Shown here: positions 1 to 64,000 of the stretch, piece by piece
How positions within the stretch are numbered: the stretch's first letter is position 1
How the letters are laid out: each line of letters starts with the position of its first letter
DNA from: Ginglymostoma cirratum
Taxonomy: Eukaryota
NCBI GenBank assembly: GCA_024137785.1
Contig: JAHRHZ010000026.1
Location: forward strand, 10,346,857-10,410,856
Length of the DNA stretch: 64,000 bases
Reading direction: 5' to 3'
Made by a program: the position numbers and the translations under genes
The notes under the pieces: model-generated
What the model was told of the DNA's origin: nothing
The model's input: only the letters and a program-made list of their open reading frames with translations
Database searches by the model: none

Positions 1-69
1 AACAGGAGATGCTAATTTTTTAATGCTGGCTCAGTTGCTTGATTTCAATGTCATATGAATAAATAAAAG

Positions 70-318
70 ATCTTCTCTCCCACCTATACGCCCATCCCAC
101 CTCATTGACCAATCCCCACCACTCCCTACCTGCACTCACCTATCACCATCCCACCTACCTCCCCCCAGCCTCACCCCTCATCTCTCTATTTACTTCTCAG
201 TTCCCTTCCCTGTCCCCATTTCTGAAGAAGGGTCCTGACAGAAAACGTCAGTTTTCCTGCTCCTCTGATGCTGCCTGGCCTGCTGTGTTCCTCCAGCTCC
301 ACTGTTATCTCTGACTCT
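70..318 (+). mobile_element. PLE 3' end/pseudo-LTR fragment with degenerate hammerhead motif (222-249)
   Basis: C-rich tail then CTGAAGAAGGGTCCTGACAGAAAACGTC; same family as 2988-3453. Confidence 0.7.
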
Positions 319-701
319 AGTCCTAATGGTTTTATTCCACATGGATCATCTGAAGCTGGAGGCCATGGCAGCCATTTTAAGTTCACATCTCTTCTTTTAT
401 AAACCCAATTTAGTCCATGTAAGGCACCAGATGTAACAATTAGATCATGTAAGTTAAAATTTGATAATCCATATTTAATAAAATTGTAACAATAAAGAGA
501 ATGATTCCTCTTAGGTAAACAGGTCTGACAGCATCTGTGAAGAAAAAGAAAATTCAGAGTTAACATTTCAGGTCTGATGAACCTTCCTCAGAACTGATGG
601 TAGCTGGGAAAATGTTGGTTTGTATGCAGAAAATAGGGAGGGGGATGGGATAGAGAGTAAACGATAGGATAAAGGATAGACCCCAAAGAGAGAGAACAGC
701 A

Positions 702-805
702 GAGGTTACAAGGTGTAGAGGTGGATGAACACAGCAGGCCAAGCACCATCAGAAGAGCAGGAATGCTGACGTTTCGGGCTTAGACCCTTCTTCAGAAATG
801 GAAGG
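702..805 (-). mobile_element. short PLE-derived insertion with intact minimal hammerhead motif (768-795)
   Basis: minus strand CTGAAGAAGGGTCTAAGCCCGAAACGTC; flanked by agaacagcag/agaagagcag duplication. Confidence 0.75.
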
Positions 806-1824
806 ACAGAAGAGCAGTTGGACAGACAAAGGAGATGATAACGATCTGGTTGGAGGGTGAGTAGCTGTTAATGAGGACTGTTAGTGGCTAACAATAGGTA
901 TTGTGTAATGGCTGGCTCTGTGATAACAAGACCACGTGCGTGGGGTAGGGGGCTAGGATATGGGAGAGTTGAGGCCCTGAAATAATTGAACTTGATATAC
1001 AGTCTGGAGGGCTGCAGGGTCCCCAAGCGGAAAATGAGCTGTTATTCGTCCAGTTTGTGTTGAGCTTCACTGCAACATTGCAGCAAAAGCCAGAGACAGA
1101 GATGTTGGCCAGGGAAACAGGGTGGTGTATTAAAGTGGCAGGCAACTGGAAACTCAGGGTCTTCTTTGTGAGCAGAACCTAGATGTTCTGCGAAGCGGTC
1201 ACCCAGTCTGTGCATTGTTAACCCAATGTAGAGGGAGACCATAGATGTTCACCCTCCTAGCCAGATTGTTATCAACTCCTTTGTCTGTCTAACTGCTGTT
1301 CTCTCTCTCTCTGGGTTCTATCCATTACCCCATTGTTTACTCTCTACCCCATCCCCTCCCTATTTTCTGCATATAAGCCAACGTTTTCCCAGCTACCATC
1401 AGTTCTGAGGAAGGGTCACCAGACCTGTAATGTTAACTCTGAGTTGTTTCTTCACAGATGCTGTCAGACCTGCTGAGCTTTTCCAGCAACTTCTGTTTTT
1501 GTTCCTGATTTACAGCATCCGCAGTTCTTTCAGTTTTTATTTAGTATTTAACTCACTGCCACATTTCCTCCGGGCATGCCCACTTTGAAGACGTTCTGCT
1601 CCTCTCTCAGACAGGATTTCCATTCCAATCTTTCTTCTTTTCCACCGAAATTAATTTCACTGTCACTCCTGGTGTTTGACCAAGTATTTGCTAAAACTTG
1701 TTTCCACAGCCATATCACATTCCTCAGTGACTGCCTCTGGCTCAAACTCACACTGTGTGGGTTCCAACTGAAGTTTCATCCCTCATTTTTGAATCCTCCC
1801 AGGATCACGTAACTCTGTGACATT

Positions 1825-1995
1825 GGAAAAATCCATCTGATTCACCAATGTCTGTCAGGGATGGAAACAGCCATCCCCTGGTCTGCACTACATATGACTG
1901 TAGACCAACAGCAATGTGGTTGACTGTTACCTACTCTGGGCAATAAATGCTGGCCTAGCCAGCAATGCTGTCATTCTGTGAATGAATTTTAAAAA
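1825..1995 (+). mobile_element. SacSINE1-like DeuSINE 3' fragment inserted in PLE
   Basis: catctgattcaccaatgtc...catatgactgtagaccaacagcaatgtggttgact...gggcaataaatgctggcctagccagc. Confidence 0.7.
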
Positions 1996-2987
1996 TTCCA
2001 GAGTTTAATCCCATTGCCTTTCCAAACTAGACAATTCTCAAGGACAGCTGCTCTTGCCGCATCTTGAGATCCAAACTCAGTGCCAAGCGGCATTACACGC
2101 ACACTCTTCCTTTCTCTCTAACAGCGTTGCAACACACTGGCTCAGGGCCGTACCACTCTGCAGTTCCACTTTATCCACCAGCTCATTCAGTGCGCTAACA
2201 AGAAACTTCTTTTCATTTCAGGCATCAAGGCCCACAAGATGCAACAATTCAGGGATACCCATGGCCCTCTGGAACCTTCCTCTCCTCCCCTTCCCTCCAA
2301 CTCCATCCCCTCCCACAAGCCACCTCCTGTCAGGTATTCACCATCCCTCCCAACTTTCCGCTCTCCAATGCTGAATGTTCTGTCGTCAGCAAAGGCCTCA
2401 GCTTTATTCCTCTGTGTCCCCACCTTAACAAATTTTGGGCACAACATGACGTCGAACTCTTCTTCCACTGTCTTTGCCTCTGTGCCCATTTCTTTGGACA
2501 AGAGTCCTCTACCCGTCCCAAAGACTCCTTTGCCTAGTTCCAACACTCTCCCTCCACCTGGACCCCTCCCTCTGGCCTTTTATCTGCACTCGATCTGTTC
2601 ATGTAGAACTGTCGACGCGATATTGGTCACCTCAATTTCTCTGCTCCCCTCCACCACCAAATCCAACCTACCTCCCTCCCAACTGACTGCATTCCGTGCG
2701 CTTAGATCTAACCCCGACTTTATTATTAAGCCTGCCAATAAGGATGGTGCTGTTGTAGTCTGGCTAACTGACCTCTACATTGCAGAGGCTCAACACCAGC
2801 TCTCAGATACCTCCTCCTATCTTCCCCTGGTCTATGACCCCACCGTGACACATCAGACCATTGTATCAACTACAGCAACTGATCTCATTTCATCTGGTGA
2901 TCTCCCCCAGCTGCCTCTAAACTGACAGTCCCCCAGCCCAACAGCTTGCTTCTACCTCCTCCCCAAAATCGACAAACAGGACTGTAT

Positions 2988-3453
2988 CAGAGATAAAAGG
3001 TACTGCAGATGCTGGAGAATCCGAGATAACAAGGTGTGGGGCTGGATGAACACAGCAAGCCAAGCAGCATCATAGGAGAGGAAAGCTTGACATTTCGGGC
3101 CTAAACCCTTCATCAGAAATGGGGGAGGGGAAGAGGGTTCTGAAATAAATAGGGAGAGAGGGGGAGGCAGATAGAGGAGAGGATAGGTGGAGAGGAGGCA
3201 GACAAGTCGAAGAGGCGGGGATGGAGCCAGTAAAGGTGAGTGGAGGTGGGGGGGTAGGGAGGAGATAGGTCAGTCCAGGGAGGACGGACAGGTCAAGGGG
3301 GCGGGATGATGTTAGTAGATAGGAGATGGGGGTGGGGCTTGAGGTGGGAGGAGGGGATAGGTGAGAGAAAGGACAGGTTAGGGAGGCGGAGATGAGCTGG
3401 GCTGGTTTTGGGATGCGGTTGGGGGAGGGGAGATTTTGAAGCTTGTGAAATGC
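2988..3453 (-). mobile_element. younger PLE 3'-end fragment inserted antisense in the older PLE RT; hammerhead motif at 3089-3116
   Basis: shares its terminal ~130 bp with the 48128 and 48556 copies; G-rich tail; interrupts the host at KIDKQDC|RLIVSAC. Confidence 0.8.
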
Positions 3454-5496
3454 AGGCAGACTCATTGTTTCAGCCTGCTCCTGCCCCACAGAACTAATCT
3501 CTTCCTACCTTGACTCAGTCTTCTCTTCCCTAATCCACCTCCGGCCCACATACATCCGTGACTCCTCTCATGCTTTACGCCGGTTTCAAAGTTTCCAATT
3601 TGCAGGGTCCAGCCACCTCCCCTTTACCATGGATTTGGAATCCCTTTATACATCCAAGTATCACCAGGATGGTCTTAGGGCTCTCCACTTCTTCCTGGAG
3701 CAAAGACCTGAACTGACCCACCACCACCCTCCCAAACTTGGCCGAGCTCGTCCTCACCCTGAATAACTTCTCTTTAAAATCCTCTCCTTTTCTTCAGGTC
3801 AGAGGGGTGGCCATGGGTACCCACGGGTACCCACATGGGCCTCAGTTATGCCTGTCTCTTCATGGGGTACATGGAACATTCCTTGTTTCAATCCTATTCT
3901 AGCCCCGACCCTCAACTCTTTCTCCTATATATCAATGATACTGCTTCCCTCTCTCATCCGGAATTGGAAAAGTTCATTAATTTCGCTTCCAATGTCCACC
4001 CTGCCCTCACTTTCACCTGGGCTATCTCTGACTCCTCCCTCCCTTCCTCGACATCTGTTTCCATTTCTGGGGATAGACTGGCCACTACTATGCACTATAA
4101 ACCCACTGACTCCTACAGCTACCCAGACAATACATCCTCACACCCTGCTTCCTGTAAAGACTCCTTACCATTCTCTCCGTTCCTCCATCTCCAGCGCATG
4201 TGTTCAGATGAGGCCAAACTTCAACAAGGGAGCCAACAAAATGTCCACCTTCTTTCTCAATCGAGGATTGCCCAAAACCATTGTCAACAGGGCCCTCACC
4301 CGGGTCTGACGCATCTCCCGCACTTCCACCCTCACACCCTCTCTTCCTTCCAGCAACAGCAATAGAGATCCCCTTGTCCTTACCTACATCCCACCAGCAT
4401 CCACATCCAGAAGATCATCAGATGCCATTTCCACCACCTCCAGCAAGATGCCACTACCAGACACATATTCCCCTCCACTGGGAGTGTTCCCTCTGGGACA
4501 CCCTGGTCCACTCTTCCTTCATTCCCAACACAGCCCCATAGCACCTTCCCCTGCAACCATTGAAGGTGCAACATCTGTCCATTTACCTCCACTTCCCAGA
4601 ATCTAGTCTATTGCATTCGCTGCTCACAATGTGGTCTCCTCTGCAGTGGGGAAATGAAGTGTAGACCAGGTGATTGCTTCACAGAACATTCAAGTTCTGC
4701 TTGCAAAAAACAGCCTGGGCTTTCAGCTGCCTGCCACTTGAACACACCACCCTGTTCTCTGGCCAACATCTCCATCTCAGGCTTACTGCAGTGTTCCAGG
4801 GAGGCTCAATGCAAGCTGGAAGAACATCTCATTTTCTGCCTGGAGACCCTGCAGCCCTCCGGACTCAATAGAGTTCAATAAGTTTAGGGCCTCAATTCTC
4901 CCATGACCTAGCCCCCTAACCCACACAATAGGCCTTGTTATCATCTCGATAGTGTATAATGGCAGGTTATTGTTAGTCACTGACAGTCCCCATTAACAAC
5001 TATTCATGCTCCTAGCCAGATTGTTATCAACTCCTTTGTTCAACTGCTCTTCTCTCTCTCTCTCTTTGGGCTCTATCCTTTATCCTATTGTTTACTCCCT
5101 ATCCAATTCCCCTCCCTATTTTCTGCATATAAACAAACATTTTCCCCAGCTACCATCAGTTCTGAGGAAGGGGCACCAGATTCAAACGTTAACTCTATTT
5201 TTTCCTTCACAGATGCTGCTGAACTTTTCCAGATCTACAGCATCCGCAGTTCTTTCTGTTATGTCTATAAGTAAATCTAGTTTCCCTTAAGATAGTAAAG
5301 CAGGAGTGAAAGAGCTTAACAACATTCAAAACCGTTGTGTAATTCCTATTCCATGTTTTCTCTTAACTAGGAAGAATGAGCCAACAAGTGATCCACTGTT
5401 GCATAAATGATCATAAAATATATAACAACTCAAAGAAACCACCAGAGTGATCATTTGCCTGACTAACTGCTATTCAGGACAAAAGCAATTCACACC

Positions 5497-5680
5497 AGAG
5501 ATAACGAGGTGTAGAGCTGGATAAACACAGCAGGCCAAGCAGCATCAGAGGAGCAGGAAGGCAGGAAGGCCTAGACCCTTTAAACGTCAGCCTTCCTGCT
5601 CCTCAGATGCTGCTGTGTTCATCCAGCTCTACACCTTGTTATCTCAGATTCTCCAGCATGTGCAGTTCCTACTATCTCTG
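5497..5680. mobile_element. palindromic PLE pseudo-LTR fragment
   Basis: gataacgaggtgtagagctggataaacacagca ... gctgtgttcatccagctctacaccttgttatc inverted arms. Confidence 0.75.
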
Positions 5681-6515
5681 AAGCAGTTTATTTCAGTAAC
5701 AAAAAAAACTACTTATTGTAACACATTTGAATTTACCAGAACTAGTGAAAAGAAAGAAAAACAGAAATTGCTGGAAAATCTCGGCATGTCTAGCAGCATC
5801 TGTGGACAGAATCTCCACATCATAAATAAAGACAAAAACAAATAATTTAACACATACACTACGGATGGAAAAAAATAAAGACAAGGAAAACAAAATTACA
5901 AAGATGAAAAATCATTTTTCTCTTAGTCTTTTTGATTTTTGTAACAGTAATATGCTGATATCTGTAGCGTTACGGTCATTCTTTGATTCAATGGTTGATT
6001 TGGTGAACTTCAGTATTTTCTTCTATGATTATGAAATATTTAGTTCAGGCTTTCTCTCCAATGCAGAAATACAGGGGAGGGGGAGAAAGAAACAGAGTGG
6101 GGTTGGGGGGGGGGGGGGAGGTGGGGTTGTGAGAAAGAAACTGTGTCAGAGAGTTAGAGAATGATGCTTTCTATTTGCACGTACAAGATGTTTTTCGCTG
6201 GTCTTGCTGTTCTTGACATTTCCAGCTTTTAAATACTTTTTGACTCAACCAGAGCGCGATTGCCAGGCAGAATTTTTTTTAAATTGAAGAGTTATTTGTG
6301 CCACTAAGTCTCAAATTCTCTCTCTTACTTTTTCCAAGGAACATCATTGTATTATACAGCTTAATGTACGACAATAGTCCAACTTCCAATTTGTTTGAAT
6401 GTTCCAAAAAAGGTCTTTATACACATTTTAACTGTAGTGTAAGCAGTCTTTAATTCAGTTGCAATTTGTACCAGCTAACAAAAATATTTCCCTTTGCAGA
6501 ACTAACATTTTCCTG

Positions 6516-6605
6516 GATAACAAGGTGTGGGGCTGGATGAACACAGCAGGCCAAGCAGCATCATAGGAGCAGGAAAGCTTGACGTTTCGGGCCTAGACCC
6601 TTCAT
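6516..6605 (-). mobile_element. short PLE pseudo-LTR fragment
   Basis: gataacaaggtgtggggctggatgaacacagcagg...gacgtttcgggcctagacccttcat. Confidence 0.75.
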
Positions 6606-7669
6606 TTTCCTGCACTGGTTTACTAACGTTATCTAAATTATGTGAATCAGTCTATACTGTCATCTCTTTCATTAGGTTTACTGAAGTGAACAAAATAGAG
6701 CAATGCTGCTGGATCTGTAATCACTCAATTGTCCCTAAACTGCACCCTAAACTGATTTAAACTTCTCTGGTTAACAAAAAGTTAAAGATTACTAATATTA
6801 AAATATTTCGAGAATCAGCGATGTTAATGTAACATTAACAGACTTCAGGACAGCCTGATTAACCTCCTTTGTTATTATGTGTTGAGCACCACAGCTGCCT
6901 CCATACAATCAATCCAGGTCACACAACATTACAAATAATACCCAGAGAATGGATAGGTTATCAAAAGCAGAAAGCTCTCTTGCTGAATGCACACATCAAT
7001 CACATGGAATTCTCCAAATGCACAAATGTACACAGTTTACAGTGGTATGGAATCACTGAAATACATACAAAACCTCCCATGGGAAATGAATATAGAGGCA
7101 AAACAGCAATCCATCAGTACCTGGTAGCACCAATTTGGTACCAGCTCTGTACTAATGACCATAATCACGGCATTTGAAGTAATAAATCCACAGCAATGGC
7201 AGCAGAAGACACTCTTTGCACAAGAAGAAATCCTGGATAAATTATGTAGGATCTAGCATATTCGCATATGCCTCAAAGCCAACAATGTGGCACCAGAACA
7301 CAAAACGAGCACACAACCAATAAATGTGTAATATACCAGGAAAGACACTGAATTTCTCATAGGCCAAAACAATACACAAGTCAGCATGGACACAAACCCA
7401 GAACACCTCACGTACCAAAACTGAAAGCAAACTGAAACATTTTTTCTTTGACATTTTTCAACTCAACAACTGCTTTTACATAGCACCTTTGTCATACAGA
7501 AAATATTTTTAAAAGAGTCCAAGTACACACTATTAGCTTTATTTCAGTTGGCCACACACCATAAAACACATCCTACTGATGGGTTTCTCCCCACATTTGT
7601 ACAACCAATTCACACACAATTAATCACCCGTTCCTTCTTTCCATTAGATCTTGGTCACTCCTACGGACC

Positions 7670-7845
7670 ACAGGAACTGCCGATGCTGGAGAATCTGAGA
7701 TAACACGGTGTAGGGCTGGATGAACACAGCAGACCAAGCAGCATCAGAGGACCTTTCTGAAGAAGGGTCTCCACCCAAAACTTCAGCTTTCCTGCTCCTC
7801 TGATGCTGGTGAGCCTGCTGCGTTCATCCAGCTCTACACTGTGTA
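7670..7845. mobile_element. palindromic PLE pseudo-LTR fragment
   Basis: inverted copies of the same ~100 bp unit with a degenerate hammerhead in the right arm. Confidence 0.7.
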
Positions 7846-9029
7846 AGAGACGTAAGAGATTCCATTTTCCATTCAAAATAGGGGTTCAACAACTGTAGAA
7901 TAACTTACATAACTTTGATAGTCCTAATTCAACTACATTCGTAGAGACAAGCTGTTTATTCAGTTACATGAACCAGCAGCTTCCGTGAAAATGATAGAAT
8001 ACAAGGCAACTGTATGTTCAGATACGAAAAGTAATTTAATAAAATGTCACAGAATCTTTAGATTTATTAGACCAGTAATCTAAATGTCATTTGTTAAAAA
8101 CCAGGAAAAAAAGTTTCTTGAAATGATGGATTATCAGTGCAAAAATAGAAAATCTATAATTCTCAAGCTATGATCCGAACTACATGAATAACATCATGTT
8201 AAGGTTGACAAAGAGGTTTTTGTTCATTCAAAAAAGCTAAACTCTGACTTTAAATCATAATCTCATAATTACTCTGGCTTTATTCTGACCCTCTACAATG
8301 TTTGCCAACCTAACAACATACTAGAGTAGCTGGAAAGAAAACAATGTATTTATTTAAAACAGCGCAACAGGTTTATCTTTTTATAATACAGCTTCAAGTA
8401 ATTCCTGACATTTAAGCAAGTCTACTGCTGTAGTATGCTTTTTTCCAATGCTATGATGCATAAAACAACAACTTATTTGTATCAGCCTGCAACATAATAT
8501 TGGATTGCAAAACTTAAATATAAAACTCTGTATGTATGTTTGCACTGAAAATAACAGATACACTAAACCTAATCATCCAATCGAAAGGTAATTAAAACAT
8601 CTGCAGAGTAGTTTGTGTTCCCTCTTGAATTTTGTTGGGCGAGAAGGGATCACACTCAGCAATTGAATGACTATGCAGGCGATGCCCAAAGCATTAGTCT
8701 CAAAGACATATTGTAAAGAGACATAATGCACGGATCAACAAACGTTTTGGACACCCAATCACGCACTTTCTTTCTGAACATCCAAATCAACAGCAAATAT
8801 GTCCATTGCAGTTTTGATTCTGGCTGACTGTCTTTTGTCTCCAGTATATCCAAAGACTGAAATTGAACCATTGGGGTATGATGCTGGGGCTGGATTAATT
8901 CCTAACACACTTCATGCAGGGAGGGACCTGCTTCACACCTTCAAAACGACCACCACCAGCACCAGAGAAGGCCTGGCTGAAGCATGGGTTCGCAGTCTGC
9001 AATTTGAAGAATGAAAGGAAATGAGGGGG

Positions 9030-9370
9030 TTGCACTCACGACGACAGAGCGTTTCCTAAGGTCTTGCAGACGGGAAAGGTCCATGATGTTGCTGGCGCGC
9101 GTGCGGCTTTCCATGACTTCGAGGCCAGCCCCGGCCCTGTCCTTCGCGGTGAACCATTCAACCCACCCAACCACCGACGAACACTCCACACCCGCTGTGT
9201 CGTCACACAGCCCTCCCCTGTGACGACAATCAGCACGCCCCAAACTCACCGAGGCTGCGCAATGCAGCATGTCCCATTGCGCCTGCGCTCTTTGAGGCCA
9301 AGGGCGGGAAATGTGAAATCACCGAAAAAACGGTGTATGATGGCTGGCGGGTTTGGTCAGGCTTATCGAT
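9030..9370 (-). promoter_or_regulatory. CpG-rich promoter region of a probable second minus-strand gene
   Basis: The only CpG-dense patch in the window; NRF1-like TGCGCCTGCGC (~9278-9288), GGGCGGGAA GC/E2F-like box (~9302), paired half-CRE TGACG sites, adjacent strong donor. Confidence 0.65.
9250..9270 (-). other. candidate first exon (ATG CTG CAT TGC GCA GCC TCG|gtgagt) of an unidentified downstream gene; may be UTR
   Basis: consensus G|GTGAGT donor inside the CpG patch; coding status unproven. Confidence 0.45.
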
Positions 9371-11694
9371 TTGAGCAGTAACACTTTACTTATTAATAAA
9401 AGTTAGTCCTTCCTCCATCGCTCCTAATTAACGAGTCCGATGGACTGCCTCTGCCTTGATCCAGCACCTTCTTGAAGCAACTGTTCAACAACCAGACTGA
9501 GGAGCAAGTCAATCAATCAATCTCCTGACTATCCGAACTGGTCCAGTGTTTAAAGGGGCTCTAACCTGTCCACACGCTGAAAGCAAAATCTTAGTTATAG
9601 AGGGGGAAAAGTGGAAGGATTATCCATGAAAGAATAGGACCTTGGGAATAACTTGAGAGGTTCCTTGAAAGAGTTGATGCCATATCAATGGACCAAACAG
9701 GTTCCTTTTGCGCCGACTGGACAAATCTATGACCTATACAAACATATTTATAGAAGATAACTGCATTTATTATTATTTTAAACTCATATACCAGCAAGTA
9801 AGCTTGACAGCTAAAGGGGCAATGTGCCTTCAACTAAGTGATTTAATTTCAGCATATCCTCAGCAAGGCCAGCACATACGACCATAATTTTCAGTTTTGA
9901 AGATCCAGGATTTTGACAATATTTGTCTTAGTCAATATGATGTAGGACCTGGTGATAATGGCATTACCATGGACTTGCTGCCATTGTCCTGCTGTGTGGT
10001 GGAAGCAGACTTTTGGGAAGGGGCTGCCAAAGGAGCCATAATGAATTGCTACAGTTCATCCTGTAGGTAGCACACACTGTAAACCAGACTATGAAAAACT
10101 ACAGCCAGATTTCTAAATAACAATGGAAATATTCATATTTTCAATTAAAGTTTAAGAAACGTAAGTGGAAGCCAACACCCTGTTACCAACGGAATAAGCC
10201 AGGGTACCATTGGCAGAATTGAGTGATAGTTACACTAGGTAAAAGGAGTGGTAGAGGTTGGGTAGTTGTGATGAACATGCTGAATATGCAACACCCACAA
10301 AGCATGAGTCTGAAAATGGTTGTTTTTCTTTCCTAAGTGCATTTTATAATATTAGCACATTCCAAAGTGCTTTTGTAGAGTAATTGTAATGTAGGAACTT
10401 GGAACTTTACAAACAGTATGTTTGGCCAGCACTTCATCCACTAGATTCTGACACATATTGGGGGGGGGGCGCGAGTTGTGCTTTAAGGGTTGGGCAGATC
10501 AAGTTTTTCTTTTATGTGGTCTCCATTGTATCATCTTCACCTCTGCATTCTCCTGACAAAATCTTTTGATTCCTTCCCAAATTAACCAACTCTGTTTTGG
10601 TTAATTGCAACCCATGAGTCAATATGGATGTTTGATATTACCTGGGATGTCCCTACATCTGAAAGAGTTACAAACATGAGCTTAACAGTTTTGTTATGTT
10701 TTGTGACTGGGTTTTTAAGGTGGAATGAAGAAGATCATGTCACCTGTTCTAATGTGTACTTAAGAAAAAGCCTGGCTAGTTTAATTATTTGAGATTATTC
10801 TACAATGAAAAAGATGCAAGATGTTTACTTTTACAGATACAGGCAGCAGCCTGTGGGCTAACAGCATTGAGGTGGAAAGTGTCCAAGATTCCAGAACAGT
10901 GTTGAAAATATTGGACTGCAAACAGTCGTGCTTTAAACTATCCTTTTAGTTCCAAGATGGAAGACAGTTGGGCTCTCAAGGAAAGCTAATTAGCAATTTT
11001 ACCAGGATGCAAGGTGTGCATGATTCACATACCATGGAAACTGACCTTGAGGAGGGAAGGACTTCTAAGATATCCCTGAAAACTCAGGCACAGATCTAGG
11101 TGAGGAAGAGATAGAGAAAATTAGAAGTTTCAATAGTTCTGTGGCAGAATATAGGTGGAAGATCATGCTTGCTTTGAAAAGAGCTTCTGGCCAGGAGGAT
11201 TGTGTTCAAGTCCCAACCACTCCAGAGGTTAATTAGAATAGGGCTAACATATAGCTGTGAAGTGGGTTTTTCTCAATTGGGTTAAAAATAAGTTATATTC
11301 CACGCTAGAGTTTAAAGTACAAGTTTTAAGAATCCTTTGCTGCAGAGAGCTGTCCAGGCTGGATTGTATATTCAAGGCTGAGATAAACAGAATTTTAAAC
11401 CATGAGGACATCAAAGGTTATAGGGAGAATGCAGGAAAGTGGGGTTGGGGATTATCAGATTATTTTACAAAAGATAGTGTTTACTTGAGTGAATGTGTGG
11501 TGTTACAGGAAAAGTCTTAAAACCCTCTCTCTCTTTTTGTTCACTTTGACCTGCAAATTACAAGCGAACAAACTGTTGACTAAGATGCTTAAAGGAGTTA
11601 ATTTTAATACTCATGTTTACAGATTTGAAATGGGCACCAACTTGACTAATTACAGGCAAATTAAAAGCAAAAATATTACAAATACTGAAATTTT

Positions 11695-11870
11695 TAAGAA
11701 GTGCTGGAGAAATTCAGCAGGCTGGCAGAGAGAAACACAGTTAACGTTTCAAGTCTAATTCATTTCATTCTGAAGAAGTGTCATATTTGACTTCAAATGC
11801 TAACTTGGCTTCTCTGCCCAGATGCTACTAGATCTGCTGAGTTTCTCCAGCACTTTGTTTTTATTACAGA
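11695..11870. mobile_element. old palindromic PLE-derived element
   Basis: gtgctggagaaattcagcagg...gttaacgtttc / ctgaagaag...gctaact...ctgctgagtttctccagcac inverted arms. Confidence 0.6.
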
Positions 11871-12283
11871 AAATTAAATTGATTACAGATTTAACAGACT
11901 GAGAAAATGAAAAAAAGTTTTTTTTTACTTCAGCAACAAATGCTTCACTAATAGATTGTGTCAGAATTCTCAATTAGATATTAATTTTGATTGTACAATC
12001 ATCCCAAGCAGCCAGCTGCTGTGGACAATTTCTTTTAAATGTTCAAAATAATCAATCAGGCTCTCTTCTTGAAATCTCATTAGTCTCTCACGCCTGCAAT
12101 AAAGATCTTATATATTTAACATTTTATACCACTTTTCACAAAATGCCTAGTTTAATGTTGACCACACCATTCAAAAAATACAAACGATTTTTAAATTTTA
12201 AAAATATAAATCTATTCTTTAAGCTATGATTTGAATCCACCTTTCTTTCATTTTCTCCAGTAATTTTCCACTGAAGTTCATTG

Positions 12284-12598
12284 TAGAATCATAGAATCTC
12301 AACAGTGTGGAAGCAGGCGATTCAGCTTATCGAGTCACACCGACTCCCCAAACGGTGTCCCACACAGACACTCCCCTTCCCAACCTATCCCTGTAACTCT
12401 GCATTTCCCATGGCTAATCCATCTAGCCTGCACATCCCTGGACACTACAGACAACTTCGCTTGGCCAATCCGCCTAACCTGCATATGTTTGGACTGAGGG
12501 AGAAAACCCATGCAAACACAGGAAGAACATGCAAAACCCAAACAGACAGTCAGTCATGGCTGGGATCGAACCGCAGTGCTAACCACTGTGCCACCCAG
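12284..12598 (-). mobile_element. HE1-like V-SINE
   Basis: reverse complement of the tRNA-derived head gtggcacagtggttagcactg, V-domain and CR1-type tail (tagaatcatagaatc on +). Confidence 0.8.
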
Positions 12599-13474
12599 CT
12601 TTCCAGAAAAAGATGTTGAATGTTATTGGAACACTATGCTTCACCTTTAATCCAAGGTTTAGTCTTCAAAAGCTAAAATATTCATAACTCTTTCAGGTCT
12701 GCGTTATTTCTGTTGCTTCTCTTGACAGCATTGGTTTTCACTTGGCTTTGCAAGTTCAAGTTTTAAAAAGACTAATGAAGAATTTTTTCCTTGAGCCCTT
12801 TTCTTAATTTCTCAAGATATGTTGGTCAAATGTCATGTTTAAAATTGTCAAAAGGTTTTTGTCCTACTATGTATTTACTGCATTGCACACATCAGTGTCC
12901 AATCCAGAGACAGAACACTCAATCCCATTAAAGTTGAGAACAGAAGGAAACAAGGTAAAATACATTTAGTGTCTTCAGGTTTATTAAAGTAATATATACA
13001 GTGCATAACTCTAAATTATTTTCCAAAAGCAACCATTTTGTATTATCTATTCACTCAAAGTCAAAAGATTAAAACTTCTTAGTAGTACAAGTGATGTAGC
13101 ATTCATTGACCATACCCATTTGTCCTGAAAAAAATGGCTTACTGTTCTGCTTTGGAGGGCATTGAGAGTCAACCCACAGTATGAGCATCTGGGCGCTAAA
13201 TGTTGTTTGTGAACACATTTGGATGCCAGGTTTATTGAGGTCAATTTCATAATTGCTATGTCATGTTTTAATCACTTAAGTACTGGATACCACGACTATT
13301 ATGTCTTGTATATTGTATCTAGCTGTAGTCAGGAGTTAACCAGTCACGAGCCTCCCCAGTAGTCTCCAAGTTATTTTATGATCCTTTACCTAATACATAA
13401 CCAACACTTATTCAGAAATCAGACTCATGCAGGAAAGCAGCAAGATACCACTACTGCTGCCCATGAAAGTGTAC

Positions 13475-13850
13475 ATCATAGGATTACCAAAGATATATGG
13501 CACAGGAATGGGCCATTTGGCCCAACCAATCCATGCCATTGTCATGCTCAATCTTAGCCATCCATTCAACATCATCTACAATCTATCATAGTAACCCACT
13601 ATTCCCTTCTCCCTTATGCGCTTTTCTGGCAACCCCTTAAATGCACCTGTAGTATTCACTTCAACTGTGGTGGCAAAATCCACACTCTAAGTTTCTTCAG
13701 TATTCCTTTTGAATTTCTTAGTGACTATCTTGTATTGATGACGTCTAATGATGCTCTTCCCTACCCCAAGAGGAAACATTCCCTTTGTATCTATGCTATC
13801 AAAAAATTGGCATAATTACAAAAAAATTAAAGATTTCTATTAGGCTCCAA
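13475..13850 (-). mobile_element. CR1 LINE 3' fragment
   Basis: ggccatttggccca tail and RT C-terminal remnant. Confidence 0.55.
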
Positions 13851-13919
13851 TAAAGGTGGACAGAATACATAAATTTTATTTATATATTATATATACACAC
13901 ACAATGATTCAAGTTGAGG

Positions 13920-14680
13920 GACTCCTCAGGGTGAAGAGGCAACAATAACCAAAAATTAGTTTTGAAAAGTAAAGAATGCTCTGAAATTAGTGAATACAGG
14001 AAAAGTTCCAGGTATTGATGCAGTAACAACAGAACTTCTAAAAGTCTTCAGAGAAACAGAATTAGAAGCGATAACAGAAATTACAGAAATTTAGAATATG
14101 ACTTGAGTATGAACACCAAAAAGACAAAACAATGGTGGTTCAACGGAAAACATTAGAAGAAACTAAAATGAAGATTGAAATAAACAGTGTCATCCTGGAA
14201 CAAGTAGTTAAGTTTGTCTCTTTAGGACAAATGATAACTGAAGATGCTAGATCTGATATATATATTAGATTAGAGACTGCCAAAGTGATTGCAAGGATGT
14301 GTCAACAGGAAAGCTCACAAGATATCATACTCTATCCACTTTTCTGTATGCCTCAGAAATGTGGGCAATTATATAAAGATTCACGGAAGAACATGAAGGT
14401 GCATGAAATATGGATGCCAGGATGCATGCTAAAAATTCCACTTATGGATCATAAACAAATGAGGTGCGTTAAATTGAAAGAGCTAAGAGAACACTAAAGA
14501 ATGACATCCAGACAAGAAAATGTCAATATTTCAGCTATTTGTTTAGAACTGAAAAGTTCTAAGGCAAAGTAGAAGGCAGCAGAAATGATGGATGTCAGAG
14601 TGATTGCTGACAAGCTGCAATGGATGCAAGAAACTAGCACAAGGCAAGTGAGGCATACCAGAAAAGATCTCCTAACCGGG
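13920..14680 (+). mobile_element. RTE-clade LINE remnant
   Basis: KVPGIDAVTTELLK; MNTKKTK..; LEQVVKFVSLGQMITEDARSD; EIWM...MLKIP motifs. Confidence 0.65.
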
Positions 14681-15072
14681 GTAGTTACAGACAGCAGCAG
14701 CAGAATTAGGTCATTGCTCACTCCTTTTTTGGAGACAATAGACACAGCCTATTGATCCTTTCTCTATATGTAAACTCACCCATTTGTTTCCTCGTTAATC
14801 TATTCCACAGCTTCTCCAGTGCCTCTACATCCTTTTTGGTAGAGTGATTTGTTTCGTTATGGACGAGGAGAGAGACAGAATAACAAGTTGAGAATCGCAC
14901 CAAACAGAATATCTTCATAAAGTTTAGGAGAATTTAAAGGTTCAAACTGATCCTTTAAAAAGAGTACAGTATCCAGAAGAAAGTACAATATTTGACTATC
15001 ATTCTCTACTGTTAGCTGGTCTCACCTGATTTAGTTTTAAGTATGTTAAAAATTGGTCTTAGTACTCAAGGA

Positions 15073-15312
15073 TAGAATCATAGGACCTGTACAGTGTGGA
15101 AGCAGGCTATTTGGCCAATTCAGTCCACACCAACCCTCCAAGTGCATTCCACCAAAATACACCCCCTATCGCCACAGTCCTGCATTTCACTGCTAATTCA
15201 CCCAGGCTGCACATCCCTGGATACTATGGGCAATTTAGCATGGCCAATCCATCTAACCTGTGAACCCATGTTCCTGGTACTGTGAGGCAGCAGTGCTACC
15301 ACTGTGCCATCC
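15073..15312 (-). mobile_element. HE1-like V-SINE, internally deleted, just 3' of the CNKSR1 stop
   Basis: same head and tail as other HE1 copies. Confidence 0.75.
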
Positions 15313-15601
15313 TTGGTCGGCAATAAGATAAAAGAGAGAACAATCAGCCACAGCATCCTCTCCTAATCACAATCCAGCAGTCTGCACTAGAAGTGCACGT
15401 GATTACCAACTGAATATAGGATCATGCTTAATAATGATATTGTTCAATGAAATAGTCTTAAGAGACATTATGAACATTAGTACTGGGAGACTGCCAAATT
15501 TGTTCAATTTGTTCAGGGCAATGAGCTGAATAAACAAGGCTTAGCTTCATGCTCATACATAGGGGTTCATTTCTCTTGTTTCTCATTGATCTGGTCTGAT
15601 C

Positions 15602-16054
15602 TTAAGGCTGCCATAGTACAGATCTTGAGTTGCTAGACGATTTGGGACAGCTCGGAGTCCTGTCTGTGCTAGATTCTGGTTGGCAATTCAACCCTTCTAT
15701 ACAATTGTCTTCTCCAATTCCCAGTTTTAAAGATGCACTCTCTGTACAGTGTCCTTTTCTGTTCTCCAATTCCATATCAGACATGGATGCTGAGATTTCT
15801 GCTGCCATTGGTTCCATATCAAAACAAGGTAAAGGATTTTCTGAGGCACCCATTCCCATTTCTGTCATAAATGCTCCTGATTCAGGAGCTAACTGCTTGG
15901 CTCCCTCTTTCCGTCCTTCAGTTGCAATCTGCTGAATCTTCCGGATGTCTGCCAGCAGCTCCTGGTTTTCGTCTTTCCAAATTCGAAACTTTTCTGCTGT
16001 TAAATTTGGATCCTCCAGAATCTTATCAATGGATTGTAAATCTACTATCTTTGC
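15602..16054 (-). CDS. CNKSR1: CNKSR1 last coding exon: AKIVDLQSIDKILEDPNLTAEKFRIWKDENQELL...SVLWQP*
   Basis: attttcag acceptor; 453 nt open to TAA; aligns with human AKLQELQVLEEVLGDPELTGEKFRQWKEQN (recalled). Confidence 0.9.
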   Translation of the reverse strand, partial: AKIVDLQSIDKILEDPNLTAEKFRIWKDENQELLADIRKIQQIATEGRKEGAKQLAPESGAFMTEMGMGASENPLPCFDMEPMAAEISASMSDMELENRKGHCTESASLKLGIGEDNCIEGLNCQPESSTDRTPSCPKSSSNSRSVLWQP

Positions 16055-19000
16055 CTGAAAATATCCAAATAATAAGGTTAGTGAATACTGTAAAAAATTT
16101 CAAAAATCACAATGCAGACAAACCACACAATGGTATTAATCTAATCACATGCCTTCAGTGTGCTCTGCAGTGTTCTCAGATAATGTGCTTTCTCATTGAT
16201 GATGGGATTCTTGTTTCGTCTGATGAATGACCAATGATAATCTTTCCGAAAGGGTTGCTCCTTACCGATCAGTGACACACCTTCCTGCTGCAAGACTCTT
16301 ATTAATGTCTCCAGCTCATCATTTGAGCCTTGACCAGGTTCTAAAAACAAATGGACAGAAACACCAGTAAGCTTCCTTAACAGACACTAAAAAAATTTCG
16401 TTTCCTAACAGTTGTGTAAAGTGGAAATTCAAGGTTCTGGAATTCCTTTGGCTTTTTTTTAAACCACTTTATCTAAGTTGGTCAAAATTGATTCATATGA
16501 ATGGACTACCATGTTCCTGGAAAACCTAAATACCTTATTAATCACATGAAAATAATTGACTTACGGCTGCACTGAATGAATTCACAAACATGCTAAATTC
16601 CGATAAGTTGATCAGTCACTACTAGAGGAAACTAAACCTTAATTAATTGTGCAGAATATTTTTTAGGAGTGAACTAAAAAGTTTGAAGTGACAGAAATTT
16701 GTGACCCTGAGGAAACAGACATCTGTTTATAAACTCAATGCAAAGCTTCCACTGAGGCTGTTCTGGAACTGGTCCTCACTCAACAAGAAGTAGTTCTGTA
16801 GAATTCTAATTGTCCAGGTACATAGATTTTGCTCACATCCCCCGAAGTGCTAATTCGGGAGTGCATTTCAACTGATAGTGACCAGTTACAAATACCTCAC
16901 CTAAGAGCTTATTTCCCATCTGTAGATCTAAACAATGAAAGCCAGGAAATGATTCAACAATGCAGGAACAGAAACAACAGCTCAATGCAATCCTCTTCTA
17001 GTGCACAGCAGCAGATTGTAGGAAAGGAAAAGGTTGTGGATAGACATCTGTGTTGGCGAGGGGAGGGGGTTATTCCGGGGCAACAAACAGGAAACAAAAG
17101 AGGATCAGTTTTGCTAAGCTCCTGGCCACAATAAGAAAAATAAGAGTTGAATCAGGTGAGGGCAATCCTACTGTCGGATGATGGTAGAGGATGTTTCTCT
17201 TTAATTTTAATCATTCATGGGATGTGAGCTTTGCTGTTAAGTTCAGCATTTAATACCACTCCCTAATTGCCCATGAAAGTGATGGTGAACTGCTTTCTTC
17301 AAACAATACTGCTTGTGTGAAGGTACTCCCACAATTGTTCCAGATATTTGATCCAGTAATAATAAAGGAACAGCAATATATTTCCTAGTAAGGGTAGTTA
17401 CTTAACTTGCAGGGGAGCTTTGAGTTGATGTTCCACATGTTAACCTTGTCCTCTAAGTGGTAGTCTGTTTGGGAGGGGCTATTAAAAAGGTTTGATCGGT
17501 TTCTGTAGCCACATTGTGCTGGCATTGGATGGAGTGAGTCTTTAAAGTAGTGAATTGAGTGCCTTAATCAAGTCGGCTGCTCCATACTGGCAGTGTTAAG
17601 CTTCAGGAATTGTTAGAGACCCACTTATTCAAGCAAGTGTATAATATTCCATCACGTTCCTGACTTAAACTTTTGTTGGTGATGGTAAGGTTTTGGGGAA
17701 GCAGGAGATGAGTCACTTGCTGCAGAATACTAAGCTTCCAAACTGCTCTAGACACCACGGCATTTATGTGGCTGTTTATTGTGTTTCTGGCCAATAATGA
17801 CCATTGATGGTAGAGGGTTCAGTGTTGTTAATGTGATTTAATAACAAGGGAAGTTTTTTTTTGAAATGGTCATTTACTGACACTTGAGTGGTGCAAATGA
17901 TACTTGACCGTTATCAGCCTAAACATGGATGTTGTCCAAGTATGCTGCACATGTGTATGCACTGCTTCGTTAGCCAGGGAACTGCAACAGAACTGTATTG
18001 CTTTGTAACGGTCAGTGGACATCCCCATTTCTGATGTTATTGCAGAGAAAAAGATCTTTGGGTAAGCTTATGAAGATAGTTGTGTTTAGAACACTGCAAC
18101 CATCTTTCTTTGTTGTTAGGTATGATTCTAAATAGTGAAGTGGTTTCTCCCAGATTTACATCAACTTCAATTTTACTGATTCCTTGTTGCCAAACCCAGT
18201 CAAATACTGCATTGATGTTAACGCAAGTCACTCTTGCCTGATCTCCACAATCCAGGTTTTTTGTCCATATCTGGAGAAAGATTGGAATGAGGTCTGGAGC
18301 AGAGTCTGCCTCACTGAATCCAAACAGAGCATATTACTTGCGCATAAGTGCCACTTAATAACATTGTTGGTGACTCCTACCATCACTTTGCTGATGTTTG
18401 AGCAAGCTGATGAGATGGCAGATGACCACGTTGATCTTGTCTTGCTTTTCTGGATAGGACATATCTGGAAACTTTGCCAGATAGATCCCACCATTGTAGC
18501 TGTTTTCAAAGTTTCATCAGAAGCTCTTGTCACCAATTGTGTTAAGAGAACACAGAAACAGTGGCACTGAACCTGAGACACAGAGGGAAAGGAGGAAGAG
18601 CAGAAGGGAGGAACTGACTGATGAGGAATGGAATATGTTTAATTTGTCAGTGAACATTCGAGTATGGAAAGTGGATGGGGGCAAGTAGACTCAGATTATC
18701 TTAAAGAGATGAGATTTTCTTGAAAGACACATTCTATCAGCAGCTTTGAGGATTTGTCCAATTGCTCCTACCTGGAAAAGGCTTCCTCTCCTTACTGGGG
18801 CTGGATGGCACGCTAAGACGGCCGGTGTCTCCACTGTGTCCAACTTGTCCGTAGTTACCTGATGAATGTCTCAATTGTTCTGTAGGTGAAAGATTGTTGC
18901 TCCTCTACAAACAAATGAAGGCATGATTCATTGTGACAATTATTAGCTACTGTTTGGCTAAGTACTCGTGAAAGAATATTATTATTGACAAATTAAGCAT

Positions 19001-22000
19001 TTTCAATTCTCTAACAATCAATTCCTTCCTTCTATCCTCCGCTTCCCTTCTCCCTTTTTTCTACTCCCTCCCATCTCTTATCCCTTTCTAAAGGCAGGTT
19101 TAGCAGCTAATCATGACAACCACTGAATATTCCCCATGCATGAACATCAGGTAATGCAGAACATTGGGCCGGTTGTTGAATATCCCATCAATGCTCTCAG
19201 TATTTAGTCATATGTGGAGATTGATTACAAGGGCAAGGTCTCAGGGAGCAATTGGTACCCACAGAACAGTAACCCACAAGGAAATAACAACCTTCAGAAG
19301 ATTCAAGACTGTAATGGGGGTGGAGGAATGAGGAGAAGAGGGCAGGAACTATGACGTACTGACTGATCAGATCAGAAAGAGACTGCACTCTCTGCAGGAA
19401 AAGTCCATTGCATTGGATTCCACACTTAAGTCAGGCATTACCTAGTCCTACAAGTCATTGCCCCACAGCATCTTTTACATCCACTGGCAGGCTACTGCAT
19501 CACCTCTAGTATTCGTGGCCCTTTTACTCATTCAGCTTACTTTGAAACAATGTTGAATGTTTTCTTTGCCTATTTTCTACTCATTTCAAATCTGACAGTA
19601 CTTACAAGGTAGGATTTGGATCGAGGAGTGCCAGTTATTTCTGGAGAATCATCACATTCTTCAGTCTCTGTCTCACTCCAGCAGTCTGCAGTGAGACAGG
19701 TAATCAGTTTTAACAAAAGCAAAATCAAACACAACAACATGTCATTTTTTTTAAATACAAGCTTGGGAGTACAGTAGAGCTATACTCAACATAGATGGTA
19801 CTACATCCCCCCCATTTGGCAGGAATATGTATTACAACAAAAAAAATACATTTTATCCCCAGACCCCAGGAGAACATTTAAAGTTTTGGCAAAGATCTGT
19901 AGCTCAGGTTGTGGGTGAGGTTGTTGATTTCATCGCTGAACTGGCTTGTTCTTGTTCAGACGTTTCGTCACCATGCTAGGTGAAATTATCAATGGAGCCT
20001 CCGCTGAAGTGATGTTATTCTACTCCACTTGGAATTTATACTGTCTGGTCCGTTATGGTGAGTTGTGTTATTTGCGGTTTTGATCTGTATGGGGTCCAAT
20101 TCTATATGTTTGTTGATTGCATTACGGGTGGAGAACCATGCCTCTAGGAATTCCTGTGCGTGTCTACGTTTGACTTGGGCTACTATGGTTACCTTGTCCC
20201 AGTTAGACTGTGTACCGATATTAAGGAGAGTTCGTTGTGCCGTCTTGCTGTTAGTCGATGTTCATGTATTCTGATGGCTAGTTTCCTTCCTGTCTGTCTG
20301 ATGAAATGTTTGTGGCAGTCATTGCATGGTAATCGGACAGACAGGAAGGAAACTAGCCATCAGAATACATGAACATCGACTAACAGCAAGACGGCACGAC
20401 AAACTCTACTTAATATCAGAACACTCAGATAATGAAGTCCACCAGTTTAACTGGGACAAGGTAACCATAGTAGCCCAAGCCAAACGTAGGCACGCACGGG
20501 AATTCCTAGAGGCGTGGTTCTCCACCTGTAATGCAATCAGCTAACAGGTAGAATTGGACCCCATATTCAAACCCCTTACAGATCAAAACCGGAAATGACA
20601 CTACTCACCATAACGGACCAAACAGTATAAATTCCAAGCGGAGTAGAATAACATCACTTAGTCGGAGGCTCCACTGATGATGTCACCTTGCATGGTGATG
20701 AAACAACTGAACAAGAACAAGCCAGCTCGGCGAGCAAGTCAACAATCTCACCTATGAGAACATTAATAATCCTAATCCAACCTTACCCAAGATAAAATAA
20801 AGATTGATTCCACTATTGCTAGTGGGACTCCAGTGGCAGAGTGTATTCAATAAGGAGATGGCCAGATAGATTAGGAAATTCCCAGGTTTGACCAGCAAAT
20901 GCTGAATTAATTGATCCTAGCTAGGGAAGTGTTTGGCTGCTAAATCTCACAAAAGGCAAGATTTGTAATAACTGTTCCAAATCCAATCAGCACCCAAAAT
21001 TTACACTGTTGGCAATGGATAATGGTCACATTGGTGAGGTACTAGAGAAAGTATCCACAACATATGGAATCTATATTCCAATGAAAGTCAGGACATCAGC
21101 AAAAGGTCAGGTATTGTGAGTGGGGAGGGTGGAGAGTTAAATACAGAAGATACATTCAATGAAAACAATTATCTTGATTTTGGAGAACAAGACATCTGCA
21201 GGTCTGCACCTGATCTGTGATGCCACACTGTATGAATAAGTATGTCTGGAAAAGATAGTCAGTTTTAGATTGGTTAACGGGTAGCAATCAGATTTCTGGA
21301 TTACAAAATCATGGGCTGAAGCTCCACTTCAGAACTTTATGTATGCTGGCACTTCAGTGAACTCTAAGAATCTGAGAGCCTATGCTCCACGTTTCAGAAT
21401 CAAGTACAGCAAAGTATTTATTCAAAGATGTATTTATTTATCATATTGGTAATGGCACACTTTGAATGCCTGTAATTGCACTGGTTCATTATCACTCTGC
21501 ACATGTACTACAATGAATGCAGTATGTTATCAATTATAAATTCAAAGAGGTTGCTTTTCCCAGGGAACCAATACCTGTGAATCAGTATAGGATTATGCAA
21601 CAATTGCTGGGCTCCAGTTCCTGCTATATTCAACACACACATTTTATTGATTCAGAGTTCGGCGGGAACTCTGGAAGTTTTTCTGCCTCGAGCTTCTTAC
21701 CTTCCTCTTTGTTTTCAGAGGGTTTCTCAGTTTTGTACTTTTGAATGGCACTGATGAGGCTGTTAATCCACCTACATATTAAGAACAGAGTTAGGAGCAG
21801 AGACACCACAGACTGCACTGAGCAAAAAAAAGCAGAGCAAGGGATGTGTCATCGCTGAAATATGGAGTGTTAGCACTGACATGAGGTATTGTTTCCTAGG
21901 ATACAGGGCTGCAAGAAGCCATCTCCAAACACACATCAAGGGCAAAAACTCTAGGCTGCTTTATTATATTCCAGGAGATAGAATAAGCATTTGTCAATCC

Positions 22001-25000
22001 ATATGTTCAATTTAGTCTTTTTTTTAAATTGCATGACATACAATGTTAGGAGTTTACAGCTATACCACTTCAGCTGTATCAAGAGCACTACTTACTTCCT
22101 CATTTCATCTACATTGTCTGCTGAAAAGACAAAGGACTTGAACTTCTGGTGACAAAGCTGGAATACACTGCCGAGAAAGGGGAAGACAGTTTGACTAAAA
22201 ATTAAGATACACAGGATGATATAACCCTCTACCACCCTACAAGGTCCTTGACACAGAGTGTTTACACTGGGCATACAATCACATTGTGTTCACTCCCCTC
22301 TTGACTTGATGAATTTTGGAATGCGTACATAAAATATTGACCAGAATTAGAATCAGAACAGATATGGTTAAAATTAGGTTTCAATTTCAGCAAACAGAGA
22401 AACTTTAGCTACTTTGTGTTATTCTCTCTTGTTGCTCAGTATAGAGAGGTTTTGGTGGAGAATGTACACAGCCCCTCCCCAATTCTAGGTCATTCTGTTG
22501 CCCTTGTTACTTCTCCCAAGCTACCTGTCAACTGTAGTCAAAGCAACTATCAGGCAGCCTGTTACCAGAATTTTCCTGAACTGGTGCCAAATGTATGGGG
22601 AGTACTATTCCCCTGTCCTCTCAATATCGGATCACACCACCTACAATTTACATTCACTAATGTACACAATATAAAAGGGGAGAGGGGTCTCAGACACTTA
22701 CAATTTTCTTTTGTGCTCTCCAGCTGCCTCCACCGAGTATGAAATCAATTTGATTAATCCCTCGGCTTTCTCATCCTTTCAGGAACCACAAACAAGTTAT
22801 TCAGAAACAGTTTCACCACAAGCATTAATTTACTTCAATTTGTTGCATCCTTTTCTTTTCACCCTTACAGTTCAGCCAACAGACGTTCCTCTGAACCTTT
22901 TAAACATGCATTAACTAATTTTCTTACCCCATGCGACCAGAACAAAAACCATCCCCAAACCAAATGCAACATTTTACCCTCTCTACCCCATTCCAGCAAG
23001 ACACGGACTCTGATCTCAGTGCAAAAACAAGAAATCACTCATACCAGCTAAATGAGAGTGGACCCCATTACTCAGAGTTCCAGTCTCAATTATAGCTGGT
23101 CAGTGAGGAAAGGAGGAGGAACAGGAAGATGTCAGGGAATTCAAGTGGTAATGGCATGCGGGTGTGATGTACGATTCACTGACATACAAACTACACCAGG
23201 GTATGAAACAACCCCTGTTATGTGTTGCCAATAATTGCAGAGATCTCCAAACACCAGTCAAAAGCTAATGAGTGGATGCAGAGAGGTAGGGAGTGAGAGA
23301 TTTGCCATGGGCCATTCCCATTCTCAACTGTGGGAATACTCACCTGTCACTAGCCACACTTGTCACTGAAACTCACAAAAAAGATGCTACAAGTGATCAT
23401 CACATAATTCATTTTTCACATTTATGAATTAGTGTTTGTTGAATCTGTTTCTTAATTTAATCTTGAATTGCTTCATCCCAAACAATGCTGAAGAAATTCA
23501 GGGTAGTTGCCTTATTTGCAGTGTAAGCACGATTTCATCCAGAACTTCCTCAGCCCCACAGACACAGTTTTTTAAAAAAAACTCATAGGATGTGGGCATT
23601 GCTGACTAGTCCATTATTAAATGACTATCCCTTATTCTTCTCAAGGAGGTGTTGCTGAGCTGCCTTCTTTATTAAACCTTGTAGGTGCACCCACAGCACT
23701 GTTAAGGAGGGAGTAACAGAATTTTGACCCAGAAACTGTGAAGGAATAGCAATATTGTTCTATGTCAGATGGTGTGTGGCTTTGAAGGCGACTTGCATGT
23801 GGGGGTCATGTTGTTCCCATGCATCTCTTACCCTTTATGTGGTTTAGGTTGCAGGTTTGGAAGACGCTAAGCTTCAGCGGTTAAATTATGAGGACAGATT
23901 ACACAAATTAGACTTGTTTTCTCTGGAATTTAGAAGGTAAAGAGGTGATCTGATTGAAATCTTCAAGGTATTAACAAGAAAAAAAAAACTATTTCCACTG
24001 CTTGGGAATTCTAGAACTAGGGGGCATAGTTTGAAAACTAGGTCTAGACAATTTAGGAGTGATGTTAGGAAGCACTAATACACAAAGAATGGTAGACGTT
24101 TGGAACTCTCTTCCACAATTGGGAGGGGACGGCAGGATCAGTTTAAACTTGGGAGATAAATTTTAGTTAAAGCAAAAGGTATTAAGGGATTTGGGCTAAA
24201 GGCAGATATATGGAGTTAGGCCACATCAGCCATGATCTCGTTGAATGGTGAAACAAGCACGAGGGCTGTATGGCCTACTCCTGTTCCTATGTTCCTAAGA
24301 GCCTGAGCGGGGTACTGAAAAGCATCTTATAAATTGCATGCATTGTTGCCATTGTGTTTTGGTGGTGAAAATGCAAACATGGAAGATAATAGAAGTGGTG
24401 GCCAGTCAAGTGGGCTGCTTTGTCCTGGATGGTGTTGAGTTTCTTAATGTTGTTAGAGCTGCATCTATCCAAGCAAGTGGAGAATATTCCCTTACACTCC
24501 TGACTTGTGCCATATAAATTGCGGACAAGCTTTGGGAAGCCAGGAGGCGAGTTAATCACAGCAGAATTTCAAGCCTTTGACCTGCTGTTGTGACCACTGT
24601 AAGTGTGTGATTAATCCAGTTCAGTTTCTGGTCAACAGTAAACCCTAGGATGTTGACAGTGGGGGATTTAGTGATGGTTATGCCATTAAATGTCAAGGGA
24701 CGATGGTCGGCTTCTCTTTCTTCTCAAAGACATAATCTTGCACTTGTTTGGTGTGAATTACTTGCCACTTATCAACTCATGCCTGGATGCAATCCAGAAC
24801 TAGGGGTGGGTTAGCTCAGTTGGCTGAACAACTGGTTTGCAATGTAGAGTGACACCAACAGCATGGGTTCAACTGCTGCACCATCTGAGGTTACCATGAA
24901 GATAAACATCAATCTCTCCCCTCACCTGACAGTAACCCTCATGTTAAACCACTAACAGTCTCTGATGAGATAGCAGCCTGATTATCCTCCAAAACTATGG

Positions 25001-28000
25001 TGACTTTACTTTATCCAAAGATTCAGAACATAGGAATAGAGGCTGCTTCCGTGACTGAAGAATCAAAATGGTACTGAATATTATGCAATTATCCATAAAC
25101 ATTCCCACTTATGACCACATGACAGAAGGAAAATGATTGATGAAGTAGCTGAAAATAATTGGGCCTAAGCCCTGAGAAACTCCTTTAGTGAAGTCAAAGG
25201 GGAAATGATTGACCTCCCAACAACTATCTTCCTTTTTGCTCTGTATGACTCCAAGTAACAGAGACGATTCCACCTTGTTCCCATTAATCCCACAGTTTTG
25301 CTCGGACTCCCCAATGCTATACCCAGATATATGCAGTCTTAAGGTCAACAACAGTCACCCATCTCGTTTTGGAGTTCAATAGTTGGACCAGGCCTATAGT
25401 GAGGTTGGGAACTAAATGGCCTTGGCAGAACCTAAACTGTGCATGAGGGAGCAGGCAATTGCTGAACAAGTCCAAAGTTGGTTCAGTGGGTTCAGTGACC
25501 TTTATTCAGAACTGAAGGGACACTGGACCTGAAATGTTAACTCTGCGTTCTCTCCACAGACACTGCCCGACCTGCTGAGTTTTTCCAACAATTTCTGATT
25601 TTGTTGACAATTGGCTAAGTTGAATATGTCCTCCTTTTGGTGGACAAACCTGAACAATTTTCCATCTTGCTGGTAAATGCCAGTGTTGTAGCTGTACTTG
25701 GCTTGGGGTGTTGCTTGTTCTGAAGCACAAGTCTTCAGTACCATTGCTGGAATTTTGTTAGGACCTACAGCCTTTGCAGTACTAATGTTTCTTCAACTGT
25801 CTCTTGAGATCATGATAAGTGAATAACATTTGTTGAAGACAGATATCTATGATTTTGGAGACTTCAGGAGGAAACCAAAATGGATCATCCACTTGGCACT
25901 TCTGACTGAAAATGGATGCAAATGCATCAGTTTTGTCCTTTGAACTGACAAGCTGACTCCCTCCGCCATTATTAAGACTAGAGATAATTGTGAAGACTCT
26001 CCTTCTGTTAGTTATTTAACTTGTCCATCAACATTCACAACTGGATGTAGTAGGGCTGCAAAGTTCAGACCTGATCTGTTGGTTATAGAAAAGCTTTGCT
26101 TAGTCTATTGTATACTGATTGTATACTGATTCCATTGTTTGGCATGCAAGTAGTCCTGTTTTGCAGCTTCATCAAGTTGTCACCTAAATTTTAGATATGC
26201 CTGGTGCTGCTCCTGGCATGCTGGCCTGCACTCTTCATTGAGCCAGTGTTAATGGCTATGGTAGAATGGGGGTTATACTAGGCTGTGAGATTACAGATGG
26301 TGGTTACATACAATTCTGTTGTTGATGGCCCCATTGCGCCTCATGAATGCCAGAGTATTCACAGGTGTTGTAGATTAAAACACAGGCTCAGAAAGGTCCC
26401 TGCAGTGTTTTAAGTTTAGTAAGAAGCTCAATTAGATAAATATACTTTCCAAACTGAGCCTCAGTTCACTCCTCAAACAAGATACTCCTTGTCACACTTG
26501 AGGGAGTGCAAGGTGAACAGGCAGGTTCTGCCACAATGGATTCAATTGTAACACCAACGTGAGTCATATGCCTCAGCTAGATAGCTGATGGGTTGGGTTG
26601 ATTTGCAACAGCAGGGCCCCTTTGACATGCAACGTCGTAATTTCCCACATAAAAATGGCTGGCATAAGACAATTAATTAACTTCTTATTTGCCACAGGCA
26701 GCTCTTTTTACATACTACAAGAATGATTCCTGGCTCAAGGCAGATGTTTCATAGGTTGGGTAGGGGAAGAGAACAGGAAAAGAATGGGGCAGAGGAAGTC
26801 TGAGATTTATTTTTGGAGGAGCAGTTTAAAAACGTACCTAACTGGGCCTTCCTTCAGCCGTAGGGAACTATCACTACTATTGTGATCAGGTCTCAGGTTA
26901 AAATCTCAGCGCAGCACTGAATGTGATGATGCACATTTAAGATTGGTCCCTTCTGGCTTGGAGTAGGCATCCTTTACATCTGGATTAATATTGGAATTTC
27001 TTCATGAGTCAGAGCTCAAACCAGCATTCCCTCCCTAACAGCATTGTGCGTCTACTACAGCACATGGACTGCAGCGGTTCAAGAAGGCAGTTTACTACCA
27101 CTTTTCAAGGGCAGCTAGGGATGGGCAATAAATACAGGTCAGCTAGCAACATCCAAATTCCCAGGAGAATTCAAAAAAAAAAAAGAGGCTTTCAGGCTGC
27201 GGCTCACACCTTCCCCAACAGGTACCTGTCCTTGCACACTCACATTTTCACTGTTGTACCAGTATAGATTTGGACCCTTCAACACGAACCAGCAGCGTTT
27301 CCATTTTTGTGACATGAATCTAAATTGTTCTTTCTTCTTCCAGAGCCAGCCGTAACACTCGCCCATACCGAGGTCCCTGCATGATATCCGTCTACGACTA
27401 AGTGCAGTTGCAACTCCTGTCACAGATAAACATATGACATCAAAGAACATACTCAAGAGGAACCGAATGGAATTTGTCTCCACAAGGGACTGTAGAATGG
27501 TCACTCCAATCAAAAGTGTAATGGACAAACAGGTCGGTGAGAACAAGGTGAGATATGTCTTCCCTTGTGTTTGTTCTCCCACCAGCAGGTACAAGCCCAG
27601 TCTGGCAGCAGTATCCTTCAGCATATGACTAGTAGTAGTACTACGTAACCTCTTTTGGTGATGAACATTGAAGTTCTGCACCAGAGTCCTTCTGTCCCCT
27701 AGCTGTCCCTGGTGCTTCTTCTAAACGTGCTCCAACATGGAGAAATACCGATTTATCAGTTGTGGGAGGATAATGGTTGATACCAGCAAGATGTTCCTTG
27801 CCCATATTTGATTAGAATAAGAGTGAGACATCATGAGGTCTGAAGTCAGTGTTGAAGGTTCCCAGGGCAGTGCTGTGGTGGGGTACAGGCCACAGCATAG
27901 AGATGGAGGAGACTGGGAAACTGGGTGATAATCATCTTTAGTAATCAAATCAATGTTAGACTCTGGCCCTGAACTAGTCAGTGGGCTACCTCTCCCATTT

Positions 28001-31000
28001 AGTAATCCTACAATATTAGTAATGACAACTCTGCATGGTCAACTAGGTGTGGAATTTCTTTGTGGTATCCAAATCCAATGTCAGATTATGGCTGTGAGGG
28101 CCATTCTGTTTTATGATTCTCTTTAAATGAATGGCTTTTTTTTTTCTTTATTCATTCACAGGATAAGGGTATCGCTGGCTAGGCAGCATTTATTGCCCAT
28201 CCCTAATTGCCCAGAGGCCAGTTAAGAGTCAACCACATTGCTGTGGGTCTGGAGTCACATGTAGGCATGACCAGGTAAGGGTGGAAGTTTCCTTCCCCAA
28301 AGGACATTAGTGAACCAGAGGGGTTTTTCCAACAATCGACAATGAATTAATGGTCATCATTAGATTCTTAATTCCAGATATTTATTGAATTCAAATTTTA
28401 CCATCTGCCATGGCAGGATTCGTACCCATGTCCCCAGAACATTATCTGGGTGTCTGGATTAACAGTCCAGCAGTAATACCACTAGGCCATTGCTTGTTAG
28501 GCCTTATCAGTGGGCAAGTGACAATCAGCAAACTTTGGAGGCCTACAGTGGCTGCCTGACTACATGCCTACCTGCTGTCAGTCACAAATGGACCAGACTA
28601 GGTAAAGGCAGCAGGTTTCATTTCTTAAAGGCATTTAGTAAATCTGTTGAGTTCTTAATATAAACCAGTGGCTTCATGGTCACCATTAATGTTATCTTTA
28701 TATTCATTTTATCTAATTTTTAAAAATTTAAAAACTGATTCAACTTCACGAAATGTGTTAGTATAAGCATCTGGATTAGTAGTAACCATCATAAGTTCTC
28801 CATTATTCCACCAGCTAAACCTCGTCCAAACTTCTGCTCAGTTACACTATTTTCCACTTACCCGTCAAGTTCCATCTCCACTGAACAACAATAGATCCTT
28901 GACCACTAATCCATTAATTCTTAAATTCTAATTATCAAATCCCTCCATTGTCCCACTTTACCCTTTTGAACTGTCCCAAATATCATATCTTCAAGAATCT
29001 ACAATACCAGAAGAAAAGTAGACATATCCAGTATAATTTGGTGCCTGACAGTCAGAGACTGGGGCTATGAATGTTAACTTTGGAGTGGGATTAAGGTATG
29101 AGTGATTCAGACTTCAGAAAGCAGATTTCCACTCACCCTTCTTCTTTCGTCTGTTCCGTAATTGCACCTGAGAAAGGCAGAAACACAGTTATTAAATACT
29201 TGAAAACAGTAACACTAACCATGGTTAGAAGACCTGGACAAATAAGAAATAACACACCAGGCCCTGCACTGACTGTCCAATACGCCCAAGCGTCCAAGAT
29301 ATTGACAGTTCTGTTCTAGACTGGGGAAGTGATTCTTTCACGAGGCTGTCAACACAGTGAGAAGCAGGTCAGTTAGTCACAAGGCACGGTGTTTCAAAAA
29401 GGTATTTTGCCAGACCTGCAAGTGCCTCGCTTTCTTCAGCCCCCTGTTTAAATTTTCCTCCTCCTCTCTTATATAAAGAAAAACAAAACACTGTGATTTG
29501 TTAGCCTCTTATTTCATCAGTTGCAGTATGGCTTGTATTGGTCTTTTGGAGCACATGTTAATGCTAGTGGTTCTTTGAGACAGCGAGTCACTCGGTTTAT
29601 TTACATTTGTAAATCCAGTCATTACTGCTGTTGCCTGAATGAGCTGCTCGTGGGTCTGGAGTTTTACAATGGAAACAGGTTTCTCTGCTCAAAACGTCAT
29701 GATAATTAAGGTCTTAATTTTGAGACATGACAGAAGACAATAGAATTAGGCCTTTCAGAGACTACCTTGAGAAAATATTGAACAGAGGGGGAAAATCAGG
29801 AATCAGATCTTTACTGTGCCCCCACCAATTGCGTGTAAATGCTTCTACCTGGTTTTGAACCTGGGTCCTTTCACATGCAAAGCGAATGTGATAACCACTA
29901 TTAGACTGCACTTCACACAAGCAGGTGGAAGAAGGCACAGCCCAAATGAGTGAGAGATACTGGAAATTTAGTGCACCATGGGAATTCAGTGCACAGAAGA
30001 GGTGCTTTATTTGTTGTTCGTAGTTTGAAAGGTCCTTTTTCAGGGCTTACAGTTTGTAAGGCTTTATTCTTCAGTTTCAACTGAGCAGAGATAAGGGAGT
30101 CCCAGTTTAACGCCTGCAACCTTAGGGGTCTGCTGGTTGGAAAAAACAAATCAAAACAGTGACAACACAGGAAAATTATGCGTACCTGGTCCATGATTTT
30201 AGAAATAAAAGTGTATTATTTCAGAGGAAGGGATTAACTGAGGAAACAACAGGAATAAGTGAAATAATAAAGGAGCATAATTAAGCCATGTAGGTTAAAG
30301 AATTAAGTTAACAATATTTTTACATAAGCGTTTCTTTTAGGAAAGAGGGACTCGGCCTTAAACGAAGTTAAAACAGCCAAGTTCTGATATACACCTATGG
30401 TATATTCCTCTTGCACTGTGTGCCATATCATGGAAGCTTCAAATGTCTTTGGTGAACACATGTGAAGGAAGTGTGCCTAGCTGCAGCTCCTGGTGAACTG
30501 CATTTTAGAGCTGGAGCTGCAGGTAATTCACAGTGGAACATCCACAATTCTGAGCGAGTCATGGATTGCACAGTGAAAAGGCCATGCAGCAGGTGCAGAC
30601 TGAACAGGTAGAAAGAGCACAGTTGACAGCCAAGCAGAGTAGAGGAAGGCAGGTAGTGCAGGAGTCCCCAGTGGCGATCCTCTTTCTAATAGATATATCA
30701 TTTTGGATGCAGTTGGGGAGATGACGGTACAGGGAAAAGCAGTGGGAGCCAAATTCATGGCACTGTGGGTGGGAGTGCTGAACAAGAAAAGGAGGAAAAA
30801 GAACAGCTGGACTCTAGTGGAGGGGGATTCAAGAGATGCACAGCTTTGGAGTAAGCGAAAAAGGGAGGCTTATGGCAGATACAGGGGGCTCAAACAGCAT
30901 AAGCTTTAGACAGTATAGAATGTACAAGAAAGAACATAAAAGGGAGATCAGGAGAGCTAAAAGAGGAAACGAAAGGATACTGGCAGATTTAAAAAAAACC

Positions 31001-34000
31001 TACCTTGTGTATAGGTACATTAAGGGTAAGGTGATAACGAATGAAAGAATAGGGCCATTGAAGACCACAGCAATAATTTGTGCATGAGCCAGAGGATGTA
31101 CATAGAGTTCCAAGTAAAGACTTTGAGTTGATATTCACTAGTGAGAGGGGTGATTATGGGTAGACAGGTCAGGGAGAAGGTCTATGATGCAATTAATGAG
31201 ATTAGTATTGATAAAGAGGAGGTTCTAAGTAGTCTGGCTGCTTAAAAGTAGATAAACCTCCAGGGCCTGATGAAATGTATTCCAGGTTGTAGAGCAAGGC
31301 GAGGGAGGAACTGCTCGCAAAAATGTTCAATTCCTCTCTGGCTACAGGAGTGGTTCCAGAGGACTGTAAGTCAGCCAATGTGGTACTCCTATTCAAGAAG
31401 GAAGCAAAGGATAAACCAAGAAGCTATACGCCAATCAGTCTAACCTCAGTGGTAGGAAAACTACTGGAAACAATTCTGATGGATAGAATTAACCTGCACA
31501 TGAGAGGGAGGGTTTAATCAAGAGCAGGTCATAAATTTTTCAAAGGGGTGATCAGGTGTGTAGGTGAAGGCAATGCTTTAAGTAGTCTACTTGGACTTCA
31601 GCAATGCTTTTGATAGAGTCCTGCATGGGACACTGATAGCAAAAGGTAACAGCCCATGGGATCCAAGGAACTTTGGCAAATTGGATCCTCAATTGGCTGA
31701 GTGGCGGAAAGCCAAGGGTGATGGTTGAGGGGTGTTTCTTTGACACAAAGTCTGTGTCCAATGGGTTCATTCAGGGTTCAATGTTGGGGCCTTTGCTGTT
31801 TGTGGCTTATATAAATGATCTAGACTTGAATTTGGACGGTCCATCAGTAACCTTACACTCGATACAAAAATTATGGGGTGATAAATAGTGAGGAGGAGAG
31901 CCTTACACTACAAGAGGTTATAGAGTCATCCACCATGAAAACAGACCCTTCAGTCCATGCTGACCATAATCCCAAACTAAACTAATCTCACCTGCCTGCA
32001 CTTGGCCTATAACCCTCCAAATAAAGGATACAAATGGGCTTGTCAGACAGACTGATGAGTGGCAAATGGAACTCAATTGGATAAGTGTGAGGTGATGCAC
32101 TTGGTTGGGACAAACACAGCAGGAAACATCTGGTGAATGGTAACACTTTGGGAAGCACAAAGGATCGGAGTGACCTTGGTGTGCAAATATACCGGTCATT
32201 TAAGGCATCTGGAGAAATGAATAAAATGGTTAAGGCAACATATTATATAGTTACCTTTATGAGTCAAGATTAAGAATTTAAGAGCAGAGAGGTTTTGCTG
32301 GAACTGTATAAAACATTGGTTAGGCTACAGCTAAAGTGCTGTGCAAAGTCCTGGAACCCCAATTTTAGGAGTGTTATGATAGCACTGGAGATTGCGTAAA
32401 GGAGATTTACCAGGATGTTGCCTGGGCTGGAGAGTTTCAGTTTTGAAGAGAGATTGGACAGACTGGGGTTGTTTTCCTTAAAGCAGAGGAGATTGAGAGG
32501 GGACATGATTAAGATGTACAAGATTATGAGGGGCATAGATAGGGTAGACAGGTAGGAACGTTTCCCCTTCATTGAGGGATCAATGATCATAAATTTAAAG
32601 TAAAGGGCAGGAGATTTAGAGATGTGAGGGGAAAAACAACTCTCTCACCTAGAAGGTGGTGGGAATTTGGAACTTACTGCTTGTAAGGGTGGTACAGGCA
32701 GAAACCCTCCTGACATTTAAGAAGTATTTAAATGTGCACTTGTGATGCCAGAGCAAATAAGCCTGTGGCCAACTGCTGGAAAAGGGATTTGGAATAGTTG
32801 GGTAGTTATTTTTGACTGGTGCAGATGTGCTGGGCCAAAGGGCCATTTTCTGTGCTGTCAATCTCTATGATTCTATGCATCAAAATAGTGAGTTAGTTGT
32901 TGAACCACTGGTTTTAAGGTTATTTAATTTCTTAAAAAGTACAGTGTATCAACAGGAAGAAGTCTGGATGGAATAGCCACAAGTAGCAAAGATTACTACC
33001 GACATTAGGCTGTGGTTGGGACAAATGGCACCAATTCTCTGAATCTTAACTCTGTCATTACCTTTACTTAACTTCAAACTGAGAGTTCAACATCTTTTCC
33101 CAAGTCACCAAAGTTCATACCACAGAACTGGCAACTACCCACAAATGTTGAAGTGGACATCTGGTGACTGACCCTAGGTTTTACATCAAGAAACCTCAAC
33201 CCTACAACATATCATCATTGACTCGCTTTGGCTTGATATCATTTTACTTCTCATCTCTAATTAATGTTGTTCAATTCACCTTGCATTTTTTGAAAATGCA
33301 GGCTCCTTCTATTGATTTCTCCAGGGTAGGTGGAGGAATGGAAACAACATAAACAAAACAGCACCAGTACAATGTTAAAATTAATTTAAGTAGCTTTTAA
33401 TAATAAATTAGCAGGACTTACTACACATTTCACTTTGCACATGTACATGAGAACTTGCAACTGAATGTGTAGCATTACTGAATCTGTTGCTCAATATCCT
33501 GTTCGAGTTACACAACCCAGTCTTCCTCTTCCCTCAGTTTTGTTTCCAATGTTTCACCATTAATATCCTTCCTTAAAAAAACACTGTCCCCTGCATTATA
33601 AATTTTAATTGATTGGTTTGTATATCTATCCATTTCTGTACTTTTGAAAATTTAAATATACAAAAGGTGGCACCTTGGGATTTCTGATCACGTGGAATTA
33701 ACACTACCAAAAGTTTCCAACAACTTCAGCACCTTAGTTTGATGCCTTAATTCTACTTGCACTAATTCTGCTGATTGCTGTCTTTTAATGCCACTTTCCG
33801 CCTCAAGATGTCAGAACTTCACTTGTGTGCTAACTGAAGAAGTCACTCTCCACAATCTACAGATGATGCCAAGTTTCACATAGCTCTCAAGCTCTAACAG
33901 CTCACATGTTTCATAATTTATGTGAGGGAACTGAAAATTACTTGTGGCTTTGCGCCCTGTGAAGCTACAGGTGTTTCCCAAACCAAACAGACTTGTGGTG

Positions 34001-37000
34001 CATAGTAATAAGATAGTCCACCTACAGCATTGGGGTGAAGCTCAATGGAAAAGAAATACAGCTTTGTAGCATTCTCCATGAACAGAAACAAACCTTTACT
34101 CTGTATCTAATCAGTGTAGCATGTGCCCTAGGAATCATTTTTAGGGCACGGTAGACGGAACTTCCATCTATATCTAATCAAAGAACTGTATATCTATTTA
34201 ACAGTACGGCAATATAGAAGAAATGTTGTTCTGTATTTAATCAATGCTATACCTTATTGTATTCAATCCCAGGACTTTGGTGCCCGTTCCTAATTTCCCT
34301 TGAGATTGCAGTAGCAAGCCACCTTTTTGAACGGCTGCAGCGTGCTGAGACTTAGAGAGTTACAATATTTTAACCCAGCAATGGTGAAAGAACAGCAAGA
34401 TATATAGCCAAGCCAGGATAGTGAATGACCTGGAGAAGAATTTGGAGGTGGTGTTAATTTGTAAGGAATAGAAGATCAAGTAGACTTAAGGATCCGTGAA
34501 CTTGTTCTGGTTTTCAATTAAAGCGATGGAACAATTTTTCCTTCAAAATCACTTTTTTCCCTTGTTCCCTTGCCCTTCTAGGTGGTGGATATCATAGTTT
34601 TGGGAGGTGCTTCAAAGCCATGGTAGGTTGTTGCATGCATTTTGAAGAAGGCACCACATTTTGCCAGAGATAGAGATGGTTAGGAAGCATGTTTGTCTGC
34701 TATTCAAGCAACCCATTTGTCCTTGGTCACACAAAGCACCATCAGTATTGGTTGAGCTACATACATCAAGGCAAGTGGAGATTATACCATTAGGCTCCTG
34801 GAATGTACCTTTTAAGTAGTATGAAGACTTTGGGGCATCAGGAACTGATTCATCTGCTGCAGAGTACCCAGATTCTGACTTGATCTTGTAGACAGTATTT
34901 GTGTGCCTGGTTGAGTTATTTCTGGTCAATAGTGACCACCAGGATGTTGGTGGTGAAAGACTCAAACCATTATAATAATGTAATTTCATTTCAAGAGCCT
35001 CAGTTAGATTCTCATTTGTTGGAGATGATCATAGTCTAGTACTGTTGAATGCTATTTGCAGCTTTTCCATGCAAGCCTGTACGTGGTTCAGGCTTTGTTA
35101 CATCTACATATGGGCCATTTAGTTATCAAAGAAATTCCATGCAGATCAGTGAACATCTGCTGATTTGGGAGAGTCTAATATTAACATCACATTATATCAA
35201 AGTTGTTTCTTTATTATTTTCTGCAAGATTATTTTTGCTTATACTGACTGACTGACTTAAATGCTCCTTAAACAAAAAGTAAACAAATTTCATGGTAAAC
35301 AATGGCACAGCATAACACATGGTCCTCACCGCTCTCTCATCATTTGCTGATGGTGATCTTGGCCTTCCCTCACAGTCAGAATCATATTTCATTCTATCTT
35401 CAACATTACAAGGCTGAATTATTGGAGATTGTGCAGTGAATGTCCCATCACTCACAAGCTCTTCTCCATTGCATGAGGTCGCAGCGCACCCTTCAGACAT
35501 CAGATTTGCTACCTGCATGTGCTCACCTGTAAAATCGAAATACGCACAGCCTTAACACAAACTGGGATAGCAACTCAGTCACATAACACAGAATGGTGGA
35601 CAGCCAATAATATACTGCATTATCATAGAATAAAAGTTGGATGTACAATGTATTACAGAATATGTATACCAGGCAAGGTAATACAAATTGTAATATCAGT
35701 GCACTGTTCTCTTAAGATTGAATTATATTTAACCTGTCTTTGTCAATGCAACCAAAATGTCTAATACTGTCAATATAGGACACCCTGTGTACAAAGATTA
35801 ATCATTGTGGATGAGGGAATTTGCTCGAACATTTCAGATAATCATTCATTTTTGGCTGCAGATCATATTAAAACAGTCGACCTACCCTTCTAAATTCTTT
35901 GGATTCTGTAAAGGAGATGTGATCAACTCTTCCAGATTACCATTCATAACATAAATGAACATAAAAATCTACCCCACAGATAAATGCATATCATGTTAAG
36001 TAGTAGACAACTGTTTTAGCTCATGTAGTAAAAAGACACAGAAAATAAAAAGGTGAGCAGTATTAACAATGAAATTTAATCAAAGCAGGCTTCAAGTCTA
36101 AACAGCTCACCAACTTCAAGGCTGCATTTATTCAAGTATAACGCCAAGTAGCGTGGGCAGGTTGAGGTCCTGATGATTAATTCTCTTAAGGTAATATCAT
36201 TGGATTTGGCAGAAGATAATCATTGCAATTCAGGGTAACACAACAGGATTTCCTCCAGGAGGAACTCAGTGAATTGGGTAGAGACTTGGAGGTTGAAATT
36301 TAATGAGAAGAAATAGGAGATGGTGTGTTTTTGATAAAAGAATGAGGATTGGCAATATAAGCTGAACAATAGAACAGCATTTGGGGATTCAACTACATAA
36401 ATCTTTGAAAGTGGCAGGTCAAATTAATGATGCTATTCAAGACATGGATGGGATCTTTGGCTTTACAAATAGAGTCCAAAAGGTTATATTTAAAATAAAT
36501 CATTGATTAAACCCCAGTAGACTATTATCTCCAATTTGGGTCACCACATTTAAAAGAAAAGTCAATACTTGGGTGATGGAAAAAAAAATTCAGTTGTGTG
36601 TAAGCACTTGTCAATATGTCATAAAGGATGTCAAGGCCTTGGAGAAGTTGCATAAGTGACTTACCGGAGAGATGCCAGGGCTGAGGGGGGTCATTTATGC
36701 AGAGGGATTATGAAAGCTAGAATTGTTTGTCTTATAAAGGAGTTAAGAGCAATTATAGACCAGAATTTTATGGTAAGTCACAGGATACAGCAAGAGCCTC
36801 ATGTCATCTTTTTCTAGGAAGACCTGCTGCACCATGTGCTGCTCAGGAATTTGCGCACACACAAACTAGGAGAAAGTAGACCATTCTGACAGTCAATAGG
36901 ATCATGGCTAAAATGTTTGCGCGTTGAATTCTACGTTCCCAGCTACCCCTCATAACATTAAAGTGATTCCCTTGTCTAAAAAGCATCTACGTCTTCCTTA

Positions 37001-40000
37001 AAAATAGTCAAACAGCTCCTACCACACTCTCCACTAAGGCAGAGAGCTTGACAGGGCAGAGTTGAGCCATTTCTTGTAATCAAGGACCCTGGTCAGAGGT
37101 ACCTCTTGCCTGGAGTTGCCAGTAATCACAGTGGAGCAAAGTCTATTGAATGGCCGTTCTAGATCCCAGGCCACAGGTATGGTGATGAGGGAGAGAGGTC
37201 AGCAAGGGCTTGCTCTTAGTGAAAAAAGCTCAATTTCTTTTTCTTTATGCCAGACGCTTCTCGATCAGGGAGTGGTGAGTGCCTTTGAAGAACAGACCCT
37301 GGCAAACAAAATTGTACGGCTTTATTCCTGCGTGACAAGCCTTCCTTTCTTTATTGAGTTTGACAATTCAAAATAGAGGATCTCTCTAACCCTGTTCCAG
37401 CATATTTTTAAAAGCATTGAGTGAAACACAATTAGTTTAAGGCAAACATCAGAAGCTGTCATTGACAATTTGTAAAGGGCTATTTTAAATCTCTGGAAAA
37501 AAAACAGAAACATATTGCCTATTTAATTCATTTACGAAAGATTAGGATAGTTAGTTACAGAGTCAGAGATATACAGCACAGAAACAGACCTATGCCCTCT
37601 GGTTTTGGACTCCCCTACCCTGAGGAAAAGACCTAGTCTATTCACCCTATCCATGCCCCTCATGATTTTATAAACCTCTCCAAGGTTATCCCTCACCCTC
37701 TGATGCTCCAGGGAAAATAGCCCAAGTCTATTCAGCCTCACCCTATAGCTCAAACCCTCCAACCTTGGCAACATCCCTGTGGCTCAGTGGTTAGCACTGC
37801 TGCCTCACAGCACCAGGGACCCGGGTTTGATTCCAGCCTTGAGCGACTGTCTGTGTGGAGTTTGCACATTCTCCCAGTGTCTGCGTGGGTTTCCTCTGGG
37901 TGCTCTGGTTTCCTCCCACAGTCCAAAGATGTGCAGGTTAGGTCAATTGGCCATGCTAAATTGCCTATAGTGTTCAGGGATGTGTAGATTAGGTGGGTTA
38001 CAGGGAGGTGGGTCTGGGTGGGATGCTCTGAGGTTTGGTGTGGACTTGTTGGGCTGAAGGGCCTGTTTCCACACTGGGGGGATTCTATGATGATGATGAA
38101 ATCTTTTCTCAGCCCTTTCAAGTTTTTTTTATTCATTCATGGGATGTGGGCATTGCTGGCTGGACCAGTATTTATTGCCTATCCCTAATTGCCCAGAGGG
38201 CAGTTAAGAGTCAACCACACTGCGGTGGGTCTGGAGTCACATGTAGGCCAGACCAAGTAAGAATGGTAGAATTCCTTCTCCAAGGGACATTAGTGAGCCG
38301 TTTGTTTTTTTCCTAACAATCAGCAATAGTTTCACGGTCATCATTAGACTCTTAATTCCAGATTATTATTGAATTCAAATTCCACCACCTGCCACTGTGG
38401 GACTTGAACCCAGGTCCTCAGAACATTACCTGAGTCTCTGGATTAATAGTCCAGCAATAATACCACTAGGCCATCTCTTACCCAACATCCTCCTATAGCA
38501 GGGAGACCAGAATTGCACACAGTATTCCAGTAGTGGCCTAATCAATGACCCGATCAACTGCAACATGACCTCCCAACTCCTATACTCAATGCATTGACCA
38601 ATAAAGATAAGATACTAAATGCCTTCTTCACTATCCTATCCTGTGACTCCACTTTCAAGGAACGATGAACCTGCATTTCAAGGTCTCTTTGTTCAGCAAC
38701 ACACCCCAGGACCTTACCATTAACTGTATAAGTCCTATTCTGATTTGCCTTTCCAAAATGCAGCACCTCACATTTATCTAAATTAAACTCCATCTACCAC
38801 TCCTCCTATCACCATTGGCCCATCTGTTCAAGGTCCTGTTGTACTCTGAGGTAACCTTTGCTGTCCACTACACCTCCGATTTTGGTGTCATCTACAAACT
38901 TACTAACCATACCTTCAATGTTCACAACCAAATCATTTATTTGGAACAAGAACAGGCTACTTTGCACTTTGAGACTGTTCTCTCATTTAATAAGATCACA
39001 ACTGATCTGATTTTAACCCCAGCTCTGCACTCTCACACATTCCCCAATAATCTTTAATTCCCTTGGTCATTAAAAATCTATCTGTGCCTGAAAAACATTT
39101 AAAGATTCTGCATCCACTGCCTTTTAAGGAAGCTACAAAATTCTCACAAGTTAGATAGTAATTTTTAAACTTCAGCACCTACTGCAAAATAACTTGCAGA
39201 ACAGACCACCCATCTTCAGTCAAACGCATTTGCTCTCCATTCATTGATCAAAGCGACTGTTCCACCCTGGATAGTGTTGAGTTTTTTTTCAAAGAAGTGT
39301 TGTAGCTGCATAAATCCAGATGTTTAGTATCCGTCAAATTTTTAACTTGAGCCTGGTTGATAGTTTTCCTCTTTTGTTTCAAGAAACATAGAAACTGGAG
39401 TCGATCGTTCGGCCCTTTGAGCTCGCTCCACCATTCAATATGATTATAGTCGATCTTCTACCTCATTGCCATAATTCCTGCTTTCTCACAGTACCCCTTA
39501 ATGTATCTAACATCTAAAATAAAAATTATCTTTTTTGTATATGTTCAGAGATATTTTTTCTCATCTCAGAGACCCAGATAATGTTCTGGGGACCTGAGTT
39601 TGAATCTTCACGGCAGATGGTAGAATTTGAATTCAATAAATATCTGGGATTAAGAATCTAATGATGACCATGAATCCATTGTCGATTGTCAGAAAAACCC
39701 TTCTGATTCACTAATGTCCTTTAGGAAAGGAAACTGCCATCCTTACCTGGTCTGGCCTACATGTGACTCCAGACCCACAGCAATGTGGTTGACTCTGAAC
39801 TGTCCTCTGGGCAATTAGGGATGGGCAATAAATGCTGCCTAGCCAGCAACGCCCTTATAACGTGAATGAATAATGAAAAAAGAAATCCCTCTAAACCATT
39901 CCTATTCATGTACCCATCCAGATGCCTTTTAAATTTCGTAATTGTACCGACTTCCACCACTTTCTCTGGCAGTTTGTTCCACACACACACGCAACCCTCT

Positions 40001-43000
40001 GTGTAAAAAAGTTGCCCCCCAGGTCCCTTTTCAATCTTTCCCCTCTCACCTTTAACCTACGCCCTGTAGCTTTGGACTCCCCTATCCTGGGAAAAAGACC
40101 TTGGCTATTCACCCTTACTGTGCCCCTCATGATTTCATAAATTTCCATAAGGTTACCCCTCAGCCTCTGATGCTCCAGGGGAAAAAGCCCCAGCCTATTC
40201 AGCCTCTCCCTATAGCTCAAACCCTCTAATCCTTTCTGTATTATTTCACTAAAGTGTATAACTTCATATTTAGCCATGTTGCGTTGCACTGCACCTGCTA
40301 GGTGTTTGGCCACCTAGTCAACTTGTCTCAATCACCCTGAAGCCTCCTTGCATCATACTCACAACTCTTAATCTTGCTTGGTTTTATGTCATCAGCCAAC
40401 TTGTAAATGTTGCATTTGATTCCCTCATCCAAGGATAATAATTGTGGGTAGCTGAGACCTCGAGCACTGATCCTGGTGGTCATTGCTTGCTACTTGAAAA
40501 AAAAAAGGCCCATTTATTCGCGTTCTGTTTTCTGTCTGTCAACCAATTCTTGAACCATGCCAATGTATTACCTCTTATTCTATGTGCTTTAATTTTGCCC
40601 ACTAACCTCTTCTGAAGGACCTTGTCAAAAGCCTTCTGAAGATCCAAATACACCAGACATCCGCTGGTCCTCCCTTATCAATTCTACTTATCACATCCTC
40701 AAAAAACTCCAGTAAATTTGTTAAGCATGATTTGCTTTTCATAATCCTACACTGGCTTTGTCTAATCCTGTTGATCTCCAAATGTTCCACTATCATATTT
40801 TTTCATAATAGAATCTAACATTTTTTCCATTGCTGGTGTTAGGCTAATTGGATTTTATTCTGTATTTTTTCCTCTCCTTCCCTTTTTAAATAGTGGTGTT
40901 ACATTTGCCACCTTCAAATCTGTAAGAACTGCTTCAGATGACCACCAATGTATCTAATATTTCCAGGGCAACTTCCTTTAGTACTGTGAAATGTTGATTA
41001 TTAGGCCCTGCGATTAGTCAATCTTTAACCCCATTAGGTTCCTAGCATCATTCTCTTCCTAATACCAATATCCTTCAATTCCATCATTATAGGACTGTTA
41101 GTTTCGTAATATTTCTAGGAGATTATTTGTGCTCTCTTTTGTGAAGACAGACCACCCAAAGTATTTGTTTGATTCTTTGCTAATTCTTTGTTCCTCTTTA
41201 TAATTTCCCTTACTTTTCCTATAAAGAGATCTTCATTTATCTTCATTAAGTTTTTTTCTCTTCACTTATTTAAAGAAGCTTTTACGATCAGTTTTTATGT
41301 CCTTACAATTTTACTTTCATACTTTATTTCCCCCTTTTGATCAAAATTTTTTGTCCTCCTTTGCTGAATTCTAAAATACTCTCAATCCCCAGATTTGCCG
41401 CTTTATTTCTGGCAACTTTGTGTATCTCTTCTTTGAACCTAATACTATCCCTAGTTTATTTCACAAGTTGTGGTTGAGCCACCTTTCCTCTTATTTTTGC
41501 ACTAGACAGGAATGAATAATTATGATTTAAGATTTATAAATAATTTCGAGAATTTCAAATAGTCAGCCCTTTACAAATTGTCAATGACTGCTTTTAATAT
41601 TTGCCTTGCTAGCAGGACTGCTCCATTCATTTTCTAACTGAAAACCTTTTAGGTATGCTGGAAAAGATTTACTGAGATATCCTCAATTATGAACTGTCAA
41701 ATTCAAAACAAGGAACCATTTTGCACTACACACATTTTAACGATATCTCTCCATCTTCTAACTACTGAAACTTTTAATATTGCATTGGGAATAGCTTACT
41801 ACAAGAGTTCAGTGCAAGTGCAAGACTACCAGACTAGCAAGCTTTTTAAATTCATTTGTGGGACACGGGCGTCTCTGGCTGACCAGCATTTATTGCCTGC
41901 CCCTAGTTCCCTGTTAAAGGTGCTGTTGGGCCACCTTCTCCAACTGCTGCATTCCATGTGCCGTAGGTAGACCCACAATGCCCTTAGAAAGGGAATTCCA
42001 GGATTTTGACACAATGACAGTGAAGGTATGGTGATATATTTCAAGTCAGGATAGTGAGTGGCTTGGAAGGGAACTTACGGGAGTGGCATTCTCGTGTAAC
42101 TGCTGCCCTTGTCCTTCTAGATGGAAATTGTTGTGGATTTGTAAGGTGCTGTCTCAGGATCTTTGGTGATTTTTTTGCAGTGCAATTTATAGACATTACA
42201 TATTGCTGCTAGTGAGCGTTGGTGGTGGAATGAGTAGATGCTTGTGGATGTAGTGCCAATCAAAAGGGCTGCTTTGTACTGGATGGTGTCAAGCTTGATG
42301 TTGTCGGAGCTGCACCCGGCAGGCAATTGGGGAGTATTCCATCACACTCATGACTTGTGCCTTAGAGATGGTGGACAGGCTTTGGGGAGTCAGAAGGTGA
42401 GTTACTTGCTGCAGTTTTCCTAGCCTCTGACCTACCCTGTAACTATTGTGATTATGTGGTGAGTCCAGTTGAGTTTCTGGTCAGTGGTAACCCCCAGGAT
42501 GTTTACAGTGGGGAATTCAATGCTGGTAACACAATTTAATGTCAAGGGGCTGTATTTAGATTTGTCTTTTATTGGAGATGATTTTTGATTGACATTTGAG
42601 TGATGTGAATGTTATTTGCCACTTGTTGGCCCAAACCATGATTTTATCCAGATCTTGTTGCATTTGAATGTGCAGCACTTCAGCATCTGGGGAGTGGTGA
42701 ATGATGCTGAACATTATGCAATTGTCAGCGAATGTCCCCACTTCTGATCTTATGGTGAACCTAAGGTCATTGCTGAAGCAGCTGAAGATGGTTGGGCCTA
42801 GGACAATACCCTGAGGAAATCCTGCTGAGATAATTGATCCAACAAGCACAACCATCTTCCTACGTATGAAGTATGACTCCAAACAGCAAGAGTTTGCCCT
42901 GATACCCACTGATGCCAATTTTACTAGAGCTCTTTGATGCCACACTTGGTTCAATGCTGCCTTGATGTCAAGGGTTCTCACTTTCACCTCACCTCTGCAA

Positions 43001-46000
43001 TTTCATATGCATATGGACGGTTTGAACAAGACAGCTACCATGCCAAAAAAAAATCTGAGATAGTGTTTCTTCTTTGGGAACAATTGAGAAATTGTCGTCA
43101 AAATGCTCTCAAAACTGCACTTGTAAGGTTACAATTCAGGTTTTTAAATTCAAATCATATGCGTAACCACAAACTTAACGAATGGTAACCTAGTGCAGTA
43201 ACATTGGAAAAAACATAAAATGGGTTTATCAAAAATAAACATTTTTAAGAAGTAAGTTACGTTTCATATGCAAGATCATGTTTTCTCCAAACCTATAGTC
43301 ACAGGAGTACGTTATTATAACCAGCTAATATTAGCCATCACATGTGCAGTAAATCAGCACCTAATACAAATCATGCTGATGAGCAAAACAGAATGGAGTA
43401 CGTATACAATCAGCTGGTCATTGGAAACATTTGAAAACTGCCTCCCACACACAGAGAGAAAGCGAAGTGCGAGAGCTTGAGACAGAGAGAGAGAGAGAGA
43501 GAAGGGTGAGAGAGAGAGTGAGAGAGGTGAGAGAGAGAGAGAGAGAGGGAGAGACAGACAGAGAAAAAGAGAATGCAATGTATACCTCCTTACCCTCTGT
43601 GTTGGACTGTTGTACTGGATGCATTTGATCACTTTCTCCATCAGACTCGGATGCAATTTCAGAGTGGGATTCAGATGGCAATGGCTTATCTTTGTCCTCA
43701 CAGCTTGCACTAGTTTCAAAGGTGTTGTAGTCAGGTCGTGTACCCTGTTGGATTCCCACCCTCTCTCTCTGAGAGAACCTGAATTTTTAAAAGATGAAAG
43801 TCTTTGGAACTTGTGGTTTTAATTTGGCAGAATTGTGTGAGCACTGTTCTCCACAGTTTCGTTTTTAAGTATCAAGAAACATATCAAAACAACTAAGCAG
43901 AGATAAATGGGCAAAACATCCTCTGATGATCTTGGGGTCATACTCACCGTGAGAACAGCGATAGCTGGGCCAAATTACAGAATCCATTACATGCAACCAA
44001 ACAATGAAACAGAGCACTGTAAACAAAACCTGAGGGATTTGAAAAGCCTCCAACTATACTATTTACTGAACTGGAAGGATATCCTTCACCTGGGCATTTT
44101 ATTTATTATGCATTCATGGGATTTGGGTGTCATTAGCTGTGCCAGTGTTCATTGTCCATCCCTTGTTGCTCTCAAGTGGGTGGCGGGGGGTGTAGCTGTA
44201 CAGAATTGCTGTAGATAGATCCCACAGTGCATTGGAAGGAAGGAAGTTTCAGGATTTTGAAACAGTGACACTGAAGGGAAAGCAATCTTTTTCCAAGCAA
44301 GGATAGTGAATAGCTTGGAGGGGAGCTTGCAGGTGGTGTGTTCCCGGGTATCAGGTATCAGGTATCTGCTACTGTTACCTTTCTCGGTGATAGTGGTTGT
44401 GGGTTTGGAAGATGCTGTCTGAGGAACCTTGATGAATTCCTGTAGACCTTCTTGTTACTGAGCATCAGTGATGGAGGGAGTGAATGTTGGTAGATGTGGT
44501 GCCAGTCAAGCAGCTGCTTCATCCTGGATGTTGTCAAGCTTCTGGAGTATTGTTGGACCTCCACTCACACAGGCAAGTGGGAAATAATCCATCACATCCT
44601 GACTTGCACCTTACAAATAGTGCAGAGGTATTGGAGAGTCAGCAGGATTCCTAGCCTCTGACCTGCTTATGTAGCCACATTAAGTATATGGTAGTTCAGT
44701 TCACTTTTTGGTCAATGAAAACCTTCAGGATGTTGATTATGGGGCAATCAACAATAGTAATGACATTAAATTAATACAAAGGGACCCTATGATCCAGAAC
44801 TAATGACTGGATAAGAATCATTACCACTTATTACTCACATTTTGCTGAAAGACACAATGTCACCTAACATCTTGCCTAAGGGTGACTCAAATGCTAGAGC
44901 AGCTAGACCATGAACATGGCACATATCTGCACTACTAATTCCGCACATGTGCACAAAGCTGATTTCAACTGTTGCTGTAGAAAGTTGGAAATGGGAGTCT
45001 TGTCCCTGCCCCCACAGATTAAGATAACTATTTTACTGGGACATTTTTGCTTGCTGTAACAAAGCTATGCTCCACAAGAACATTCTTTTGCCTTAATTTA
45101 CTGAGCAGCAAGCAGAAGGATCAGCAAAACTTCCCTGCTTAATATCTTGCAACAAAATAGGTTATGATCCAATTTCATCCAGTTGTGGAAGATATAAAAA
45201 GTGTTATATAAATTTTTTTGTGCCCTAGTTTCTCCCAATTCTCTTTAAGGCATTGATTCATTGCATGCGTATTCCATTTGACATTTCTCACAAGTATTTC
45301 ATCTCTCGCTCTTGACAAGGAAGATTGCTAGGTTAGTCAATTCAAGGAGCATCACAAATCACTGTGATTGCATAGTCATCCATGTCCAGACACATGCTCC
45401 AGAGATGTCACTGAACAGCCTCAGAAGCATGAATCCTGGTTGATTTTTGTATCTAAGCAAACCATTAACTACTGACAATAAATCAGGACCGACTTTGAAA
45501 TAAACCTGGGGCATTCGTTGTCGGTGTGGTTTAGTTGATAAACTTGACAAGCATTGTGCACTGAGGATTCATTACTTTTATCCATAACATAAATAATGGG
45601 ACTCACTGACTGCATAACCCAAGCAACAGTTGGTTCAGGAAAGGATCTTAACTTTATAGCACAGTTGGTTAGATGATTACAGTGCAAGACAGATTAATGT
45701 CAACAACACTGGGTTCAATTCGTTGATGGGCTGAAGCAGACACAGGGTCTGTCTCTGCACCCTGCTTATGCTGTTGTAGAAAATCACAGCACTTTACCAC
45801 ATTTTGACAAATAATTCCCAAGGACCTGCAACAAAGGGAGAGAATGCAAGAATTCCACATTCAATACATAATCCACATAAAAATAAACTTTTTTTCTAAC
45901 TATCATGGGAAAGCAGATAAGTTCAAATTTGGACTATGACCCATCATTTTTGTCTGTAGTCTAGATGAGTAAGAAAGGATATTCATTCAAGTAAAGCATG

Positions 46001-49000
46001 AAACTTAGAGAGAGGTCACGATCTGACTTCTACAAGGGAATTGCTGAAAGGTAGCTATATTGGATTTTAGATCCAGTTTTTCTTATCAAAGGCTCACTGT
46101 ATCTAGGGAAATGCTCATTACTATCTATCAGATCAAAGTTGTTTGAGTGGGAATTTCACCTAACTTTACTCTTTCAGAGTTAATAAATTAGGAATGTACA
46201 GGATTAGAAGGATCACTGGTGTTTACCAATCCAGCCTCAATTGAAAGATGGCTAATACTAATAAAGACAAAATTAATTAAACGTGTCAGTGAATTCAATA
46301 CTGAACTGAACAACATGAACAAGCCTGGGCCACAAACCAGCCTGATCATCCAAGAACTGAAATATGCACACTTTTGTAAGAACCAAGTCCAGAACAACTG
46401 TCCTGGAGAAGAAAGGAATTAAATTGGAACTAACTGGGCAGATCTCTCAGAGAGCACACTTGGGTCTAGCAATGCCGCTGCATCTTCTGACATGCTTCTC
46501 AGTACCTAGGAGAAAGACAGCAGATATTAGTTATACAAAACAGCACTTCAACTAAGTTCAGTCTCATACCAAATGTTCAAACACATTCCCTAGAGGAACA
46601 CTAGCATGAAAAAAAGTCTAGGGTAGTCATCTTAACTTTTGATGGTGTATAAAATGAGTGACAGAAATCAAAGGTTATGGAGATCAGGAAAAGTTTTAAT
46701 GGATTGCTGTGTTGTGTTGTATGTTTTAAAGTAAGTTCCAAAGTCAACCTTACCCCAAAGTATGAGACCATTTCTTCATGTCCCTAACATTCCAGAACTC
46801 CCAGTCTGGCATCAGTTACTTTTCTCATATCCCCAGAATCTGTACCTCAGCTTCCTGGTCAGCCAAAATCACGCACACAATTCTTATTCTGTGTAAAGGA
46901 GTTCCTTCAGACATCGGATTCAAGTACCTCATTTGTTTGCTATCTTTGCTGTCTGGGCATTGCATTATACAGACCCCAGGACTTCCTCCGTATAGTACTT
47001 ACCTTTTAAAATACTTCCAAAGAAGATGCAGTAGTGCTGGAGGTAGTTTGTTATCATGGATAAAGGACTAACTAACTCTTAGGATACAAAGTTGGGATAA
47101 GGGATTCTATGATAACGGAAGCATTTTCAGAATGGCAAATTAGTGGAATCCCACAAGGATTAGTGTTGGGACCACAATTATTTGCAATAAATGTTAATGA
47201 TTTGGATGAGGAAAGTGGGTGCACTGTAGGAGATGACTTAAAAATAAGTGGGAAGCAAGTGGTGCGGATGACAGGCAGGGTCTGCAGAGGGATATAGGCA
47301 GGTTAAGTGAGTGGACAAAAACTTATAAGATGGAATATAATGTTGGAAAATGTGAGGTTATGTACTTTGGCAGCAAGAATAGAACAGCCTGAATATTTAA
47401 ATGGAGAAAGACTGCACCAGGCTACAGCACAGAGGTAACAAGGTGTGGAGCTGGATGAACACAGCAGGCCAAGCAGCATCAGAGGAGCAGGAAGGCTGAT
47501 GTTTTGGGCCTAGATCCTTCTTCAGAAACTATCTCTCTACAGCACATAGGGATTTGGGAGTCTTGTGGATGATTCAGTTCAGGAGGTAATAGGAATGCAA
47601 ATGGCATGTTGGCCTTTAGTTCAAAGAGTATTAAGCATAAAAATAGGGAAGTCTCGCAGAAGACTACCAAAAACTAGACTACAGCTTGGATACTGAACAG
47701 TTTTGGTTCTCTTATTTAAGATTTACTGGCATTGGAGGAGGTCAGAGAAAGTTCACTAGGTTGTCCCTGGTTGCAGAGGTGTGGCCTTATGAGGAAAGGG
47801 TGACTAGGTCAGGCCAAAACTCATTGGAGTTTAGAAGAATGAGCAGAGACCTCACTGAAATACACAAGATTCTTAAGGCACTTCATAGAGTAGATGCAAG
47901 GACAGTTTAGAACCAGAGGGATTAATCTAAGAGTAAAGGGTTGCCCTGTTAGGACATGGATGAGAGGAGTTTCTTCCCCCAGAGGATTGTGAATCTGTGG
48001 AATTCTTTATTGTTAAGGGCTGTCAATGCTGAGTGGTTAAGTATGTTCAAAGCTGGGATAAATAGATTTTAATCTGTAAGGGGATCAAGAGGTGTGGAGA
48101 TAAGGCAAAAATGGAGTTGAGGATTGTCAGAGATAAAAGGTACTGCAGATGCTGGAGAATCCGAGATGACAAGCATGGGGCTGGATGAACACAGCAGGTC
48201 AAGCAGCATCATAGGAGCAGGAAAACTTGACGTTTCGGGCCTAAACCCTTCATCAGAAAATGTTTCAGGAGTCGTAGGGAGAAGCGCTTCTGGAGGGTCT
48301 CAATGTTCTGAATGTAGATATTGTCACNNNNNNNNNNNNNNNNNNNNNNNNNNNNNNNNNNNNNNNNNNNNNNNNNNNNNNNNNNNNNNNNNNNNNNNNN
48401 NNNNNNNNNNNNNNNNNNNNNNNNNNNCAATTTTAACCCCACTGCGAAGCCTCTTCTAAGGATGCCTTCCCTGAGGTTTGTCCGGAGGGAGGAGGGTAAC
48501 TTCTTCAGGGTAGGCATCCTTAGAAGAGGCTTCGCAGTGGGGTTAAAATTGTATCTGAGATAAAAGGTACTGCAGATGCTGGAGAATCCGAGATAACAAG
48601 CATGGGGCTGGATGAACACAGCAGGTCAAGCAGCATCATAGGAGCAGGAAAACTTGACGTTTCGGGCCTAAACTCTTCATCAGAAAATCATTGAGGATTG
48701 TCAGATCAGCCATGATCTCATTGAATGGTGAAGCAGACTCAATGGACTGAATGGCCTGTTTCTACTCCTCCATCTTATGGTATTCACTATTACCTACTGG
48801 CCCCTTCCTGTATCATGTGTCAACCTGCACTTATTCTATTTCACTAATGAAAGGACATGTCAATACAATTTTTATTCATCTACCCATCTTAATCAATCAC
48901 CAGATATACTGCTTCGACAACAACAATCACCTGTGATGATGGATTGTTTACATTAACCATTCATGTACCAATTCAGTGGAAAGTCAAAGGGTCTTATGTT

Positions 49001-52000
49001 TCCCTTCCTAGGTCACACTCCCATGTTGTTTGGCACTCTCACCAGAGCTAGCTGAACTGAGTCAGGGAGCACAGACAACTGACAACTTGAAAAGAATCCC
49101 TCAGATAATAAATTAAAATCCACATGAGACTGTCAATGGTGTAAAAAACTGGCTTAAGCTAAACAATATTTTTCTTACCCCCAAGCATGGACAGGCATTG
49201 TTACTTGCTGGTGCAAGTATTTTATTTCAAAAAATATACCTCATTCAAAAAATATGTATAGATTTGTACAGTAGCATATCAAGGAAACAAACACTGGAGT
49301 TTGACTATCCAAACAAAACAAAGGCATCTCTTACTTGAACAAGACTATATTTATATGCATTTGAGGCACTGGGAGGGTCCGATAACTGAACAAATCCCAA
49401 AGTCATTGGTTACTCTGTTAGGTCCTCAAATAATTCAAAGTAGATTGTTGAGGCAAAATGTTCCCTTTCAAAAATCCATGCAAGCTATTCATTACATTTC
49501 TCATTTGTAGATGTTATTTGGTTCTCTCCTAAAAGTAAGGATTCTTGATGTTATAGTGACTGACTGTAAGTCCCGCAATATGTTATGTTTTTCTCTCTTA
49601 ATTACAAAAAATTACGTGTAAACATCCACCTGTCCTTTAACATGGTATCTTTTTGAACAATTTATCAAATACGACAGTAATATTTCAGTTATCTCTTCTT
49701 TGGAATCTTTCAAAATACAAGAATACAGTGCATCCTATTTATTTTTGGTGGGATGAGGGAAGGTCTGGTTAGCTCAGTTGGCTGGATGGCTGGTTTTGTG
49801 ATGCAGAGTGACACCCACAATACAGCTTCATTTCCCACACTGGCTAGAGTTACCATGATGGAGTCTCCTTCTCAACCTCTCCTCTTGCCTGAGGCATGGT
49901 GATCTTCCAGTGTCTCTAATGAGACAGCAGCCCTATGGTCTGGTAAGACTATGGTGACTTTATCTTTAACATGCCTTTTACTTTCCAATTTTAAATGCAC
50001 TAATCTCATTAGTTACCTCATCATTCAATGTCATGTCTACATGTTCCATTTCCCTTCTAAATACCAAAGCAAAATAATTAAAGTTTTACCATCTCTTTGT
50101 CATTACTGTTTCATTATCTTCTACCCGTAAATATTTAGTGGTTCAATTCTCATTAGACTTTTGTTTTTATTGATATGCCTGCCAAAAGTTTTAAATGATT
50201 TGATCAGTTAGTTTCATAGTTCCGCTTTGCCTTCATAAATTGTCTTTTTGACTTTTGTCCTAATTTCTTTGTATACTTGTTTATCAGTAGGTATTTGGTA
50301 AGAGGTTGCCCTCACCTCTGTTAAGTGGGGTTGCTGCAGCTGTACACCATCAGAGAAACTGAACGATGGTGATATATCAAGGGGCACCTTTTTCATTATG
50401 AGAACTACTTGATTTGGATTCTCCCGCAGTTTGGCAACCAGGTTATGCAATGTCCATCCAACCTAATGGTGGTGAAAAAAAAACAGAAGGAAGAGTCTCC
50501 ATGTGAGAAATCCATCATTCCAAAGATTGTTAGAACAAAGTTTCTCTTTGAAGTCAGTCAACAAATAAATTAGGAGGCTTTAAGAACAACAAAGGATTTC
50601 AGCAGCTCTCTGTGTCATCACTGAGCAATAGACTGGTACATTTACGGTTTATAGAATCCCTACAGTGTGAAAGCAAACCTTTCAGCCCAACGAGTCCATA
50701 CCAAACCTCCAAAGAGCATCCCACCCAGACCCACTCCTCTACGCTATCCCTGTAACCTTACATTTCATATGGCTAATCTACACATCCCCGGATACTATGG
50801 GCAATTTAGCATGGCCAATCCACCTATCCTGCACATCTTTGGACTAATGGGAGGAAACCAGAGCACCCAGAGGAAACCCACACAGACATAGGGAGAATGT
50901 GCAAACTCCTCACAGTCACCCAAGGTTGGAATCAAACCTGGGTCCCTGACACTGGGAGGCAGCAGAGCTACCCACTGGGCTACCATGCTGCCCCAAGCAC
51001 TTATACTTAGATATCTTAGGGTGGTCTTAAGGTAAAGAGGTTGAGGTGCCCAGAAGATCCTAAATGTTAGCATGCAGCATTGTGAAACAACAACAATCAA
51101 ACCCATGCTCAAAAAAAGACAACAGCTGGCTGGGAACAGTTCCCCTGTCTCTTCCTTATGATGCGTGGGGATTGGTGAATAATAGCAGAAGGGAGTGAGA
51201 ATTAGTGTTGAAGCCTTTGAAAAAACATAACATGGGTTTGTAATAATGAAACCTGGACTCTGAGGGTTACATGACATGGTGAGACAACACTTTTTACAGG
51301 CAGCATACCTTAAAAGACATGCTCGTAATGTCAACGCTGCATTATGTGACCTGCGCATATAAAGATCTCATAGTCCATCTTGCCTCTGATCACTTGAAGA
51401 ATGAAATTGGAATATGGATACATGATTACCAGATCAGGCTGAATTTGTCAAACCTCCAAAGCGTTACATTGAAATTTGAAATTTTAGTCTTGTAAACTGT
51501 TCATATGATTATTGAATTGACAACATATGCTTATACACAACCACATAACCTGTTTGGGCTAAGATTTTATCTTGGGAAAAATGAAACGTGTTATGCTTCA
51601 CAATCAATATATCTTTAAGAGACTTGTTCATTATATCATCACTGCATATGACATGAGAGTATAAAGATCTCAGTCCACCTTAACTTGGATCACTTGTGTC
51701 TGCAGAAAGCAATATTTGTACATAATTGTTAGTCGTAACATATATTTGTTGGATTACTCAATGCCACAATATCCAGACCTAACTCCTCATGTTATGAGAG
51801 ATATTACCGCGTCAGCTAAAATAGTTTTAAGAGGTAAACTGACACTTTAAGAGATACGAGTAAAGGAGCTATGTAGAGTTAGATTGCAGACCACGTATAA
51901 TTTCACTGAAGATTGGAAATGATTTGAGAACTTTGAGAGCTTTCTTCTTGAGAGTTTACAATCACTGACAAATAAAATGATAATTAAGAATAAAGAAAGA

Positions 52001-55000
52001 CAGAACAAAAAAATGAAGAGAGGATCACTACCCACACCGTAACAAATGAGAATTGTTTTTTGAGATTATACCAAATTGTTCCAATTTGAATCAAAGCTGT
52101 ATTTTTCCTCACCTGTCCTTTAGGTATTTTTTATCCCCTCATTTAACCTATATTTCCTAATCAACCTGTGCAGAGATGTTATTACATTCTTCTAGAGCAG
52201 GTAGGACTTGAACTTGGGTCTCTCAGTCCAGGGCTAGGAACACTACCACTGAGCCACAAGAGGACCCCAAGGGTGCTGATTCTGTCCAGGATTAGGATTG
52301 CATACACAGCTGTGGGTAGTCTAAATAATTACTGTTTGGAATGATTTCCCCTGAAAATTGCGTTTTAGCCTCTGAGTTAAGACTGAGTTAAAGGCTTTGA
52401 GGGGTAAAAAGCACAGGAAGTAACAGAGTTAAGATATAGATCAGTTGCGATTATACTGAACGGCAGAATAAGCTCAAAGGCTAGATAGCCTGTTCCTATT
52501 CCTAACGTTCAGATGAGAGCTGGAGTACAATCAATCATACAGTCCAGCTCAATCTGCCTATCCAATATCTGCACATACTAACTTCCCAGACACAGTATTG
52601 GCAAAGGATCGGAGAGAGAACTCTGACTTCTGCTCTATGAAGCCTATGAATTCTTTGGTCTTTATGATATAAAACAATACTGACATATGGAAGCTGTCAA
52701 AAGTAGATTAATTTCCAAATGCACATCAACTTAACTTGGATCAGTACCCAGTGTTTAAAGAAAGGAGGTTTATGGTAAATATTTGGGGTCAACAAATTCA
52801 AAAATCAAAATTAAAAACGCAAAAGAAAAAGTGAAAGGGCAGATTAGAAAGATGGGCAGAGAGAAGAAAACAAGGGTACTCAATATCTACAGAATATTTA
52901 AGGGTATTTATTGTGCACAAGAAGTAGATAAGAAAGAAGGTCACTTTTGTACTTAAAAGGGAAGTCAGCCTGGGAAGCTCAAATGAATGAACTGGAGGAA
53001 AATAATCAGCGAGCAGTTTTCAACTAAAAAGGTTGATGGGGCTTGAAGTTAAAATGGTCAGTAGATCTGGATGGTAGCTCAGTAAACAGAGGATACTAAG
53101 CGATATGCAATAACGAAAATTATCCGAAACTCTTTAGATTTGCAAATTATGGCAAACAACTCGAGGGTGGAAAAGATTATATACTGAAAATATGCCAATG
53201 GGAACATTATCTCAATAGCATTCAAAAGGAATTAAAGTGAATGGATACTGTAGCAGATAAGGATTAGCTCCAGTTAAAGAGTTAGAACTTACACAAACAA
53301 CATGTACTGATCTGAAGCATACTTAAATCATCTAGTGCAAAGTTATGATACCTAATACTTACTACAACCATATCATTCACCTGGATGACCTCATCTCCTG
53401 GTCGAATCTTCTGAGAGCGATAAGCTGGAGACTAAATGAAAGGAAGTAAAGGTAAAAACATTCACTCAGTCATGCGCGATCAACCCCCGGGGCTAAGCAT
53501 TCATGTATAAAGACTTGTCTGTTTAATTTTCTGCATTTTTAAATTGTGGACTGAAATGAGAAAAACAAAGCATTTATTAAAAAAAAGGATTGCTACATGT
53601 TTTGAAAGCAAGTAACCCAACACTCATTACAAGCATTGTTTACAAAGGTGCTTGTTCAAGCAATAATTGAAGTATAGTGTACAGACAAGCTGGAACCAAA
53701 GGGTTATGTAAAGTGGAGCTTTGGTTGGCAACAAACAGGTGATTTGGACTAGTGACCAATAATAAAGACCTTCTGTCATCCAAAACTGTGTGATTGATTC
53801 TCAGATAGCTGATTCTTGTCAACATAAAGAAGCTAAATGGGAAAGATAGCCCGACAATGGCTAACAAAGGAAGTTAAGCATAGTATTAGATCCAAAGAAG
53901 GGGGTAAGCAAATTGGCCAAATTAGAAAAAAAAGAGCAGTGAGCGTAAGGATTAGGAACAATTTAGATTTTAGCAATTGTGGTCAATGGGATATATTAAG
54001 AGGGGGAAAATAGACAGAGAGTAAGCTTGTGGGGAACATACAAATTGATTGTAAAAACTTCTTACTGGTATGTGAAGAGAAAAAGATTAGTGAAGACATA
54101 TGTAGGTCTTTATAGCGAAAAGCAGGGGAAGTGATAATTGGGAACAAACAGATGGCAGACTTTTTCTAAGGTGTGGGCTGTAACTAATGGGTACCACAGA
54201 GATCAGTGATTGGACCTTAATTATTCACAATATACATTAGAGATTTAGTTGAGGGAACTAAATGTAATATCTTCAAGTTTGCAGATAACAGAAGCAGGAG
54301 GGAGTGGGAACCATGATGAGGATGCAGAGATGCTGCAGTGTGATTGGACAAGGTGAATGAGTGGCAAACGCATGGCAGAGGAAGTTTAATGTGGATAAAT
54401 GTGAGGTTATCCTCTTTGATAGTCAAAAAAAAAAATTCGGTAAAGCTGATTATCTGAATGGTGATAGATTGGGAAAATGGGAGCTGGACGTCCATGTACA
54501 CATGTCACTGATGCTAAACATGCAGGTGCAGGTGTAAAGAAAGCAAATGTATTCTCATAGAAAGAGGATTCAATTTCAGGAGCAGGGACGGTTTGCTGCA
54601 ATTGTACAGGATCTTAGAAAAACAATACCTGGAGAATTGTGTGCATTTTTTGGAGGAAGGATGTTCTGGCTGTGGAAGGAGTGCAACAAAGGTTTACCAG
54701 ACTGATTCCTGGGATGGCGGGACTGATGTATGAAGAAAACTAAATAGTTTAGGACTATGTTCACTGGAATTAAGAAGAATGAGGGGTGATCTCACAGAAA
54801 CTTGTAAAAATCTAACAGAACTAGACAGGTTAAACTCAGAAAGGATTTTCCCGATGATCAAGAAGTCCATAAACAGGTATCATAGTTTAAGGATATAGGG
54901 TAGGCCACTTAGAACTGAAATCAGGAGAAATGTCTTCACTCAGAGAGTGGTGAGCCTGTGGAATTCTCTGCCACAGAAAGTTGTTGAGGCCAAAAAATTT

Positions 55001-58000
55001 GAATGTTTTTAGGGAGGTATATACTGTTCTCAGGGCTAAAGGGTGGAAAGGTCATGGGGAGAAAGCAAAGAATCTGGTATTAAGTTAGATGATCAGCCAT
55101 GATTATATCAGATGGTGGAGCAGGCTTGAAGGGCCAAATGGCCTATTCCTGGTTCCATTCTTTATGTTTCATAAAAATTCCACTGTTCCTATTCTTTCTC
55201 TCCATTCATAACATACATTTGTCCTACCCTTCCAAGTTTTTTTAAGTGCAGAAACTTGGTCCATGCTTTCTGTCAATCTGGTTCTGAGAGAACAGGTGGA
55301 CTTAGCACTCTTGTAATTTACTTCTCTTTACCTTTACAGAAACTCCAGAGGTGAACGTTGTAGGCAGCTGTTCTCCCATTAGAGAGAGAGAGAGACAGAC
55401 TGGTGGTGAGGGTCAAGGGACAAGGTTGAGAAGGTGCGTGGTTCATGGTATCCTCAGGCAGTGTGGGAACTGAACCCGCACTGCTAGCATCATTCTGCAT
55501 CGCCAACTAACCATCTTTCCAACTGAGCTAACCAACCCCCCATATTTTGTACACTGCACATGGTAACATTTGTACCAGGACACCACAATTAAATTCTGCA
55601 GGGTGACATGAAAATCAGCAGGCAGTTGTAAATTATTTCTTTGATGTGTGAAAAAGGCTTACATCAACTCTGAATGAATATCTAAAATAATTGTCAGAAA
55701 ATCTAGGCAATATTGGCAAGGTGTAACCCTGGATAGATGAAGAAGGGTTTTCTCTTTGAGCTGCAGCAGTTGTATTTTGTATTGGTAGTGTTTGCAGAAT
55801 GATACAAGATTGAGAATGCTTAGAAACAGTGACTCATCTTTAAATCAGGAAAGTATCTGACTTGGAGCAAATCTTAGTGATGATGGTGCCATGAAGGTCA
55901 GGGTGAGTTGATCACTCATACAAGACTACAAATAAAAATGTCAAAACCAAAAGGAGACAGAAAAATAGAAGGGAAATTCAGAGACACACACTCATGTACA
56001 GAACAACAAGCATACATAGAGGGAGAAACACACACACAAACAGGTTAGCAGAAGTTCAAGAAAAGTGTCCATCAACAGCTTTTCAGGGAAACTACACAAG
56101 GTAATAAACAACTTTGCCAGTGTCACTTATATTACAAGAATAATTTACAATAGAAATGGACAAAGTATCTCTGACACATGCACAAAGACCCTCATTAATA
56201 TTCACACAGGTACAAGTTGACAGAAACAGATAAGCAGGTTAACAGAAATCAGCAGAGAGCAGGTGCAAGATAGATAGACGTTCACAGGGATACATAGAAA
56301 CAGAACAGGAATTATGTATATACATACAATGTGAGTGATGAAGAAAGCGTAGGATGAATAAATTTCACTTACATCTACTGTGGTTCCTGTGATAAAATGC
56401 AGCCCATTATTCGACTTGATTTCAATTCCCTGAACAATGTAAAGGAACAGTCCTTAATCCAAGCATAAGTAAGGAAAAACAGAAAATGACTAATAGCTTG
56501 AGAACTGCATTCGTCATAACTGAAGCCATAAATGTGCAGCAGTTGCATGCAATGTACTAAAATACCTCTGACATTTAATATCTTGGCCATCTGTAATATT
56601 GCCAGTCAATGTACATGTCAGTGCTAGACACAGCTGTCACAACCCTCAATCAAACAACTTGCAGAGCAACCCACAATTTGTTTTAAAACTTAACATTAAA
56701 TTTTCATTTACAAGTCTGAATTAACACTATAAAATAGTTTGAGTGAGCATCCTGATTTCAGAATGAATGTCTGATAAGATTTTAAAGTTATTCAGTTTCA
56801 ATAAATTAGATTATTTACAATCTAGAGATAGTCTGAGAGTCATACAGCACAGAAACAGACGCTTCAGTCCAACTTGTCCATGCTGACCAAGTTTCCCAAA
56901 CTAAACTAGTCCCATTTGCCTGCATTTGGCCCATATCCTTCTAAATCTTTCCTATTCATGTACCTGTCCAAATGCCTTTTAAATGTTGTAACTGTTTCTG
57001 CATCTACCACTTCCTCTGGCAGTTCATTCCACATTTGAACCACCCTCTGTGTAAAAAGGTTGCTCCTCAGGTCCCTTTTTAAATCTTTCTCCTCTGAACT
57101 TTAAATTATGCCCCCTGGTTTTGAACTCCCCAAACAGGGAAAAGACATTTTCTATTTGCCTTATCTATGCCCCTCATGATGTTACAAACCTCTAGAAGGT
57201 CACCCCAGAACGTCCTACACTCCAGAGAAATAAGTCCCAGCTTATCCAGCTTCTCCCTATAATTCAAACCTTCCAGTCCTGCTAACATCCTGGTAAATCC
57301 TTTCTGAACCCTCTCTAATTTAATAGTAACCTTCCTACAGCAGGCTGACCAGAACTGTACACAGTACTCCTAAAGTGGCCGCACCAACTGCCATCCCATC
57401 TCCTCAACTCAATGGTCTGAGTGATGAAGGCAAGCATGCCAAACACCTTCTCTACCGCTTTGTCTACCTGTGGTGCAACTTTCAATGAACTGTGTTACTG
57501 ATTACCTAGGTCTCTCTGTTTTACAAGACTCCCTAGAGCCCTACTATTAACTGTGCTCGTCCTGCACTTGTTCATCTTACCAAAATGCAACACCTCACAT
57601 TTATCTCAATTAAACTCCATCTGTGTTCCTCGGCCCATTGGCCCAGTTGATCAAGATTCCTTTGTCATTCTTAGATAACCTTCCTCGCTGTGTATACAGG
57701 TATAAATATTGGACAAGAACCCCAAACCATACAGCAAAACTTGGCAACCCTCAGGTAAACATGAATTTATTTGGGGTATTCATGGACCAGAAAATGGTAA
57801 GTTCCTGTTCTTCAAGCCGGAACAAAATTAAAACTTTCTACATTACCTATCACATTTGAAACAATGTAAAACATCATTGGATACTTGAACTGACTATGCT
57901 GCCTTGGCACCTCTCTAAGGCTAACTCGATACAGATGTGAAAATATAATTAACAGTAGGGTAGAGAGGGTAACTAAATACTCTAATGCAGTTACAATATA

Positions 58001-60629
58001 TTCATCACTTGCTAATTTCAATCAAATACCTGGTGACCCTAGTTAGAAAAGGCACAAAGTCTAAAATAAGAAAGACATTTAAAATTTAGCCAGGTAGCTG
58101 GAAAAACAACAACTTATATCTGTATCATAAGCTAGAAGGATAATGAATAAACAAGAATCCCACTCCTCATCGCTATGAAGTAATGCTTAGTGGTACATAC
58201 ACATGTTTGGTTGCCAGGTGAACACAATAGAGACTTACCTCCCTATACATCCCAGCTCCACTATGTCTGACTTGCCTGTCTACTCTCATTGTTTATGGGC
58301 AACCTAGGCAACAATGTAGCAGTAGTATAGGAGAGCTGTTGAAGCCTGTGAAACAGTACCTAGTAAGAATAGATTGTCGCAGCACAGGAGATGTAAGGGA
58401 TATTAGTCAATAAGTCATTATTTGAAACAGATTTCATCTGTAGAGTAGTTAATATTTTAAATAAAGGCACTGTAATTACAGATTTTATTCAGACAATTTC
58501 AATTCCAAAGTGTCCATCTCAAACAGACATTAAATTCTGAGTGGGGAATTAAAATCAGACCTGCTTGTAGAGTCACCACTAAAGCTTTAGACTAAGCTTT
58601 AAAAGGAGAAATCATTTATGCATCTTACTGACTGCATTCCAAATGGGTGAATAACCAGGGAAAGGGGGAAGAGAGAGACCTTAAATTCTACGGGTGGGAG
58701 TTACTTCTGGCTTTCTAGCAATGATATTAGATTAGAAGCATACCATTGAAGGTAAGGTGAATATCTTAAGTTTTAAAGATATATAGCTTGGAGATGTAAG
58801 TGTTGGACAGGAAACCTAATGAAATTAGATCATATCCTACATTCCCTGTGATTTTCTTCTGCCTCCATTCCGATTTCCAACATCTATGCAACTAGTGGCT
58901 TCTGGAACTGGAAGTCAACACATCAGCATGCCAAACAGCATCCAGAAAACCTCCAAGAAGCTCCACAGCTTAGAGGGGACATTGATCATATCATTATTTT
59001 CTTAAAATCAATAACTGAGAAATTAACTGATGAGTCATGACTCAAAGGTCAGGTAACAAGGTTCAGGTTGAAAGCAAGGGAAGGGGCTAGGAGAGAAATC
59101 AGGAAGTAGTGATTGATTGATACGCAGCTTGGGTTGTAAAAGGCTGGAGATTGTAGGCTAACAACTGAGGAAAGTCAGGAGTTCCTTGACTTGTGAACTC
59201 CTGGCAATGCAATAACAATTCGAGCAACATCAATAGTGAAAAACCAAGGAAAAGGGAAAGTTCAGAGGAGAACAATTACAGTATGCCAGTTGTACGTACA
59301 GGAACAATAGGAATGAGAGAGAAAGAGAAAGAAAGAAAGAAAGGAGAGAAAGAGAAAGAAAGAAAGAAAGAAAAAGAGAGAGAGAGAGAGACACATATGT
59401 ATAAACAAGAGCTAATTAGGGTTCAGAGAAATAAAAGAAAACAAGTCATTCACTCACGGATTGAAAGCTAAAAATGTCACAATGTAACTGCCAGAAACCG
59501 CTCTACAGTGTATCCATGAGTGCTAGTGGCATTTTCTCCAAACATTTAACAGTTTGATTACATTTCAACTGACTTGAGAAATGTTGGTAGAAAAGACCAC
59601 TGAACAGAATGTACTCACAGCAGAGCTAGTAGTAGCATGTGGGGTTGCTAGTTCTTTGGAGGAATGAGAGAAAATACCTCAACTCTAAATGCATGCACCT
59701 CTGTTCATTCAAAAACAATATATAAACACACAAACATACGACACTAAATGGTCAAGTGAAAGAAATTACAACTATATATGTGCCTCAGCAAACGGATTTA
59801 TATAAATGGATCTACAAAAAACCACTTGTTTTTGCTGAAACCTCTGCTCATGGACTGACTCAGAGTTGGCTTGGATCACGTAAACAAAGCACTGAGTTAT
59901 TCTGGCTGCTGGTACAGTTTATCCAAGTAGCAGTACTCAGGGTTACAACATTTATTTGAAAATTCACTTTGCTGAGTTAAAGGACTTTAAGGAAAGCCAG
60001 AAAAAAAAGCAAGGATGGCTTTGAAGCCATCCTTTGAAGCTTTGAAGTCAAAGAATGGCTTTGAAGTAACAGGAGCAGAATGTAACCGAACACCTACCCG
60101 AACCAGAGCTGAAAGACATTTTCGTGGTTAATGTCTTAACTAAAAGACTCTTTCTCTAGCAATGCAGCACTCCATTACCACTGAAGTTCTATGTTAGCTT
60201 AGAGCATATGCTCAAATTCTCAACTGGTGCTGAATCTAAGCCTTCACTTCAAAGGGGATGCATCCAGCCGAGCTGGATGATAACTCTCAAAGTGTTTAAA
60301 TAACACACAAACTGCATTTTAACACATATGCATTTGTGCGGATTGGAATGCAAACATGTGACAAATGTTGTCAAACATTCAGGAGACGTTCTGATCACTG
60401 TAGTTAAAGAGCTAAAAATTAAGTCCACAGCTACTAATCTCTCCAAAATCCGTTCGCACACTGCACCCCCCACCCCCCAACACCATTCAGGGCACCGTGG
60501 AGTACTCACCAGACTCTGACCAGGTGAGGTGGTGAGTAGATGAATAGTTTCCAGACAAGCGCACTGGTTCACCAACACCTCGGGGCTACTCATCACCATG
60601 TTTTTGCAGAAACCGGAGAGTTCCCTGCA
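15602..60629 (-). CDS. CNKSR1: CNKSR1-like (connector enhancer of kinase suppressor of Ras 1), 5'-partial multi-exon gene, 16 exons in window
   Basis: Spliced translation gives PDZ (GIEIKS..., GDEVIQVN, VGW), PH preceded by [15 protein letters not shown], and the CNK1-type C-terminus (LQQEGVSLIG...SFIRRNKNP...LRTLQSTLKAK...EDPNLTAEKFRIWK). The last two signatures resemble human CNKSR1 more than CNKSR2/3 (recalled sequences). All exon phases are consistent. Confidence 0.9.
16153..16340 (-). CDS. CNKSR1: CNKSR1 penultimate exon: EPGQGSNDELETLIRVLQQEGVSLIG...LRTLQSTLK
   Basis: tttttag acceptor; CNK1-type motif; ends at AAG|gcatgt (GC donor). Confidence 0.9.
17205..18520 (-). mobile_element. decayed CR1/L2-group LINE whose tail is shared with the SacSINE1-like SINE
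   Basis: INAVFDWVWQQG RT remnant; tail cattcatgggatgtg...ccctaattgccc. Confidence 0.7.
18772..18904 (-). CDS. CNKSR1: CNKSR1 exon: RSNNLSPTEQLRHSSGNYGQVGHSGDTGRLSVPSSPSKERKPFP
   Basis: tttgtttgtag acceptor, gtagga donor, 133 nt, phase 0 to 1, fits both neighbours. Confidence 0.8.
19606..19685 (-). CDS. CNKSR1: CNKSR1 exon: DCWSETETEECDDSPEITGTPRSKSYL
   Basis: ctgcag acceptor, gtaagt donor, 80 nt; matches CNK DCYSETE/DYWSESD motif. Confidence 0.9.
19879..20755. mobile_element. fold-back Penelope-like element (GIY-YIG 3' end in two inverted copies) with 9-bp TSD
   Basis: IGQTGRKLAIRIHEH...FNWDKVTIVAQAKRRHAREFLEAWFS; arms 19914-20302 and 20332-20752; gagaacatt at 19870-19878 and 20756-20764. 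Confidence 0.88.
21701..21771 (-). CDS. CNKSR1: CNKSR1 exon (PH C-terminal helix): WINSLISAIQKYKTEKPSENKEE
   Basis: gtag acceptor, gtaaga donor, 71 nt; invariant PH Trp. Confidence 0.92.
22096..22167 (-). CDS. CNKSR1: CNKSR1 exon (PH): (F)VFQLCHQKFKSFVFSADNVDEMR(K)
   Basis: tttctcggcag acceptor, gtaagt donor, 72 nt. Confidence 0.93.
22702..22775 (-). CDS. CNKSR1: CNKSR1 exon (PH): DEKAEGLIKLISYSVEAAGEHKRK
   Basis: aag acceptor, gtaagt donor, 74 nt; DEKAEG motif. Confidence 0.93.
23580..26350 (-). mobile_element. decayed CR1/L2-group LINE with nested CR1 (~23870-24295, +), tRNA-SINE (~24803-25012) and PLE fragment (~25505-25605)
   Basis: GVSQGLGPIIFSYFINHFPS RT remnant; tail as at 17205; nested pieces match copies elsewhere in the window. 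Confidence 0.7.
24803..25012 (+). mobile_element. tRNA-derived SINE, third family; related copies at ~49765-49968 (+) and ~55320-55540 (-)
   Basis: ggttagctcagttgg A-box, gggttcaa B-box, shared gttaccatga..cctga..tgaga.agcagcc..actatggtgacttta body. Confidence 0.7.
27025..27184 (+). mobile_element. LINE 3' tail fragment ~60 nt past the PH exon donor
   Basis: ctccctaacagcattgtg...gcagcggttcaagaaggcag...agggatgggcaataaat plus A-tail. Confidence 0.7.
27244..27416 (-). CDS. CNKSR1: CNKSR1 exon (PH start): [57 protein letters not shown]
   Basis: gacag acceptor, gtgagt donor, 173 nt; diagnostic CNK PH-domain sequence. Confidence 0.95.
28145..28490 (-). mobile_element. SacSINE1-like DeuSINE, full length
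   Basis: tRNA-like head, central tgtgggtctggagtcacatgtagg block, LINE-shared tail and T-run. Confidence 0.85.
29137..29167 (-). CDS. CNKSR1: CNKSR1 small exon: VQLRNRRKKK(G)
   Basis: cctttctcag acceptor, gtgagt donor, 31 nt; basic patch before PH, like human CNKSR1 GRKKSKG. Confidence 0.85.
29840..29900 (-). pseudogene. 5'-truncated, decayed tRNA-Val pseudogene
   Basis: Minus strand TAGTGGTTATCACATTCGCTTTGCATGTGAAAGGACCCAGGTTCAAAACCAGGTAGAAGCA resembles the vertebrate tRNA-Val body (TAGTGGTTATCACGTTCGCC...GAAAGGTCCCCGGTTCGAAACCGGGCGGAAACA) with CpG decay; 5' acceptor strand missing. Confidence 0.7.
30270..32880 (+). mobile_element. HER1-like CR1 LINE, internally deleted (ORF1 remnant plus RT)
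   Basis: MFNSSLATGVVPEDCKSANVVLLFKK..PISLTSVVGKLLE; QGSMLGPLLFVAYINDLD; ctatgattctatg tail; inverted CR1-tail insert at ~31915-32020. Confidence 0.88.
34265..35050 (-). mobile_element. old CR1/L2-group LINE fragment
   Basis: similar to 17205-18520 and 41850-43000. Confidence 0.55.
35330..35526 (-). CDS. CNKSR1: probable CNKSR1 linker exon: (G)EHMQVANLMSEGCAATSCNGEELVSDG...RPRSPSANDERA
   Basis: attttacag acceptor, gtgagg donor, 197 nt, phase 1 to 0; open frame. Confidence 0.72.
36265..36750 (+). mobile_element. old CR1 fragment
   Basis: gaaatttaatgagaag..., aaggatgtcaaggccttggag RT C-terminal remnant. Confidence 0.5.
37778..38097 (+). mobile_element. HE1-like V-SINE, full length
   Basis: gtggctcagtggttagcactgctgcctcacagcaccagggacccggg...gggtttcctctgggtgctctggtttcctcccacagtccaaagatgtgcagg...ctatgatgatgatg. 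Confidence 0.9.
38128..38476 (-). mobile_element. SacSINE1-like DeuSINE, full length
   Basis: closely similar to 28145-28490. Confidence 0.85.
39325..41520 (-). mobile_element. CR1 LINE(s) with nested SacSINE1-like copy (~39565-39880, +) and a second CR1 piece (~39885-40230)
   Basis: KSKSCLTNLLEFFEDVISRIDKG; LEGLSYRERLNRLGLFPLE. Confidence 0.8.
41850..43000 (-). mobile_element. CR1/L2-group LINE RT and tail
   Basis: LDIKAALNQVWHQRALVKL...GFPQGIVLGPTIFSCFSNDL...EVGTFADNC. Confidence 0.85.
43479..43572. repeat. (GA)n microsatellite
   Basis: seen directly. Confidence 0.9.
43594..43778 (-). CDS. CNKSR1: probable CNKSR1 linker exon: FSQRERVGIQQGTRPDYNTFETSASCEDKDKPLPSESHSEIASESDGESDQMHPVQQSNTE
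   Basis: ttcag acceptor, gtaagg donor, 185 nt, phase 2 to 1; open Ser/acidic frame in unique sequence. Confidence 0.7.
44100..44765 (-). mobile_element. CR1/L2-group LINE 3' fragment
   Basis: similar to 41850-42550. Confidence 0.65.
46435..46505 (-). CDS. CNKSR1: probable CNKSR1 linker exon: VLRSMSEDAAALLDPSVLSERSA(Q)
   Basis: strong tctttctcctag acceptor, weaker gttagt donor; 71 nt, phase 0 to 2, exactly the phase needed to join the next exon; no recognisable homology. Confidence 0.55.
48132..48690 (-). mobile_element. young PLE-derived cassette with two ~130-bp direct repeats, each with a hammerhead motif; 15-bp TSD; contains assembly gap
   Basis: repeats ~48128-48260 and ~48556-48688 are near-identical (two substitutions noticed in the body); TSD ttgaggattgtcaga at 48117-48131 and 48691-48705. 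Confidence 0.75.
48328..48427. other. assembly gap (100 N, true length unknown)
   Basis: run of N. Confidence 0.99.
50316..50462 (-). CDS. CNKSR1: CNKSR1 exon (PDZ end): VGWTLHNLVAKLRENPNQVVLIMKKVP...PHLTE
   Basis: cattag acceptor, gtgagg donor, 147 nt; VGW..NLV..LRE.P..V.L..KK.P motif. Confidence 0.9.
50651..50992 (-). mobile_element. HE1-like V-SINE
   Basis: reverse complement of the 37778-38097 family. Confidence 0.85.
53363..53431 (-). CDS. CNKSR1: CNKSR1 exon (PDZ): SPAYRSQKIRPGDEVIQVNDMVV
   Basis: tttag acceptor, gtaagt donor, 69 nt; canonical PDZ SPA...GDEVIQVN. Confidence 0.93.
53855..55170 (+). mobile_element. CR1 LINE fragment
   Basis: GVPQRSVIGP.LFTIYI..., KFADN remnant, tail gatcagccatgatt...ggccaaatggccta. 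Confidence 0.75.
56373..56429 (-). CDS. CNKSR1: CNKSR1 exon (PDZ): GIEIKSNNGLHFITGTTVD
   Basis: ttcag acceptor, gtaagt donor, 57 nt; matches the CNK PDZ motif GxxIKSxxxGLHxITGT. Confidence 0.92.
56835..57690 (-). mobile_element. CR1 (HER1-like) 3' fragment
   Basis: MLAGLEGLNYREKLDKLGLISLE; tail gagtcatacagcacagaaacagac. Confidence 0.8.
59316..59392. repeat. (GAAA)/(GA) purine microsatellite
   Basis: seen directly. Confidence 0.85.
60510..60629 (-). CDS. CNKSR1: CNKSR1 exon (CRIC end/PDZ start): CRELSGFCKNMVMSSPEVLVNQCACLETIHLLTTSPGQSL
   Basis: tctctcag acceptor, gtgagt donor, 120 nt, phase 0/0; similar to the CNK-family exon [27 protein letters not shown]. Confidence 0.88.
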
Positions 60630-62061
60630 CTGAGAGACAGATACCATTGAGTCCAAACATAACTAACCACACGTCCAGAAACACTGCTGTATCTATATCA
60701 GGTACAACAGGGAATTTTGCAACATTTCAGCATTTTAAAGGTACAACACCATAGTTAGTTTCCAACATTAATCTGTGTGACAGACACTCGGGCAAAAGTG
60801 GTGGATTTGGCAACATGTGTTTTTGGGAAGGTGACAAGCAAAAACAAACATTTCCCCATAGGCAAGGCTCCCAGAGTTACCTCTGCAAACCTAGCAAGGA
60901 CCAAACTTGAGAGGGACTGGATTAGCAGTCAATCCCACCCACACCCCCATAACCATCCCAGCCCCCTCCAGAAAGTTCAAGCTGTATGTAGTGGAGGGAA
61001 ACCTTGCTAAGAATAAACTAAAAACCAAGTTGCAGAACTATCTATTCAATGGGGGAAATTCCATTGTTCTTTAATAATAACCTATCTTATGAAATACAGA
61101 TACAGTTTGGGATCATTTGTAACTTAATGTTGGAGTGAAAAACTAGTTTTGGGGGATATTAATTACTACAAACTGGCAATTTTTTTTCTTTCCATTGGTT
61201 TCAGGTAGTTTCTATAAAGTATATTAAAATATAGTTTCACACTCCAAGGGAAATTAAAAAGAATACTTACATAAAGTCATAAATATTAGCACATAACACT
61301 GGTAAAAGATCTAAAGGGTAAATAAGGAGATTATTTTTCCTTTGGCCAACTGTTGGGAATGTAGAACACTTCATCTGAAAAGCTGATGGAAATTAGTACT
61401 GTAAATAAATTTTATATGGCAACATTTGAAGATGTAGAAATTACGGATGAAAAGAGGGGATGTGGCACCAACAACGCCTGTTTTTCCAAAGATCCAGCAG
61501 AGAGATGTTGAGTTGAATAGCCAACTTCTGTGCAAGTTTATATGATTCATGATAATTATTATAATCAGGGTAAAAAACATGCAAGGAACAGCATGTTGTA
61601 AAATCAGAAAATGGTGGAAATAAAGTTTTTTTCTGAAATAGAAATGGTATGTAATATTCCAGGTGTACAGCTGATTGGAGCTGCTTACAATGTATGTGAT
61701 ATGAAAATTACCATTCTGCTGAATTTCCTTAATGTAACTCATTCATGGTTGCAAAGCCATTTAATCAAAATGGAACTGAACAATTTATGGTTAAAGTGTC
61801 ATCCTTCCTCTCCAACCTTTGGATTATAATCAGATTCAACAAAGGGTTATTGACCTGAAAGGTTTATTCCTTTGCTTACAAATTCTGCCTTATCTGCTGA
61901 GCTTAAATTGTATGTAAATTGTTTAATAGTACACAGCTAGCAAATATAACTTGGCATTCCATCGGCACTCCTACAGGGGAACTTGTGGTGCAGTGTTAGT
62001 GTTCCTACCTCTGAGCAAGGAACCCCAGGTTCAGACTTCACCTGCTCCAATGTGTAGTAAC

Positions 62062-62106
<45 letters not shown>

Positions 62107-62655
62107 CATGTTACTGAAATATAGTGAAAAGCTTTGTTTACGAGCAGTATAGGCAGATCACAGCAAGCAAAAGATGTACAGATCAAAAAGGCATAGAGGT
62201 TACATTATTTGAGGCTAGAGTCCATTCAACAGTCTGATAATGGCCAGACAGAAGCTGCTCCTGAACCTGCTTATCTGTGTGTTTAGGCTTCTGTGTCTTC
62301 TGCTTGATGGAAGAGGTTGTAGGAGGTCATCACTGTGTGCGGTTGGTCTTTGATGATGTTTGCAGCCTTTCTGTACCAACAAGCCATGTGAATGGAGTCC
62401 ATGGATGGAAGGTTGGCTTCCGTGATGGTCTGGGCTGTGCACACCACCTTCTGTAGTTTCTTACGGTCCTGGGCAGAGCAGTTGCCACATCAGGCCGTTA
62501 TGCACCTGGACAGTATGCTTTCAATGGTACATCTGTAGAAGTTGGTGAGGGACCTCATGGACATGCCAAATTTCCTGAGCCGCCTGAGGAAGAAGAGGTG
62601 CTGTTGTGCCTTCTTGACCGTCACATTTACATTGGAAATCCAGGACAAGTCACCA
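62062..62655 (-). mobile_element. Rex1/Babar-type LINE 3' end with (CAAT)n tail, next to a tRNA-derived SINE head (~61975-62060)
   Basis: minus frame ITA*YGNCSAQDRKKLQKVVCTAQTIT, typical of Rex1 RT C-terminus; (attg)n at 62062-62105. Confidence 0.75.
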
Positions 62656-63259
62656 GTTATTTATGTGGAAAGTTCAGGAACAGGTTGTTTCGAAAACATC
62701 TTTACACTCATATAGATAGGAGCAGGCTGAAACTATGGTTGTTGACTTACAAGCTAATACAAGGTGTAAATTAATGCTCATGAAGAAAAAGTGTAAGACA
62801 TTATGACTAAGCAGGTATGGGTTCAAGTCCAACCTGCCCCAGAGGTGCATCATAACATGTGCAAATAGGTAGACAGATAACAGCCTTATCTGACACCATC
62901 TGGCTTTCTTATTAATAACACTGGATATGCTTTTTGGTAACAAATATTAACATGTACCAGAAACAACTATCTCTCCCAAATTCTTGCTTAAGCAATCAAT
63001 TGCTTACAAGTCAAAATTGCTTAAAAATGTATGTATAAGCAAAATTGTGATAATGCTCAATATCGAACATGATTATGTTACATTCAATAGTTAGATCCCC
63101 GGCATTCAAACAACACTTTCCACAAACTCAAGGCATCCTTTGCAACATTTTTCAGACAAAAGGTGCAGTTTTGAAGTATTGCTGAAAAATAAACATATTT
63201 TGTCGAAGCTGTTCATCTTACACTCATCACAATTTGAAATAAATATCAATGTGAATGTG

Positions 63260-63753
63260 ATTGCACTGAAGAAGGTGCAAAGGAGAATCATCAAATGTTG
63301 GCTGGGATAGAGCATTTCAACTATGAGGAGAAGCTGGATAAGCTCAGGCTATTTTCTTTGGAATAGAAATGGTTGAGGAGGGACATGATAGAGGCGTAAC
63401 AGATTATGAGGGGCATGGACAAGGTGAATGGAAAGGAGCTGTTCTGTTTAGCTGAAAGGTCAACAATAAGGGGACATCATCTTAAAGTGAAAGAAGGAGG
63501 TTTAGAGAGTATTTGAGAAAACAAAACTTTTCATCCAGCGGGTGGGGGATGCCTGAACTGCACTGCCTGAGAGGATAGTTGAGGCAGAAAACCTCACAAC
63601 TTTAAAAAAAACTTGGATGAGCACATGAAGTGCCATAACATTCAAGGCTGTGGGCCTAGTGCAGGGAAGGGGGACTACTGTAGGTAGTAGTATATTTTTG
63701 ATGCTACAGACTTAACGGGCTGAAGGGTCTCTTCTGTGCTGTATGATTCTATG
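63260..63753 (+). mobile_element. CR1 LINE 3' fragment
   Basis: ALKKVQRR..., YEEKLDKLRLFSLE; tgctgtatgattctatg tail. Confidence 0.8.
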
Positions 63754-64000
63754 AATGTAAATGGAAAGTAACATTTATTCCTAATGAAAGTGCTGAGTGG
63801 CTGGCTAGTGGACTCTGATTGATAAAGAAAAGCTACATGACTTTAAATTAAAACAAAGTTCAACGATTAACTGTCAGTCATTATTAACTGATGCTATCCC
63901 ATGCAAAAGCCTTACTGATCAGAATCAATTTGCAAACCAGTTAGCACTCTCCTGTCACACAGTACATGTTACTTTACCTATATATTGGTATTTCTTGGAA

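Follow-up and report, generated by a model that had tools for sequence, protein, structure and literature searches.

Insertions of Penelope-like retroelements (PLEs) are described as typically partial tandems with adjacent inverted copies, which give rise to gaps in assemblies (PMC8557442); they have also been described with target-site duplications (TSDs) of 8-10 bp, with internally deleted copies and with self-priming (PMC3846280). The minimal hammerhead ribozymes of PLEs are reported to show no cleavage as monomers and low cleavage as dimers (PMC4209133), and the hammerhead of an anole PLE is protein-dependent and dispensable for insertion, with no reads ending at the cut site (PMC11167929). 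Retrozymes of PLE origin are already on record for one chondrichthyan and often lie within introns, as 42-44% of the non-LTR retrozymes of Xenopus do; 8 of 9 Xenopus retrozyme dimers were without cleavage in vitro (10.64898/2026.07.22.740005). A slow hammerhead within an intron is tolerated by splicing, whereas a fast HDV ribozyme is not (cited in PMC2995048).

Here we analyse a cassette with two hammerheads from the nurse shark Ginglymostoma cirratum, in a 64-kb stretch of DNA that is referred to as a whole as the window. A preliminary description had presented it as a retrozyme-like element in an intron of CNKSR1; its observations are confirmed, and its overall interpretation is partly supported. 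With a probability of roughly 0.7, the cassette is a one-off dead insertion of an abundant shark PLE family, namely a 5'-truncated partial tandem that is probably inert. Its parts, their homology, the TSD and a mismatch in stem II of one hammerhead are shown directly (Table 1).

Organisation of the insertion

The cassette is built on a direct repeat with a spacing of 427, which extends over 144 nt at 96% identity with repeats of ~133 bp each, in agreement with the two near-identical copies of ~130 bp noticed previously. Each copy is a pLTR, and the cores of the two (48132-48260 and 48559-48687) differ at 2 positions. Three variants common to both are absent from the other nine aligned copies of the family, and this, together with only two core differences, points to one template lineage. 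Variants private to the locus lie at 48174, 48175, 48199 and 48275. The outer 5' end of the cassette and its inner junction coincide to the base, lying 4-5 nt upstream of the core of the hammerhead, and the two additional nucleotides at the 5' junction are presumably untemplated. A TRF run on 47300-49500, a stretch that includes the 100 N of the assembly gap, returned 0 rows and hence no tandem array.

Table 1. Features of the cassette and of its surroundings, with positions in the window.
Feature	Position	Strand	Remarks
CNKSR1 exon downstream of insertion	46434..46505	-	P0002 residues 309-332, 92%
Third, older solo pLTR in same intron	47446..47528	-	Degenerate core, no match to core pattern
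Older repeat (LINE 3' end) split by insertion	47821..48763	+	From offsets to copy at 54.7-55.2 kb
TSD, left copy	48117..48131		15-nt direct repeat, identical to 48691-48705
3' pLTR copy	48127..48260	-	5'-truncated ~4-5 nt upstream of hammerhead core; ends at family's short 3' end
Downstream minimal hammerhead	48229..48256	-	Core intact, extra A after A9, 4-bp stem II, ACGU helix III and helix I of 3 bp; cleavage predicted after 48229
PLE ORF codons 77-98	48260..48327	-	Joined directly to 3' pLTR; 17/22 identical to P0122 residues 77-98, 16/21 to P0121
Assembly gap, 100 N	48328..48427		Only gap in window; for a colinear ORF, 175 nt required between 48467 and 48327
Fold-back arm	48428..48466	+	Inverted copy of leader and first codons; -89.1 kcal/mol, z -14.5
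PLE ORF codons 1-17	48467..48517	-	16/17 identical to P0121
5' pLTR and leader	48518..48688	-	5'-truncated at same point as 3' copy
Upstream minimal hammerhead	48656..48683	-	A.C mismatch in stem II at 48674; predicted damaged
Two extra nt at 5' junction	48689..48690	-	Absent at that place in other aligned copies
TSD, right copy	48691..48705		15-nt direct repeat, identical to 48117-48131
CNKSR1 exon upstream of insertion	50313..50462	-	P0002 residues 260-309, 94%

Like the partial tandems of endonuclease-bearing PLEs (PMC8557442, PMC3846280), the cassette combines hammerhead pLTRs in direct repeat, 5' truncation, an ORF start inside the 5' repeat, an adjacent inversion, a TSD and an assembly gap; unlike those partial tandems, it has no visible RT or EN, with codons 1-17 and 77-98 as its only coding remnants. 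Its TSD is 15 bp long as against 8-10 bp in the rotifer examples, and its inversion, on the 3' side of where the ORF begins, is of the tail-to-tail type, the rarer form in that account (PMC3846280).

Each repeat further contains a pyrimidine-rich stretch ending in AG (48148-48183 and 48575-48610, minus strand) that resembles a 3' splice site and lies sense in the CNKSR1 intron, and P0121, a gene model, seems to pass into pLTR sequence there (match at residues 155-163). By their appearance these stretches are putative cryptic acceptors.

Coding remnants and fold-back

The two interior pieces belong to the N-terminus of one ORF; they have a common orientation, follow each other as in the family ORF and are separated there by 175 nt. 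That the interior represents the 5' start of a PLE ORF, and that the left repeat joins it directly, had been recognised before; both peptides are present and match P0121 and P0122, and codons 77-98 adjoin the 3' pLTR at 48260. No RT or GIY-YIG is visible in the cassette, and the intact RT-EN ORF of an autonomous PLE is absent from the sequence outside the 100-N gap.

A search with P0121 yielded 100 relatives, among them P0162, P0213, P0215 and P0217 at E values of 4e-7 to 5.5e-4. When nine of the relatives were compared with Pfam, the four long ones (882-927 aa) all carried GIY-YIG and three of them also RVT_1, only some of these matches passing the Pfam cut-off, and no Pfam family was found in the five shorter shark gene models. 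Four decayed or N-terminal proteins likewise matched 0 families, and 0 of 3917 candidates passed as homologues of the decayed PLE ORF at 2122-2922. Neptune-type PLEs have a Zn-finger in the linker (PMC8557442), and a Cys-rich linker before GIY-YIG can be made out by eye in P0162, P0213 and P0215 and in a decayed element at 1576-4900, the cassette itself having no visible RT; by this likeness the ORF relatives are candidate members of a Neptune-like clade.

Beyond codon 17 the ORF start folds back on itself. An inverted repeat of 47 bp with one mismatch (48428-48474 and 48505-48551) lies directly at the gap edge; it had been missed in the preliminary description, as had the family copies in the window, at least 11 in number. 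A loose contig end in run X18 shows the family ORF continuing normally at 48467, unlike the fold-back of the cassette. A short inverted match of natural origin marks the start of the fold-back, as would be expected of self-priming, whether cellular or in a library, and the fold-back is either a self-priming product or a chimera of library or assembly; the assembly gap would be explained by either origin. The 427-nt spacing counts the arbitrary 100-N placeholder and 39 nt of fold-back, and the unit of ~427 nt proposed previously therefore owes its length to the placeholder. From cut to cut the unit measures 463 nt if the interior is a colinear ORF, a value that no longer applies if the fold-back is real, since a second inversion must then lie in the gap.

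Twin hammerheads

Minimal hammerhead cores are found on the minus strand at 48256-48229 and 48683-48656, exactly where they had been placed. With a relaxed core pattern the window gives 5 matches where 0.20 are expected, a number attained by 0 of 100 shuffles. Both cassette hammerheads have the conserved core, an extra A after A9, the ACGU palindrome and a helix I of 3 contiguous bp. With the minimal PLE hammerheads of PMC4209133 they share the conserved core, the unpaired nucleotide that separates 9 from 10.1, the G10.1-C11.1 pair, the palindromic 15.2-16.2, the lack of a loop 3 and the expected dependence on dimers, and their earlier designation as PLE-type minimal type I motifs with a palindromic helix III is thus matched by the sequence. 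The helices of the cassette are shorter than those described for Schistosoma, with 4 as against 7-8 bp in helix II and 3 as against 4-5 bp in helix I (PMC4209133), and one of the copies has a mismatch in stem II.

This mismatch had been recorded as one change in stem II of the upstream hammerhead; the change is present, but its effect was overlooked, in that the A.C mismatch abolishes the predicted stem II hairpin (-3.7 kcal/mol downstream versus 0, that is no fold, upstream). In context, the pairing probability of stem II is 0.02-0.15 downstream and ~0 upstream, and neither 56-nt hammerhead piece folds better than its shuffles. In a nearest-neighbour model the energy of the active dimer is -2.3 kcal/mol for two downstream copies versus +4.6 kcal/mol for the natural pair; these energies leave out tertiary contacts and proteins, and only the difference between the dimers is meaningful. 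Alternative folds lie far below, at -28.8 and -21.9 kcal/mol. A comparison of 46000-51000 with Rfam at E values up to 5 gave five matches, of which none was to a hammerhead family and none attained the gathering score; four miRNA matches were rejected as being the fold-back hairpin.

Any cleavage would come from the downstream hammerhead, slowly, as a dimer and probably only with PLE protein. A slow cut of this kind within the intron would be unlikely to disturb splicing.

Host intron and target site

The cassette is non-coding and lies between two CNKSR1 exons that tblastn places on the minus strand, the upstream one at 50462-50313 and the downstream one at 46505-46434; both hammerheads are therefore sense in the CNKSR1 pre-mRNA, as had been stated. 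At 27.3 kb, a PH-domain exon shows 100% identity to CNKSR1 records of carpet sharks. The upstream exon is missing from P0001, the record of a CNKSR1 isoform of a relative, and is included in P0002 and P0003; given its absence from P0001, it may be alternatively spliced. Elsewhere in CNKSR1 an intron contains an imperfect palindrome of ~840 bp (19914-20752) with a self-match of 82%.

A single 15-bp TSD bounds the cassette, as first described. The last 5 nt of its left copy (48127-48131) also fit the 3' tail of the element and so constitute a microhomology, and these 5 nt also stand at the end of the pLTR copy at 2987. The insertion has split an older repeat, which we take to be a LINE of CR1/L2 type. 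Relative to the copy of this LINE at 54.7-55.2 kb, the offset is 6961 on the left and 6387 on the right of the insertion, and the difference of 574 nt equals the insert plus one TSD, the paralogous LINE being colinear without the 574 nt; the LINE copies carry other indels too, for example an offset of 6940 further left. Because the flank offsets of the paralogous LINE differ by exactly the insert and one TSD, the TSD is real. Loose contig ends of the older LINE repeat occur before 48691. In the contigs compared, in which the locus is thinly covered, an orthologous empty allele was not seen in organism B.

Distribution of the repeat

By its sequence, the repeat is the hammerhead-bearing end (pLTR) of a highly abundant PLE family. 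Apart from the cassette, the window holds nine copies at 77-96% identity, a count that leaves out two weak matches at E 0.29. The closest (2987-3119, 93%) terminates a 3' fragment of a PLE. In a comparison with contigs of 4 of 24 runs (X1, X4, X5 and X18), the summed depth was ~1e6 on the repeat versus 2.5-12 on contigs of the unique flank, depth being no measure of copy number. In run X1 the flanks are matched identically over 151, 151 and 404 nt, and X1 is on that ground attributed to the same species; X4 comes from a relative. A literature search, which did not extend to subscription papers, Repbase or the supplementary tables of 10.64898/2026.07.22.740005, found no paper naming this shark PLE family; those tables, which deal with chondrichthyan families, may already list it.

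Several other arrangements were noticed in the window. A decayed PLE of nearly full length at 1576-4900 (plus strand) retains an ORF start, RT motifs, a Cys-rich linker and a GIY-YIG-like end with many frameshifts, and inserted into it in reverse is a piece at 2987-3500 (minus strand) that represents the 3' end of the cassette's own subfamily. Two head-to-head inverted pairs of pLTRs, at 5498-5690 and 7672-7844, have their joints within the hammerhead or close to it. Another family of hammerhead-like repeats has three related copies (520-704, 1248-1506 and 5003-5232), with a core match at 591-562.

Breakpoints at the ribozyme

Where copies of the family begin was judged by eye from the 11 aligned copies. 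Four start 3-5 nt upstream of the hammerhead core, and perhaps a fifth; three others start inside the ribozyme and one downstream, two extend further upstream, and none starts at the cut site. Among the contig joints listed, the edge at 48259-48261 is joined to 48494, 48528, 48469, 48603, 48130 and 48228, and loose ends pass into the normal PLE 3' region in 38 cases in X1 and 43 in X18. So far as the listed joints go, the 5' edge of the hammerhead is thus a recurrent stop-and-switch point with variable partners.

The particular junction of the cassette, between codon 98 and the hammerhead, looks rare in the contigs. The codon 77-98 piece is repeated sequence in all four runs, and around 48275 the contigs of three of them (X1, X4 and X18) end at most 15 letters away, which on our reading means that they stop at the junction. 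Nearly all contig depth at 48275 carries C where the window has T, and these observations suggest that neither the junction nor the T variant has been amplified. Two contigs of X5 align across the inner junction (48237-48327 and 48244-48323), with 6-8 other letters; on the side of the hammerhead they have 23 and 16 letters, both below the bar of 31 letters that was applied to bridging, and they could be other copies with the same junction or alignments that run on from copies with an intact ORF. At that bar the inner junction is unbridged in all 32 pieces listed. None of these pieces spans the point of the fold-back, the gap or either boundary of the insertion, which, the locus being thinly covered, is not evidence of absence. 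One of the 100 related proteins, the whale-shark gene model P0126, leaves the ORF after the same residue 98 and enters PLE 3' sequence ~180 nt upstream of the hammerhead, a break that may arise through a predicted splice.

Origin of the cassette

What is found at the locus corresponds to a PLE partial tandem. The pLTR with its minimal type I hammerhead is the same repeat that ends the PLE 3' piece at 2987-3500, the ORF pieces are homologous to proteins with RT and GIY-YIG, the 5' truncation is accompanied by direct and/or inverted partial copies (the inverted arm being biological or an artefact), and the TSD lies at a site that is empty in the paralogous LINE copy. Further support comes from the many different partners at the hammerhead edge, a known pattern of PLEs (PMC8557442, PMC3846280). 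From this arrangement we infer an order of steps, and likewise the inertness of the copy. A PLE protein acting in trans would have nicked the old LINE remnant in the CNKSR1 intron at points 15 nt apart, and the 5 nt of microhomology with the short 3' end of the family would have served for priming. Reverse transcription would then have proceeded over ~130 nt up to the 5' edge of the hammerhead, where the template would have been switched to a second stretch of the same lineage, at codon 98 of the ORF, and copying through the ORF start and leader would have led to a second stop at the hammerhead 5' edge. A self-primed inversion after codon 17 would perhaps have been part of the same event, unless the fold-back is a chimera of library or assembly. 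Read in this way, the locus is a further decayed insertion in a genome crowded with PLEs, and a small example of how PLE reverse transcription stops or switches at the hammerhead 5' edge and not at the cut site.

The interpretation given in the preliminary description, by which the cassette would be a low-copy non-autonomous retrozyme-like derivative of a PLE, appears unlikely. It would have a unit of ~460 nt, from the hammerhead to codon 98, whose RNA was cleaved and circularised and which was inserted as 1.3 units, the fold-back being an artefact and the stem II change having arisen after insertion. Like the metazoan non-LTR retrozymes (PMC7229834; 10.64898/2026.07.22.740005), the cassette is non-coding and intronic, has two type I hammerheads in direct repeat and a long TSD, and derives from a PLE; non-LTR retrozymes have been reported as PLE derivatives and were found in one chondrichthyan, with a mean consensus of 363 bp (10.64898/2026.07.22.740005), and a colinear unit of 463 nt is near the 150-450 bp range of animal retrozymes (PMC7229834). 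Two X5 contigs that may cross the junction, and the break of P0126 at the same residue, would fit such a unit as well. Unlike those retrozymes, however, the cassette amounts to 1.3 units without a tandem array, its interior is a PLE ORF with a fold-back, and its hammerheads are minimal rather than canonical, one of them being damaged. The complete, foldable hammerhead that each metazoan unit contains is lacking upstream, where the A.C mismatch breaks stem II, and in both hammerheads helix I has 3 contiguous bp in place of the canonical ~6 (PMC4209133). Nor does the cassette resemble a plant LTR retrozyme, with its type III hammerhead, 4-bp TSD, PBS and PPT, since it has a type I minimal core and a 15-bp TSD. 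The joining of the hammerhead edge to many points also speaks against a fixed unit, as does the junction itself, at which contigs stop in three of the four runs and which is unbridged at the bar among the 32 pieces listed. A circular template would not predict that the outer end coincides with the inner junction, unless RT stalls there anyway, and the failure of nearly all Xenopus dimers to cleave in vitro likewise speaks against this reading. It is similarly doubtful that codon 98 marks a recurrent break or RT start of a carpet-shark subfamily, in which a retrozyme at birth would keep the ORF-start RNA that is bound by the PLE protein and would be freed from the host intron as a circle of ~460 nt when that protein aids the dimer. 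Were the retrozyme-like reading true, the locus would stand as a direct structural intermediate in the origin of animal retrozymes from the ends of PLEs that has been proposed (10.64898/2026.07.22.740005), and would offer a shark substrate on which hammerhead cleavage aided by protein could be tested.

Two further explanations concern the gap. A longer tandem or inverted PLE insertion, with extra inverted pLTRs and up to a near-full RT-EN ORF, might be hidden in it, the visible parts forming an outer shell; the 100 N stand for an arbitrary length, assemblies of PLE insertions are broken by long palindromes of the kind found beside the gap (PMC8557442), the window has further inverted pLTR pairs (5498-5645 and 7703-7844), and the gap must contain a second inversion if the fold-back is real. 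Yet the ORF pieces on either side of the gap keep the orientation, order and 175-nt distance of the family ORF, and the 3' pLTR is joined to codon 98 and not to the EN end, so that an RT-EN region would require a second passage through the ORF. The short complex version of this explanation is already part of the partial-tandem reading, and the long insert we regard as quite improbable. That the twin repeat is a false duplication or a mis-join is very improbable: although the only gap in 64 kb falls inside the element, beside a fold-back of the type given by chimeric reads, and no contig among those listed bridges either insertion boundary (cover of the locus being thin), the 15-nt TSD stands on both outer sides of an interrupted LINE that is exactly colinear, and the two repeats differ at two positions and have different inner neighbours.

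Apart from the cassette, joints seen in single contigs imply head-to-tail units elsewhere, namely 48260 to 48130 (X1), 48259 to 48494 and 48259 to 48528 (both X4), and 48261 to 48469 (X1). In the same order, the units would be ~154, 195, 161 and 223 nt long and the contig depths are 329, 181, 45 and 61, as against 2.5-12 for unique flank, with depth again not standing for copy number. These short joints may represent short hammerhead tandem units, which would make better retrozyme candidates than the present locus.
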